Of a stretch of 64,000 bases of DNA, positions 1 through 64,000 are shown one piece after another. The notes beneath the pieces were generated by a model. It was not told the DNA's origin, did not search any database, and saw only the letters and a program-made list of their open reading frames with translations. The stretch's first letter is position 1. Each line of letters begins with the position of its first letter. Origin of the DNA: Thalassotalea insulae (GTDB lineage Bacteria > Pseudomonadota > Gammaproteobacteria > Enterobacterales > Alteromonadaceae); contig NZ_BSST01000001.1 in assembly GCF_030161395.1 (NCBI RefSeq), forward strand, positions 564,109 to 628,108. Direction: 5' to 3'. A program made the translations under genes and the position numbers.

Positions 1-242
1 AATAAGGTTCGAATAAAGCTCGCTGCTTCATTTAGTATTTCAACCGACTTATCAACATTCTGACCTTCTAAGGTAAAGAAAGTGACAAATACCTTGGCAT
101 AAGCCAAGTCGCGTGTCACTTCAACCGCTGAGACTGTCACCATACCTAAACGCGGATCTTTCACTTCACGCTGAATGATCATAGCCACTTCTTTTTGAAT
201 CTCTTGTCCGACTCTGTCGGTACGAGCAAATTCTCTTGCCAT
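1..242 (-). CDS. rbfA: ribosome-binding factor A, partial (C-terminus cut by window edge)
   Basis: Reverse-complement translation begins [38 protein letters not shown]..., closely matching RbfA N-terminus; lies immediately downstream of infB on same strand (conserved nusA-infB-rbfA order). Confidence 0.8.
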
Positions 243-412
243 ATATCTAACCCCTAACAAAAACGGAGGCCAAGCCTCCATTTTCTAATATTAATACGAG
301 CTATAGCCTAAGAGCGCCGATAATTTTGTCTAGAGCAAAGCTGATACGCGCAGCGTACAAGGGTACGAGAGCATATCCAATGCAGTTATAGACAAAAGAA
401 TCAAGCAATTAG

Positions 413-3085
413 CTATAACGAACGTTTAACTTCCACTGTTTCAAACACTTCGATTTGATCGCCAACTTTAACGTCATTATAGTTCTTAACGCCAATACCA
501 CATTCCGTACCATTACGTACTTCCTGGACATCATCTTTAAAGCGACGTAAAGATTCTAATTCACCTTCATAAATTACGACGTTTTCACGTAAGACACGAA
601 TTGGCGCACTACGTTTAATGGTACCTTCAGTTACCATACAACCAGCAATAGCACCAATTTTTGGCGATTTAAAGACATCACGTACTTCTGCAAGACCGAT
701 AATTTCTTGTTTGAATTCAGGTGCAAGCATACCGCTCATCGCCTGTTTCACTTCATCAATCAATGCATAAATTACGCTGTAATAACGTAAATCAACACCT
801 TCAGATTCAATCACTTTACGCGCTGCCGCATCGGCACGAACGTTAAAGCCAATAATAATTGCGTTAGAAGCCGCAGCTAAGGTCGCGTCAGTTTCAGTGA
901 TACCACCAACACCTGAACCGATGATCTTCACTTTCACTTCGTCAGTAGACAATTTCGTTAATGAATCGGAAATCGCTTCAAGTGACCCCTGAACGTCTGA
1001 TTTCAGTACAACATTAACCTCTGAAACATCCCCTTCTTCCATGTTAGAGAACATGTTTTCCAGTTTCGATTTTTGCTGACGTGCTAATTTAACATCACGG
1101 AACTTACCTTGACGATATAACGCCACTTCACGCGCTTTTTTCTCATCTTTAACCACGGTTGCTTCATCACCTGATTGAGGCACACCGCTTAAGCCCAAGA
1201 TTTCAACTGGAATCGAAGGCCCTGCAGATTTAATCTCTTTACCATTTTCATCACGCATCGCACGAACACGGCCATATTCAAGACCACATAAGACGATATC
1301 ACCTTGATTCAAGGTACCCTCTTGCACAAGTACTGTGGCAACAGGTCCGCGACCTTTATCAAGCTTCGACTCAACCACGACACCATTTGCCATTTTATCA
1401 ACAACAGCCGTTAGCTCTAAGACTTCTGCTTGTAATAAAATAGAATCCAGTAACTCGTCGATACCTAATCCAGTTTTCGCTGAAACGTGAACAAACTGGA
1501 CATCACCGCCCCAATCTTCAGGAATAACATCGTGTTGTGATAGCTCAGTCTTAACACGATCTGGATCGGCAGTTTCTTTATCCATCTTATTCACTGCGAT
1601 AATAATTGGCGCTTCAGATGCTTTGGCATGTTGAATCGCTTCAATCGTTTGTGGCATCACACCATCATCAGCAGCTACTACGATAATAACGATATCCGTT
1701 GCTTTAGCACCACGAGAGCGCATTGCAGTAAACGCAGCGTGACCTGGAGTATCTAAGAAAGTGATCATGCCATGACCAGTTTCTACGTGATAAGCACCGA
1801 TATGCTGGGTAATACCCCCCGCTTCACCATCTGCCACTTTTGCTTGACGAATATGGTCAAGTAATGACGTTTTACCATGGTCAACGTGACCCATAATAGT
1901 CACTACTGGCGCACGAGTTATAGACTCACCGGCATCACCACGGTCGGATAATACGGCTTCTTCTAAAGCATTTTCTTTCACAAGAACCACTTCACGACCC
2001 ATTTCTTCAGCAACTAGGGCTGCTGTTTCTTGGTCGATCACTTGGTTAATGGTTGCCATTGCCCCCATTTTAAACATCGCTTTAACCACTTCAGCGCCTT
2101 TAACTGACATTTTATTAGCCAATTCAGCAACAGAAATTGTTTCACCAATACGCACTTCTTGCAGTTTAGTTTCAACTGGCTTTTGGAAGCCATGCTTTAA
2201 GCTTTGCGGTGCAGATAAAGTTTGCTTACCTTTGCCTTTGCCTCGGCCTTTTGCTTGTTTGTCTTGTTGATTGCTCTTTTTCTTACGACGACGGCGTCCA
2301 CCATCTTCTTCAGAATCAATCTTATCTTCTGCTTCTTGCGCATATTTAGAAGACGTTAAATGTACGACCTCTTTTTCTTTCTCTTTACGCTCAGCTTCTT
2401 CTGCTTTCCAGCGGGCTTCATTTTCTTCCGCTAGTTTTTTAGCTGCTTCAGCTGCCGCTTTCGCTTCTGCTTCGGCTTTTTCTTCAGCCTCTTTTTCAGC
2501 TTGTAGACGAAGCTTCTTAGCTTCTTCACTTTCAACCGGCTCTGGTTCTGGCTCTTTTTCGCTATCACCAGCTTTCGCTTTAGCCGCTTTGGCTTTTGCT
2601 TCAGCCTCTGCTTTTGCTCTCGCCTTACGTTCAGCTTCTGCTGCCGCTTTGGCTTCGGCTTCCGATTTAGCCTTAGCTTCCGCTTCGGCTTTAGCTTTCG
2701 CTGCTGCTTCGGCCTCGGCTTTCGCTAACGCTTCGGCTTCTTCTTGTGCCTTAGCTTCCGCTTCGGCAATTTGCTGCTCTTCTAACTCGCTACGTTTAAC
2801 ATAAGTACGTTTCTTACGCACTTCCACTTGTACCGATTTAGCTTTGCTACCACTCCCCATAACGAGTGTTGATTTCTTTTTACGGCTTAACGTCATTTTG
2901 CTAGGTTTTGCCGCAGAATCATCGCCATGTTGTTTTTTCAGATGCTCTAAAAGCGACTCTTTCTCATCTTGAGATATAGTGTCTGCCGCTTGTTTGTTAA
3001 CACCAATGCTTGCCAATTGGCCAACCAATTTATCGATTGGTGTGCCTATTTCTTTGGCAAGTTCTTCTACTGTTACAGATGCCAT
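413..3085 (-). CDS. infB: translation initiation factor IF-2
   Basis: 890 aa; Ala/Glu/Lys-rich N-terminal region, GTP-binding motifs ([17 protein letters not shown]), C-terminal IF2 beta-barrel domains; synteny nusA-infB. Confidence 0.95.
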
Positions 3086-3108
3086 CTATTTAATTCCCCC
3101 AGGGATTT

Positions 3109-4605
3109 TTATTCTTCGTTAAACCAGCAAATATTACGCGCGGCCATAATTAACTCACCCGCTCTGGTTTCATCTAATTCCTCAATGTCAGCAAGTTCAT
3201 CAACACCTTGCTCCGCTAAATCTTCTAGCGTGCGTACACCGCGACTTGCGAGGACAAAGGCTAAGTGGCGTTCTAACCCTTCTAATGCTAATAAATCTTC
3301 AGCTGGCTCGGCATTTTCTAATGATTCTTCACTAGCAAGTGCCTGTGTTGTTAATGCCGCTTTTGCTCGTTCACGTAATTCTTCAACGATGTCTTCATCC
3401 ATGCCATCAATTTCAAGTAATTCAGCCGTCGGCACATAGGCAATCTCTTCTAATGAAGTAAAACCTTCTTCAGCAAGCAAAGTAGCAAAATCTTCGTCAA
3501 TATCTAATTGTTCAGTAAATAAAGTTAAGACTTTGTCATTTTCCGCCTGATGTTTTTCGTTCATGGCATCAACCGTCATTACATTCAGTTCCCAACCAGT
3601 TAAATTACTGGCCAGACGAACGTTTTGGCCGCTACGACCGATTGCCATCGCTAAGTTGCCTTCTTCAACCGCAATATCCATAGTGCGCTTGTCTTCATCA
3701 ACAATGATTGAAGCGACTTCAGCAGGCGCCATTGCATTAATGACAAACTGAGCAGGATTATCGTCATATAACACGATATCAACACGCTCACCGCCAAGCT
3801 CGCCTGAAACGGCCTGTACACGAGAGCCTCGCATACCAACACAAGCACCAACAGGGTCAATACGCTTGTCATTTGACTTAACCGCAATTTTTGCTCGTGA
3901 ACCTGGATCGCGCGCTGCACCTTTAATTTCCAGCATTTCTTCACCAATTTCCGGCACTTCAACGCGAAACAATTCAATCAACATTTCAGGTTTTGTACGA
4001 GAAACAAATAATTGCGCACCGCGAGCTTCCGGTTTAATGGCATAAAGTAATCCACGCACACGGTCACCCGGACGGAACACTTCACGAGGTAACAGGTCAT
4101 CACGATAAATAATCGCTTCAGCGTTATTACCTAAATCCAAAATCACGCTATCACGGCTGGCTTTTTTCACCACACCTGTGATTAGTTCACCCACTTGATC
4201 CTGATAAGCATCAATCACAATAGCACGCTCAGCTTCACGTACTTTTTGTACGATTACTTGCTTCGCAGTTTGCGTAGTAATACGGTCAAACTTTACTGAT
4301 TCAATTTGCTCTTCAACATAGTCGCCTACCTGAACACTGTCATCGTCATATTGCGCCGCTGCTAATCCAATTTCAGCATAAGGGTTTTCTATAACCTCTT
4401 CAGTGTCTTCAACTACTAACCAACGTCTAAAGGTATCAAACTCACCTGTTTTACGATCGATACAAACACGAACGGCAATATCACCTTCATATTTCTTCTT
4501 GGTGGCGGTTTCTAATGCGGTTTCCATTGCTTCAAAAATACTTTCGCGTGGCAATGCTTTTTCATTAGATACGGCATCTACAACCAGTAAAATTTCCTTA
4601 CTCAT
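3109..4605 (-). CDS. nusA: transcription termination/antitermination factor NusA
   Basis: 498 aa; S1 and KH-like regions and acidic C-terminal repeats; sits between rimP and infB. Confidence 0.95.
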
Positions 4606-4645
4606 GCTACTTAGCCTTTATTAATCGTTATAATTCAATAATCTA

Positions 4646-5104
4646 TTAGTCAAATTTTGGTACTAGATTGCCCTTGTCGATATTACTAAAGACAAGTTCG
4701 TAATCTTCACCATCTACCGTTACCACAAGCGTGTCATTTTCAATCGCCGCGAGTAAGCCTTTAAATTTGCGGCGACCATTTAACGGTAGCGATAATCTGA
4801 TATTTACCGTTTCACCAATAACAGCCTGATAATGCGCTAAGCTAAACAAAGGGCGGTCTAAGCCTGGTGATGAAACTTCCAAGTTGTATTCTGTGCTGAT
4901 CGGGTCTTCTACATCGAGAATAGCCCCTACTTGACGACTCACTTCTGCACAATCATCAACGTCAATGCCGTTTTCATGATCAATAAAAAGTCTTAATACA
5001 GAATGTTTGCCTGCACTAATAAACTCAATACCTAATAATTCTTTACCAACTTCTTCAACTGCCGGTCGTAACATTTCCGTTAATTTATGTTCAAATTTAG
5101 CCAA
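4646..5104 (-). CDS. rimP: ribosome maturation factor RimP
   Basis: 152 aa, position directly upstream of nusA, typical RimP/YhbC length and sequence (…LEVSSPGLDRPL…). Confidence 0.85.
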   Translation of the reverse strand: MAKFEHKLTEMLRPAVEEVGKELLGIEFISAGKHSVLRLFIDHENGIDVDDCAEVSRQVGAILDVEDPISTEYNLEVSSPGLDRPLFSLAHYQAVIGETVNIRLSLPLNGRRKFKGLLAAIENDTLVVTVDGEDYELVFSNIDKGNLVPKFD

Positions 5105-5666
5105 TCAATTTCTCCGTTTTTCCAACATTCAGAAACAAAAAAAGGGCGTAAAGCCCAGCGATAATACTTGCTGTCATGCACCTTGCGATCTCAGATCGAT
5201 AAGATACAAAAAAACCCCAAAGTCGGGGCCTATTTTCACTGAACCCACGATGTTCGCTAAGTTAAATGAGCTTATCAAAACAACTTAGTAACCAAAGCAA
5301 TAATAAGGTAAACCGAACTATAAGATAACTCGACTAGCCTTCCAGTGACTTATTGCCCCAGATGAGATGCGCGAAATTATATAGTGATAACGACCAGACC
5401 GCAAGTACATTTCATCAAAGGGGCGATGAATTTCTCACAGCTAAAACATTTATTTTCCAATAATCCCTTACGCTTTCACTTGCTTGGTTCGCTTTCACTA
5501 TTTTTTCATGCTATAACAGCGAATGATAGTAAAAAATATATGTGTAACTTATTAAAATGTATCGATAATCACGACGATATTTATTTATCCACTATACTGA
5601 AAGTTGCACACTAATAAATAACTAGATCGCTTCGCTATCGATTGAACTAACTGGTTGAAGGTTTTT

Positions 5667-7550
5667 ATGTATACATATTCGCAGATGATTGCCAAAAATA
5701 TGCTTATTGCTGCCGTCTGTAGTGTGCTTTTTTCCGGCGTCACTTTTAAGTTGTTGTCAGGTAATGCAGAACATCAACAAAAGCTCCAACAGCAAATGTT
5801 AGCTCAGTTATATTCACAATCTGTTGAATATAACGCTAATAAAATTAAAGCTATTGCCCAGCCATTAACTCAATATCATTTTGCCCAGCTTGAAATTAAC
5901 TCAGCAAACGCTCAGCAAAGTTACAGAGTCAACAATGAACAATCAGCTGTGGCACAACTTATCGCTCCTGAGCCTGCAATCTTTAAACTCGCCAAGCAAC
6001 AACTGCAATTTAAATTGCAAATTAATACCAATGATAGCGCCACGTTATTTATTTACCTTTCACTTACCATGATGTTTCTGTCATTTGCGATTGTATTAAT
6101 TGGTGGCCAGTTTAGTATTCAACGTTATAAAAATATTATCAAAAGTATCAATCTGCAGATTAAAAATGCGTTAACAGGCATTTTGCACGCCGAGCAAGGA
6201 GCTGATAACAAGCAAACAACGCTATTTGATTTACCTGAACTAAATAACGGTATCAATGAAATCAATGAAATGGTGAATGAGCTTATCTCTGATAAAGGGG
6301 TGTTAAAAAAAGAAGCCTATATCGAACCGTTAACCCAGTTTGAAAATCGCACTCGCTTTGTTCAATATTTTGAAAGTAAAAATGAAACGGTAGATTTTGG
6401 CGTATTAACTATCACCCGGTGTTCAGAATTACAAACCGTCAACCAAATTCACGGCTATACCGAAGGTGATAATTACATTTGCAAAGTCGCAGATATTTTG
6501 AAAAAAGCTTGCAGTAAATACCAATTCGCGAAAATATTTCGCCTTAACAGCTCAGATTTTGCCACTATATTACCCAATACCACGTTAAAAGACGCGGAAA
6601 ACTATGCAGAAGATATCAGTAATTATTTTAATGAGTACCAGCAAGCTTCTGACCTTGATTCCGTCGGTTATACCGGTTTAGTGTATTTTGATAAGAGTAA
6701 TTCCTTAGGCGAGCTATTGGCGCTGGCAGATACCGGTATCAGTGTTGCCCAAACCAAACAAATCAATGCCTGGTATGCACAAACCGATACCGATATTTTA
6801 GCAAGCTCTAGTGCTAGTTATGGTAATCAAAACTGGCGTCAGGAAATTGATAACGTTATTGATAACCACAGGGTTAAACTACTTGTACAACAAATCAAAC
6901 CAACCACACGTAGCGCCCGTGTTTATAACGAAATTTTAGCTCGTTTCCTTAATTCCAATGAGGAAATGCTGCCGACCGCCTCTTTTATCGCGATGGCTGA
7001 AAAACTCGATAAAATAGTCGCTATTGATAAATTGATCATTGAAACTGCCATCACTGAAATTAGTCGCAAAAACTTAACCGAACAACATTTTGGCATTAAT
7101 ATCAGTGCCCGCACTATCCACGACGAACAATTTATGATTTGGCTCGAGCGTCGCTTATTAAAAGAAGCTCGCATAGCAAAAAATTTAGTCTTTGAAATTA
7201 GTGAATTTGGTCTACAACAAAATATTAAAACCAGTAAACGCTTTATTGACATGATCCATAGAGTGGGAGCCAGGATCACAGTAGAACGCTTCGGTGTCGG
7301 CCTGACTTCCTTTAAGTTCTTTCGCGACCTTAAGCCTGACTTTATCAAAATGGACAGCATCTATACCCGAGACATAGATGAAGATAAAAACAATCAATAC
7401 TTCCTGCGACTAATGGTTGATCTCGCGCATCGCCTGAGTATAACAGTACTGGCAGAAAGCGTTGAAAGTCAGGAAGAAAAATTCATGTTAGAAAAGCTAT
7501 TCGTTGATGGCTGCCAAGGTTTTTATCTGGGTAAGCCGGAAGCGATTTAA
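5667..7550 (+). CDS. membrane-anchored degenerate GGDEF-EAL domain protein (CsrD/MshH-like)
   Basis: Two N-terminal TM segments, a GGDEF-like fold without a GG(D/E)EF motif, and an EAL-type domain (EIL...FEISEF...KMDSIY) in which the DDFGTG metal-binding motif is replaced by ERFGVG. The ORF track opens at 5655 with TTG, so I chose the ATG at 5667 preceded by GAAGG. Confidence 0.6.
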   Translation: MYTYSQMIAKNMLIAAVCSVLFSGVTFKLLSGNAEHQQKLQQQMLAQLYSQSVEYNANKIKAIAQPLTQYHFAQLEINSANAQQSYRVNNEQSAVAQLIAPEPAIFKLAKQQLQFKLQINTNDSATLFIYLSLTMMFLSFAIVLIGGQFSIQRYKNIIKSINLQIKNALTGILHAEQGADNKQTTLFDLPELNNGINEINEMVNELISDKGVLKKEAYIEPLTQFENRTRFVQYFESKNETVDFGVLTITRCSELQTVNQIHGYTEGDNYICKVADILKKACSKYQFAKIFRLNSSDFATILPNTTLKDAENYAEDISNYFNEYQQASDLDSVGYTGLVYFDKSNSLGELLALADTGISVAQTKQINAWYAQTDTDILASSSASYGNQNWRQEIDNVIDNHRVKLLVQQIKPTTRSARVYNEILARFLNSNEEMLPTASFIAMAEKLDKIVAIDKLIIETAITEISRKNLTEQHFGINISARTIHDEQFMIWLERRLLKEARIAKNLVFEISEFGLQQNIKTSKRFIDMIHRVGARITVERFGVGLTSFKFFRDLKPDFIKMDSIYTRDIDEDKNNQYFLRLMVDLAHRLSITVLAESVESQEEKFMLEKLFVDGCQGFYLGKPEAI

Positions 7551-7562
7551 TCCACTAACTGT

Positions 7563-7594
7563 CCCATTTATTCTTTAAAAAATGAATAAATGGG
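7563..7594 (+). terminator. stem-loop immediately after the GGDEF-EAL gene (11-bp perfect inverted repeat cccatttattc / gaataaatggg)
   Basis: Perfect 11-bp inverted repeat 13 bp after the stop codon; weak U-tract, so possibly a terminator or an RNA-stability hairpin. Confidence 0.35.
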
Positions 7595-7799
7595 AGCCCC
7601 TAATTTAGAGTAAAATTTAGACGGCAGAGCACAAGCTTCATTAAATCCCTACAACTTATATGTAAAATATTGCAGACATTTTCCCATGTACACCACAAAA
7701 GTTATTGCATATGCATCAACATTTATTAATTTGAGCTGTTGTTATCTGAGCCAGAAAGTCGGATAATATAGGGAATTTATTCAATATCATTAATTTAGC

Positions 7800-8381
7800 A
7801 TGACTGACTACCTATTATTATTAGTGGGAACAGTATTAGTAAACAACTTTGTTTTAGTAAAGTTTCTTGGTTTATGCCCTTTTATGGGGGTATCGTCAAA
7901 AGTAGAAACTGCTATTGGCATGTCCTATGCGACCACCTTTGTGATGACGCTGGCTTCACTGCTTAGTTACCTAGTACAAACTTATTTACTGGCGCCGTTA
8001 GGGTTAGAATTTTTAACCACCATGACGTTTATCCTAGTGATTGCCGTAGTGGTCCAGTTTACTGAAATGGTGGTACATAAAACCAGTGCTAATTTATATC
8101 GTTCTCTGGGTATTTTCTTACCTTTGATCACTACTAACTGTGCAGTATTAGGTGTCGCCCTGCTCAACATCTATGAACAACATAATTTTTTGGAGTCAAT
8201 CATATACGGCTTTAGCGCTGCATTAGGCTTTTCATTAGTATTAATTATGTTTTCCGCAATGCGTGAAAAATTAGCGAATGCTGACGTGCCAACGCCATTT
8301 AAAGGCTCCGCGATCGCAATGATCACCGCAGGTTTAATGTCACTCGCCTTTATGGGATTTACTGGCTTGGTGAAATTCTAA
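7800..8381 (+). CDS. rnfA: electron transport complex subunit RnfA (RsxA)
   Basis: 193-aa polytopic membrane protein, [32 protein letters not shown] signature; first gene of rnfABCDGE-nth cluster. Confidence 0.9.
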
Positions 8382-8935
8382 TGACCATACTTATTGCCAT
8401 TGTAGTTATAGGCTTGATCGGCGTAGCCTTTGGCGCACTGCTCGGTTTTGCTTCCATTCATTTTAAAGTCGAAGGCGACCCTCTAGCAGAACAGCTCGAT
8501 GCCTTGTTACCTCAAACCCAATGCGGCCAATGCGGTTACCCTGGTTGTAAACCTTATGCTGAAGCAGTCGCAAATGGTGAAGCCATTAATAAATGCGCCC
8601 CCGGCGGTGAAGAAACCATTAAAAAAATCGCCGATCTAATGGGCGTTGAAGTGCAACCGTTAGATGCAGCCCATGAAACCGATAACACCCCCAAAGTCGC
8701 CTTTATTATTGAAGAAGACTGTATCGGTTGTACTAAATGTATTCAGGCCTGCCCGGTTGATGCCATTATCGGGGCAACGAAACAAATGCATACCATTATT
8801 GCTGAAGAGTGCACTGGCTGCGACTTATGTGTGGCGCCCTGCCCGGTAGACTGTATTGAAATGCGTCCAATTAAACAAACACCTAAAAACTGGCAATGGG
8901 ATCTCGATAGCATCTCTGTCGTGCAAGTAGATTAA
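8381..8935 (+). CDS. rnfB: electron transport complex subunit RnfB (RsxB), Fe-S
   Basis: N-terminal TM helix, CxxCxxC cluster-binding motifs and two ferredoxin-type CxxCxxCxxxCP motifs; start overlaps rnfA stop (TAATG). Confidence 0.9.
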
Positions 8936-8945
8936 AGAGGTAGAA

Positions 8946-11069
8946 GTGGAATCAGTTATCGAACGCATAGAAAAAGGTCATTTTTGGAAGTTTCACGGAG
9001 GGATCCACCCACCGGAAATGAAATTTCTCACCTCAGATAAACCTATTCGTCCATTGGCAATGCCACCTGAATTAATCATTCCTGTTCAGCAACATATCGG
9101 GGAAGCTGGTCAGCTAATCGTATCTGTCGGTGAACAAGTTAAAAAAGGCCAGCCACTGACTAAAAGTTCGATGCCGTTATCGGTACCTGTCCATGCCCCT
9201 ACTAGTGGTACTATTAGTGCAATAGAAAATTCGGTGATCGCTCACCCTTCCGGTTTAGAAGAATTATGTATTAAGCTGCTCCCAGATGGTGAAGACAGCT
9301 GGTGTCAACGTCAATTAACGCCCGATTATCAAACATTAACCAAACACCAGATCATTGAAAAAATTGCCCAGGCAGGTATTTCCGGCATGGGTGGCGCAGG
9401 CTTTCCAACCCATATTAAAGTCAATACTCAAGCCCAAATCAATTACTTGATCATCAATGCGGCCGAATGTGAGCCTTATATTAGCGCCGATGATTTATTA
9501 ATCAGGGAGCATAACTCCACCATAGTAGATGGCATCAATATTCTCGATCACTTACTTGAACCAGCATTTATCCTGATCGGTATAGAAGATAATAAACCCG
9601 AAGCGATTCAGGCGTTAAAGAAAGCCACTGCGGCAAACGATAAAATCAAAATTTGTGTCTTACCAACTAAGTACCCAACGGGTGGCGAAAAACAGCTGAT
9701 CATGGCACTAACGGGTCAAGAAGTTCCATCCGGCGTATTACCCAGCAGTCTGGGAATTGTCATGCAAAACATAGCGACTTGCTATGCCATTGCCGATGCG
9801 GTGATCCACGACACACCACTGATTAAACGAGTAGTAACATTGTCAGGGCGCGCACTGGCAAAACCACAAAACGTCTGGGCATTGCTCGGTACTCCTGTAG
9901 AATTTTTACTGCAACAATGCGGTTATCCAGAACTAGCGAAAAAGCACATTATCATGGGTGGCCCTATGATGGGCTTTAGTTTACCCAGCACTCAGGTACC
10001 AGTAGTGAAAACCACTAACTGCGTGTTAGCTCCTAGCGAACAAGAAATTCCCGATAATAATAAGGAAGTAGAATGTATTCGTTGTGGACAATGTGCTGAA
10101 GTCTGCCCAAGTCAGCTATTGCCACAAGAGTTACAGTGGAGCGCCAAAGCAAAAGATCAACAAGAGTTAGAAGCATTAAACTTATTTGATTGTATCGAAT
10201 GTGGTGCCTGTGCCTATGTTTGCCCGAGCCATATACCTCTAGTGCATTATTATCGGGTAGCAAAAGCAGAGATTCGCCAGCAAAAATTACTCGATCTAAA
10301 AGCAGAAAAAGCTAAACAACGCTTTGAAGCGCGCAAAGTTCGGTTAGAACGCGATAAACTAGCACGAGAAGAAAAACACCGTAAAGCAGCAGAAGCTCGT
10401 AAAGCAAAAATGAATGCCGGCACTGAAGATGCGAATAATGAAAAATCTGCTGTCGCGGCAGCGCTTGCAAGAGTCAAAGCGAAAAAAGCCCAAGCTCAGT
10501 CAGGGCAAGCCTCCGCCTCGCAAAATAACGAGCAGAGCAATGAGCAAGTCAATGATAAAAAGTCGCAGGTAGCGGCAGCAGTTGCCAGAGCAAAAGCGAA
10601 AAAGCTCGCCGCAGCTAATGCAAAATCAGTCACTAACCAAGCAGCAGACGATCATCTAAACAATGACACCGCTGTAGATACAACACCAGCTAACATCACC
10701 GCACAGGATGATAAAAAGGCAAAAATCGCCGCGGCAGTAGCGAAAGCGAAAGCCAAAAAAGCATCATCCGCCCCAGAAGTTCAGGAAGACCAACAAGAAC
10801 CTGACATTAAGCCTGAAGTAAATGAGAAAAAAGATCGTATCGCTGCGGCTGTAGCCAAAGCAAAGGCAAAAAAACAGGCAGCAAAACAAGCAAGCACAAA
10901 TGCTAATAGTGACACATCCGATAATCCACCATCGGATGACGATAACAGTCAACGAGCTGAGCCTATGACACAAGTAGCACCAAGTGAGCAGCCAATGGAT
11001 AAAAAAGCACGCATTGCCGCCGCTGTGGCAAAAGCGAAAGCGAAAAAACAACAAGCAGAGTCAAAATAA
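8946..11069 (+). CDS. rnfC: electron transport complex subunit RnfC (RsxC) with long repetitive C-terminal extension
   Basis: GTG start after AGAGG RBS; NADH/FMN-binding core (GxGGAGFP), two 4Fe-4S ferredoxin motifs, then an approximately 250-aa Ala/Lys-rich tail with 5 repeats of (D/E)KK..IAAAVAKAKAKK. Confidence 0.9.
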   Translation: MESVIERIEKGHFWKFHGGIHPPEMKFLTSDKPIRPLAMPPELIIPVQQHIGEAGQLIVSVGEQVKKGQPLTKSSMPLSVPVHAPTSGTISAIENSVIAHPSGLEELCIKLLPDGEDSWCQRQLTPDYQTLTKHQIIEKIAQAGISGMGGAGFPTHIKVNTQAQINYLIINAAECEPYISADDLLIREHNSTIVDGINILDHLLEPAFILIGIEDNKPEAIQALKKATAANDKIKICVLPTKYPTGGEKQLIMALTGQEVPSGVLPSSLGIVMQNIATCYAIADAVIHDTPLIKRVVTLSGRALAKPQNVWALLGTPVEFLLQQCGYPELAKKHIIMGGPMMGFSLPSTQVPVVKTTNCVLAPSEQEIPDNNKEVECIRCGQCAEVCPSQLLPQELQWSAKAKDQQELEALNLFDCIECGACAYVCPSHIPLVHYYRVAKAEIRQQKLLDLKAEKAKQRFEARKVRLERDKLAREEKHRKAAEARKAKMNAGTEDANNEKSAVAAALARVKAKKAQAQSGQASASQNNEQSNEQVNDKKSQVAAAVARAKAKKLAAANAKSVTNQAADDHLNNDTAVDTTPANITAQDDKKAKIAAAVAKAKAKKASSAPEVQEDQQEPDIKPEVNEKKDRIAAAVAKAKAKKQAAKQASTNANSDTSDNPPSDDDNSQRAEPMTQVAPSEQPMDKKARIAAAVAKAKAKKQQAESK

Positions 11070-11072
11070 ATC

Positions 11073-12122
11073 ATGGCATACTGGATAGCAAGTTCACCTC
11101 ATGATCACCAGCAGACTAAAACCTCAGCGTTAATGCGTTTAGTCATTTATGCGGCAATTCCCGGCATTCTTACCCAATGGTATTTTTTCGGCTGGGGTAA
11201 TCTCATTCATATTAGTTTGGCGATAATCACCGCAATTATTGCGGAATTTACCGTATTATCGCTGCGAGAAAAAAAGGTCTCGGAACAGCTATTTGATGGT
11301 AGTGCGTTATTAACCGCAGTTTTACTCGGTGTTAGTTTACCGGCCTTAGCACCCTGGTGGATTTCTGTGCTCGGTACTCTGTTCGCTATCGTCATAGTGA
11401 AACAATTATACGGTGGCCTTGGTCATAACCCGTTTAACCCGGCAATGGCAGCCTATGTAATGTTGCTAATTTCGTTCCCGGTACAAATGACCTCATGGCA
11501 ACCACCGCTGGAATTAATGGCATTACCACTTGATTTTGCCAATACGCTGTCAGTAATTTTTACCCAGTTTACCTTTGACGGTTATTCAATTGAACAACTC
11601 AGAACGCATGTTGATGGTTTTACTATGGCAACACCGTTAGATACAGTCAAAACTAACCTGACCTTAGGATTAACCATTGCTGAAAGTATGAATAACCCGG
11701 TTATCGGTCACTACGTAGGTGAAGGCTGGCAATGGATAAACCTAGCCTTTTTACTCGGCGGATTATTTTTAATCGGCAAAAAAGCTATCCCGGCAGTAAC
11801 CCCATTTAGCTTTTTATTTAGCTTATTTATCTGCTCATTTATTGCCTACTCTATCAGCCCTGACACTAATGCCTCGACATTATTTCACTGGTTTAATGGC
11901 GCCTGTATGCTCGGAGCCTTTTTCATCATAACCGACCCTGTATCCGGAGCAACCAGCGTCAAAGGACGAATAATATTTGGTGCGCTGGCTGGTTTTTTAG
12001 TATTTATTATTCGCAAATTCGGTGGTTATCCTGACGCAGTAGCCTTTTCAGTATTGCTCTGTAATATGGCAGCACCACTGATTGACCAATACACCCGCCC
12101 CCGCACCTATGGTCACTCTTAA
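11073..12122 (+). CDS. rnfD: electron transport complex subunit RnfD (RsxD)
   Basis: 349-aa polytopic membrane protein, NqrB/RnfD family features (FMN attachment region …SGATS…), position in cluster. Confidence 0.9.
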   Translation: MAYWIASSPHDHQQTKTSALMRLVIYAAIPGILTQWYFFGWGNLIHISLAIITAIIAEFTVLSLREKKVSEQLFDGSALLTAVLLGVSLPALAPWWISVLGTLFAIVIVKQLYGGLGHNPFNPAMAAYVMLLISFPVQMTSWQPPLELMALPLDFANTLSVIFTQFTFDGYSIEQLRTHVDGFTMATPLDTVKTNLTLGLTIAESMNNPVIGHYVGEGWQWINLAFLLGGLFLIGKKAIPAVTPFSFLFSLFICSFIAYSISPDTNASTLFHWFNGACMLGAFFIITDPVSGATSVKGRIIFGALAGFLVFIIRKFGGYPDAVAFSVLLCNMAAPLIDQYTRPRTYGHS

Positions 12123-12133
12123 GGAATTACGTT

Positions 12134-12763
12134 ATGCGTGAAGCGATTGAAAAAAATGCCAAATTACTCGCGTTGTTTGCTATTGCCTGTACTGCGGTAG
12201 TTGGCCTAGTGCACATGTTAACTAAAGACAGAATTGTCGCGCAGCAACAACAGCAATTAATTAATACCTTAAACAGCTTGATCCCACCAGAAAGTCATAA
12301 TAATGAAATCAGCCAGTCCTGCTTTATCGTGCAAGATGAGTTGCTGGGAGGCTATCAACAAAAAGTCTATTTAGCGACAGAGAATGAACAACCTGTCGCC
12401 GCGGCAATCACCGCCACTGCGCCGGATGGTTATAACGGCAATATCGAATTACTGGTGGCGGTTAAACTCGATGGCAGTGTCAGCGGTGTCAGAACATTAA
12501 AACATCAAGAAACCCCTGGCTTGGGTGATAAAATAGAATTAAGAAAAAGTCACTGGATTTTAAGTTTTACCGGCAAGAAAATTCGCGGCGAGCAAGATAA
12601 TCGCTGGGCTGTTGCCAAAGATGGTGGTATGTTCGATCAATTTACTGGCGCTACCATTACCCCACGTGCCGTAGTCAAAGCAGTAAAAAGTACGGTAGAT
12701 TACTTTAATCTCCATAAAGATGAATTATTTCAGCACGATGCCAATTGTCAGGGGGCTAAATGA
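12134..12763 (+). CDS. rnfG: electron transport complex subunit RnfG (RsxG), FMN-binding
   Basis: 209 aa, N-terminal anchor, FMN-binding motif (…[11 protein letters not shown]…); between rnfD and rnfE. Confidence 0.85.
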
Positions 12764-13464
12764 AGATCCCAAATGAATACAAAGAATTAACTTGGCAAGG
12801 ATTATGGAAAAATAATCCTGGCCTGGTACAGCTTCTTGGTTTATGTCCGTTATTGGCGGTGACCTCAACGGTAGTTAACGCCTTAGGGCTAGGCTTAGCA
12901 ACCATGTTTGTTTTGATTTGCTCAAACGCCACTGTGTCAGCCATTCAGCAATGGGTGCCGAAAGAAATCCGCATTCCGATATTCGTTTTGATCATTGCTG
13001 CCTTTGTTACCTGCGTGCAATTATTAATGAATGCCTTTACCTATGGCTTATATGAATCCTTAGGGATATTCTTGCCGCTAATTGTCACTAACTGTGCCAT
13101 TATCGGCCGCGCTGAAGCCTATGCGTCAAAAAATCCAGTCAAACAAGCAAGTTTTGATGGTTTTATGATGGGGTTAGGTTTTTTATTCGTATTATTAACC
13201 TTAGGCGCAATCCGCGAAGTGCTGGGACAAGGCACCCTATTTGACGGAGCTCAACTGTTATTAGGTGACTGGGCAGCTGGTATGCGTATTGAAGTAATGC
13301 AGCTCGATAATCAGTTTTTATTAGCGATACTGCCGCCTGGTGCCTTTATCGCCATGGGCTTTTTGATTGCGGCAAAAAATAAAATCGACGCCAAACTGGC
13401 AGAGCATCAACCAAAAGAACCTGAGAGCCAAATAGAACGGGTCAGAGTCAACTTTGACAGTTAA
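12760..13464 (+). CDS. rnfE: electron transport complex subunit RnfE (RsxE)
   Basis: 234-aa membrane protein paralogous to RnfA ([11 protein letters not shown]…); overlaps rnfG by 4 nt. Confidence 0.9.
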
Positions 13465-13478
13465 TTAGCTAAAAATTT

Positions 13479-14111
13479 ATGAATAAAGAAAAACGAATAG
13501 AAATTCTTACGCGATTAAGAGATGACAACCCACACCCAACGACAGAGCTTAACTTTAATTCGCCATTTGAGTTATTGATTGCAGTATTGCTTTCGGCACA
13601 GGCGACCGACGTTAGCGTTAATAAAGCAACCGGACCACTATTTGCCGTAGCCAATACCCCACAGGCAATACTCGATTTAGGCGTGGACAAGTTAAAAGAC
13701 TACATTAAAACCATCGGCCTATTTAATACCAAGGCAGAAAACACCATCAAGACCTGTCAGATGCTGGTGGATTTACACGGCGGCGAAGTACCGGAAGACA
13801 GAGCCGCATTAGAGGCCTTGCCTGGTGTTGGTCGTAAAACAGCCAACGTTGTTTTAAATACTGCCTTTGGCTGGCCGACCATAGCCGTTGATACGCATAT
13901 CGACCGGGTCTCCAACCGCACTAAATTCGCCCCCGGCAAAAACGTCAAAGAAGTGGAACAAAAGCTACTTAAAGTGGTACCAAAAGAATTTAAAGTCGAT
14001 GTCCATCACTGGCTGATTCTTCATGGCCGTTACGTTTGTGTTGCCCGTAAACCAAAGTGTGGTGCTTGTTTAATTGAAGATCTGTGTGAGTTTAAAGAGA
14101 AAACAGAGTAG
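13479..14111 (+). CDS. nth: endonuclease III
   Basis: 210 aa, HhH-GPD fold, C-terminal 4Fe-4S motif C-x6-C-x2-C-x5-C (CVARKPKCGACLIEDLC); conserved position after rnfE. Confidence 0.9.
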   Translation: MNKEKRIEILTRLRDDNPHPTTELNFNSPFELLIAVLLSAQATDVSVNKATGPLFAVANTPQAILDLGVDKLKDYIKTIGLFNTKAENTIKTCQMLVDLHGGEVPEDRAALEALPGVGRKTANVVLNTAFGWPTIAVDTHIDRVSNRTKFAPGKNVKEVEQKLLKVVPKEFKVDVHHWLILHGRYVCVARKPKCGACLIEDLCEFKEKTE

Positions 14112-14177
14112 CCAAAGGCTGTTTTGAACTTAACGGAAGTACCTCTCTCAATTTAATTATGTATCCGGCAGTAATGA

Positions 14178-15402
14178 GCTGTGAGGTCAACTGATGGACG
14201 CAACACATTGATTAAATCTTTCTGCTGGTGATTCATAGTTTAGCGTCTTTCTCGGCCTTTCGTTTAACTGTCTAGCTACCTGACTCAATTTTTGTTGGTT
14301 ATGCACACTCAAGTCACTACCCTTTGGGAAGTATTGTCTAAGTAACCTATTGGTATTTTCATTAGAGCCACGCTGCCAAGGTGATTTAGGATCACATAAG
14401 TAAATTTGTATATCTGTGGCTAGCGTGAAGTCTTTATGATTGGTCATTTCTGAGCCTCTATCCCAAGTGAGTGTTTTATATAGCTCAGCAGGTAACTTAT
14501 GTGCTTGTTTAATCAGTGCGGAAATAACTGTAGCCGTTTTATTGTCATATACTTTTGCCAACATCACATAACGTGAATGACGCTCCACGAGCGCCGCAAT
14601 AAACGTATTATTACAGCCTTGTATTAAATCGCCTTCCCAATGACCAGGTATTGCTCTATCTTCTACTTCTGCTGGGCGCTCACTAATTGAAACAGCATCA
14701 TTGATCCTTCCTATCCCTTTACCTTTTAATGAGGTTGTTCTCGATTTTCTAACAACACGTTTAGTTCTCAAGCACTTTTGAAGCTCCTTTTTCAAAGCAC
14801 CTCTCGTTTGAATATATAACGTTTTATAAATCGTTTCGTGCGACACCTGCATTTCCTGATTGTTTGCATAGGTTCGTTTTAGCCAACCTGATATTTGCTG
14901 TGGAGACCATGCACGTTTTAATTTTTGAGCGATGACATAACACAAGTCAGGATTACCTTTAAGCATACACTCCTTTGGCCTTTTGGTATTCTCCCATGCT
15001 GCTGCATCAGCTTTATTTGCCCTATAGTGCTCTAAGCCACCACTTCTTTTAACTTCGCGACTAATAGTGGGAGGTGCTCTAGAAAGTTTTCGACTTATTT
15101 CTCTTAAAGATAAATTAGCAGCTAGCCCTCTAGATATTTCTTCTCGTTCGCTCAATGATAATGAGGTGGGATGTCTTTTCCGTTCAGGAGGTCTAAACCC
15201 TCCTGTATTGTATATCGTAGGCATGATTGAAGAGTGATAACGATCAAACATGCGGGCAATATCATGAAGAGAATCACCTTGTTTGTAACGATCCCATATT
15301 AATGCTTTTTGTTGAGGTGAATAGTAAATTCGTTTTCTTTGTTTCATAGCAACGTACCCCTTGTTTAAGGATAGCGTTGCATCGACCAATTGATCTCACA
15401 GC
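14178..15402 (-). mobile_element. IS30-family insertion sequence (about 1.2 kb) with imperfect terminal inverted repeats
   Basis: Single 400-aa IS30-type transposase. Left end gctgtgaggtcaactgatggacgcaaca and reverse complement of right end gctgtgagatcaattggtcgatgcaacgc match as terminal IRs. Inserted 67 bp downstream of nth. Confidence 0.8.
14187..15389 (-). CDS. IS30-family transposase
   Basis: 400 aa; N-terminal HTH, DDE catalytic region (…HWEGDLI…), typical IS30 transposase architecture. Confidence 0.85.
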   Translation of the reverse strand: MVDATLSLNKGYVAMKQRKRIYYSPQQKALIWDRYKQGDSLHDIARMFDRYHSSIMPTIYNTGGFRPPERKRHPTSLSLSEREEISRGLAANLSLREISRKLSRAPPTISREVKRSGGLEHYRANKADAAAWENTKRPKECMLKGNPDLCYVIAQKLKRAWSPQQISGWLKRTYANNQEMQVSHETIYKTLYIQTRGALKKELQKCLRTKRVVRKSRTTSLKGKGIGRINDAVSISERPAEVEDRAIPGHWEGDLIQGCNNTFIAALVERHSRYVMLAKVYDNKTATVISALIKQAHKLPAELYKTLTWDRGSEMTNHKDFTLATDIQIYLCDPKSPWQRGSNENTNRLLRQYFPKGSDLSVHNQQKLSQVARQLNERPRKTLNYESPAERFNQCVASIS

Positions 15403-15572
15403 GAAAAGCAGACCTTGGCATTACCATTCAATTGCTTGTTCCAAACATCCAAATTTTCCAAATAAAAGCCTCATATGTAATAACTTCCAAACGGGGCTTT
15501 GTATTTATGTTATTTTTAATTTATTGTCTGATTTGCAAAGCAAAAATACTATTTAGGGAAATACCTAGCTTT

Positions 15573-16037
15573 ATGGACAAAACAACACCTTCAATTTTCT
15601 TGCTGATAGGTCTATTTTTACTATCTGTAAATGTTTCTGCTTTCTATTCAGATTTTGAGCCTTTAACGAGTAAAGCCAAGAATGCAGCACCTAATCATTC
15701 AGTCTGGCAAACTCAAGGTTATGGATACATATTAGAAGTCATCGGCGAAGATATACGTTTTTACGATATTACAAAGCACCATTGCATACTCAATACTGTC
15801 GAAACAGGTGAATATCCTAGTCGTAACTTGATTGTAGAGGGTGACTTTGCTGAATTAGATTGGTATACGATACATCCTGTAAAACTAAAAAGGTTGAGCC
15901 GTTTACCTCCATTATGTAAGCAGAGCCTACAGCCTAATGCAGATACTCAAAATATAAAGTTCTCCGCCCCAGAAGTGTTTGATATTTTGTGGTTTACCTT
16001 TGCAGAAAACTTTGCTTTTAACGAAGAGCTTAATTGA
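15573..16037 (+). CDS. N-terminal, signal-peptide-bearing portion of an S41-family peptidase-like protein (probably split from next ORF)
   Basis: The ORF track opens at 15390 but the first ATG is at 15573 (MDKTTPSIFLLIGLFLLSVNVSA, cleavable signal peptide). Ends 4 nt after the next ORF opens in another frame. Confidence 0.4.
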   Translation: MDKTTPSIFLLIGLFLLSVNVSAFYSDFEPLTSKAKNAAPNHSVWQTQGYGYILEVIGEDIRFYDITKHHCILNTVETGEYPSRNLIVEGDFAELDWYTIHPVKLKRLSRLPPLCKQSLQPNADTQNIKFSAPEVFDILWFTFAENFAFNEELN

Positions 16038-16993
16038 AACGGCATACCAACTATAAAACTTGGCGAAATAAAATTTCAGATAGTATGAGCGAATCAGCAT
16101 TGGCTGAGGTAATTAAGGAACTCATAGATGAACTAGGTGACGCTCATGCATATGTAGAATCAGATGATGACAGCTTCTTTGCTATGAACAACATTAAATG
16201 GGAACAGTTCAAGAGTAGGATGATTAAGGAAGGGTTTTCACAACAGACTGAGTTTTTATCCTTTCATGATTTTTTTCAAGCACTTAACAAAAAACGCAAC
16301 AAAATAATTTCAAGCTATTTAGACAAAAAGCACCCGCCGCTGAAATTAAACCGCAGCTTACTATGGGCTTCACTTCCCCATGAAATAAACTACTTAAGTA
16401 TTGATGATATGAGTGAATATACTGCTGAAGAGACTATTCAAGCGGATATAAAAGAAGTAGACAGAGCGATACAGTATATTATGCCTATGCTCACGAATGC
16501 CAAAGGCCTAGTAATCGATTTACGCTGGAATAGTGGAGGATACGACATTGTTTCACTAAGATTGTTATCCTATTTTATTGATAAACCATTGCTGGTTGGC
16601 AGTAAATCGTACCGAACTGAAAATGGCTTTAGCAAACCCGAAAGTATTATTGTTCATCCCGCAACATTTGACCGTTACTTAGGGTCTATTGTAGTGCTTA
16701 CCAGTGGTATAACCATGAGTGCTGCTGAATCATTCTTACTTGGTCTTGCTGCCAGAGAACAAGTTACCATCATTGGAGAGCCATCTAATGGCGGTTTTAG
16801 TGATTCACTTCCTAAGCAACTCCCAAATGGCTGGTCGTTTACGTTATCTAATGAGCGTTATTTTGACTCAAATGGCGAAAATTATGAATATCGTGGTTAC
16901 CCAGTAGAGAAGAACTTTGAATATTTAAACGCATCAGATTTAAAGGGCAAGAAAGATAGTGCGCTCATTGAAGCAATGAAAATTCTTAAGTAA
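16034..16993 (+). CDS. S41-family (C-terminal processing / tail-specific type) serine peptidase catalytic domain
   Basis: LVIDLRWNSGGY… and TSGITMSAAESF (G-x-S-x-S-A-x-E nucleophile motif) typical of peptidase S41. The ORF opens with TTG, and the first ATG is at about 16085. Confidence 0.6.
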   Translation: MKRHTNYKTWRNKISDSMSESALAEVIKELIDELGDAHAYVESDDDSFFAMNNIKWEQFKSRMIKEGFSQQTEFLSFHDFFQALNKKRNKIISSYLDKKHPPLKLNRSLLWASLPHEINYLSIDDMSEYTAEETIQADIKEVDRAIQYIMPMLTNAKGLVIDLRWNSGGYDIVSLRLLSYFIDKPLLVGSKSYRTENGFSKPESIIVHPATFDRYLGSIVVLTSGITMSAAESFLLGLAAREQVTIIGEPSNGGFSDSLPKQLPNGWSFTLSNERYFDSNGENYEYRGYPVEKNFEYLNASDLKGKKDSALIEAMKILK

Positions 16994-17154
16994 AGCTTTT
17001 ACTGAAGTGAGTATTGCAATTGCTCTATCATCCGCTTTTGGCAACAAAGCAGATCAATCATATCAGCCTCTAATTAGGTGGCCAAATTCGTTATACCACT
17101 ACAGCTGAAATCAATGCGATGGTCGTGGCTTAAACCGATCTCAGGTTAAAGAGT

Positions 17155-17186
17155 AAACAAAAAAGGCGCCGATGGGCGCTTTTTGA
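17155..17186. terminator. bidirectional intrinsic terminator between convergent S41-peptidase and DUF1330 genes
   Basis: aaaaaaGGCGCCgatgGGCGCtttttg: GC stem flanked by A-tract and T-tract. Confidence 0.5.
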
Positions 17187-17223
17187 TTCTGTGGTGAGTA
17201 GAGAAGCTGACTGACTAAATGAC

Positions 17224-17532
17224 TTAAGGGTTCTCCTGCGCACCGATAAAGACTGCGCTGAATTCACCTGCGGACATTCTTAACGCCTTTAGCGGGGCGT
17301 ATTCTTCGGAGTCGTACCAAGCGTTGGCTGCTTCCATTGTTGGAAATTTAATGATAACAGGCATGACTGGCGACCAGCTTCCCTCTTTTATTTGGCTATT
17401 GCCACCCATCACAACGTACTCTCCACCAAATGATTGGGTAATGGGTTGAACTTTCTCTACATACTCGGCCATCTTGCCTGGGTCTGTAATATTAATATTC
17501 TGGAATAAACAGTAAGCGGACATATTTTTCAC
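17224..17532 (-). CDS. DUF1330 family protein
   Basis: 102 aa; MSAYCLFQ…AWYDSEEYAPLKALRMSAG… matches the DUF1330 pattern; divergent from the LysR gene. Confidence 0.6.
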   Translation of the reverse strand: MKNMSAYCLFQNINITDPGKMAEYVEKVQPITQSFGGEYVVMGGNSQIKEGSWSPVMPVIIKFPTMEAANAWYDSEEYAPLKALRMSAGEFSAVFIGAQENP

Positions 17533-17715
17533 CTTTAAATTGCAAATTGATTAACTCGGGCATGCATGGTTAAAGGTACACGCCCACTAATAAAACAGGT
17601 TTTGCTGGTTAAGGCTGCGCCTGTTTGTTGAGTATTAACAATATATCGCTTTCTAATATAGAAAAAAATATATAAGATTATGAATTCTTTTTTCTAAAAA
17701 TTAGAAAGATAAGGT

Positions 17716-18639
17716 ATGAATCGCTTCGCAGAGATGAAAACGTTTGTCAATGTTATTGAGTCTGGATCACTTTCTGCGGCCGCAGATCAATTGGGTGTTG
17801 CAGTCTCGGCAGTCAGTCGTCGTATAAAGGAGCTAGAGGAGCGCCTTGGTGTTCGTTTGGCAAATCGATCCACTCGTGGCTTGTCGCCGACCCCTTTAGG
17901 GCAAGCTTATTATGAACGGTGCGTTTATATATTGTCAGAGTTGGAAAACGCAGATTCATTAATCGGTAATAATGTCGATAAATTACATGGCAAAACACGG
18001 TTCTCAATTCCACAAGAGCTAGGTAAAGAATTTGTAGTGCCTATCGTTATTGAGTTCGCAAAATCACACCCAGATTCTGTGTTGGATATTATGTTAAGTG
18101 ACCGAGAGGTTGATCTGGTCACGGAAAGTTATGACTTTGCCATTCGAATTGGAGCGCCGCAGGATACAAATTTAAATACCGTGAAAGTCGGTGAAATAAG
18201 CTACTCAGTTGCGGCTAGCCCTGGTTTTTGGGAGCAGTATGGTCATCCAGAGACACCTATGGATCTAGAAGGGATGCCGTTATTAGCCTATAGAGCGGCG
18301 ATGATGCAGGGTAAGTTGTTTTATGAGCATCAAGCTCAAAGTCACTTCGTAAGATTAAAGCCTCGAATTTTATCTAATAGTGGAAAGTGTTTGATTCAGG
18401 CTGCTATTGCTGGCTTGGGAATCTGTCTAGAACCTGATTTTATGTTGGCTCCAGCTCTGCAAAGTGGACAGCTTGAATCGGTTTTAAGCCATTGCTCCTG
18501 GTTTAGACGAGAGGTGTACGTGGTTAGTTCGAAAGGAAGGCCTATGTCAATTTTAGCCCAACGACTTATTGATAAGATCACCGAACGATTAGCAGTGCAA
18601 AATTTTTCCAATCACAGTTGTTCGGAATTGAACAACTAA
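17716..18639 (+). CDS. LysR-family transcriptional regulator
   Basis: 307 aa; N-terminal HTH (…LSAAADQLGVAVSAVSRRIKELEERLGVRL…) plus periplasmic-binding-like effector domain; classic divergent arrangement. Confidence 0.85.
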   Translation: MNRFAEMKTFVNVIESGSLSAAADQLGVAVSAVSRRIKELEERLGVRLANRSTRGLSPTPLGQAYYERCVYILSELENADSLIGNNVDKLHGKTRFSIPQELGKEFVVPIVIEFAKSHPDSVLDIMLSDREVDLVTESYDFAIRIGAPQDTNLNTVKVGEISYSVAASPGFWEQYGHPETPMDLEGMPLLAYRAAMMQGKLFYEHQAQSHFVRLKPRILSNSGKCLIQAAIAGLGICLEPDFMLAPALQSGQLESVLSHCSWFRREVYVVSSKGRPMSILAQRLIDKITERLAVQNFSNHSCSELNN

Positions 18640-18850
18640 CAGGCGAGTTAATCAATTAACCACTGTCAGGGGATTTCTTTATGATTCATCTCATTAAGGT
18701 TCAAATAAAGCTCAATGGATGAAAGCAAAAACAGTGTAGAATAATCTTGAAAATTTGATGTCCAGATTACCGAAGAATTAATCTACTCCGCCCCCTTTTT
18801 CCCATAAAAGAAACAAAACCCCCTTGATCTTCCCCCAATTTTGTAGACTT

Positions 18851-19663
18851 CTAGCTTCCAGTTAAATACTGTTTTTCATACTCTTCGGGAGACACATGGC
18901 CAAGGTGGCTATGTAATCGCTTACGATTGTAGAACATTTCAATGTAATCAAACAAATCTGCTCTAGCATCATTACGAGTCTCGTACACTTTTCGTTTAAC
19001 ACGCTCAGTTTTAAGTGAGTGAAAAAAGCTTTCTGCTACCGCATTATCTAAGCAATGTCCTCGGCGACTCATACTCGGTACTAGGTTGTTTGCCGTTAAG
19101 AATTCACGGTAATCACAGCTCGCGTATTGGCTGCCTTGGTCGCTGTGAACTATTACTTCATGTTTTGGGTTCCTGCGCCAAACAGCCATTAATAGTGCTT
19201 TGATCACTATATCTTTACTCATGTTCGGTTGCATCGACCAACCAATGATTTTTCGCGAGAATAAATCAAGTACTACAGCAAGGTACAGCCAGCCTTCATA
19301 GGTTTTGATATAGGTAATATCGGCTACCCAAGCCGTATCTGGCTCACTAACAACAAACTGTTGTTGAAGGTGATTGTCTGCTATTAATGCGGGCACAGTT
19401 GACTTGAAGTATCGCCTTTTATATCCAATATTAGCTTTTAGCTTGGCTTGCTTCATTAGACGAGCTACACGGTTTTCACCGCACGTTTCTCCCTTACGGC
19501 GTAATTCATGCGTAATACGTGGACTGCCATAAACACCACCACTCTCAACATAGCTTGCCTTGATGCGCTCAAGCAGCCTCTGGTTCTCTTGCTCACGTTT
19601 AGATAGTGGTTGTTTGAGCCAAGCATAGAAGCCACTACGGTGAACATTTAATGCCTGACACAT
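18851..19663 (-). CDS. IS3-family transposase OrfB (integrase catalytic core)
   Basis: 270 aa from the first ATG. The frame stays open upstream through the overlap with orfA. DDE rve-type domain (…HSDQGSQY…). Confidence 0.85.
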   Translation of the reverse strand: MCQALNVHRSGFYAWLKQPLSKREQENQRLLERIKASYVESGGVYGSPRITHELRRKGETCGENRVARLMKQAKLKANIGYKRRYFKSTVPALIADNHLQQQFVVSEPDTAWVADITYIKTYEGWLYLAVVLDLFSRKIIGWSMQPNMSKDIVIKALLMAVWRRNPKHEVIVHSDQGSQYASCDYREFLTANNLVPSMSRRGHCLDNAVAESFFHSLKTERVKRKVYETRNDARADLFDYIEMFYNRKRLHSHLGHVSPEEYEKQYLTGS

Positions 19664-19695
19664 TGCTTTGACGCGGTAGACTTCGAGTCGTGATT

Positions 19696-19992
19696 TTATG
19701 AACGCGTATCTTTCCTTGACTCGCTTGCAAAGAACGCGGCGGCTTCCTTTAATATATTCCGCTCTTCAGTCACGCGTTTTAACTCAGCTTTTAGCTTGCG
19801 GATTTCTTCCTGCTCTGCTGACTTCTTGGCTGGTACTTTAGTTTTCTTGACCCAGTAATACAGGGACTTATCGGAAATGCCTAATCGCTTGGCAACATCG
19901 GGCACAGAATAGCCTTTATCAACCACTTGACGAACAGCTTCGTCTTTAAATTCTTGGGGATATTTATTATTACTCATAACATCTCTCATCAT
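19696..19992 (-). CDS. IS3-family transposase OrfA (HTH)
   Basis: 98 aa, …YSVPDVAKRLGISDKSLYYWVKK… HTH followed by leucine-zipper-like region; orfB frame is -1 relative. Confidence 0.85.
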   Translation of the reverse strand: MMRDVMSNNKYPQEFKDEAVRQVVDKGYSVPDVAKRLGISDKSLYYWVKKTKVPAKKSAEQEEIRKLKAELKRVTEERNILKEAAAFFASESRKDTRS

Positions 19993-20170
19993 ACTTCATT
20001 TTCTAAATAAAAGATGTCTACAGTGTTAGGGGAAGATCAAATAATTAAAACCATTAATTCTGAATATAATCAATTGAATTATTAAGGTTTTCTGGTATTT
20101 TAAAGAGAAATTCGTAAGTTGACATTACTGAGAATGTCTACTTAATAAATTGTTATAAATAATCTCACAT

Positions 20171-20752
20171 TTGGAGTCTCTATCAACTATGAAATGTTCT
20201 GTTTATATTGCAACAAGTGCCGATGGTTATATTGCAACATTAGATGGTGACGTTGACTGGCTACATACAGCAGGAAATACAAATGCTGATATGAGTAAAA
20301 ATCCTGATATGGGATTCAATGATTTTATAGCTTCAGTTGATTGCATGATTATGGGGCGTAAATGCATGGAAGTAATTTCCAGCTTTAATTTAACTCCAGA
20401 TCAGTGGCCTTATGGCGATATAAAGATCTACGTGTTAAGTAATTCAATGAAAGAGCCTCCTGAAAACCTACGTGGCAAAGTCGAAATGTATTCAGGTGAT
20501 ATCACAAAACTAATGAATACTCTTGAAGGTAACGGTTTTAAACATGCCTATATTGACGGCGGTGCAACTATTACCTCTTTTATTAACCTTCAACTAATTA
20601 ATGAAATGATAATCACGAAAGCACCTGTTATTTTGGGAGAGGGAATTCCTCTTTTTGGTAAAATCAATAATACTATCAAACTTGTAGATGCAATCGCGGA
20701 TGCATTCCCTAATGACTTTATTCAAGTTAAGTATGGTGTCAATTACTTATAA
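20171..20752 (+). CDS. dihydrofolate reductase-like (RibD C-terminal domain) family protein
   Basis: 193 aa; MKCSVYIATSADGYIATLDGDVDWL… typical of the RibD_C/DHFR-like family. Confidence 0.6.
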   Translation: MESLSTMKCSVYIATSADGYIATLDGDVDWLHTAGNTNADMSKNPDMGFNDFIASVDCMIMGRKCMEVISSFNLTPDQWPYGDIKIYVLSNSMKEPPENLRGKVEMYSGDITKLMNTLEGNGFKHAYIDGGATITSFINLQLINEMIITKAPVILGEGIPLFGKINNTIKLVDAIADAFPNDFIQVKYGVNYL

Positions 20753-20896
20753 CAGGCCATTGCAGCGTAGGACTTTGAACAGTTGACTCCCCTCACTGCG
20801 TTCGTAGTTTTAGCTCGCTTATTAAAAGTTCCCAATTGGGACATTATGCGAAGATAAAATTAAACTCCTTGACAAATCACTGTACGTAAAATAACC

Positions 20897-20922
20897 TATA
20901 CTTCGTTACTTAGCGAAGTATA
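20897..20922. promoter_or_regulatory. perfect 9-bp inverted repeat (tatacttcg-N8-cgaagtata) upstream of ArsR-family gene; candidate operator
   Basis: Palindrome seen directly in the sequence, 23 bp upstream of the ATG at 20945. Confidence 0.35.
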
Positions 20923-20944
20923 AAACATTTAAATAGGAAGTTTC

Positions 20945-21229
20945 ATGCTCGAAAATCAGCAACTAATTAGCTTTTTCAAGGCGTTAGCTAGTGAAAAACG
21001 GCAGGAGATATTGATCCAAATATTTCTTGATGGTAAATCGCATTCTGTTTCTGAAGTTGCAGAAAGAGCAAATATCGCACTTTCCACAGCATCAACTCAT
21101 TTAACTATCTTGAAGCGAGAAAAAATTCTGGTTTCAGAAAAAATAGGAAAAGATGTGTTGTACCAAGGAAACAAGAAATACTTGGCAAATGTTTTTCAAG
21201 CGCTTGCAGAAAAATTTAGTTGTTGCTGA
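20945..21229 (+). CDS. ArsR/SmtB-family transcriptional regulator
   Basis: 94 aa; winged-HTH (…SEVAERANIALSTASTHLTILKREKILVSEKIGKDVLY…). Confidence 0.7.
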   Translation: MLENQQLISFFKALASEKRQEILIQIFLDGKSHSVSEVAERANIALSTASTHLTILKREKILVSEKIGKDVLYQGNKKYLANVFQALAEKFSCC

Positions 21230-21287
21230 TTGTAAATCAGTTTAACGCTCAACACTTCGTTAATTCACTAATTATAGGAGTAATATA

Positions 21288-21953
21288 ATGATTGATACTA
21301 ATAATGTCAGTATAGAAAGCCTGAGAAATGCGTATGACGTTAGAAGCGGCATATATGATAAGACCGTCGCTATCAGCGAGCTTAAATACCATAAAAAAGC
21401 ACTCGATAAAATTCAGTGGCATTCGCACCTGAAGGTACTAGAAGTTGCAACAGGACCTGGTCGCGTATTGCTTGAAATAGCAAAAAGAACTGGAAACGCA
21501 GTACCTATCTACGGCATTGAACTGTCAAAGAAAATGTTGGATTTGGCAGAAAAAAGAATGGTGAAAAATGGGTATGAGAATATTGTACTCAAACAAGGAG
21601 ATTGCAGACATCTGCCATGGCCGGATAACAGCTTTGATATTCTATACAACGGCTACATGATGGATTTAATTCCGACTGATGATATGCAGGATATTTTGAA
21701 AGAGATGTACCGAGTGCTAAAACCGGGAGGAAAGCTCATTATGGTAAACATGAGTAAAAACAAAGGAAGCAACCATTCCTTTCTTGAGCGCTTATATCAA
21801 TTTCTACCGAAACTGTTAGTTCTCTACATCATGGGAAATTGTCGCCCTGTTTTAATGGAAGAGCCAGTTTCGAGAGCCGGTTTTGTCAATATAACGAGGG
21901 AATATCACCATGGAAAACACCCTACTGAAATTATTATCGCGAATAAAGGATAA
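21288..21953 (+). CDS. class I SAM-dependent methyltransferase
   Basis: 221 aa; motif I LEVATGPGRVLLEIA, post-I acidic residue, motif …VLKPGGKL…. Confidence 0.7.
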   Translation: MIDTNNVSIESLRNAYDVRSGIYDKTVAISELKYHKKALDKIQWHSHLKVLEVATGPGRVLLEIAKRTGNAVPIYGIELSKKMLDLAEKRMVKNGYENIVLKQGDCRHLPWPDNSFDILYNGYMMDLIPTDDMQDILKEMYRVLKPGGKLIMVNMSKNKGSNHSFLERLYQFLPKLLVLYIMGNCRPVLMEEPVSRAGFVNITREYHHGKHPTEIIIANKG

Positions 21954-21957
21954 GGTT

Positions 21958-22569
21958 ATGCTACGTAAATATTTTCTTTTGACTCTAGTTTTATTCCATG
22001 TGTTTTTCGTTTCAAATAACGCCTATGCACAGGATAATACAAAAAATAAAATCGCTGTCTTATTGGGGTTCGAATATCTATCTCCAATAGACCGCGATAG
22101 AAATATTGACACCTACATATTGGATGTGTTTTATCCAGTAGCAGAGATCAGTCCGATAAACCTCAGAATTAGCGCATTAGCTTCATTCGCTTACGCTACT
22201 GGTGATATTACTCAGATCGAAGGAGAATATTCTGAAGGCACAATGCATGACGTAAATTATAAAAACTCTGCGTTTGCCTTAGGCCCAGGGGTGCAGCTGG
22301 ACTGGAGGGTTTTCAAAGATGAGCAACTGTCTTTTCACCTCGAAGGCATTGGTAATTTATTTATCTATAATGATAAATTTCCTGCCGGTGGCAAATATTA
22401 TAACTTTATGTGGCGGATTGGCCCGTCTGTCTATTATAAACTTGATAACTCAAGTAAAGTAGGGGTCGGGTATCATTGGTCACATGCTTCAAACGGAACG
22501 GGGGTTCGACCAGAAAATCCATCGTATGATGCAGAAGGAGTCTTTATTCGTTACTCTCGTCTTTTTTAA
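21958..22569 (+). CDS. outer-membrane beta-barrel protein, lipid A 3-O-deacylase (PagL)-like
   Basis: ATG at 21958 after AAGGATAAGG; signal peptide, alternating amphipathic strands, C-terminal …HWSHASNG…VFIRYSRLF (H-x-S-N motif and terminal aromatic residue). Confidence 0.45.
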   Translation: MLRKYFLLTLVLFHVFFVSNNAYAQDNTKNKIAVLLGFEYLSPIDRDRNIDTYILDVFYPVAEISPINLRISALASFAYATGDITQIEGEYSEGTMHDVNYKNSAFALGPGVQLDWRVFKDEQLSFHLEGIGNLFIYNDKFPAGGKYYNFMWRIGPSVYYKLDNSSKVGVGYHWSHASNGTGVRPENPSYDAEGVFIRYSRLF

Positions 22570-22913
22570 TCAATCAACGCATAGATCATAATCTGATGAA
22601 ATTAAATACTCGCATTACAAGTGGCTGCTACCCCCAAAACAGTGAGTGCTTTTAGCTGGCTGTTCAGGTCCCACGAAGTTATATTGAAAAGCATTTTGTA
22701 ACCTCATTTTGAGATCTGTGTTCAATAGTGCGCTTGTGATTAAATTGTTCATAAAAGAAAGGTGAACTAATACACTCTTTGGCTACTTGTTGATATAAAG
22801 TTTTCTATATTATTACGATGCTTAAGCTTTACCCCTGAGACAACTTGAATTTAAATGATGTTATAATAGTAAACCTATGAAAAAGTTAGTAAAAACCAAC
22901 AAAAGGTAAACAA

Positions 22914-23330
22914 ATGAAATTATTACACACTATGGTGCGAGTGAGCGATCTAGATGCCTCTTTAACATTTTATTGTGACTTACTTGGTCTTAAAGAAGTC
23001 AGACGCAAAGAAGTGCCGGCGGGCAAATTTACCTTGATTTTTTTAGCCGCTCAAGACAGTGAGCATGAAATTGAATTAACCTATAACTGGGAGCAATCTG
23101 AGCCATATTCCGATGGTCGAAATTTTGGTCATATCGCCCTGCGAGTAGAAAACATCTACGATACTTGCCAAAAATTAATGGATGCAGGCGTAACAATTAA
23201 CCGCCCACCGCGCTGCGGGCACATGGCATTTGTTCGTTCACCAGATGGCATTTCGATTGAAATACTACAAGATGGACACTTACCTCCTCAAGAGCCTTGG
23301 GTAAGCATGGAAAACACGGGCACTTGGTAA
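22914..23330 (+). CDS. gloA: glyoxalase I (lactoylglutathione lyase), VOC family
   Basis: 138 aa; [20 protein letters not shown]…ELTYNW…GHIALRV… conserved GloA pattern. Confidence 0.7.
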
Positions 23331-23396
23331 ATAAGCTATTTATTCAACAGGTAAGGTATGACTACAACACAACCACCAGTTGAATCCCATAACTTG

Positions 23397-25424
23397 TTAT
23401 TTTAATAACGTAAATAAATTACTAAAATCATCCGTCCAAACAACGGCCGATTGTGTTTTTTCTGGCACCTTCGTTTGATAAAGTTTAGCAATTCCACTGC
23501 TTAATAACGCTTGGTTGTTAGTTAGCCATACCCATTCAGTATCATGGCCATGCTGTTGTTCAGCTTGTGTTTTAAAATACACTAACTGTATATTGGTTTG
23601 CTGCGCCAAGCCTTGCATTAACGGCAATAAGTTTAAATGACTGTTAGAAATATGAATTGCTATCACACCATCTTCCGCCAAGTGCTGCCAATACAACGCC
23701 ATCGCTTCAACCGTCAATAAGTGCTGCGGAATGCTATCACCTGAAAAAGCATCTATCACCAAAACATCAAAATTTTGTGGCTGCTGTTGTGACAATTCTC
23801 GCGTTAACGACACACGGGCATCACCAGAAATAATCGCAATATCCGCACGAGAATTTTCAAGATAACTAAAATAACGCTGCGCTGCGTTAATAACCCCGGG
23901 GTTTAATTCATAAAATCGGTAGTTATCATCTTGTTGACCATAGGCAGCTAACGTACCTGCACCTAAGCCAATTAACCCAACATTTACCCCTCGCTCTAGC
24001 TGATTAAGCTCAGCAAATTGCTCCAATGCTAGCGCTACACCTGTATACTTACGATAATAACTTAGCGGAATACCTTGCTTTTCTATGTCTAATGACTGCG
24101 TACCATGAGACGTAGTCCCATCAATTAAACGACGCTCATTAAGGGTTTCAGTTTGAATATCTTTAACACTCAATACACCATAAAAATTACGTTGATTAAA
24201 CACATCACTTTGCAAATATTGCTCGTTGAGCTGCCATAAAACACCAGCACATATAATCGCTAAGGAAAGACTCAATATCATCAGTTTATTAACCTGTTTA
24301 ACCGCTTGATAAACCGCTAGAGAGAACAAAACAAAAACCGCAAGAATCGCTAAAGGGAATTCTAAAAACTGAACGAACACCGCTTGGGCGACAAATGCCA
24401 CTAGAGCGCTACCAATAAAGCCACCAGTTGCTATCACTAAATAATACCAAGTTAACTGGCTAACACAGGGCTTTAAACGTGCCAGCTCACCATGGCAAAT
24501 CATACAGGCAGCAAACAAGATACTAGAATAAAGCACCACCTGAGTGACTATTGAAAATTGAGAACCAATAAAAAACATCAAAATCGCAATAATCGCGGTA
24601 GGAATAAAGAGTAAAAACCAGTACCAGCGGACATACCACTTAGGGCTGTGGAAGCTAATAATAAAACTAAGCAAATATAAACATAAAGGTAAAATCCATA
24701 AAAATGGCACTGGTGGAATATTTTGCGTCATCGCATTAGTGGTTGCCACCAAGAGCACCACCCCAGTAATAGATAAGCCAAACCACAACATCACATGGCT
24801 CAACGGAGATTTATTGACCACCGATTGACTTATCGTCTGCTTAATCCTTTGCTGTTTAGCAATGTGGTACATCAGGGCGAGTAACACCAAACAATAGCTG
24901 CCATAACCAACAGACCAAAGATTTCTTTGCGCACTGCCAGCAAGTAGAGGTTCAATCAAAAAAGGAAAACTAAGTAGCGCTATCAACGATGCTGCATTTG
25001 ATAGAGAGTAAAGCTGATATGGCAATTTATCGTGTTTTACCACGCTAAACCATTTTTGCACTAATGGTCCGGTTGACGCTAATAATAAATACGGTAAACC
25101 AATCGAAAAAGTTAGCAAAGACAAGATATTAAATAGCGGGAGCTCAGTAGATTCTATACGGCTCTCAATTGGCGTTAATGGCAGTGATATCAAGCTAACG
25201 AACAGTAATCCACTATGCAGTTTCAATTGCATTTTTAGTGATTTTATTTTGCCAAGCAAGTGAGCGTATAAATAACCCAGTAACAAAAAACCCTGAAAAA
25301 ACAGCAAACATGCAGTCCAAATCGCCGCCCCACCACCAAATATCGGTAAGATAATTTTGGCAACTAAGGGTTGCACCTGAAACAGTAAAAACGCACCGAT
25401 AAAAATAGCAATAACAAACAGCAT
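23397..25424 (-). CDS. fused polytopic membrane domain plus spermidine-synthase-like (PABS) aminopropyltransferase-fold protein
   Basis: 675 aa; about 10 predicted TM helices then C-terminal …VGLIGLGAGTLAAY…FDVLVIDAFSGDSIP…DGVIAIHISN… spermidine synthase-like fold. Confidence 0.7.
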   Translation of the reverse strand: MLFVIAIFIGAFLLFQVQPLVAKIILPIFGGGAAIWTACLLFFQGFLLLGYLYAHLLGKIKSLKMQLKLHSGLLFVSLISLPLTPIESRIESTELPLFNILSLLTFSIGLPYLLLASTGPLVQKWFSVVKHDKLPYQLYSLSNAASLIALLSFPFLIEPLLAGSAQRNLWSVGYGSYCLVLLALMYHIAKQQRIKQTISQSVVNKSPLSHVMLWFGLSITGVVLLVATTNAMTQNIPPVPFLWILPLCLYLLSFIISFHSPKWYVRWYWFLLFIPTAIIAILMFFIGSQFSIVTQVVLYSSILFAACMICHGELARLKPCVSQLTWYYLVIATGGFIGSALVAFVAQAVFVQFLEFPLAILAVFVLFSLAVYQAVKQVNKLMILSLSLAIICAGVLWQLNEQYLQSDVFNQRNFYGVLSVKDIQTETLNERRLIDGTTSHGTQSLDIEKQGIPLSYYRKYTGVALALEQFAELNQLERGVNVGLIGLGAGTLAAYGQQDDNYRFYELNPGVINAAQRYFSYLENSRADIAIISGDARVSLTRELSQQQPQNFDVLVIDAFSGDSIPQHLLTVEAMALYWQHLAEDGVIAIHISNSHLNLLPLMQGLAQQTNIQLVYFKTQAEQQHGHDTEWVWLTNNQALLSSGIAKLYQTKVPEKTQSAVVWTDDFSNLFTLLK

Positions 25425-25711
25425 AGAACACCTTTATAGAAGATCAGGCGCTATTTAAAAGCATTGTTACTGATAAATCAAAGAATTAAAAATAATAAAG
25501 AAAACAAAGGCAATTGACTAAATGTTGAAGTCTTCACCTTTAATCACTAACGGCTCTTATTGAGCGCTGGTTAAATTCTGGTAATAACTTTTAATATACT
25601 GATAATCAGAGAAAAGTTGTTCACTATCAAAACTTGCAAGAGAATAAGCATCAGTTTCAGGTATTAATAATGATTTTGGCTCTAAAGACACTATGATACA
25701 AAGGCGCTATC

Positions 25712-28700
25712 TCAATCAATAATCATCTCATCTGAACTACTTTTTCTATCCTTTGCTATTTCTCTACTTATTTTTTGCATATGTGTTTCCGAGCTGCTCG
25801 CTGAAATCTCACTAGTAAAGTTTAGTGTTTTTAAGGTTTCAATCATTTCCAAATCGACATTTTTGTTACTTTCAAGAGCCGACACCAAAGGCGTTAAAAA
25901 CAATTCCATATTTTGAGTAAAAAGTGAAAGTGTATGCTCTAATTCCGAATAGTCAGGTTTTTCCACATTCACTTGTAGCTTAAGGTTAGCAACGGTTTCA
26001 TTTAATGTCTCCAATCCCCCTGATTGTGGTTGTTGCAAAACTTGCCCTATTTGGTTTAGGCCTTTTTGTAATAATGAAATCTGACTTGCAATAGTGGCTA
26101 TTGGATTATCATTATCGCCAAGGTTTTGATGACGGACAAAGTCTTCTTTGATTTGCTTCCACCGAGCAACTTGATCACCGCTTTGTGCGCCGCGAAGTTC
26201 AGCTAACTTCAATAAATTTTCTTCTGCACCAACAGTAAGAGTTTGAGCTTCTCCACGATAATGATCGGTGATTAATTGCTCGACCTCTTCATCAGTCATC
26301 ACTGGAACGACTTTTTCAGCCATTTTATTCATATTGCGATAACTTCCTTGCAATTTAAATGGTGGTTCCGTTCGATATTTATCGTCTTGTGCTGCAGATG
26401 CTATATATTGTTCATTCGCTTTTAGTACTGTTTCTTGAATTTTTCGAATGCGTTGAATGACAGCAACAATTTCATTAATTTCAGCTTGAGAATAACCATA
26501 CTTTAATTCAGTAGAAGCAATTGGCTCGCCATCTGCAATTTTAACTAATTTATATAAATCATCCATCTCGCGAGTCGCCAATGGCGCAAGGTATGAATTA
26601 CTGGTTAAACTATTCTCGATAAAACTTAAAGAAAACTCTTGCTCACGACCACTCAAAGTATCCCCTAGGTTATAGATATCAGCACGATTAGCTAACATAT
26701 CAGGAATAGTAAATGCTTCTCCAGATTCGGTGTATGGGTTACCCGCCATAACGATTGCAAACTTTTTACCTCGCATGTCATAGGTTTTACTTTCACCATT
26801 CCATACTCCATCCACTCTCCTAGATCCATCACATAGAGAAATGAACTTCTGCAAAAACTCCGGATTTGTGTGTTGAATATCATCAAGGTAAAGCAAAACA
26901 TTGTTACCCATTTCGAAAGCCAAGTTGATTTTTTCTACTTCATTTTTTGCAGTAGAATTATTTGCCTGAGCAGGGTCGAGTGACAGCTGCTCATGACCAA
27001 TCGATGGACAATTAATTTTGACAAACGTCATTCCCAGCTTACTAGCGACGTATTCAATTAACGTGGTTTTACCATAACCTGGGGGTGAAATAAGTAATAA
27101 CAGCCCCATTAGATCCGTGCGTTTATTGTTACCAGCGGCACCAATTTGTTTAGCTAAATTAGTACCTATAATTGGAAAATAAACATCATTTATTAGTTTA
27201 TTTCGAACAAAAGACGACAGCGCACTTGGTTTGAACTCCTCTAACCTTAAACGTTTGCGTTGCTGTTCTAACACTCTTTGCTTGTTTTGGTGAAACGCTC
27301 TAAATGCAGGTACATGCTCATGACAAAACTGGCGGATCTTAGTAATAAACTCTTGATAGTTAATTTGAATTTTTCTATCCACAATTAATAAATGCTGGCC
27401 AAGTAAACCATCGACTACTACGTCAGTATTAGCACCCGAGCTATAAAACTGACATTGCCCCTCCATCATCAGGAGCATAGATGCCTCAATGAGTACATCG
27501 TGAGTAACAGTTATTTCTTGATGACGTACAAATGATTGTAACCAAGCAAAATGAAGCTGATATTTCTGAGAAATAGTTGAACAACCAGATAACGCTCCAT
27601 TAATTTTATTTTCTAAAACTTTATGCTTTAACTGAGCTTTCAATTGTTCCACTAACGTTAAGCTGGCTTCTTTTATGATAAAGCTCAACTCTATAGATGC
27701 TAACTCTTGAATTAGATAAGACGCAGCTAGAGAAGTATCACCCCACAACCATTCCTGTTTTTCGATGTACTTCCCCAATGCCGAGGCAATTTCTTCAACA
27801 AGCTGTTGGCGTAACTCTCCACTACCAAATGTCTCTTCCATTAAGTTCAAATTTTGACAACGACGCCTTAAGTCTTCTTGTTCAGTTAAACTTAACTCTA
27901 AATTAAAGAAACATATACCTAATCGCCTTTCTTGCGCTGAAAAAGCCAATAGCCCGATAGATTCTTTTAACGCTAATAGTTGAGATAAAATTAAGGCGGC
28001 ATCGGCATCATGAACGCCTTTATCATAACCTTCTTGATATCTAGGCTCAGCCGATTTTCTAATAAGGTTAACAAGCTCACCGTTTTTATCTGCTTCTTGT
28101 AAACGCTCTACAGCAATAATACCTTTCGATTCAGCCTCAAATAAAATCGTAGCCGCTAAATATTCCCCTCGATAAACAGCATCACTTTCAGAAATAAGTT
28201 CTTGCTGCCAAAGGTACTTTGTTCCGGCAAAAATTTTTGGGTCGAGTGGTTCAAAATACTCACTACCACTAATATGGAGCACCATAGCATCGTCGCGAGG
28301 AAGCAAGGTGAGTTCTAACTTCTGTCGATTTACCGAAAATTGATGTTCCCCTATTTGAACTAGACTACCATCAGCAGAATAGATCTCACTTTTATCACGG
28401 AGCGCTCTAATTCCTTGCTCTTGAGCATTTTTTAATTGAGCTTCAACATCATCAGCCCTAACATTATCATCAAGCTCTCGTAGTTGTTTGACAAGCTGTC
28501 GAAGCTTAGCAATCATAGGATCACCAGCAAAATAACTATTTAATTTATCTTGCTCGTTGAACGTTTGACTACGACGATTAACCCCTTCAAGAATACGCTC
28601 AGCTGCCGTCATTAAGTTTAAACAACGTCGCTGCTGAGTATCCATCAGCTGTTGCTTATGCTGTTCAAAATTATCGTAAATTTCGTCTCGTTTAGCTAAA

Positions 28701-30931
28701 ATTTCATTGTAAAATTCATCGTAATCACTAAATTGACTTTCCAGTTCTTCTAATTGGACAAGTATTTGGGATAGTTGTTGATCACAATTCTGAGGGCTAT
28801 CGCTAGCATTTAATCCACTGGTTACACTTTGACTCAGTAATTTAAAGCGAGCACCAAATTCAGCTCTAGCTTCTTCACTGCCAACACTTTTCACAGCAAG
28901 TTCAGCGCTGGCTTTAACTTTATTTATTTGGCTAAAAACTGTTGAAATATCTTCTAAAATTCGAGTTCGTTGCCTGCTATCTTCTATTTCTAACGACAGC
29001 ATCGTGCGATTTAATAATTCTAGTCCTTGTGTAAGTTCATCAATAGCCGCTTGAATTGGTTTCAATTCCGTGACTGATTCATTAATCTCCACTGCTTTTT
29101 CAAGTTCACAAATAGTGTCTTGATAAGGCTTTAACGCTTGATCTTTCTGCAGAAAATCGGCCGTAGCCTGGCTGAGATCTTTGGTTAACTGATCGAGGTT
29201 AACTTCCATTGCCTCTATTTCACCAACATCGATATATCGCAACTCTTTGTGCGTGATGAGTTCACCTTTAAATTGCGTAAGTTCAGCCAAGCTTTCCACA
29301 AACTTTTTGGCGCTATCAAAATTCGAATTTTTAATATCTTTGGTTAGTGTCTCAAGTTTTTCTCGTGCTTCAGCCATTATGGCATCTGAGTTTTCTTTGA
29401 TACTGGAGACTTTTTCAAATTCATCAAGTACCAATTCTGACGTCGTCACTACCTGCTTAAGTAACTCATTGAGTGTCTGTAATTTGATATCACTAAGCCA
29501 ATGATATTTATCAAAAAGTAACTTTGACTCTTTAACTAAATCATTAAAATGATAAGCACTCGGCTCTTGCACAGAAATAAGCTTAACCACACCGTATAAG
29601 TCAGAGACCCCACGGACAAGTTCAGGATTTCCTATTTTACCAAAAAAGCTATTATCTGCAGGCTGATCACTCGCATACTCTTCACTGCAAAAAGGTGTTT
29701 GCCAAATCTGCATAGCATGCACCCTTGATGGTTCAGATTCAGCATTGAAAACAACCACTCTACCGTTGTTATACAAACTTTGCCCATGGCCATAAATCGG
29801 GTTTTGCAAGGTTCGCGTGATCAAGTTGTAACCAAACAACGCATACTGGCCTTCATTTGGTTCATAAAAAATATAAAGAAAGTCTTCACCATTAGGCGAT
29901 TTAACCACTCGATGCAATTGAAGATCTTCAGCGCTGTCTTCAAAGCTTTTATTTTCACCATTTTGCAGGTAATACCCGCCCGGAAAAATAATGCCATGAT
30001 CTTCTGGTAATTGAATACAAGTATGAGCGATAGCGTCCTGTCTAAGTACCTGATGAGTTTTACAGTTGAAAATTAGATGACGCGTTACTTCTTCCCTATA
30101 AGGCTTTATCTTTAAGAGTATCAGTTCCCCGACTTTAGCGTATTGAATATCCGCGTCATCAAGTGACTGATGGTCATCATCAACAGGCTCTGAATAAATT
30201 CCTTCACCTTCTTCAGTATTATTTTCAATTTTTAAGGTGATCGAGCCACCAATTGATTCAACAAAAAGCGTATCAAATAAATTGTAATGAGGATGCTTAC
30301 CTTGTTCTTGTTGCTCCCGTGATACTTTATGCCATTCAAAGTCAAAGTTATCAGGTTGTTTAATGTCACGTTCGCCACGATTATCGATATAAGTCACTTG
30401 CTGCTGCGCATCTATTCCCCAGCGGAAAACCCGAATATCATCAAGGCGGTCTCCAATACGAAAAACGGCAAATACTTTACTTCCCTGGCGATAAACGTGA
30501 GCAAGAAATGTTTTCTTATAATAGGTGTACAATTCATCGAAATCTCGAACAAATTCAGCATCATCAAGAAAACTGCCATTTATCGGAATATCAACAATTT
30601 CAACTTCGCCATCATTGTCTTTAAGTTGATGTAGACTGAATACATCAGCAACAGTGATATTACGTTTTAACCCTAAAAAAACGTTATAACCAAAAAGCAA
30701 AATGTCGCCTATAGCAGCAATATCTCTTGCTATACAGTTATGTTCAGTTCGTACCCTGATCCGTGCGTCAACAGTCATGTCAGTAGAACCAAACGTTGCA
30801 ATACGTTCGTCATTTAACTGTTTTATCTGTTTATTAAGATCACTACCTAAGGCCGATAATCGACGCTGAATAAGCTCATATGAACCACCTTCAGCAACCG
30901 CTTGATTGGTGACACTTTCCTTATCTGTCAT
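25712..30931 (-). CDS. giant (1739 aa) coiled-coil protein with a single internal AAA+ ATPase module; function unknown
   Basis: Uninterrupted ORF with GGAG RBS 8 nt upstream of ATG. Walker A GYGKT (residue about 1290), Walker B LLYLDD and sensor-1-like MAGN, flanked by long heptad-rich regions and an N-terminal domain of about 450 aa with no recognisable motif. Last gene of the nfeD-flotillin operon. Confidence 0.75.
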   Translation of the reverse strand: MTDKESVTNQAVAEGGSYELIQRRLSALGSDLNKQIKQLNDERIATFGSTDMTVDARIRVRTEHNCIARDIAAIGDILLFGYNVFLGLKRNITVADVFSLHQLKDNDGEVEIVDIPINGSFLDDAEFVRDFDELYTYYKKTFLAHVYRQGSKVFAVFRIGDRLDDIRVFRWGIDAQQQVTYIDNRGERDIKQPDNFDFEWHKVSREQQEQGKHPHYNLFDTLFVESIGGSITLKIENNTEEGEGIYSEPVDDDHQSLDDADIQYAKVGELILLKIKPYREEVTRHLIFNCKTHQVLRQDAIAHTCIQLPEDHGIIFPGGYYLQNGENKSFEDSAEDLQLHRVVKSPNGEDFLYIFYEPNEGQYALFGYNLITRTLQNPIYGHGQSLYNNGRVVVFNAESEPSRVHAMQIWQTPFCSEEYASDQPADNSFFGKIGNPELVRGVSDLYGVVKLISVQEPSAYHFNDLVKESKLLFDKYHWLSDIKLQTLNELLKQVVTTSELVLDEFEKVSSIKENSDAIMAEAREKLETLTKDIKNSNFDSAKKFVESLAELTQFKGELITHKELRYIDVGEIEAMEVNLDQLTKDLSQATADFLQKDQALKPYQDTICELEKAVEINESVTELKPIQAAIDELTQGLELLNRTMLSLEIEDSRQRTRILEDISTVFSQINKVKASAELAVKSVGSEEARAEFGARFKLLSQSVTSGLNASDSPQNCDQQLSQILVQLEELESQFSDYDEFYNEILAKRDEIYDNFEQHKQQLMDTQQRRCLNLMTAAERILEGVNRRSQTFNEQDKLNSYFAGDPMIAKLRQLVKQLRELDDNVRADDVEAQLKNAQEQGIRALRDKSEIYSADGSLVQIGEHQFSVNRQKLELTLLPRDDAMVLHISGSEYFEPLDPKIFAGTKYLWQQELISESDAVYRGEYLAATILFEAESKGIIAVERLQEADKNGELVNLIRKSAEPRYQEGYDKGVHDADAALILSQLLALKESIGLLAFSAQERRLGICFFNLELSLTEQEDLRRRCQNLNLMEETFGSGELRQQLVEEIASALGKYIEKQEWLWGDTSLAASYLIQELASIELSFIIKEASLTLVEQLKAQLKHKVLENKINGALSGCSTISQKYQLHFAWLQSFVRHQEITVTHDVLIEASMLLMMEGQCQFYSSGANTDVVVDGLLGQHLLIVDRKIQINYQEFITKIRQFCHEHVPAFRAFHQNKQRVLEQQRKRLRLEEFKPSALSSFVRNKLINDVYFPIIGTNLAKQIGAAGNNKRTDLMGLLLLISPPGYGKTTLIEYVASKLGMTFVKINCPSIGHEQLSLDPAQANNSTAKNEVEKINLAFEMGNNVLLYLDDIQHTNPEFLQKFISLCDGSRRVDGVWNGESKTYDMRGKKFAIVMAGNPYTESGEAFTIPDMLANRADIYNLGDTLSGREQEFSLSFIENSLTSNSYLAPLATREMDDLYKLVKIADGEPIASTELKYGYSQAEINEIVAVIQRIRKIQETVLKANEQYIASAAQDDKYRTEPPFKLQGSYRNMNKMAEKVVPVMTDEEVEQLITDHYRGEAQTLTVGAEENLLKLAELRGAQSGDQVARWKQIKEDFVRHQNLGDNDNPIATIASQISLLQKGLNQIGQVLQQPQSGGLETLNETVANLKLQVNVEKPDYSELEHTLSLFTQNMELFLTPLVSALESNKNVDLEMIETLKTLNFTSEISASSSETHMQKISREIAKDRKSSSDEMIID

Positions 30932-31009
30932 CTATGACTCCATGAACATCTTGATACAACGGGCCAGGTAAGCCCGTCGTTTTTACCTACTAGTACTATT
31001 GCAAATTTG

Positions 31010-32992
31010 CTACTTTACTTCAGATGCTGACTTACCATCCAAATTCAACAGACTAGCAAGTACACCTTTTTGCGATTCATCAGCATTATTTAATGTCGAA
31101 AGTAACTTTGCCATGTTGAAATTTTTAAGTGTTTCACTCGATTGTGCCGCGCCCGAAAGAACGCCACCAAGGTCATCCATAATATTACGGTCACCGTTTA
31201 AATGTTCTTTAAATAAGTTTTTAACCGTATCACTTTCATTCACTAATCCATCAATAGATTTTCCGACCGTAATTGATTTCATAAATTGACGTAAAAATTC
31301 TCCGTCGCCTCCCATGATATTGATATTAGCTTCACTTAATGCTGTGGCGAGTACATCTGCTTGTTTTTCTGCAAGATCAACACTGTTATCCAACTTAGCA
31401 AGCGTTAATTCCCGCTCCTGATTTAAGCGTAAACCAAAGGTTTCAAACTCTCTAGCTTGCTCTGACATGGCATTTAGTACTTCTTGTTTTTCACGCAAAC
31501 CTTTCGCTTCCGCTAACGCTTTTTCTTCAATGCCTTTAGCTTCAGCCGTCAACTTAAGCTCAAGTGATTTAGCTTCAGCTTCACCTTGTCTTTCATTTGC
31601 ATCAGCTTGCGCTAAAGTAACTTGCGCCTCAGCTAATCCTTTTGATGCAACTTCAGCTTGTTCACCCTCTGCTAATATTTTCTTAGATTCTGCCTGTTTG
31701 CTCGCAGCTTTCAATTCAGCTTCGGCTATTGTTTGCATCTTCCTTGCAGTATGCTCTGCCGCTTGCTCTTGTGCCTTAGCAGACTCAATGTCTTTTACTA
31801 ACGCTTCTTCAGCTTCTGCCTGCGCTTGTATTACTTGCTCGTTTTTCTTACGGTTAGCTTCCGAAACAACGCGTAAATCTTTAATTCGCTCTTCTTCCTC
31901 TGCAACATTTTTCTCAACAGAAATTCGCTCTCTTTGAACTTCAGCAATATTTTTACGTTCAATTTCCAACGCTTTTTCTTTATCGATACGCAGTGTTTCT
32001 ACTTCTTTTTGACGATCAATCTCTTCAATTTGCCGTGCTCGTGTCACTTTTTCTTCTTCAATCGCAACAGCTCTTAATCGATTCTGCTCTGCAATATCAG
32101 CCTCTCGCTGCTTATTCTCTTCCGCTACAGCGACCGTTTGCTCGGTTGCGATGCGAGCCTGTTCAGCTTTGGCACGTTCTTCTTCTACAATTCTTGCTGT
32201 TTCTGCTTCTTCACGTGCTTTTACTGTAGCAATTTCCCTTGCCTGTTTAGCTTCCGCATCCGCCAATTGTCGTTCTAATTCCAGACGTTTTTCTTCGGCA
32301 TCTATATTCTGGCGCTTAATTCGAATTTCTTCCTGACGCTTCAAGTCATTGGTTTCAACACTTTGTAAAGCTGTCAGCTCGGTAATGCGCCTGATACCTT
32401 CGGCGTCCATAATATTATTAGGATCTAAATCATTAATTGATGTTTGTTCAAGAAAATCAATCGCAACATCTTCCAATACGTAACCCGAAAGATCCTGACC
32501 GATGACTTCTTTGATCTTATCTCTAAACATATCGCGCTGAGTAAATAACTCGGTAAAATTTAATTGTTTACCTACAGTTTTAAGCGCTTCTGAAAACTTA
32601 GCTTCAAACAACTCTTGCAAAGTTTCAGGATAAGAAGAACGGTCACAACCAACCTGTTTTGCAACTCGAAGAATATCTTCTTTGGTTTCGTTTACCCGGA
32701 TATAAAAGGTAATGATAATATCGGCCCGAATATTATCTTGACAAATCAAACCTGAACGTCCCTTGCGCTCAAGCATCATGCGTTTGGTCGAAATATCCAT
32801 AATCTCTTTTTTATGGATCACAGGAATAACCATACCACCTGTGGTACTGATTTCAGGTTCTGCTCGCAATTTATTAATAATCAGCGCTTGGCCTTGTTCG
32901 ACTTTGTTATAAAATTTAGCCACCATGATTAAAAGAGAAAAGACGAAAAGTACGCCAATTCCAATAGCTAAATAAAGTGGTTCCATTACCAT
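31010..32992 (-). CDS. flotillin-family SPFH/band-7 protein (YqiK-like) with long Glu/Ala/Lys coiled-coil
   Basis: 660 aa; N-terminal TM helix, SPFH domain (…MVIPVIHKKEIMDISTKRMMLER…), extended EA-repeat coiled-coil. Confidence 0.85.
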   Translation of the reverse strand: MVMEPLYLAIGIGVLFVFSLLIMVAKFYNKVEQGQALIINKLRAEPEISTTGGMVIPVIHKKEIMDISTKRMMLERKGRSGLICQDNIRADIIITFYIRVNETKEDILRVAKQVGCDRSSYPETLQELFEAKFSEALKTVGKQLNFTELFTQRDMFRDKIKEVIGQDLSGYVLEDVAIDFLEQTSINDLDPNNIMDAEGIRRITELTALQSVETNDLKRQEEIRIKRQNIDAEEKRLELERQLADAEAKQAREIATVKAREEAETARIVEEERAKAEQARIATEQTVAVAEENKQREADIAEQNRLRAVAIEEEKVTRARQIEEIDRQKEVETLRIDKEKALEIERKNIAEVQRERISVEKNVAEEEERIKDLRVVSEANRKKNEQVIQAQAEAEEALVKDIESAKAQEQAAEHTARKMQTIAEAELKAASKQAESKKILAEGEQAEVASKGLAEAQVTLAQADANERQGEAEAKSLELKLTAEAKGIEEKALAEAKGLREKQEVLNAMSEQAREFETFGLRLNQERELTLAKLDNSVDLAEKQADVLATALSEANINIMGGDGEFLRQFMKSITVGKSIDGLVNESDTVKNLFKEHLNGDRNIMDDLGGVLSGAAQSSETLKNFNMAKLLSTLNNADESQKGVLASLLNLDGKSASEVK

Positions 32993-33064
32993 GTGTTTTT
33001 CCTCTTATTTAAAGCATAGCCACCTATAGTGACCAAATGAATTTTGAAAATTAAATTTGATGAG

Positions 33065-33697
33065 TTACTGTACATAAGGTGCAACAATATAAGCATGATT
33101 TTCCTCTAAATATTCAACAACCAATACTTTATCTCCCAGCTTAAGGACATGTTGAGGATCGCATCTAACATCAACTAAGATCTCCGCCCCCTCATTGAAC
33201 AAGCGCGCCTGACCAAAAATCTCATTAACTGAACCAGTCGCGATAATTGCTTCTTTACCGACTAAATGACGACTAGTTACTGTTTCTACACTGTTAAACA
33301 TACCTTTTAACGGACGAATGGCAATAGCTGTAATTGGCAGTGATAATACAAAAATAAGAAAATCACTCACTGTTCCAATAAAATAATATAACCAACCATC
33401 AGGTAGCCATGTAAGTAAGTAAAATTGAAGATAAAAACTTATTAACCAACAAATAAGAATAATAATGCTGATCACTAAAGTAAAAGGTACGCCAGTTAAG
33501 CCAAACGTTAGCAAAAGCCCAGTTAGCCCCCCAACCGATACATCAACATCACTGTCGATATCCAATTCAATGTCGCCAGAAAAATCTAAATCGATAAAGC
33601 CTAATAAACCAACAATCCAATAGACAATGACAATACCAAGAAGAACGGAATAAATGACGGTAGGAAATTGAGAAGCGACTACAAGCAGTTGTTCCAT
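33065..33697 (-). CDS. NfeD-family membrane protein (YqiJ-like) with C-terminal OB-fold
   Basis: 210 aa; multiple TM helices then soluble beta-rich C-terminus; immediately upstream of flotillin gene (72-bp gap), the canonical NfeD-SPFH pairing. Confidence 0.7.
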   Translation of the reverse strand: MEQLLVVASQFPTVIYSVLLGIVIVYWIVGLLGFIDLDFSGDIELDIDSDVDVSVGGLTGLLLTFGLTGVPFTLVISIIILICWLISFYLQFYLLTWLPDGWLYYFIGTVSDFLIFVLSLPITAIAIRPLKGMFNSVETVTSRHLVGKEAIIATGSVNEIFGQARLFNEGAEILVDVRCDPQHVLKLGDKVLVVEYLEENHAYIVAPYVQ

Positions 33698-33956
33698 AGT
33701 TAATCCTTTAAATAAATCAGCAATTCAGGCTAATCTGATCCCAATGTAAACTCACTATAACCTTAAGACATATTATGTCAATTTATAATTTACATGTTTT
33801 TAACATGCAAATTACCATAGTTAATGTTATAAATCATCTAATAAATTATTGACAAACAACCTGAATTTAAACTTATTTTAGTGACATATCTCTATAAACA
33901 TGAATAAGATAGAACAGTTTATTACAAAAAATGGAAATGGATAAGGAAATAGGAAT

Positions 33957-34505
33957 ATGAAATGTACCAGTTGTAAACAAGGCGAATTAATTCCCTGCTT
34001 TATTGACGGACAATTTAGAGCACATACTTGTACTAGCTGTGAAGGTCATTGGATTTTAATAGAAGACTATGTCGCATGGAAAGATCGTAACCCGCAATTT
34101 TCCTTCGATGAAAGTATTCAATGTGATATTGACGAAACAAACCAAGCAATCCTTTGCCCCGTATCTGGTACGATTATGCGCAAACTCCGCCTTTCTACCA
34201 GAACAGAGCATCGTATTGATTATAGTGCCAGTGTAGGTGGAGTATGGTTAGATAAAGGAGAGTGGGAATTACTCAAAAAAGAAGGTTTAGCAGGTTCGCT
34301 CAATGCAGTACTAACAGCCCATTGGCAAAGAAATATTCGAATCAATAGCACTAAAGATAACTTTGCAGAGATATACAAAGACAAATTTGGACAAGATACT
34401 TATAAAAAAGTAAAAGAGCTAAGGGAATGGCTATATCAGCACCCCAATAAAGCTGATTTAAGAGCCTATATTTTAGCTGATGACCCATATTCAGCAGAAA
34501 AATAA
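33957..34505 (+). CDS. zinc-ribbon (TFIIB-type zf) domain protein
   Basis: 182 aa; two C-x2-C…C-x2-C pairs (CTSCKQ…CTSCEG; CPVSG…); divergent from the nfeD operon. Confidence 0.5.
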   Translation: MKCTSCKQGELIPCFIDGQFRAHTCTSCEGHWILIEDYVAWKDRNPQFSFDESIQCDIDETNQAILCPVSGTIMRKLRLSTRTEHRIDYSASVGGVWLDKGEWELLKKEGLAGSLNAVLTAHWQRNIRINSTKDNFAEIYKDKFGQDTYKKVKELREWLYQHPNKADLRAYILADDPYSAEK

Positions 34506-34528
34506 CAATAAATATAAGAGGAACTATT

Positions 34529-34948
34529 ATGAGAGGCGCGGGTGGTACTTCAGGTGGATTAGGACATTTTTTCATTGGTCTAGTGATGATGTGTGGCGGT
34601 TTTTACATGTTGTTAAATGCCATCACAGTTACCTCTAGTTTTGGTATGGGCATGCGCTTATATGGTTTTTCTGCATTAGGAGGAAATTATAATATAACCA
34701 GTGGCATGATTATGCTCCCTTTTATATTGGGTGTCGGGCTAATTTTTTATAATAGTCGAAACATACTCGGCTGGATTCTAGCTATAGGTTCAGTTACTGG
34801 TTTGATTTTTGGTGTTATTTCCTCAATTCGTTTTACTTTTAAAACAATGACATCATTTGACCTTATGGTAATTCTAATTTTAGCTATTGGAGGATTAGGA
34901 TTGTTTTTAAGGTCATTAAAATCACTAGATGAAAGAATACCTGATTAG
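34529..34948 (+). CDS. small integral membrane protein (4 predicted TM helices)
   Basis: 139 aa hydrophobic ORF 24 bp after the zinc-ribbon gene with a GAGGAAC RBS. Confidence 0.45.
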   Translation: MRGAGGTSGGLGHFFIGLVMMCGGFYMLLNAITVTSSFGMGMRLYGFSALGGNYNITSGMIMLPFILGVGLIFYNSRNILGWILAIGSVTGLIFGVISSIRFTFKTMTSFDLMVILILAIGGLGLFLRSLKSLDERIPD

Positions 34949-35123
34949 GATAAGCTCCAATAGCACAAGGGTGGTAACAGAATAATTCGAATTTCATCGA
35001 TAACCTTCCCGTACCACCTTGATTCAATTGCTTAAATTTCACAATCACTCGAAGAGAGCTAATTTGAAATGTTCCTAGCGCAAAATCTATCCTTGCCAAT
35101 ATCACTTATTAGCTTCAACGTTA

Positions 35124-37325
35124 TTAGGTACTTTGCATAAAATAATTGGTAAGTGGAAGTTCTCTGATCCGTTCTCCTGTCGCATCAAAGATGGCATTGC
35201 ATACAGCTGCAAAGATAGGCATATTACCAAGTTCACCTACGCCTGCTGATGGCCTGTCAGACTCCATTATTTCAACAACGATGGCTGGACATTCTTGGTA
35301 AGTTAACACGGGATAGTCATGAAAGTTAGTATTGGTCACTCTTCCTTCTTTAAAATGAATCGATGACTTTAATGCAGACAATGCCCAGACAACACCACCT
35401 TCAATTTGTGCTTTGATCATATTTGGATTGATTGCTACACCACAATCAACCGTGACAGAGACTTTCTCTATTGAAATGTTATTTTTTTCGGACACGTTTA
35501 AATCAACAACTGCTGCCGCATACGAGTAAAAAAAACTAAAACACCATGCAATACCACGCCCTTGTCCAGGGTCTTTGTCTGAACTCCATTGCCCTATGTC
35601 GGCGACTCTTGTTAATACTCTTCTCGCGAGCGCTTTATCTAGTTGCTCGACATCATTACCAATTTTGGGATAAAGCTGAGAATCAGACAATAACGATAAA
35701 CGCAGCTTTAGCGGATCTTTTTTAAGCGCAAAAGCAAGCTCATCAATCCAACTTTCAAATACAAATGCGTATGAATTACTATAAGTACCACGCCAATAGC
35801 CGGTGGGGATCGACAACTCAGGAGTATAATGCTGCTCGTAACGTATATTGGGTATTTCATATGGGTAACGCTGTGGGTCTTTAACTAGTAGTTCATCCTT
35901 ACCGTCTTTAAGCTTGTCAGGCACTCGTTGAGTTTCATTACTTTGCTGAACCGCACGCAATTCAAGCGATGTTATATCGTGTCCTTGTATCGCAGAGCGA
36001 ACCTTAAAGTGTCCGGCAGGCATAAAGTGGCCGAACCTCATATCATCAGCACGATCAAAAAGTACCTGAACGGGACGTTTTAATTGTTTTGACAACAATA
36101 CCGCCTCTATTGCATAGTCACGATAAAGTCGTCTGCCAAAGCTTCCACCAATAAGTGGTGTATGAATTCTAATTTGTTGGTTAGGCAAACCTATAAGTTC
36201 AGCTAATTCATTTTGTAATATCGTCTGTAAATGACAACCAGACCAAACTTCACAATGCCCGTCAACTACATCTGCGGTAGCATTCATCGGTTCCATTGGC
36301 GCATGTGTCCAAAATGGAACTTTATAGTGGGCTTGTAGCTGTTTATCAGCTTTATTTAAAGGCAAGGCTACATCACCACTCGCTTTAGCCAAAACGCCAT
36401 TTTTCTCCGCTTTTTCTGCCAAATAGCGTTCAATATCTTTATCGTCAAAGATGTCGGTAGCAGGTTCGCTCCATTTCACATTGAGCTTTGCGCGAGCTTG
36501 TTGCGCTGCCCAATGACTATTAGCTATTACCGCAACACCACAAGGTCGATACTGAGCACTCCCCTGCCAGCCACTTCCTTGAAGAGCTATGACCGCTACC
36601 ACACCTGCCATAGCTTTTACCTGCTGCTCGTCATAAGAGATAAGTTCACCGTGAGCAAATGGACAACGCTCGATCGAAGCATATACCATGTCTTTTAATT
36701 CAACATCGATACTGTATGTTGCGCGTCCTGAGACGATATCTTCAATATGCTCGAGCTGGCGTGACTGTCCAATCCATTTAAAGTCTTTCACGTCCATCAC
36801 TTGAACTTCTTTTTCTGGTAGCTCAAGCGTCTTAGCCAAGGCGACTAAGTCGCCAAAAGAGGTTCTTTGCTGGCTAGCGGAATGAATCACAGTACCATCT
36901 TCTACACGACAATCTTTAGCCGAAACAGACCATACCTTTGCCGCCGCATTAATAAGCAATTGCCTAACCGTTGCAATTCGCTGACGATGCCACCGGTAAA
37001 CTGAATAAGTACCTGAGCTGCCGCCTGTACCAACCCAATGACCTTCCTGCGGGTTTTTGCGCTTGATGATAAGCTTATCGGCATTAATACCAAGTTCGTC
37101 AGCAACAATCAGTCTTAATCCGGTGGCACTGCCTTGCCCCATATCTGCGCGAGGTGTGTAATAGATCACTTGTCCATCGGCATTAATGGATAAAAATGGA
37201 AATGGTGATAATACCGAATCGTTTCCTGATGATGCGAAAGAAAGCGCACTAAAGTTCAGCGTAGTAACCGTGGTTGTCGCCAATGAAATTTTGATAAACT
37301 GACGTCTGCTCATGGTGTTTTGCAT
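35124..37325 (-). CDS. molybdopterin-dependent hydroxylase large subunit (isoquinoline 1-oxidoreductase beta / aldehyde oxidoreductase-like), TAT-exported
   Basis: 733 aa; twin-arginine signal MSRRQFIKISLA; xanthine dehydrogenase-family Mo-binding domains. Confidence 0.8.
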   Translation of the reverse strand: MQNTMSRRQFIKISLATTTVTTLNFSALSFASSGNDSVLSPFPFLSINADGQVIYYTPRADMGQGSATGLRLIVADELGINADKLIIKRKNPQEGHWVGTGGSSGTYSVYRWHRQRIATVRQLLINAAAKVWSVSAKDCRVEDGTVIHSASQQRTSFGDLVALAKTLELPEKEVQVMDVKDFKWIGQSRQLEHIEDIVSGRATYSIDVELKDMVYASIERCPFAHGELISYDEQQVKAMAGVVAVIALQGSGWQGSAQYRPCGVAVIANSHWAAQQARAKLNVKWSEPATDIFDDKDIERYLAEKAEKNGVLAKASGDVALPLNKADKQLQAHYKVPFWTHAPMEPMNATADVVDGHCEVWSGCHLQTILQNELAELIGLPNQQIRIHTPLIGGSFGRRLYRDYAIEAVLLSKQLKRPVQVLFDRADDMRFGHFMPAGHFKVRSAIQGHDITSLELRAVQQSNETQRVPDKLKDGKDELLVKDPQRYPYEIPNIRYEQHYTPELSIPTGYWRGTYSNSYAFVFESWIDELAFALKKDPLKLRLSLLSDSQLYPKIGNDVEQLDKALARRVLTRVADIGQWSSDKDPGQGRGIAWCFSFFYSYAAAVVDLNVSEKNNISIEKVSVTVDCGVAINPNMIKAQIEGGVVWALSALKSSIHFKEGRVTNTNFHDYPVLTYQECPAIVVEIMESDRPSAGVGELGNMPIFAAVCNAIFDATGERIRELPLTNYFMQST

Positions 37326-37336
37326 GGTTACCTCCC

Positions 37337-37822
37337 TTAACTTTTAGCTGTATCTAGTTGTTTAACAACTATCTGCATTGCCTTTTTTATTCTCGGGTAT
37401 GTGCCACAACGACATATAACTCGTGACATCGATTTAGCAATTTGCTCATCATTGGGTGTTGGATTGCCTTCAAACAAGGCAGCCGCTTGCATAATCTGCC
37501 CAGATTGACAGTAACCACATTGCGGCACATTAGCTTCTATCCAAGCATTTTGTACTGGATGATTGGCGCTTTCTGACAGACCTTCGATCGTAGTAATGTC
37601 ACTGCCCTGACATTGAGAAATGGGGTAGACACAAGATCTGACTGCTTGGCCATTGACATGTACCGTACAAACACCACAACTAGAGACACCGCAGCCATAA
37701 CGTGTCCCTTTTAGTTTCAACTGTTCACGTATAACCCACAAAAGTGGTTGTGCAGGCTCACTGTTAATTTCAACTACCCGACCATTAACGTTAAACCGGA
37801 ACGTTTTTTCAGAATGACTCAT
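37337..37822 (-). CDS. (2Fe-2S)-binding small subunit of molybdenum hydroxylase (IorA-like)
   Basis: 161 aa with two 2Fe-2S cysteine clusters (CGVSSCGVCTV…; …CGYCQSG…CRCGTY). Confidence 0.8.
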   Translation of the reverse strand: MSHSEKTFRFNVNGRVVEINSEPAQPLLWVIREQLKLKGTRYGCGVSSCGVCTVHVNGQAVRSCVYPISQCQGSDITTIEGLSESANHPVQNAWIEANVPQCGYCQSGQIMQAAALFEGNPTPNDEQIAKSMSRVICRCGTYPRIKKAMQIVVKQLDTAKS

Positions 37823-38243
37823 AACGTCAGTACTCCTAGCGCGTTATATAATGCATTTATTAAGTAGTGCCAAATGCACCTTTAACTTTTAGATATCACT
37901 CGATAATAAGGTGAACACCATTAGAATCGACTATTAAATGACGACTGCACGAAGAAATGTGACAAATAGCAAGGTTCTGCTGAGTGAATTACAACAAGAA
38001 CATAGGGCTAACCTTGAAGAAAGTTCTATAGATAAAAATGGCGAGATACTAAGTATCACACGAAAAGTGTACTATCGAACTTGGTAGCCGATAAGTCATA
38101 TAACAAAAAAGTACTAGGACGTATTGAACTTAAGTATATTTCTTGTTTAGCAGCTTCTGCGGTTTGAGCACAAGAAAGAACAAGTGTAGCTTGATTGTGC
38201 CAAATACGTTTGGTGATAACGCAATAATGAAACCAGACAAGCG

Positions 38244-39131
38244 CTAGTGTAAAAGCGCTTGTTTAAGCGTTTTGGTATTAAATCGTTCCCTGAGTTTTTT
38301 GGCGTACTGTCGACTTACCGAAATACAAACCTTATTACGCATCAATAAGCAAGGTTCATTATTTTCATTGCTCGTCACCTCTAGTATATCTGCGATATTG
38401 ACTAAGTAGGAGCGATGAACACGATAAAACTCATCCTCATCTAATAGTTCTGTCAGTTTTTTCATAGTTGAACGATGAAGTAATTCCTCGCCAGTTCGTA
38501 AATGTAACTCCATAAAATTACCGGCAGCTTTAATAAATGACACATCTTGATATTCAACTTTGCGTGAACCGCTTGCAGTAATCACACGAAAACAATTGGC
38601 AACGCTGGCGTTACTCGTTGAAGGGGATTCAGTTGCTTCTTGTGAGAAAGTATAGTTAATAAATAATGCTAATCCGGTCATCGCCGAAATGCTAAGCGGC
38701 ACTTCATTGATTATTGAGAGATACCACAATTGAGCGAAATCATCAGGATGCAGTGGACTAAGATACTTAACCATTGATGTTAACAAGCTGGCTGCTACTG
38801 CCAAGTAAAGACTGATAACCAACAATCGTTGCAACAACATAGTAACGTTCAGCTTTTGATGTGAGTACAATAACCAACATTTGATGATCAAGGGCGAGAC
38901 AAAAAGCCAAAGCGGCCACCTTAAGCTAGCCCAAAGTAGCGAGTCAGCAAAATCAACAGAGTGCTTTTCTGTAAACAGCGCATATAAATAACAATTTGCC
39001 GCAGCAAATACCGTTATGGTGCACCAAAAACAAAGTAATGTCCGCCAACCGTACCAATTGATACGAATACGCTCTTTCTCAAGCGTAAAATTTCTCAACC
39101 AAGCCAAGTTGATACCTATCAAAATATTCAA
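38244..39131 (-). CDS. membrane-anchored LytTR-family DNA-binding protein
   Basis: 295 aa; about 5 N-terminal TM helices, C-terminal LytTR domain (…FIKAAGNFMELHLRTGEELLHRSTMKKL…FYRVHRSYLVNIADI…). Confidence 0.65.
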   Translation of the reverse strand: MNILIGINLAWLRNFTLEKERIRINWYGWRTLLCFWCTITVFAAANCYLYALFTEKHSVDFADSLLWASLRWPLWLFVSPLIIKCWLLYSHQKLNVTMLLQRLLVISLYLAVAASLLTSMVKYLSPLHPDDFAQLWYLSIINEVPLSISAMTGLALFINYTFSQEATESPSTSNASVANCFRVITASGSRKVEYQDVSFIKAAGNFMELHLRTGEELLHRSTMKKLTELLDEDEFYRVHRSYLVNIADILEVTSNENNEPCLLMRNKVCISVSRQYAKKLRERFNTKTLKQALLH

Positions 39132-39467
39132 TAACCAAGCAAAAGTTTAACTTTCTGTAAATAACAAGTCGACATCAATACGATAATTACTTTTAACCAT
39201 GAGATAAATAGCGGTTACCTTTCTTGTCTATCTCGAGCTTAAATCAGCTAATACAGTTAAACCCGAGGTAAATTCTCCTAGTCGATAGTAGCTGCGTTCT
39301 ACTGTCCAAACAGCCCTATTTGGGTACATTATATTTATCTGAGAGTAAACGACACGGGCCGTTTTTATGATGCTTTCAATACAGAACGTGACATCAGAAC
39401 CATACAAAGAAACCTAATTAATTTATAAGCAATGTCGTATATTTTAAAATTACATTGGAAGAGAAGA

Positions 39468-39555
39468 TGGCGGTGACGGAGAGATTCGAACTCTCGAAAG
39501 GTTGCCCTTTACACACTTTCCAGGCGTGCTCCTTCAGCCACTCGGACACGTCACC
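39468..39555 (-). tRNA. tRNA-Ser (anticodon GGA)
   Basis: Reverse complement GGTGACGTGTCCGAGTGGCTGAAGGAGCACGCCTGGAAAGTGTGTAAAGGGCAACCTTTCGAGAGTTCGAATCTCTCCGTCACCGCCA; long variable arm, anticodon loop CTGGAAA; near-identical to E. coli serW/serX over acceptor, D and anticodon arms. Confidence 0.85.
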
Positions 39556-39660
39556 TTATTTGAAATTTTATTGCTTGGCATTAACACATCCATGATGATC
39601 GGCACCCAAGCCTTTCATCCATGAATGTCTGACCTTACCTGAAAAAGCAGTGCTTTTTCC

Positions 39661-39691
39661 TGGCGGTAACGCTCCACGCGGATACGTCACC
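39661..39691 (-). pseudogene. degenerate tRNA-Ser remnant (acceptor/D-arm 5' part fused to 3' acceptor-CCA end)
   Basis: Reverse complement GGTGACGTATCCGCGTGGAGCGTTACCGCCA resembles tRNA-Ser 5' 20 nt joined to 3' GT(C/T)ACCGCCA. Confidence 0.35.
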
Positions 39692-39779
39692 TCATTTAGA
39701 TTGTGTTGAAGATTTTATTTTCTAGTGTTCTTCTCACTAATAGTGAACTGGCTGAGCGCGCCTTAGCGTGGTATTTCCA

Positions 39780-39806
39780 CTTGGCAGCAACTCGAACACA
39801 TCACCT
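39780..39806 (-). pseudogene. degenerate tRNA-Ser 5'-half remnant
   Basis: Reverse complement GGTGATGTGTTCGAGTTGCTG resembles GGTGACGTGTCCGAGTGGCTG of the intact tRNA-Ser. Confidence 0.3.
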
Positions 39807-39926
39807 TAAAACTTGCTTTTAAAAAGCTGCGCTATGGTAGAAAAAAAGCCCTGCTTGCGCAAGGCTTTATTTATATATTAGCCAATAAAACTCACCGCTT
39901 GCTTAAAAGTTATGCAAGTCTAGCGA

Positions 39927-40967
39927 TTAACGTTTCAAGCTCGCAGAAAACTCGAGCATACGATTTGTTGAGCGTAGTGCCCCTTCTCGTAGATTCATAT
40001 CAACAAATACTTCTTTGCCACTAGGGTCAATAAGCGCCTGTTCAATCGCCTGTAAGCCATTCATTGCCATCCACGGGCAATGTGCACAGCTTCTGCAAGT
40101 GGCGCCTTCTCCTGCGGTTGGCGCTTCAAAGAACTCTTTTTCCGGGCATAGTTGCTGCATTTTATAAAAAATACCGCGATCGGTAGCCACAATAAATTTT
40201 TGATTGGGTAATTCTTGCGCCGCTTTTATTAACTGGCTAGTAGAACCGACAGCGTCAGCTAATTCAATTACTTCTGCTGGTGACTCAGGATGCACTAATA
40301 CTGCTGCGTCTGGATGCAAGGCCTTCATATCTATCAGCGCTTTGGTTTTAAATTCATCATGAACGATGCAGGCGCCCTGCCACATGATCATATCGGCACC
40401 GGTTTGCTTTTGAATATAGCTTCCTAAATGACGATCTGGCCCCCAGATGATCTTTTCACCCTGCTCATCCAAATGTTCGACAATTTCTAATGCACAAGAT
40501 GAAGTCACTATCCAATCGGCACGCGCTTTAACCGCTGTAGAGGTATTGGCATAAACCACGACAGTTCGTTCTGGATGCTGATCACAAAACTCACTAAATT
40601 CTTTAATTGGACAACCTAAATCTAACGAACAGGTTGCTTCTAACGTTGGCATTACCACTGTTTTCTCTGGTGTTAAGACTTTAGCGGTTTCCCCCATAAA
40701 TTTAACACCCGCGATAATTAATGTTTGTGCCGGATGCTGATTACCAAAGCGCGCCATTTCCAAGGAATCGGCTACACAGCCACCGGTTTCTTCTGCTAAT
40801 GCCTGAATTTCAGGATCGGTGTAATAATGTGCAATAAGCACAGCATTTTTTTCAACTAATAACGCTTTGATCCGTTCTTTATACTGCGCCTTTTCTGCAG
40901 CAGTCAATTTTGCAGGTTTGGCTGGAAAGGTAAAATCAAAATCTACCGCTAAATTACTTTGCGCCAT
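39927..40967 (-). CDS. nadA: quinolinate synthase A
   Basis: 346 aa, conserved NadA sequence and three-domain Fe-S cluster cysteines; conserved position next to the tRNA-Lys cluster and the tol-pal operon. Confidence 0.9.
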
Positions 40968-41228
40968 TATTCATCTCTAACTAGCATTAAAAAATCGGCA
41001 GGAATTATACGTTAAACCATCAGAAATGTGTACTTTAGCGTCATCAATCTGTCATGCGATTATGTTAGAAAATACAGATTCATAGCCATAACTTGATAAG
41101 CGATTAAAAAGCTTAGTTTTTATAGAAGTAACTGCTGATAGATGTACTGTTTAAGAGAGTGCGATAGTGAGGAGTTTATTAAATAAAATCTTTCAAATGA
41201 ATAAAAAGCAAATGATTTCTAAGAAAGG

Positions 41229-41304
41229 TGGTCGGTCGTGAAGGATTTGAACCTTCGACAAATTGGTTAAAAGCCAACTGCTCTACCAACTGAGCTAACG
41301 ACCG
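41229..41304 (-). tRNA. tRNA-Lys (anticodon UUU), copy 1
   Basis: Reverse complement CGGTCGTTAGCTCAGTTGGTAGAGCAGTTGGCTTTTAACCAATTTGTCGAAGGTTCAAATCCTTCACGACCGACCA; cloverleaf, anticodon loop CTTTTAA. Confidence 0.85.
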
Positions 41305-41385
41305 ATAGAAAGAATTACGATAAATTTAATATTAGCACAAGAGCTGTGTCTAACTGCACCGACAATCCCAAACGGGGAAATAAGG

Positions 41386-41461
41386 TGGTCGGTCGTGAAG
41401 GATTTGAACCTTCGACAAATTGGTTAAAAGCCAACTGCTCTACCAACTGAGCTAACGACCG
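41386..41461 (-). tRNA. tRNA-Lys (anticodon UUU), copy 2
   Basis: Identical 76-nt sequence to copy 1. Confidence 0.85.
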
Positions 41462-41516
41462 ATTAAATTTATTAACAAATGAGACTCAGCTCCACTTCCA
41501 ATACTCAGAGAGAAAG

Positions 41517-41592
41517 TGGTCGGTCGTGAAGGATTTGAACCTTCGACAAATTGGTTAAAAGCCAACTGCTCTACCAACTGAGCTAACGACCG
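41517..41592 (-). tRNA. tRNA-Lys (anticodon UUU), copy 3
   Basis: Identical 76-nt sequence to copy 1. Confidence 0.85.
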
Positions 41593-41727
41593 ACATTTAG
41601 TGCGAAGACCGTCTCGGTCAACGCGCCGCATATGATACTGATAATTTTGCCCGTTGCAACAACAAAATTAAGTTTTTTACTGATATTTGACTAAATGCTC
41701 AAAAAGGCAACATTATGGGCAAGTTAT

Positions 41728-42513
41728 CTACAGCAAACTGGCTAATCTTGGCTCAGCTAACTTAGCTGCGCTGGAGTTGGGATACTCCTTTATTACCTGT
41801 TGATACAAGCTACGAGCTTTTGCACTGTTGCCTTGCTTCTGCTCAACGAGGGCAAGTTTAAACATGGCATCGCTACGCTTAGTTGACTGAGAGTAATTAG
41901 CAACTACCCGTTCAAATTCAGCTTTCGCCTGCGTTAATTCATTTTTATTAAACAATAATTGCCCTAACCAATAATGAGCATTCGCCGCATAAGTGGAATT
42001 AGGATAATTTTGATTAAAAGTCCGAAAAGCAGGAATCGCTTGATCGTAACGTTTTTCTTTTAAGACCAGATTAACCGCACGATCATAAGCTTCATTCTCA
42101 GTTAAATTACTGCTGTAACTACTAGTACTCGCGGTTGTAGCTGGCGCTTCTATTGATGTAGGCACATTATTAGCAGGTTTTAACGCCTGAGAGACTCTTC
42201 GATCAAGTTCTTGATACAACTCTCGTTGACGTTCAAGAATCTGGCTTAATTGATGGGTATGGAGCTCAGTTACGCCACGTAATTCATCGACTTCATTTTG
42301 CAATTCATCAAGTTGACGTTGAACTTTAACCTGAGCACGATTTCTCGCCTCAACTTGCCGTTCTAAATTCTCTACTCGTTGTTGCAATGAAAAAGACTTA
42401 TTACCACCACTACTGCTTTGAGAAATATCAATGACAGGAGCAGGCTCAGCTGCTAATACACCAGGTGCAATAGCAGCAAGCGTTAAGCTCAATAAAACTT
42501 TATTCAGTTTCAT
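41728..42513 (-). CDS. cpoB: cell division coordinator CpoB (YbgF), Tol-Pal associated TPR protein
   Basis: 261 aa; signal peptide, coiled-coil N-domain, C-terminal TPR repeats; last gene of tol-pal operon. Confidence 0.8.
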   Translation of the reverse strand: MKLNKVLLSLTLAAIAPGVLAAEPAPVIDISQSSSGGNKSFSLQQRVENLERQVEARNRAQVKVQRQLDELQNEVDELRGVTELHTHQLSQILERQRELYQELDRRVSQALKPANNVPTSIEAPATTASTSSYSSNLTENEAYDRAVNLVLKEKRYDQAIPAFRTFNQNYPNSTYAANAHYWLGQLLFNKNELTQAKAEFERVVANYSQSTKRSDAMFKLALVEQKQGNSAKARSLYQQVIKEYPNSSAAKLAEPRLASLL

Positions 42514-42525
42514 TAAATTACCTGA

Positions 42526-43074
42526 TTAGTAGACCAAAACAGCGCGACGGTTTTTCGCAAAGGCACTCTCTGTACGGTCATTAACCATAGGCTTTTCTTC
42601 ACCATAGCTCACAACTGATAATTGTGAAGCTGATACGCCCATGTTCTCTAAGTATGTCATTACCGCTTTAGCACGACGCTCACCTAACGCTATGTTATAT
42701 TCAGGTGTACCACGCTCATCGGCATGCCCTTCAATTAATACGCTAACACTTGAGTTTTCATTTAAGAATTTAGCGTGTGCATCTAAAATTGCAGAGAACT
42801 CAGCATCAACCGTTGATTTATCAAAGTCAAAATAAACAATGTGCTCGGCACGTAAACGTTCCATTTCCTGACGTTGCTGTTCTTTGATTTCTTCTTCTCT
42901 TTGCATTGCATTAGCACGGATTCTTTCTTGTTCTGCTGCTTGTGCCGCTGCTTGAGTCTGAGCATTCGTATCAACCTGACTTTGCTCTTCAACTTCAGAA
43001 TTCGAGCTACACGCAGCCAATGCCATCATAGGTAATGCAACAGCAAGAGCTTTAACAGTTTTATTCAAGCGCAT
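42526..43074 (-). CDS. pal: peptidoglycan-associated lipoprotein Pal
   Basis: Lipobox …LAACSS; OmpA-like C-domain (…YFDFDKS…, …[20 protein letters not shown]…). The ORF track extends to 43137, so I chose the ATG at 43074 (MRLNKT…). Confidence 0.85.
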
Positions 43075-43118
43075 TTTGATTTTCCTTATTGTTTCAATAT
43101 TATTAATTTTTAATCTTA

Positions 43119-44465
43119 TTATAAAAATGGCGACCAAGCAGGAGATTTAACCTGACCGTTAAGTGCAGGTAACCTTGCCTTAAATCGACCATCCACTGAC
43201 ACTAAACTCAACACCTGACGGCGATTATGTAGTGTACTGTAAATTATCATGCCACCATTAGGTGCAATACTTGGCGACTCATCTAAACGAGTTTTTGTTA
43301 ACACCTGAAAAATTCCAGAGCTTAACTCTTGCTTCGCTAAATGATACTTACCACGTGTTCTATTAACCATTACCAGTTCCCGGCCGTCCGGTGTAATTGA
43401 ACCACCTAAGTTCATTTCACCATCAAACGTCAGGCGTCTAACTCGACCATCCATTAAATTTACGCGATATAGCTGAGGTTTTCCACCCCGTTCTGAACTA
43501 AATATCAGTGATTTACCATCAGGTAACCAACTTGGCTCAGTATCGATAGCACGATGTCTGGTAATACGACGCAATTTTTTCGTATTGATATTCATCACAT
43601 AAAGCTCAGGGTTACCATCTTTTGAGAGGACCATCGCCAAGCTCTTACCGTCAGGAGACCAGCGTGGCGCACTATTTATTCCATTATATGAACTGATTAA
43701 TTTACGCTTACCGGTATAAATATCAATCACATAAATTTGTGCCTGACGATTTTCAAAAGTGACATAAGCTAACTTATTACCGTCCGGTGACCAGTCAGGT
43801 GACATTAATGGCTCTTTTGAGCTAAGTAACACATGTTCGTTATAGCCGTCATAATCAGCAATCACTAATTGATAAGGGTACTCCCCTTGATCACGTACAA
43901 TAACATAAGCAATTTTGGTTAAAAATGCACCGCGGCTGCCAGTTAGTTTTTCATACACTTCGTCACTAATGCGATGAGCATAGCGACGAAACTGACTACT
44001 AGTAATATCAACGGTACTTTCATCCAGAATATGATCTGAAGTTTGCACCAGCTCGCCATTACTTAACATTTGCGTCTGGCCACCGGTAATTTGTCCGCGG
44101 ATAACATCAACTAACTGATAGCTCACTTGATAATGACCAATAGAAGTTTCGCGAACCTGACCAACGACGATATTTTCAACCCCTTCAGCTGCCCAGGCGG
44201 CATAATCAATTTCACTGTCTTTCGACGGCATTTGCGGAAAACGCAGTTCGTTAATCGGGCTAAATTTACCACTGCGCAGTAAATCATCACTCACGACTTT
44301 AGCGATATCTTCCGCTAACGGATCATTTCCTTCCCATTTAAACGGCAAAATAGCTATTGGGCGGGCGCCATCAATACCTTCAGTGATCACTATTTCTAAG
44401 GTGGCGTTAACTTGACTGGTGAAAATAAATAAACAAGTTAGTAAAATTGCTTTGATTTTTATCAT
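43119..44465 (-). CDS. tolB: Tol-Pal system beta-propeller protein TolB
   Basis: 448 aa; signal peptide, N-domain plus WD40-like beta-propeller repeats. Confidence 0.9.
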
Positions 44466-44500
44466 ATCTTATAAAAAAACACTTAAATTATTATTAATCG

Positions 44501-45400
44501 TTAAAACTCAGGCACAACAGTTAAACTTATTGTGCGCATTTTTTCAAACACTTCCGGATCTTTTGAGACAGGCAACGTGCCAGCTTTGTTAACTGCGTTA
44601 CGCGCCGCATCACATACCACTCTATCGCCTTTACCTGCTTGTACACTGATAACGAAGCCAGACGGAGCCAACTTAATGGTTAAGTTACACGACTTACCTT
44701 CCATTGTCGCTTTATCCGTTAACAGCTTACTTTGAATCACTCGGGTGATCAGTGCGGTATATTTGCCAATTTCTGACGTGATTTGCTGGTTACGCGCTTG
44801 CTGACGCGACGCCATTTCTTCCGCCAGCTGTTGCTCTAATAAGCGCTGCTGTTCTGCTCGCTCACGCGCTTCACGCTCTTTGCGTTTTTTCTCTGCTGCT
44901 TTCTTTTTACGCAGTTTTTCGGCTTTTTCTGCTGCTTTTTGTTCTTTTAAGCGTTTAGCTTTAGCCTCCGCAGCAGCCTTTTCTGCGGCTTGTTTCTCCC
45001 GCTCTTTTTGTTTTCTTAATTTTTCTGCCGCCACAGCTTTCGCGCGTGCTTTTGCCGCTGCCGCGTCCGCTGCTTTTCGCTCACGTTCTTTTTTCTTACG
45101 CTGTTGTTCAAGTGTTTTTAATCGCTGTTCTTCTTTTGCCCGACGACGTTTAGCCGCTGCCGCTTGTTCTTCAATGGCTTTCAGACGCTTTGCTTCATCA
45201 GCTTTTTGCTTTTTCAGCTTGTTCACTTGATCATCAATTTTTTTCCTGTCGACAACCACAGCTTGAATAGGCTTAACTTGCGTCGCACTTGGTGTAGGTT
45301 TCGGCGGGGCCGCCGAAAAATCACCAAACAACAAGATCAACAATAGTGTGACATGCAATGTCACACTATATGTAAGCGCTTTACTAAACGTTGAACCCAC
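44501..45400 (-). CDS. tolA: Tol-Pal system protein TolA
   Basis: 299 aa; N-terminal TM anchor, long Lys/Ala/Glu-rich helical domain II, small C-terminal domain III. Confidence 0.8.
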   Translation of the reverse strand: MGSTFSKALTYSVTLHVTLLLILLFGDFSAAPPKPTPSATQVKPIQAVVVDRKKIDDQVNKLKKQKADEAKRLKAIEEQAAAAKRRRAKEEQRLKTLEQQRKKKERERKAADAAAAKARAKAVAAEKLRKQKEREKQAAEKAAAEAKAKRLKEQKAAEKAEKLRKKKAAEKKRKEREARERAEQQRLLEQQLAEEMASRQQARNQQITSEIGKYTALITRVIQSKLLTDKATMEGKSCNLTIKLAPSGFVISVQAGKGDRVVCDAARNAVNKAGTLPVSKDPEVFEKMRTISLTVVPEF

Positions 45401-45405
45401 GTGGT

Positions 45406-45831
45406 TTATTTCTCCGGAGAATCGGTCATTAAGCCAACAGAAGGCACGCCGGCATCACGTTGCAATAATACCATCAATTGGATAACCGCGTCATAAGGTA
45501 CAGCGCCATCACCATTGACAACAACTGGCGTATCAGGTTCCACTTTCAAATGTGCCGCCACTAAAGTAGCAAGTTCTTCCGCCGACATTGGTTCATTTTT
45601 ACTCGTACCAACAGCCAGATAATAATTGCCCTCAGCATCAACTGAAGCGACTAATGGTGGCTTACTATCTTTACTTAACGGTTCAGCATCTGCTTTTGGC
45701 AAGTCAACTTTGACCCCTTGGGTGATCAAAGGCGCGGTTACCATAAAGATGATCAGCAGTACTAACATCACATCAATATAAGGCACTACATTAATTTCAG
45801 CGACTTTACGACGTCTGACTCGATTATACAT
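45406..45831 (-). CDS. tolR: Tol-Pal system protein TolR (ExbD family)
   Basis: 141 aa, single TM, ExbD/TolR fold. Confidence 0.85.
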   Translation of the reverse strand: MYNRVRRRKVAEINVVPYIDVMLVLLIIFMVTAPLITQGVKVDLPKADAEPLSKDSKPPLVASVDAEGNYYLAVGTSKNEPMSAEELATLVAAHLKVEPDTPVVVNGDGAVPYDAVIQLMVLLQRDAGVPSVGLMTDSPEK

Positions 45832-45839
45832 AACGCCAC

Positions 45840-46523
45840 CTACCCCTGGTTTTCACCCGCCGTTTGACGATGCAAGATACTGGAAAACTCTTCCATAAAG
45901 TTGCCATAACTATTTTCAAGCTTTTCAACATGATGAGTAAAACGGTTATACGCCATTACCGCTGGAATGGCCGCAAATAACCCCATAGCTGTTGCTATCA
46001 GAGCTTCAGCAATGCCTGGCGCAACCTGTGCTAAAGTTGCCTGTTCTTGTGCGCCTAATGCAATAAAGGAGTTCATGATCCCCCAAACCGTGCCAAATAA
46101 TCCAATGTATGGGCTGATAGAACCGACAGTTGCCATAAAAGGTAAATGAGTTTCTAACTCGTCCACTTCTCGAGACAACGCTACACGCATTGCCCTATGG
46201 GTACCATCAACAACTGCTTGGGGCGAGTAAACATTACTTTTTCTTAAGCGAGCAAACTCTTTAAAACCGGCAACAAATAAACTCTCAATACCAAAAATAT
46301 GTGCCCGGGCTGAAATTTCACTATAAAGCTTACTTAAGTCAGCACCACTCCAAAACTTATCTTCAAAATTCTGTAACTGCTGACGCGCTTCTCGTAGCAC
46401 CTTTCTGCGCTGAAAAATCATAGTCCAGCAAGCAATTGAAAAGCCCAATAAAGTTAACATTACCGCCTTAACTAATAAGCTGGCTTGTAAAAATAAATCA
46501 AAAAACGAAAGTTCAGCTGACAC
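45840..46523 (-). CDS. tolQ: Tol-Pal system protein TolQ (MotA/ExbB family)
   Basis: 227 aa, three TM helices, MotA/TolQ/ExbB signature. Confidence 0.9.
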
Positions 46524-46923
46524 CTTTTAATGCTCCTAATATAGTGTTTGGGATAGCGCATGGCTTAGCACGTTGCAGATCAATATACGCAACAAGTACT
46601 TCAATGTGACACAAAATCATCCCTTGTTGATTGGTAATGTGTTGAGAAAATTTAACACTTGCACGTTTTAATTCACTAATGACAGAAGTCACGGTAAGTA
46701 AATCATCCAGCTTTGCGGCGGCCATATTATCCATTTCAAGCTTTCTGACCACAAAACCACAATTTTGTTCTAAAAAAAATGACTGTTCAATGCCGAGTTC
46801 TCTTAACCATTCAGTACGCGCGCGTTCACAAAAATTTAAATAATTGGCATGATAAACATTACCACCGGCATCGGTGTCTTCATAATAGACACGTAAATGA
46901 TATTCTTGTTTTGGTAGAGACAT
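46513..46923 (-). CDS. ybgC: Tol-Pal-associated acyl-CoA thioesterase YbgC (hotdog fold)
   Basis: 136 aa 4HBT-type thioesterase immediately upstream of tolQ, overlapping it by 11 nt. Confidence 0.8.
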
Positions 46924-47435
46924 TACTATAAGTATGGCTTTTTACATCGTTATTTTTGCAAGATATAGTAATAGATTAACCAGGGGTCTCACAAGCCTTA
47001 ATCACGCAGTTTGTCCGTATTTTCACCTGAAATATCAAGAAATAATTATCTCAAAAGTTTATCTGACAACTTATTAACTTACGATTAACATCAATACATT
47101 AGTTTTTCTAATGCGAAAATGGTAATTTTTTTAGTTTGTCAAAAATTAGAGTATTCACTTAAAATACACTTGTTTTCTGAGCTAGCGCACAAATAAAACA
47201 ACTAAACCCCTGATGTTTTATTTTAGCCAGATATTTAAGTGAAGAGATAGTCACTATTTCTTCTCTCTGACATACTTCCTGGAATACAAATTCCTTCTAG
47301 CAACTTGAAATTTAAGTTGGCCCGCTATTTAGCGGGCTTTTTTTTATCTGAAATTTAATATGATTTTGATAAGGGGATAACCATAGCCAGATTCACTACT
47401 TAGGGTTAAAGCAGCTTAAGGTTATAATTAGTTCG

Positions 47436-48437
47436 TTAAGACTTAGTTAAACCAAAATGTTGATAGGCGCGCTCGGTAGCTATTCGGCCACGAGGTGTGC
47501 GTTGTAAAAAACCTTGTTGAATTAAAAATGGTTCAAGCACATCTTCTATCGTCTCACGCTCTTCCCCTATTGCAGCCGCTAAATTATCTAATCCCACTGG
47601 ACCGCCGATAAACTTTTCAATAATTGCTTTAAGCAGCTTTCTGTCCATAATATCAAAGCCTTCCTTATCCACTTCCAGCATATCGAGCGCATCAGCTGCG
47701 GTTTGCTGGCAAACATTACCTTCAGTCTTAACATCGGCATAATCACGCACTCGACGCAATAAACGATTAGCTATTCTAGGGGTTCCCCGTGATCGTTTCG
47801 CTACCTCAAAGGCGCCATCTTCTGAAATAGCTAAATTAAGATAGTGTGCCGAACGACTGACGATATCGGTCAGATCTTTAGTATTGTAAAACTCCAGCCG
47901 CTGTACGATACCAAATCTGTCTCGTAGTGGTGATGTTAACGCCCCTGCTCTGGTGGTCGCCCCGATTAAGGTAAATGGTGGTAAATCTAATTTAATTGAA
48001 CGGGCGGCCGGTCCTTCACCTATCATAATATCTAATTGATAATCTTCCATTGCCGGATACAACACTTCTTCCACCATAGGGCTTAAGCGATGAATCTCAT
48101 CAATAAATAAGACATCATTTTCTTCAAGGTTAGTTAATAACGCGGCTAAGTCTCCAGCTTTTTCTAAAACAGGACCTGAGGTAGTACGAATGTTTACGCC
48201 CATTTCATTGGCAACAATATTTGCTAAGGTGGTCTTACCTAAGCCCGGCGGACCAAAAATTAATAAATGATCGAGCGGTTCCGCCCGTTTTTTTGCCGCC
48301 TCGATAAAAATTTCCATCTGGATTTTAACATGGTCTTGCCCGGTATAATCCGCCAGCATTTTAGGGCGAATAGCGCGATCTACCCCTTCATCTTCAATCA
48401 GTTCTGCAGGTTGGATCAAACGGTCAGCTTCTATCAT
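47436..48437 (-). CDS. ruvB: Holliday junction branch-migration helicase RuvB
   Basis: 333 aa; AAA+ Walker [12 protein letters not shown], Walker B, highly conserved RuvB sequence. Confidence 0.95.
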
Positions 48438-48461
48438 TTATTTTCTCAATCTTATACGAAG

Positions 48462-49091
48462 TTATAACATGGCTTTTAAAGCATCGCGGATCAAATCTTC
48501 GCTGTTCATCCCAGCCGTAAACACCGCCTTAATTGCTTTGTCTGCCTGCCCCTGAGTGTAACCAAGCGACACTAAAGCATTGACGGCATCACCTTTAGCA
48601 TTATTGACAAAGCTAGTGCCATTAACAGGGGTAAGTTGAATAGTATCAGTAACAGCGGTCCCTGCATCGCTATGCCAGTCTTTTAGTCGATCACGCATTT
48701 CAATTAATAAGCGCTCTGCGGTTTTCTTACCTACTCCCGGTATTTTCACTATGGTAGACAAGTCATCATGCATCACACAACTGACAAATTGATCCGCTGA
48801 CATTCCGGACAATATCGCCAACGCTAATTTAGGACCAACACCGTTAACCTTGATTAATAACCGAAACAGCTTACGCTCTACTTTATTAGCAAAGCCATAG
48901 AGTAATTGCGCATCTTCACGGACAACAAAGTGAGTATAAACGGTGGCTTGCTGTTCTAACTCGGGCAAGGCATAAATACTGGTCATTGGCATAGTGACTT
49001 CATAACCAATACCTGCACATTCAATTAATATTTCCGGAGGAAGTTTTTCTACTAATGTTCCGCGTAGTCGACCGATCAAAACAAAATCCAA
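48462..49091 (-). CDS. ruvA: Holliday junction DNA-binding protein RuvA
   Basis: 209 aa; OB-fold plus HhH motifs; directly upstream of ruvB. Confidence 0.9.
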
Positions 49092-49161
49092 GATTATTAT
49101 TACTATGGCGCAACAATAACACTATACATTTATACAGTAAAGTGTAAATTAATCGAGACTG

Positions 49162-49689
49162 CTACCTCAGCCGGCGCCGCACTATTTTAGTTGCCTGACC
49201 TGACATCTTAGCTAATGAGTCGTGGCTATGGGCATGACATAAAGCGACGGCTAATGCGTCAGCAGCATCCGCTTGCGGAGTTGCTGGTAATTTTAAAATA
49301 GATTTTACCATATGCTGAACTTGCGTCTTATCTGCCGCACCGGTGCCAACCACCGACTGCTTGATTTGCCGCGCCGAATATTCGGCAATTGTCAGGTTGT
49401 TACTGGTAGCTGCAACAATTGCCGCTCCGCGCGCCTGGCCAAGTTTAAGCGCGCCACCGGGGTTCACCCCCATAAACACTTGCTCAATAGCAAACATATT
49501 GGGCTGAAACTGTAAAATTAACTCAGAAACTCCGGCAAAGATAATCTGTAAACGTTCACCTAAGTCATCACCTGCGGCAAGCGCTTTAATGCAGCCACTG
49601 CCCAGATAACTGAGCTTTCGCCCTTCCTGCTTGATCACGCCATAACCGGTTAATCGTGATCCAGGGTCAATACCGAGAATAATATTCAA
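49162..49689 (-). CDS. ruvC: crossover junction endodeoxyribonuclease RuvC
   Basis: 175 aa; [18 protein letters not shown]… RNase H-like fold with catalytic acidic residues. Confidence 0.9.
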
Positions 49690-49943
49690 CGTGTACTCTA
49701 TGTAATGTTACTGCCATGAAAATATCTTCGCAGCATAAAGATCAGTCTCTAGTTATGCAATAACAAACCTTAATAATTCACCATTAATAACTCTGTCGGT
49801 TAAAGATATTCAGGATGAAATGTCCAAAAACAACAAGTATTAAAAATTATGATTTAAATCAATTTGTCTCGAATCATTATTGCAATTAACAATCATTATC
49901 ATTAAGATCCGCGTTTTTAAATTAATGAATAGATATTACTAAA

Positions 49944-52070
49944 ATGCCGAAAACAAAATTAAGCTTGCTAGCCTTACTCATTGCCCACAATGTTAATGCG
50001 GAAACTGCCACGCCTGACACTCAAACCGAAAACATAGAACGCCTAGTCGTTACTGGCAGTCGCATCGTTGAAAGTATCGACGAAGTACCGGCAACCATTA
50101 CCATTATTAATCGTCAGCAAATTGAAGCTCAATTAAAAATATCCTCTGAATTACAGTCGCTACTCGCCACATTAGTGCCAGGATTAGCGCCCAGCACAGG
50201 TTCATCAAGTAACTCAAGCCAAACCTTAAGGGGTCGTTCACCACTGGTAATGATTGATGGAGTGCCACAATCTACACCGCTTAGAAATGGTGCTTTAGGC
50301 ATCAGAACCTTAGATCCCAACGTAATTGAACGCATTGAAGTCATCAAAGGAGCCACCTCAATTTATGGTAATGGTGCGGCGGGCGGTATTATCAACTACA
50401 TCACCAAGAAGGCCGATGAAAATGACCAGCTCAATGGCAATGTCAGCCTCTCCAGTCGCTTCAGTACGGTAAAATTCGAAGACAGTGCTGGGCACCGCCT
50501 GACTGCGGCAATTAACGGTAGTATTGATAACTTTAGCTATGTGTTAAATGCCACCCATGAAGAAAATGGCGTGCAACGCGATGCCCAAGGTGATGTGCTG
50601 GGGCTGATTTACGGTTTATCTGATGCCAAAATGAAAAACTACTTCAGTAAGTTTACCTATCAGTTTAGTGAAGATAAATCGCTGCAACTGACCTTTAATC
50701 ATTATCGCTCCGAGCAAAAAAGTGACTTAATTGATGTTACCGGCAGTGTCAATTCTGGCACAAAAAGCTATGCAATCACCGCCCCGGCAGGTACAGAAAA
50801 GCCAGGTGTACCACAAGGACCAAATAACGATAACCTGATGCTCAAATATACTGATGAAGCACTGTTTGAACATACCCAGCTGGAGGTCGATGCCTATGCA
50901 CAAAAAATTGAAAATATCTTCTTTTACTCGCCGGTTTTATCTAACCCGAGTGAAGGTTATAACGGCGGTCAGTCACTGATAAAATCCGATAAAAAAGGCT
51001 TAAGATTAACTCTGAACAGCCAGCTGGAGTGGGATAACCTAGAAGCAACCCTGATTTATGGCGTAGACGCATTACAAGATGTTACCTCGCAGCCCTTGGT
51101 CGATGGTCGTAAATGGGTGCCGGAAATGGATATGGAAAATCTGGCCGCCTTTTTACAAACGAAATGGCTGTATAACGATGATTTGATTATTAAAGCCGGC
51201 ATCAGGCGTGAAGAAATAGATCTCGGGGTTGATGACTACAGCACATTAAAATTATGCCGCACCGCAGACACCTGCTCCATTCCCGTTGACGTAACAGGCG
51301 ACACCCTAAATTATCGCGCCACCACTTACAATTTTGGTGTCCGTTATAATCTAATGTCATCATTTCAACCATTTGCCAACTACTCTCAAGGCGCGGACAT
51401 TTCAGATATTGGCCGACTGCTGCGCACCGCAACAGTTACCGATATTGGTTTGATCCACACCCAGGCGTCAATCATAGATAATTATGAACTTGGTTTTATC
51501 TCTGATATTGACAATTTACACCTAGAATTTTCCGCATATCGCAGCACCTCTGAACTTGGTACCACTAATAAGTACGATGAAGCAACCGGTGTCTATTTGC
51601 CGGTAAGAGCCCCTCAGGAAATCTATGGTTATGAAGCGCTAGCACACTATCCTTTCTCCGATGAATTTAATGTAACGGCCAGTTATTCCTGGGTAGAAGG
51701 TAAGAATACGGCAGCTGATGTTTACTTAGGGGCCAAACAAATCAGTGCGCCAAAAGGCAGCATTAATATCAACTGGCAGCCAACAGATCAGGCAAATATT
51801 GCTATCACTTACCTTTATGTCGGTGACCGGAAAAAATTTACCAAGGTCGACGGTAGTTATGTCGGCGATCAAGGGCCGATCAGCAGCTATCATCTGATAA
51901 ACCTGAGTGGAAACTATCATTTCAGTGATGAATGGTCTGCCTATTTTGGCGTAGAAAATTTGTTTAACCAGAATTACTACCCGGCAAAATCACAAGCCTA
52001 TACCTACAACGGATACAACGTCAAAGGGCTGGGCACCACGATGAACTTAGGTGTTAATTACCAGTTCTAG
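49944..52070 (+). CDS. TonB-dependent outer-membrane receptor
   Basis: 708 aa; signal peptide, TonB box (…ERLVVTGSR…), plug domain, 22-strand barrel, C-terminal …NYQF. Confidence 0.85.
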   Translation: MPKTKLSLLALLIAHNVNAETATPDTQTENIERLVVTGSRIVESIDEVPATITIINRQQIEAQLKISSELQSLLATLVPGLAPSTGSSSNSSQTLRGRSPLVMIDGVPQSTPLRNGALGIRTLDPNVIERIEVIKGATSIYGNGAAGGIINYITKKADENDQLNGNVSLSSRFSTVKFEDSAGHRLTAAINGSIDNFSYVLNATHEENGVQRDAQGDVLGLIYGLSDAKMKNYFSKFTYQFSEDKSLQLTFNHYRSEQKSDLIDVTGSVNSGTKSYAITAPAGTEKPGVPQGPNNDNLMLKYTDEALFEHTQLEVDAYAQKIENIFFYSPVLSNPSEGYNGGQSLIKSDKKGLRLTLNSQLEWDNLEATLIYGVDALQDVTSQPLVDGRKWVPEMDMENLAAFLQTKWLYNDDLIIKAGIRREEIDLGVDDYSTLKLCRTADTCSIPVDVTGDTLNYRATTYNFGVRYNLMSSFQPFANYSQGADISDIGRLLRTATVTDIGLIHTQASIIDNYELGFISDIDNLHLEFSAYRSTSELGTTNKYDEATGVYLPVRAPQEIYGYEALAHYPFSDEFNVTASYSWVEGKNTAADVYLGAKQISAPKGSININWQPTDQANIAITYLYVGDRKKFTKVDGSYVGDQGPISSYHLINLSGNYHFSDEWSAYFGVENLFNQNYYPAKSQAYTYNGYNVKGLGTTMNLGVNYQF

Positions 52071-52240
52071 CCCCGCTCCCAGATGAAGTCAACTCGCTAT
52101 TGCCGATTTGACTTCATCACATCGCAAAAAGTTAATTGCTTATGATAAAAACCTGACTTAGACACATCCACTTTTTTGCCATAGCAGTAGGCATATTTAT
52201 ATTAAATTTAAGCATTTCCGGTGCTTCATCATAGTTTCCT

Positions 52241-52447
52241 TTATATATGCGAAATTATGCTCCTGCAATTTCACCGTACCATACGTCCCTGTATATACAC
52301 GAAATTATGCTCCTGCAATTTCACTGTACCATACGTCCCTGTATATACACGAAATTATGCTCCTGCAATTTCACCGTACCATACGTCCCTGTATATACAC
52401 GAAATTATGCTCCTGCAATTTCACTGTACCATACGTCCCTGTATATA
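52241..52447. repeat. tandem array of about 4.2 copies of a 50-bp unit (tcctgcaatttcac[c/t]gtaccatacgtccctgtatatacacgaaattatgc)
   Basis: Direct repeats seen in the sequence; two unit variants (C/T) alternate; no intervening unique spacers. Confidence 0.85.
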
Positions 52448-52450
52448 AAA

Positions 52451-52480
52451 ATGCAGTTAAAGTTTTCACTTTAACTGCAT
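52451..52480 (-). terminator. intrinsic terminator of aspS (12-bp perfect stem atgcagttaaag/ctttaactgcat, then T-tract on minus strand)
   Basis: Perfect hairpin 29 nt downstream of aspS stop, followed on the minus strand by TTTTAT. Confidence 0.6.
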
Positions 52481-52508
52481 TGATTGTGCACTATATTGTC
52501 CCGGCTGA

Positions 52509-54287
52509 TTATTCGGATTCTTTTTCCTTAACAATCGTCTGGATGCCTAATTCTTGCAACTGTGCAGGGTTTGCTTGCCCCGGTGCATTAGTTAACGGGC
52601 AGGCTGCTGTCGTGGTTTTCGGGAAAGCCATAACATCGCGAATTGATGTCGCTCCTGTCATTAACATTACCAAGCGATCCAAGCCAAAAGCTAAACCAGC
52701 ATGTGGTGGCGCACCATATTGCAGTGCTTCAAGTAAGAAGCCAAATTTTTCCTGCGCTTCTTCATCACTAATACCAAGTATTCTAAATACCGTTGACTGC
52801 ATCGCTTGGTCGTGAATACGCACTGAGCCACCACCTAATTCGCAACCGTTTAATACCATGTCATAAGCATTAGATAACGCGCCAACTGGGTTTGCTGCTA
52901 ACTGCTCTGGCGTTAAATTAGTTGGTGCAGTAAACGGGTGATGCAATGCATGCATATGACCATCAATTTCTTCAAACATTGGGAAATCAACAACCCAAAG
53001 TGGTTTCCATTCATCGCTCACTAATCCTAAGTCTTCACCTAGTTTTAAACGTAAGGCACCTATTGCTTCACTCACTACAGTATAGTTATCGGCGCCAAAG
53101 AAAATAATATCCCCGGTCTGTGCATTAGTGCGATCTAATAACGCATTTACTGACGTTTCATCCAAGAATTTTAAAATTGGCGACTGCAAGCCTTCAAGGC
53201 CTGCATCACGATCATTAACTTTCATCCATGGCATACCTTTTGCGCCATAAATACCAACAAATTTAGTTAAATCATCGATATTCTTACGAGAAAATTGACT
53301 TGCGCCTTGTGGCACATTAATCACGGCAACACGGCCTTTTTCATCATTAGCTGGGCCTGAGAACACTTTAAATTCAACGTCTTTTAAAATATCGGCAACA
53401 TCAACAATTTCTAGCGGGTTACGTAAATCAGGTTTATCTGAACCAAAACGGCGCATCGCTTCACTGTATGGCATGCGCGGGAAATCACCTAAATCTACGT
53501 TAAGTAGCTTTTGGAACAGTTCACGGATCATAGTTTCCGTTACTGCCATTACCTGGTCAGCACTCATAAACGACGTTTCAATATCGATTTGAGTAAATTC
53601 AGGCTGACGATCGGCACGTAAATCTTCATCACGGAAACATTTAACGATTTGGTAGTAACGCTCCATACCTGACATCATCAACAATTGTTTAAATAATTGT
53701 GGAGATTGCGGTAACGCAAAGAATTGTCCTTTATGCGTACGACTCGGCACTAAATAATCACGCGCACCTTCTGGCGTCGCTGCGGTTAAAATTGGCGTTT
53801 CAATATCTAAAAAGCCTTGATTTTCTAATGATTCACGTACCGCTGACGTTACTTTCGCACGAAAACGTAAACGTTCTGTCATCTCGGTGCGACGTAAATC
53901 TAAATAACGATATTTTAATCGCTGCTCTTCCGAGTTATGTTGATTGGAGTCCAATGGTAATGGCGCAGACTTATTTAAAATATTAAGCTCTAAACCTAAT
54001 ACTTCAATAGCACCAGTTGCCATGTCTTTATTCACTTGTCCTTCAGGGCGGGCACGTACTTTACCTTTAACCTGAACACAAAATTCATTGCGTAAAGTGT
54101 TAGCAACGTCTAATACTTCAGGTAAATCAGGATCATAAACCACCTGTACTAAACCTTCACGGTCTCGAAGATCTAAAAAGATCACCGCCCCTAAATCACG
54201 ACGACGATTCACCCAACCACAAAGGGTAACTTCCTGACCAATATGAGATTCATTGACCTCACCACAATAAAGACTGCGCATACTCAT
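52509..54287 (-). CDS. aspS: aspartate--tRNA ligase
   Basis: 592 aa; class II aaRS motifs, N-terminal OB anticodon-binding domain, highly conserved AspRS sequence. Confidence 0.95.
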
Positions 54288-54395
54288 TTTGCCTTGATTA
54301 CTCGAAATATTAGCGACGAATTATTCGCTATTTTCTTTTAGGATAAAAATTTGCCGCCATTATAAAGCAATAGATAGGAATGTCACCTAGGGGGC

Positions 54396-57230
54396 CTAAT
54401 TAAATACGTAGTGATTTTTCCCTGACATTTTCACTTTATACATCAGGGAGTCAGCTTCTTTGAGTAGATCTGATTCCGAGGTGCCATCTTCAGGATATAT
54501 AGCAATACCAATACTACAACCAATTCTTGCCTCAACTTTTGATAATTCAAACGGTTGCTGTACCAATTTCAGCACTTTATCTGCGATAAATCCTGCTTCT
54601 TCCCGACGATGTAACCCGGTTAACAATAAAACAAATTCATCGCCACCAAAACGTACTATGGTATCTGACTGCCTGACACAGCCTTTTAGCCGTTTTGCAA
54701 CTTCCACTAACAGTTCATCGCCAACGTCATGACCATATGTGTCATTAATATTTTTAAAACCATCTAAATCAATAAACAATACCGAGAGCATTAATGATTG
54801 CCGCTTATGAAAGCTGATCGCCGCCATCATTCTATCTTTTAATAATACCCGGTTTGCCAGCCCGGTTAATTCGTCATGAGTCGCCATATGTTTCATTTTA
54901 GCTTCGAGTGACTTTCTTGCTTTTATCTCCTGATATAACCTGCGATTCCAGATAACTATGACGATGATGATCACTAAAATGATGATGCCTATCTGAGCGG
55001 ATAACTTCAACACGGTATCTTTGTCCAACCCTGTGGCTAGATTAATGGCAAACCATTTTTCATATATCTGTTGTTGTTCGTTGCTGGTGATCGATAACAA
55101 CGCTTTATCCAAAATTGATTTTAATTCGGGCCAATCGTTACGAATAGCAAAACTATTTTGGTCAACGTTAAACTCATCTACCACAGACATATCCAAGGTC
55201 ACTAAGCTTTCCCTGCCAATAAGCTCAGATGCTGTCGCGATATTTTCAATCAAGCCCTGTACGACCCCGCGCTTCACCGCAAGCAAACCTTCTTCGTCAT
55301 TATCAACCAGACGTAAATTAACGTTAGGATGATGTTGACGTATCTTATTGATCAGATGATAACCTCTAATAATCGCCAGTTCTTTACCATAAAAATCTTT
55401 AATACTGGAGAGTTTTCCTTCTTGTCGCTGATGGATCACCACCCAAGGCATATCCCAGTATGTGTCGCTAAAGAGTAAAGATTTTTTACGTTCTTCTGTC
55501 GGCGTCGCACTACCTAACACATCCACTTTTTTCGCCTGCAGCGCACTTAACATTTCATTCCAACTATCAAATAAGGTATAGGTAAAATTAACGCCTGTTC
55601 GCTGTTCTATCAGGCGGTTAACATCAATATTAATCCCTTGAACCACTCCATTTTGATCGACAAATTCAACTGGACGCCAATCACGATTAATGCCCATATT
55701 GATCACTGGGTGCTGGGCAATAAAGTCATATTCTTTATTGGTTAGCGTCACCTGATTGGCATTCATTTGATAATAGCCATCACCAGGTTGTGACAACCAG
55801 CGTTTTTCAATCTCGATTAGTTTTTCCACAGGCATCAGGTTAAAGCCGTCTCTGACTATTTCAGCTAGTCGACTGTTATCTTTTTGCGTCAATGCATATA
55901 TTGGTGAGATGAATGGACTACGTTCAAAGCTGTAATACTGCTCGCTTAAATTCGCCAAACTGAGTTCCATTTGCATATTCTCAACCGACCCCAACATAGC
56001 ATCTATCGCACCAACTTCTGCCGCCCGTATCATGTCTTGGTAATGTCGATAGGTCATCAATTGAATCTGAGGATAGTTCTTTTTAAGACCTTGCAAATAG
56101 GGAGCCGCTTTTAAGACCCCAAGTTTCTGACCCGCAAGCTGCGACAAGCGATTGAGCTTTGTCATGTGATTCGGCAAATAAACATTAGAAGCAACCGCAT
56201 AAATTTGCTGTGCCGCTGATAAGTTTGCATTTGCCAGATCATTTTCCGGATAGGCGATATGAATATCCGCCCCCCCTTGCGTGATCACCTCAATGGCATC
56301 TGTCATTGATTGAGGAACGAATTCTATTTCAACTCCCATGAGCTCTGCCCAAAAGCGCCAGATATCAATAAATAAACCTTGAGGTTTTCCTGAGGGAGAA
56401 ATCGCCATATAAGGCGGTAGTTCCGGAGTAAAAACTAACGTTAATACGTCATTTTTTTTCGCCACTCCAAGCCATTTTTTTTCAATCGCCACTTTTTCTT
56501 GCGGGCTTATACGATTAAAACCTTGTTCAATAAATTCAATTAATGCCTGATTACCTTTCTCAACAGCGGCAACATATTTCCCCTGAGCAAATAATACTCG
56601 TTTATAAGCAGGAAATTGCAATTGTAGATCGTTATAGCGAGGATAATTTTCCGACAACTTATCTAAATTAGAAAATGCAGCCACCTCACCTGCCAGCGCG
56701 GCACTATATAGCGCAAAACGACTTTTATATTGGCGTAACTTTAATTTTGGATGCAATAACGCGAGCTGTTCAACATGACTGGAACCGGCAACCACGCCGA
56801 TAGTAAAAGGTAATAATTGTTCAACGGAGGTCAGATTCACAAGATCCCGCTGCACCCTAATATAATTATTTAATTCAAAAAATGGTGCACTAAAGCTAAA
56901 AAACTCATTACGTTTTGGCGTTTGCTCCATCCCCGCATGAATATCAATAGTACCTGATTTGACCTTATCTATTGTTTGCTGCCAGGGTGAAATAACAAAC
57001 TCAAGTTCAACTTGTTGCTTCTTCGCCCATAACTTCCACAAATCCACCATAATGCCGGCGGCTAGTCCTTGACTATCTTGAAAATGGTAGGGATAGGATG
57101 TTTGATTAACGGCGACGCTCAGAGGGCGACTGCTATCAATAGTCGTTTGCGCGAAAAGCTCACTACTGATCAGTAAACCAATAAGTACCAAGTTAGATAC
57201 TAATATTGATTGTAAGCGAGTTAGCAGCAT
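54396..57230 (-). CDS. sensor diguanylate cyclase: two periplasmic solute-binding (SBP family 3-like) domains, TM helix, GGDEF domain
   Basis: 944 aa; signal/TM, tandem periplasmic binding domains, TM segment (…IGIIILVIIIVIVIW…), C-terminal GGDEF with intact RFGGDEFVLLL active site. Confidence 0.8.
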   Translation of the reverse strand: MLLTRLQSILVSNLVLIGLLISSELFAQTTIDSSRPLSVAVNQTSYPYHFQDSQGLAAGIMVDLWKLWAKKQQVELEFVISPWQQTIDKVKSGTIDIHAGMEQTPKRNEFFSFSAPFFELNNYIRVQRDLVNLTSVEQLLPFTIGVVAGSSHVEQLALLHPKLKLRQYKSRFALYSAALAGEVAAFSNLDKLSENYPRYNDLQLQFPAYKRVLFAQGKYVAAVEKGNQALIEFIEQGFNRISPQEKVAIEKKWLGVAKKNDVLTLVFTPELPPYMAISPSGKPQGLFIDIWRFWAELMGVEIEFVPQSMTDAIEVITQGGADIHIAYPENDLANANLSAAQQIYAVASNVYLPNHMTKLNRLSQLAGQKLGVLKAAPYLQGLKKNYPQIQLMTYRHYQDMIRAAEVGAIDAMLGSVENMQMELSLANLSEQYYSFERSPFISPIYALTQKDNSRLAEIVRDGFNLMPVEKLIEIEKRWLSQPGDGYYQMNANQVTLTNKEYDFIAQHPVINMGINRDWRPVEFVDQNGVVQGINIDVNRLIEQRTGVNFTYTLFDSWNEMLSALQAKKVDVLGSATPTEERKKSLLFSDTYWDMPWVVIHQRQEGKLSSIKDFYGKELAIIRGYHLINKIRQHHPNVNLRLVDNDEEGLLAVKRGVVQGLIENIATASELIGRESLVTLDMSVVDEFNVDQNSFAIRNDWPELKSILDKALLSITSNEQQQIYEKWFAINLATGLDKDTVLKLSAQIGIIILVIIIVIVIWNRRLYQEIKARKSLEAKMKHMATHDELTGLANRVLLKDRMMAAISFHKRQSLMLSVLFIDLDGFKNINDTYGHDVGDELLVEVAKRLKGCVRQSDTIVRFGGDEFVLLLTGLHRREEAGFIADKVLKLVQQPFELSKVEARIGCSIGIAIYPEDGTSESDLLKEADSLMYKVKMSGKNHYVFN

Positions 57231-57349
57231 TTCTATCCCTATTTAAGCGTTATGATCCAATGAACAGACAACTTTTATCATTAACATTTAACTTTATTTG
57301 CAATACATTTTATAACCTACAACTTTTCAGTTAAAATACCAATACTTAA

Positions 57350-58107
<758 letters not shown>

Positions 58108-58108
<1 letters not shown>

Positions 58109-59070
58109 TGAATTTTAATACCTTTTATCAGCAAATCGCCCAAAACCGATTAGCCGGTTGGCTTAACACTTTACCGGCACAACTAACACAATGGCAAAAG
58201 GACCAGTTACATGGTGAATTTGCCCAATGGCAAAAAACCTTAGATGCACTTCCCAACACGACACCGTCAAACGTTGACTTAACTAACGGTGTAATTGTCG
58301 GTGACAGCAATGATATTACCCCGGGTGAATATAAACGCATAGAGAACCTGCTGAGAAAATTCAAACCTTGGCGCAAAGGCCCCTACCATATTCATGGCCT
58401 GCATATAGATACAGAATGGCGTTCCGATTTTAAATGGGATCGTTTAGCACCACATATTAGCTCACTTCAGGATAAGTATGTGCTGGACATAGGTTGCGGC
58501 AGTGGCTATCACCTATGGCGGATGCGCGGCAACGGCGCTAAATTTGTTGTCGGCATCGATCCGACCCAGCTATTTTATACTCAATTTAATGCCATTCAGC
58601 ATTTTATTAATGACCCGGCGGTAAACCTATTACCCTTAGGAGTCGAAGATTTACCGGAGCTCGAAGCATTTGATAGCGTGTTTGCAATGGGAGTTTTGTA
58701 CCACAGACGTTCACCAATCGATTTTCTCTATCAGTTGAAAGCACAACTGGTTAAAGGTGGTGAACTGGTACTCGAAACTTTAGTGGTTGATGGTGATGCT
58801 AATACGGTATTAGTACCAGGGGAACGTTACGCTAAAATGCGAAATGTCTGGTTTTTACCTAGCTGTGAGGCAATGTCTGGCTGGCTCACACGTTGTGGCT
58901 TTAGTAATATTCGGGTAGTGGATACTGATATCACCTCATTTGAAGAGCAGCGAAAGACTGACTGGATAGACACAGAATCGCTACAGGACTTTCTTGACCC
59001 TGCTGATCCAAGCAAAACTATTGAAGGTTATCCAGCACCGAAACGTGCCATTTTTATTGCCAACAAGTAA
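58108..59070 (+). CDS. cmoB: tRNA U34 carboxymethyltransferase
   Basis: 320 aa; conserved CmoB sequence (…DIGCGSGYH…), operon with cmoA. Confidence 0.9.
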
Positions 59071-59078
59071 CGTTAAAA

Positions 59079-59819
59079 CTAATTAAGGTAGTTATTTAAC
59101 ATATCCTGATAGCTACCATTTTCTTTTAGCCGTTTAATGCCACGATTAAATTTATCGCGAATTGCTGGTGAACGGAAACCGGCGACATAATTACGTTGAT
59201 TAAAAATATAATGCACGGTGATCGGCTTATCATAGATAGCTTGGTGATGGTGTTTAATAAAATATTTTAAAATATTAGTATCCAGAATAATCACTTCAGC
59301 ACGACGGAGAAATAACATTTCAATTTGCTGCTTTTGATCACCTATTTCTCGGTAATCCAGCAAATACGCGACCGTTTCACTGTACTTATCCCCTAAGAAT
59401 TTTCGCGCATTTTGAAAAGCGACCACATGCTTACCCGAAAGATCGGCTATTTTCTCAATCGACAGCTGACTTTCGGCTAAACTGACGGCCACATTCTGAT
59501 AACTAATATAAGGGGTAGATAAATGTAAGGCAGGATGCTGGTAATCTTGTGGCAAAGTGGTGACGCCATCCGCATTTAAACGTTGAAAACCTGTAATATT
59601 ACGACCAAGCGGCATTTGTAAAAACTTAACATCCAGCTCATCAAATGCCAGTGCCGCCTTGAGAATATCGAGCTGCATGCCATGACCTTGCTCATCGGTA
59701 ATAAAAGGTGCCTTTGCTAATCCCGCCACCATTTCAATTGTTTCTTCGGTTTGCTTTGCCTCGCTAAACAAAGGTAGTACTAACAAAAGAAACAGGCAGA
59801 AGAGTGATTGAATTTGCAT
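59079..59819 (-). CDS. periplasmic substrate-binding (SBP family 3-like) domain protein
   Basis: 246 aa with signal peptide; weak similarity to amino-acid ABC transporter binding proteins; no adjacent permease/ATPase. Confidence 0.5.
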   Translation of the reverse strand: MQIQSLFCLFLLLVLPLFSEAKQTEETIEMVAGLAKAPFITDEQGHGMQLDILKAALAFDELDVKFLQMPLGRNITGFQRLNADGVTTLPQDYQHPALHLSTPYISYQNVAVSLAESQLSIEKIADLSGKHVVAFQNARKFLGDKYSETVAYLLDYREIGDQKQQIEMLFLRRAEVIILDTNILKYFIKHHHQAIYDKPITVHYIFNQRNYVAGFRSPAIRDKFNRGIKRLKENGSYQDMLNNYLN

Positions 59820-59953
59820 TTCAAGAGCCTTAGTAAGACAGATAAAAGCTTGTACAGCAACAAATAAATTGGGTAAGGTATCAGCTAATAGCGATAGCTG
59901 GCTTGCATCTTAGCACGATAAAAATAAATGCTAAAATAATAATTGGGGAGTTT

Positions 59954-61300
59954 ATGAACGACATTTGGTCTGAACGGCAATTAACCAAACTGGTCCAGCG
60001 TAAAGACGATCACCGCAGCCCTTTTCAACGTGACCGGGCTAGAATACTGCACTCTGCAGCATTTAGGCGACTCCAATCAAAAACTCAGGTTATGGGCAGT
60101 GGTCAAAGTGATTTCTATCGTACTCGACTGACCCATTCACTGGAAGCAGCGCAAATTGGCTCTGGCATCAGCGCTCAGTTAAGAAATAAATACCCTGAGC
60201 TCAGTGCGGCACTTTTTCCTAATGACGACACCCTAATTGAATCTTTATGCCTTGCCCATGATATCGGTCACCCCCCTTTTGGTCACGGTGGTGAAGTAGC
60301 ACTGAACTTTATGATGAGAAATCACGGTGGCTTTGAAGGTAACGGCCAAACATTTCGTATTGTTTCCTACCTTGAACCCTTTAGCGAACATCACGGCATG
60401 AATTTGGCGCGCCGAACTTTATTGGGATTAGTCAAATACCCACAAACTTTAGATCAACTCAGTAATAATAAAAGCCCCACTATTCCTGATAACTTTCGCC
60501 AGCTGAAAGCCGCTGACTGGCATCCAGCAAAAGGCCTGTTTCAAGACGATATTAATACCTTAAACTGGCTGTTAGCTCCATTATCAGACGCAGATCGGCA
60601 GCTCTTTCAGCAAAGCCAGCAACAAGAAAATGCTCATAGCAAAACCTTATATAAATCGTTAGATTGTTCAATTATGGAGTTGGCAGATGATATTGCTTAT
60701 GGCATTCATGATTTAGAAGATGCCATTGTTACTGGCGTGGTACAGCAAGCCGATTTTGAACAATATGTTATTGCACCACTAACAGAACTTGATGACTCTT
60801 GGCTACAGCAACTCACTCAGGAGCTATCGGCACAATTATTTAGCCAAAAAACTTATCAGCAAAAAGAAGCAATTGGCGGCTTAGTGAATTACCTGATCAC
60901 CGCTATTGTACTGGTCGATTTAAATAAAAAGCTGCAGTTAACTTTTAACGAGCCATTATTAAGATACAATGCCAAGCATCCACCAAATGCATGCAAAGTA
61001 TTGCAAATATTCAAACGCTTTGTCTTTGATTTTGTTATCAAACGCACGGAAATCCAACATCACGAATACCGAGGTCAGCAAATCGTGATGGAATTATTTG
61101 AAGCGCTCGCCTCTGACCCACAAAGATTGCTACCTAAAAACGCCTTACATGCTTACAAGCAGGCCGAGACCAATGGCTTAAACAGCTACAGGGTGATCGC
61201 CGACTATGTTGCCGGCATGACAGATGACTTTGCCACCCATCTCTATCAAAGCCTGTTTATCCCAAGTAATACACTTAGCCGCCATGACTTACACGGTTAA
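59954..61300 (+). CDS. dGTPase-like deoxynucleoside triphosphate triphosphohydrolase (HD domain)
   Basis: ATG at 59954 after GGGGAG RBS (ORF track opens at 59903); HD motif …HDIGHPPFGH…, Dgt-family architecture. Confidence 0.8.
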   Translation: MNDIWSERQLTKLVQRKDDHRSPFQRDRARILHSAAFRRLQSKTQVMGSGQSDFYRTRLTHSLEAAQIGSGISAQLRNKYPELSAALFPNDDTLIESLCLAHDIGHPPFGHGGEVALNFMMRNHGGFEGNGQTFRIVSYLEPFSEHHGMNLARRTLLGLVKYPQTLDQLSNNKSPTIPDNFRQLKAADWHPAKGLFQDDINTLNWLLAPLSDADRQLFQQSQQQENAHSKTLYKSLDCSIMELADDIAYGIHDLEDAIVTGVVQQADFEQYVIAPLTELDDSWLQQLTQELSAQLFSQKTYQQKEAIGGLVNYLITAIVLVDLNKKLQLTFNEPLLRYNAKHPPNACKVLQIFKRFVFDFVIKRTEIQHHEYRGQQIVMELFEALASDPQRLLPKNALHAYKQAETNGLNSYRVIADYVAGMTDDFATHLYQSLFIPSNTLSRHDLHG

Positions 61301-61324
61301 GCTGAATTAATCGAGACAAGGCAT

Positions 61325-62377
61325 TCAGTCACAAACAAATGGCTGAATGCAATCTAACGCCTGCGTCTCAATAACAGCTGCTAGCTGCTGCGCCATTTGC
61401 TCCGTTTGCGCCAACACCGTTTGCCAGTATTTAATCCGCGTTGTTGCTTGCATTTCAGTAAAATCATTACGATCAGGAATTTTTCCATAAGGCAGTGAGG
61501 CAATAAATTTCTTCGACGGACAAACCAATACCACATTGTCATAGTTTTTCGGCGTGACTTGTCGTTTCAGGTTTTTATCAAACCAACCCGCCTTAGGCTG
61601 GGCATTAAAATGCGGATATAACACTAACCCAGGATTATCAATTTTAATATCAAAGTGATAATCAATAATGCCGCCATCACGATACATGCCTGGAGGCGAG
61701 CCTGGAATGTCTTTAACTCCTTGCATCACCAGCGGAATGGAGCCTGAAGCCAATAACGCCAGCTGAAGGTTTTCACCAGTTAAGGCAAGCTGTTTAGTGG
61801 TAAAAGCGCTTGGATCTGAAAAGCTTAAATTACTGCTTTGTGGCTGAAAAACAAAACGTTGATACTGAGTGCGCAACAACTTACGATTAAGCCGATTGAG
61901 GCCATAACTGGCAAACAAACCCGCCCCCTGCAACCACTTATTTTCACTGGCAGTAAAACCATTACTTTTAGCAACAATAAAGTGTGCTTTAAATATTGGG
62001 TTATTAATGATTTCCTGCTCACCATGCTCACCCAGCATCAACGCCAATAACTCTTTCGCTTTTGTCGTGATTTCAGCGGCATTTGCCTTAGCAGAATAAA
62101 CGGTTTGCGAATAGTGAGTCGCTAAACGTTCAATCGCCGCGACCGGATCCTCTTGTGCAAAACAAGCGGCACGAAATGCGCCAGCACTTGAGCCTAGGAT
62201 ATTGAGCGTTTGAGTCCGACCATGAAAAAACTCGCCAAACAAATAGCGGTCAAGCTGATACAAGATAAACCATTTAGGCCCACCACTGGCACCAAGAAAA
62301 GTGGAAAACAGCTCTTGCTTAAAACCTTGTTCTTTAATCGTGTTAAGCGCAGTTTTGCCAGCAAAAATTTCTATCAT
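61325..62377 (-). CDS. patatin-like phospholipase family protein
   Basis: 350 aa; oxyanion-hole-like GASGG and nucleophile GSSAG (G-x-S-x-G), Asp-containing C-terminal region. Confidence 0.7.
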   Translation of the reverse strand: MIEIFAGKTALNTIKEQGFKQELFSTFLGASGGPKWFILYQLDRYLFGEFFHGRTQTLNILGSSAGAFRAACFAQEDPVAAIERLATHYSQTVYSAKANAAEITTKAKELLALMLGEHGEQEIINNPIFKAHFIVAKSNGFTASENKWLQGAGLFASYGLNRLNRKLLRTQYQRFVFQPQSSNLSFSDPSAFTTKQLALTGENLQLALLASGSIPLVMQGVKDIPGSPPGMYRDGGIIDYHFDIKIDNPGLVLYPHFNAQPKAGWFDKNLKRQVTPKNYDNVVLVCPSKKFIASLPYGKIPDRNDFTEMQATTRIKYWQTVLAQTEQMAQQLAAVIETQALDCIQPFVCD

Positions 62378-62415
62378 AGATAGCTAAATCCCTAAGATAA
62401 TTAGACAAACAAAAG

Positions 62416-63201
62416 CTAAATGCTGATTTCACCTTTAAGATAAGCCACACACTGACCGATCAGTTCAACCCGTTGTTCCTTAATCTGACAAATCACTTCA
62501 CCACTACGTTCAGATAATTGCTTGGCATTTAGGTGAGTTTTAGCTAATTTTTTCGCCCAGTAAGGCGCTAGCTGGCAATGCGCCGAACCAGTAACTGGAT
62601 CTTCATTAACGTCGAGTTTAGGAAAGAAACAGCGAGATACAAAATCATTCTGCTCGCCAGGCGCTGTGATCACTACACCGCGTAAATCTAACTGGCGCCA
62701 AGCAAGAAAATCAGGCTGAAAATCAACTACCTGCTGCTCATTTTCCATAACAATGATATAATCAAACCCAGCAACAACCTCGACGACACCTTGAACATCT
62801 GGCGCTAATAAATGCGCAGGTGCTTTAATCTCCTCAGGCTGTGTCGCAGGAAAATCCATCAACATCCCCTGCGCTGTTTTAGTCACGGTTAACGGACCAC
62901 TGCGACTGGAAAAGGTAATTGAATCCTCAGTATGATCGCTATAGTTAAATATCACTTCGGCCGCTGCTAATGTCGCATGACCACATAAATCGACTTCTGC
63001 TGCAGGGGTAAACCAACGGAGCTGGTATTGCTCACCGTTTCGCAGGTAAAACGCAGTTTCCGATAAATTATTTTCCTGGGCAATTGCCTGCAACAACTCA
63101 TCGCTGAGCCAATGAGTTAAAGGTACAACTGCAGCGGGATTGCCCTGAAACCTTTGTTTAGCAAAGGCATCAATTTGATAAATAGGTAAACTTGTTGACA
63201 T
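62416..63201 (-). CDS. PhzF-family isomerase-like protein (YddE-like)
   Basis: 261 aa; MSTSLPIYQIDAFAKQRFQGNPAAVVPL… characteristic of PhzF/DAP-epimerase-fold proteins. Confidence 0.8.
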   Translation of the reverse strand: MSTSLPIYQIDAFAKQRFQGNPAAVVPLTHWLSDELLQAIAQENNLSETAFYLRNGEQYQLRWFTPAAEVDLCGHATLAAAEVIFNYSDHTEDSITFSSRSGPLTVTKTAQGMLMDFPATQPEEIKAPAHLLAPDVQGVVEVVAGFDYIIVMENEQQVVDFQPDFLAWRQLDLRGVVITAPGEQNDFVSRCFFPKLDVNEDPVTGSAHCQLAPYWAKKLAKTHLNAKQLSERSGEVICQIKEQRVELIGQCVAYLKGEISI

Positions 63202-63489
63202 TAATACTCCTTAGCTTTTTGATATAGAGCACAGGCTGCACCGGCAAGATCTTTGATCACTACGTACTTATCCTGGCCCATGGTTTTAATCTCAATGACT
63301 AGTTCCCGCAACAGCCTAGCCTAAGGATGACGATAACATGGTAACATCATCGTACTCTCCCATCGATACCGGCTGTGCTTACCAAGCAATCACCTGCTGA
63401 TAAAAACCTTTAGCCAGCTCTGCATTTGAGACGGATAAATCTAACCAGGCCATTTCTTGCAATTGCTCGCTCATTTTCTGCTCCTTTCA

Positions 63490-63879
63490 TTATTCCGTTA
63501 ATTCGCTTCTGCCCCGCTTTGGGTTTGCCGGATAGTATTTTTCAGGCAAACAGCTAATATGCTCAAAAAAGCGGGTATCTTTATAAGGCAGCTTCATAAA
63601 ACCAGAAATTCCCTGTCCAGTAATGGTTGGCAGCAACTGTAATAACTGTTCCAGACACTGACTAAATTCTCGCTCTTTATCGTGATTAAGCAACATTAAA
63701 TAGCTATGAATTTTCAAATGGGTTGGCAATACTTCAAAAATAATACAGCCGGTATGATGAATAAGGTTTAATTGCGCCAGCACCGCCATTATTTCATCCG
63801 GCAAATACAAATACTCATCGGGATCTTTACCATCTTCAAAATAAGAATGCAGCCGAGTAACATCTTCAACATCTGGCAC
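63490..63879 (-). CDS. hypothetical protein
   Basis: 129-aa ORF with no recognisable motifs. Confidence 0.4.
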   Translation of the reverse strand: MPDVEDVTRLHSYFEDGKDPDEYLYLPDEIMAVLAQLNLIHHTGCIIFEVLPTHLKIHSYLMLLNHDKEREFSQCLEQLLQLLPTITGQGISGFMKLPYKDTRFFEHISCLPEKYYPANPKRGRSELTE

Positions 63880-64000
63880 ATCACTGACTTCAAACGGAAT
63901 AAACTGTTCAGCACTAGCAGCAAACGGCTGTTTACTATTTTCCCGCTCAATATGTAAGGTATTTCGGGCATTAAACAGACAACTTTTAAAAACACCGACA

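Follow-up and report, generated by a model that had tools for sequence, protein, structure and literature searches.

A flotillin, a YqiJ-like membrane protein and a giant DUF3686 ATPase in Thalassotalea insulae: a probable PspA-less copy of a computationally described membrane-stress operon

FtsH sits within HflK/C cages, prohibitin is the partner of m-AAA proteases and ESCRT-III that of Vps4, and in B. subtilis the SPFH protein YdjI brings PspA to the membrane. Bacterial flotillins and PspA are themselves well studied. The operon closest to the locus considered here has been described in silico and linked to the PspA membrane-stress system (Ravi et al. 2024, mSystems, PMC11237479). In the Dokdonia example of that study, it contains CesT_Tir, YqiJ-YuaF, a protein with Band-7, coiled-coil and flotillin regions, and a protein with a beta-propeller, a coiled coil and an AAA-ATPase, and abbreviated operons without PspA are called widely distributed (PMC11237479). 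Ravi et al. worked by computation alone, and for the ATPase they offer neither a Pfam name nor a structure or mechanism (PMC11237479). No paper was found in our literature searches that connects DUF3686 (PF12458) or the "DNA repair ATPase", under those names, with flotillin, SPFH or PspA, and no experiments on any member of the giant DUF3686 family were found in the literature. A first, sequence-only reading of the present DNA had called the giant protein unlike any characterised flotillin partner it knew of; the partnership has in fact already been published as a computational prediction. While the association itself was published before, the Colwelliaceae example, the confident structure models and the quantified linkage are new here.

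The window, by which we mean the whole 64-kb stretch of Thalassotalea insulae DNA that was analysed, carries three minus-strand ORFs of 210, 660 and 1739 aa separated by gaps of 72 and 78 nt (Table 1), and the ORF listing bears out the reading's claims on ORFs, strand and gaps in full. In its three proteins, in how their domains are arranged and in the order of its genes, the locus agrees with the operon of Ravi et al., the giant protein being equated by its described architecture. A multi-TM YqiJ/YuaF-type first gene, a second gene with a TM segment and a Band-7/coiled-coil flotillin, and a third gene with a beta-propeller and an AAA module (from AF2, Foldseek, Pfam and gene order) are all present in the window. 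The full form described by Ravi et al. has a CesT/Tir(YjfI)-PspA pair. No PspA or DUF2170 homologue is found within the 64-kb window, which thus has the abbreviated form; in place of the pair there are a divergent zinc-ribbon gene, a small TM gene and a downstream transporter/spermidine-synthase fusion. The E. coli yqiJ-yqiK and B. subtilis yuaF-floT pairs are homologous to the first two genes and follow the same order, but E. coli has no third gene: sibD/ibsD come after yqiK, where the window has the giant ATPase.

Table 1. Positions in the window of the three genes, the regions of the giant protein, the putative expression signals and the neighbouring genes.
Feature	Position	Strand	Basis
Gene 1, YqiJ/YuaF-type (short NfeD-like) membrane protein, 210 aa	33065..33697	-	ORF and family profile
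Gene 2, flotillin-family SPFH protein, 660 aa	31010..32992	-	ORF and family profile
Gene 3, DUF3686/DUF7902/AAA+ ATPase, 1739 aa	25712..30931	-	ORF and Pfam
Gene 3, long N-terminal helix, aa 1-47	30791-30931	-	AF2 model
Gene 3, divergent beta-propeller, aa 53-411	29699..30775	-	AF2 pLDDT 88.7, ~30 strands
Gene 3, helical region with DUF7902 and spectrin-like bundles as spacer, aa 417-850	28382..29683	-	
Gene 3, middle region of two small beta units and a helical domain, aa 851-1239	27215..28381	-	AF2 model
Gene 3, AAA+ module, aa 1240-1475	26507..27214	-	Invariant columns and AF2 strand order
Gene 3, C-terminal helical region, aa 1476-1739	25715..26506	-	Alignment and AF2 model
Putative sigma-70 promoter, TTGACA-16-TATAGT	33754..33781	-	11/12 matches, top-scoring site in 9.6-kb scan
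Conserved palindrome GACATAATATGTC, candidate operator, overlapping the -35 hexamer	33767..33779	-	Four-locus comparison
GC-rich hairpin ACGGGC...GCCCGT in the 78-nt flotillin-giant gap	30959..30977	.	Terminator scan
Double zinc-ribbon protein (Zn_ribbon_TFIIB), 182 aa, divergent	33957..34505	+	Pfam PF13453, E 2.9e-10
Small multi-TM protein, 139 aa	34529..34948	+	ORF; homologues near the operon elsewhere
Fused transporter-like/spermidine-synthase-like protein, 675 aa	23397..25424	-	NCBIfam NF037959 MFS_SpdSyn, E 7.9e-16

Shine-Dalgarno-like sequences (AAGGA, AAGAGGA and GGAG) stand at all three starts. Directly upstream of gene 1 lies a near-consensus site which is, by its consensus match only, a putative operon promoter; its -35 hexamer is unchanged in four Colwelliaceae loci. 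The palindrome arms GACAT and ATGTC are kept in the window and in two of the other loci (L085 and L086), and in L003 the right arm is shifted by an 8-nt insertion (GACATAATGTC...GTC). The absence of internal terminators, as the first reading had it, agrees with a scan of 9.6 kb, in which neither intergenic gap of the trio has a sense-strand terminator-like site. The hairpin in the flotillin-giant gap is scored as terminator-like for the plus (antisense) strand only, its sense strand being without a T-run. We infer co-transcription of the trio in Thalassotalea insulae.

The pairing of an NfeD/YqiJ protein with an SPFH/flotillin protein had been recognised from the letters alone and holds at the level of family profiles, which are needed for both genes because direct Pfam and NCBIfam scans gave nothing usable. 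The gene 1 protein has three or four hydrophobic segments, several of them N-terminal TM segments, and a beta-rich C-terminal domain. It has no direct Pfam match; when 68 operon-linked homologues are combined into a profile, hhalign gives a match to E. coli YqiJ at a probability of 94% (E 1.3e-7). For the NfeD-type C-terminal beta domain Pfam is silent, and the YqiJ match reaches the C-terminal region (query 137-195). In the gene 2 protein an N-terminal TM segment (aa 1-31) is followed by the SPFH domain, at about aa 35-215, and by a coiled coil rich in E, A and K, at about aa 215-520; the C-terminal domain is conserved. Its 72-member family matches E. coli YqiK with an hhalign probability of 99.9% (E 1.6e-33, 414 columns), at about 30% identity between the window flotillin and YqiK in the aligned region, and with the C-terminal domain left unaligned by hhalign. 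Pfam Band_7 matches 10 of the 72 members (best E 5e-11). The window flotillin gives only a weak match to NCBIfam FloT (E 0.009) and none to Pfam SPFH/Band 7 (PF01145) even at E 10; its SPFH membership rests on the profile-level match.

The giant protein does have a family. It contains Pfam DUF3686 (PF12458, E 9.5e-190), DUF7902 (PF25472, E 1.9e-22) and AAA (PF00004, E 9.5e-9), and has more than 5000 database homologues. The DUF3686 match scores 631 bits against a gathering cut-off of 25 and spans model positions 1-448 of 448, and the ORF is full length, with 84% identity and 100% coverage to Colwellia proteins of 1739 aa. No signal peptide or N-terminal TM segment is found, the one internal hydrophobic stretch being at aa 979-997, and the protein is therefore probably cytoplasmic.

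Nor is the giant protein mainly coiled coil, as had been supposed. According to the AF2 models and Foldseek, a beta-propeller occupies residues 53-411, and the helices resemble spectrin-type bundles. The PDB matches of the propeller region are all propellers (DCAF1 WDR, CyRPA, tricorn, prolyl oligopeptidase), with E from 3e-6 to 5e-4 and low TM-scores. A second AF2 model covers the middle, AAA+ and C-terminal regions with a pLDDT of 85.9. For the middle region no family or fold assignment was obtained; its motif G972-x-H974-D975-x-D977 is invariant in the family (17-sequence alignment, 30-69% identity). In the C-terminal region the first part, with a QGSYRNM motif, is conserved, and the last ~90 residues are of low confidence and poorly conserved.

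That the protein is an AAA+ protein, as first read, is upheld by the Pfam AAA match together with invariant Walker motifs. The module has Walker A SPPGYGKTT (K1288), Walker B LYLDDIQH (D1350, D1351), sensor-1 N1398, a candidate arginine finger at R1416 and, in the AF2 model, a beta-hairpin that precedes the sensor-1 strand. Its top Foldseek matches are RuvB, CbbQ/NorQ, ClpA/B, MCM and Lon (E ~4e-5), with MoxR also among the best. The sequence profile of this region matches PDB chains, classical AAA included, around the P-loop/Walker A only, and when the giant, flotillin and NfeD-like sequences are searched against the PDB, they find P-loop-level matches or none. From the modelled fold, the module is RuvB/HCLR-like.

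In public databases the protein is named "DNA repair ATPase" (NCBI) and "ATPase involved in DNA repair" (Pfam), and these names amount to a reading of the locus as a DNA-repair or nucleic-acid motor tethered at the membrane. We regard this as very improbable. It can draw on matches to Pfam RuvB_N (E 7.5e-4) and NCBIfam RuvB (E 2e-4) and on RuvB as top Foldseek match, all of them weak, and the segment after strand beta-2 (GPxLGH...) is one that we take to resemble RuvB's. The RuvB models, however, cover about 50 residues of the giant protein at 20 bits against a cut-off of 282, no DNA-binding or nuclease domain is detected in the protein, repair genes do not recur in the 80 neighbourhoods surveyed, the obligate partners are membrane proteins, and no paper was found that backs the name. 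The name most likely comes from RuvB-like P-loop similarity and is probably misleading, the present findings giving it no support. That the nearest structural matches include a DNA motor, RuvB, is at the same time a point against reading the protein as a membrane remodeller.

The architecture can be compared with that of FtsH-HflK/C and m-AAA-prohibitin, which share with the window the concept of an SPFH scaffold and an inner-membrane AAA+ machine that are coupled, genetically or physically. Unlike FtsH and the m-AAA proteases, the giant protein lacks both a TM segment and a protease domain, and with its pre-sensor-1 hairpin and its best matches to RuvB, MoxR, Clp and Lon it falls outside the classical AAA clade; its homology with these proteases is limited to the AAA+ fold. 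A protease-less analogue of FtsH in HflK/C cages can be imagined, in which membrane proteins that are damaged or unfolded would be held inside the flotillin/NfeD cage, for the AAA+ protein to extract or unfold. Such quality control is a narrower variant of the explanation that we favour below, and we hold it to be rather unlikely. In S. aureus, FloA-NfeD reportedly keeps unfolded proteins stable (PMC11222466), the HCLR-type ClpA/B and Lon are among the structural matches, and the beta-propeller could bind clients or adaptors. Against this, the operon is linked to no protease domain or gene save a rhomboid protease in plasmid pQBR103, and chaperone genes do not recur in its flanks. The aromatic pore-loop motif after strand beta-2 is absent (the consensus there is GPxLGHxVTSLDP) and the Walker B of the family is DD, not DE, features more in keeping with a slow switch or a RuvB-like motor than with a classical threading unfoldase.

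The 17-sequence alignment was scanned against 185,579 species genomes, which gives at least 585 matches with a patchy distribution, and 80 loci were kept. Upstream DNA is available for 76 loci, and 75 of them have a flotillin homologue there on the same strand, the single exception (L047) being a giant gene without a flotillin neighbour, and a YqiJ-like gene lies upstream of the flotillin in 73 of 74. The loci come from Pseudomonadota, Myxococcota, Actinomycetota, Planctomycetota, Acidobacteriota and one Clostridia MAG. The giant homologues thus track with flotillin, the point that a neighbourhood check proposed with the first reading was meant to test. The three-gene unit it had claimed has the same order (YqiJ-like, flotillin, giant) in the different phyla, and the stop codon of one gene often overlaps the start codon of the next. 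In several actinobacterial and myxobacterial loci the overlaps or gaps between operon genes are 1-4 nt, which suggests translational coupling there. Pairwise identities of the flotillins and of the giant proteins correlate across loci (r = 0.88), while the genes that flank the operon vary from locus to locus. Coincidental adjacency is ruled out by the upstream flotillin in nearly every locus and its spread over at least six phyla.

A DUF2170(YjfI)-PspA_IM30 pair is found beside the operon in 30 of the 80 loci: in 27 it immediately precedes the operon and shares its strand, and in three (L046, L070, L075) it has the opposite strand; the other 50 have no nearby PspA. TelA is downstream of the operon in 10 loci and a TerB-like gene of 79 aa is present in six. 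The plasmid pQBR103 carries a longer string: YjfI, PspA, the rhomboid protease, DUF2491, DUF350, DUF1190, a glutathionylspermidine synthase, a YqiJ-like gene, an SPFH gene and a "DNA repair ATPase". A membrane-remodelling or stress role, one of those first suggested for the locus, is the one favoured by the recurrent linkage to PspA, YjfI and TelA.

Our preferred explanation, which we consider reasonably probable, is that the locus is a PspA-less copy of the known operon and encodes a flotillin-cage-associated AAA+ remodeller of the envelope-stress network, the mechanism being inferred. The flotillin and its NfeD-like partner would assemble at the inner membrane, on its cytoplasmic face, into an oligomeric cage or ring like those of solved SPFH complexes. 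The giant protein may dock on this scaffold via its propeller or helical bundles and oligomerise via its AAA+ module. The ATP that it spends would remodel the scaffold, or PspA/ESCRT-III-like polymers and client proteins gathered there, and this remodelling would serve a network of envelope stress and membrane maintenance. Against this explanation stand the absence of PspA from the window and from the vicinity of 50 of the 80 loci, the giant gene of L047 with no flotillin beside it, and again the missing aromatic pore loop and the DD Walker B.

A bolder proposal, to which we give only a small chance, is that the DUF3686 giant is the missing bacterial counterpart of Vps4 and remodels flotillin cages and PspA/ESCRT-III polymers at damaged membrane. 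According to a 2025 review, bacteria seem to lack a Vps4-like ATPase, and such a role is therefore open. As with Vps4 and ESCRT-III, the AAA+ gene lies beside PspA, a member of the ESCRT-III superfamily, in the 30 loci above. Unlike Vps4, the giant protein belongs to another AAA+ clade, is about four times larger and is linked first to flotillin, not to PspA; a Pfam scan finds no MIT domain in it. A 190-kDa ATPase that is nearly always found with flotillin/NfeD, and with PspA in more than a third of the loci, in at least six phyla, is by virtue of these linkages a concrete and testable candidate for the Vps4 role. If the Vps4 proposal is true, the operon would by itself make up a bacterial machine for membrane repair, and the AAA+ architecture of propeller, spectrin-like rods and RuvB-like motor would be new.

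The genomic setting bears on another role that had been raised, that of an anti-phage or conflict system in which the giant ATPase senses infection and the flotillin/NfeD proteins, in some copies with phospholipase D, damage or seal the membrane. The neighbourhood had been called IS-rich. Two transposases, IS30-like (14187-15389) and IS3-like (18851-19663), do lie 6-11 kb downstream of the operon, but this variable IS-bearing stretch is embedded in core chromosome (infB, nusA, rnf, nadA, tolB, aspS). The operon itself, which had been considered possibly accessory, is not an IS-borne island: it is conserved across Colwelliaceae and shares its upstream flank with another Colwellia genome. Its GC content of 0.38-0.39 is that of the remainder of the window. 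The defence role would suit a large multi-domain propeller ATPase of patchy distribution in such a variable stretch, the phospholipase D that adjoins some copies, and the NYN plus nucleotidyltransferase/HEPN-like cassette and PD-(D/E)XK transposase-like genes inserted in two operon copies. We nevertheless judge it improbable. PADLOC-DB v2 is silent on six proteins except for a P-loop match to mad8 (E 0.019), and 2.9 million viral contigs contain no copy of the gene, which also rules out a phage origin. Among 72,556 plasmid records it occurs on only 13, and most of these are megaplasmids or chromosomes under a wrong label. The recurring neighbours are PspA, YjfI, TelA and TerB and not defence genes, the gene order is stable across phyla and the divergence of the components is correlated. 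No defence-island context is seen in the window or in the annotated loci examined; for the flanks of the 80 survey loci the analysis covered recurring genes only, by clustering.

In Colwellia psychrerythraea, phospholipase D and DUF2339 lie downstream of the operon. These two and the spermidine-synthase fusion were considered as conserved neighbours and are not conserved among the 80 loci. The fusion gene of the window is 287 nt downstream of the giant gene on the same strand, with no terminator-like site found by the scan between the two, and is absent from the flanks of all other surveyed loci. Transporter/spermidine-synthase fusions have been described in PspA operons (Ravi et al. 2024, PMC11237479), and the fusion fits the theme of the operon though its adjacency is not conserved.

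The zinc-ribbon protein is a sporadic accessory partner of the operon. Its homologues are divergent upstream in L003 and L085, downstream in L023, and between the flotillin and the giant gene in L050, L052, L063 and L071, with a short form in L061. A count of 23 loci from BLAST clustering was rejected, the ORFs being mostly spurious alternative-frame ones; the true count is about nine. The small TM protein, which has no family match in Pfam or NCBIfam, may be another accessory partner, though the evidence is weak: Colwellia L086 has a homologue (83% identity) upstream of the operon and divergent from it, and in Paraglaciecola L013 one of 66% identity directly follows the giant gene.

The three open reading frames proposed by the sequence-only reading lie exactly at the coordinates it gave, all on the minus strand, and are separated by gaps of 72 nt (genes 1 and 2) and 78 nt (genes 2 and 3). 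Each start codon is preceded by a Shine-Dalgarno-like sequence, the base composition is unremarkable, and a scan of the region finds no sense-strand terminator-like site in the intergenic gaps. The hairpin in the second gap looks like a terminator for antisense transcription only; in the sense RNA it could be a processing or attenuation element. The palindrome GACATAATATGTC (33767-33779, minus strand) overlaps the -35 hexamer of the putative promoter. In three Colwelliaceae loci its arms are conserved; in a Thalassomonas locus (L003) an 8-nt insertion interrupts them. The palindrome may be an operator.

Features of the operon and its surroundings (nucleotides of the window) and AlphaFold2 segments of the giant protein (aa)
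Feature	Position	Strand	Remarks
Gene 1 (YqiJ/NfeD-like)	33697..33065	minus	ORF, 210 aa
Gene 2 (flotillin)	32992..31010	minus	ORF, 660 aa
Gene 3 (giant ATPase)	30931..25712	minus	ORF, 1739 aa
Putative sigma-70-like promoter	33781..33754	minus	TTGACA-16-TATAGT; top-scoring site of the region, immediately 5' of gene 1
GC-rich hairpin	30959..30977		flotillin-giant gap; T-run on antisense strand only
Double zinc-ribbon gene	33957-34505	+	divergent from operon; same protein as the recurrent neighbour
Small multi-TM protein gene	34529-34948	+	divergent from operon
Transporter-like/spermidine-synthase-like fusion	23397-25424	minus	675 aa; 287 nt downstream of giant gene
IS30-like transposase gene	14187-15389	minus	
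IS3-like transposase gene	18851-19663	minus	
Giant: long N-terminal helix	aa 1-47		
Giant: ~30-strand domain (divergent beta-propeller)	aa 53-411		
Giant: helical bundles	aa 417 to ~850		
Giant: middle region			two small beta units; helical domain with G-x-H-D-x-D (972-977)
Giant: AAA+ module	aa ~1240-1475		
Giant: C-terminal region			helical, tail disordered

Direct scans of genes 1 and 2 with Pfam and NCBIfam give no recognition except a weak FloT match (E 0.009), so operon-linked homologues were gathered and the family profiles compared with E. coli proteins. The flotillin-like family profile (72 members, 10 of which individually match Pfam Band_7) matches YqiK over 414 columns (probability 99.9%, E 1.6e-33), and that of the gene 1 family (68 members) matches YqiJ (probability 94%, E 1.3e-7) both in the TM region and in the C-terminal domain. 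The gene 1 product has several TM segments. The gene 2 product carries a single TM segment at its N-terminus, followed by an SPFH region, ~300 residues rich in E/A/K and a conserved C-terminal domain.

We turn our attention to the giant, which had been described as unlike any characterised flotillin partner. The sequence-only reading as a whole holds up for the most part, but Pfam places this protein in a family that already has a name, though no known function: DUF3686, matched over the full model with E 9.5e-190. Pfam also finds DUF7902 and AAA. More than 5000 homologues are found, the nearest (70-84% identity) in Colwellia, Litorilituus and Thalassotalea; an exhaustive search with residues 1-700 yields 875 clusters at 50% identity, and the 1600-1900-aa architecture persists to ~28% identity. 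Neither a signal peptide nor an N-terminal TM segment is found, and the single hydrophobic stretch is internal (aa 979-997, within the helical middle domain). At the level of sequence profiles, the only similarity to solved structures is around the P-loop. The AlphaFold2 models, built in two parts from a 71-sequence alignment, are confident (pLDDT 88.7 for residues 1-700 and 85.9 for 700-1739). In the middle domain, which has no family or fold assignment, the G-x-H-D-x-D motif (nt 27998-28015) is invariant at G972, H974, D975 and D977, with E915, R921 and R1002 nearby, and could form a metal-binding or catalytic site.

The best matches of the AAA+ module are RuvB, MoxR-type CbbQ/NorQ, ClpA/B, MCM and Lon. 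The model places a beta-hairpin ahead of the sensor-1 strand and shows helix 2 without an insert, from which we infer an HCLR/RuvB-like placement. Many homologues carry the NCBI name "DNA repair ATPase"; that the giant is a DNA motor seems to us highly improbable. The family-invariant residues include Walker A K1288, Walker B DD (not DE) at 1350-1351, N1398 and R1416. Since Walker B is DD and the module has no aromatic pore-loop motif, a threading mechanism calls for caution. A protease-less quality-control variant of the remodeller reading given below is unlikely.

Does the giant accompany flotillin in other genomes? One genome from each of 185,579 species was surveyed using 17 diverse, aligned family members as the query, giving at least 585 confirmed loci. 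Of these, 80 were kept, and their six-frame ORFs were searched for partners with iterated HMMs. Among the 76 loci with upstream DNA, 75 have a flotillin homologue upstream of the giant and in the same orientation, and a YqiJ-like gene lies upstream of flotillin in 73 of 74, with one locus (L047) as the sole exception. The linkage is real and near-obligate, across Gamma- and Betaproteobacteria, Myxococcota, Actinomycetota, Planctomycetota, Acidobacteriota and one Clostridia MAG. Several loci have overlaps or gaps of only 1-4 nt between the operon genes, the pairwise identities of flotillin and giant correlate across loci (r = 0.88), and the surrounding genes vary from locus to locus. In two loci, mobile or toxin-antitoxin-like genes have been inserted between those for flotillin and the giant: an NYN-domain protein with a nucleotidyltransferase/HEPN-like pair in Lampropedia (L028, 2570-5962) and two genes of the PD-(D/E)XK transposase family in a Zetaproteobacteria MAG (L036, 3956-5989); the operon therefore tolerates interruption there.

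All flanking ORFs of the 80 loci were clustered and then checked with HMMs and Pfam. A DUF2170(YjfI)-PspA_IM30 pair stands beside the operon in 30 loci (27 directly upstream on the same strand, 3 on the opposite strand). TelA follows the giant in 10 Xanthomonadales loci, and a TerB-like gene of 79-86 aa occurs in 6: in Pseudomonas and Lysobacter (L007, L010, L017, L061) it separates flotillin from the giant, and in L006 and L023 it lies downstream; these neighbours point to a tellurite/toxic-anion stress gene set. The double zinc-ribbon protein recurs in ~9 loci at three different positions (homologues in L003, L023, L050, L052, L061, L063, L071 and the Colwelliaceae locus L085), and homologues of the small multi-TM protein lie near the operon in Paraglaciecola (L013) and Colwelliaceae (L086). 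Since distant genomes have homologues of both genes placed elsewhere around the operon, the two are suggested to be optional partners. No terminator-like site separates the giant gene from the synthase fusion, whose adjacency is seen in the window only among the loci examined. Plasmid pQBR103 carries in one string YjfI, PspA, rhomboid, DUF2491, DUF350, DUF1190, glutathionylspermidine synthase, YqiJ-like, SPFH and "DNA repair ATPase" genes, and Colwellia psychrerythraea adds phospholipase D and DUF2339 downstream of the operon.

No paper in the literature searched mentions DUF3686 or PF12458, or pairs "DNA repair ATPase" with flotillin. Ravi et al. 2024 (mSystems 9:e00847-23, PMC11237479) describe an operon of CesT/Tir-PspA with three further proteins, namely a Band-7/flotillin protein with a coiled coil, a beta-propeller/coiled-coil/AAA-ATPase protein and a YqiJ/YuaF-type TM protein, and report a wider distribution for abbreviated operons that lack PspA; their Dokdonia example has a gene order identical to ours. 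The window locus is an abbreviated form of this operon, of a type that is known computationally but experimentally uncharacterised, and the partnership of flotillin and giant, though real, had already been reported computationally in that work. Zinc ribbons and transporter/spermine-synthase fusions are listed there as PspA partners, the latter in PspA operons, and both types flank the window operon.

Combining the observed gene identities, architecture, near-obligate linkage of the giant with flotillin and YqiJ-like genes and frequent PspA linkage, we consider the giant to be, somewhat probably, a flotillin-cage-associated AAA+ remodeller in envelope stress. The flotillin/NfeD pair would form a cage at the cytoplasmic face, like the cages of solved SPFH complexes; the giant would dock via its propeller or helical bundles, oligomerise through the AAA+ module and spend ATP on remodelling the scaffold, PspA polymers or their clients. 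A review notes that a Vps4-like ATPase for PspA is apparently absent in bacteria, and the giant is therefore a candidate for this role, but that it is the specific Vps4 analogue we hold to be doubtful.

A defence system is a still less likely reading: no PADLOC model matches, viral contigs contain no member of the family, and 13 of 72,556 plasmid records carry one. The two IS genes belong to a variable stretch of ~25 kb that is bounded by the rnf operon (~7.8-14.1 kb) on one side and by nadA/tol-pal (from ~39.9 kb) on the other, and that also carries genes for a peptidase S41, a LysR regulator, a RibD_C protein, a methyltransferase, a glyoxalase and a molybdopterin oxidoreductase.
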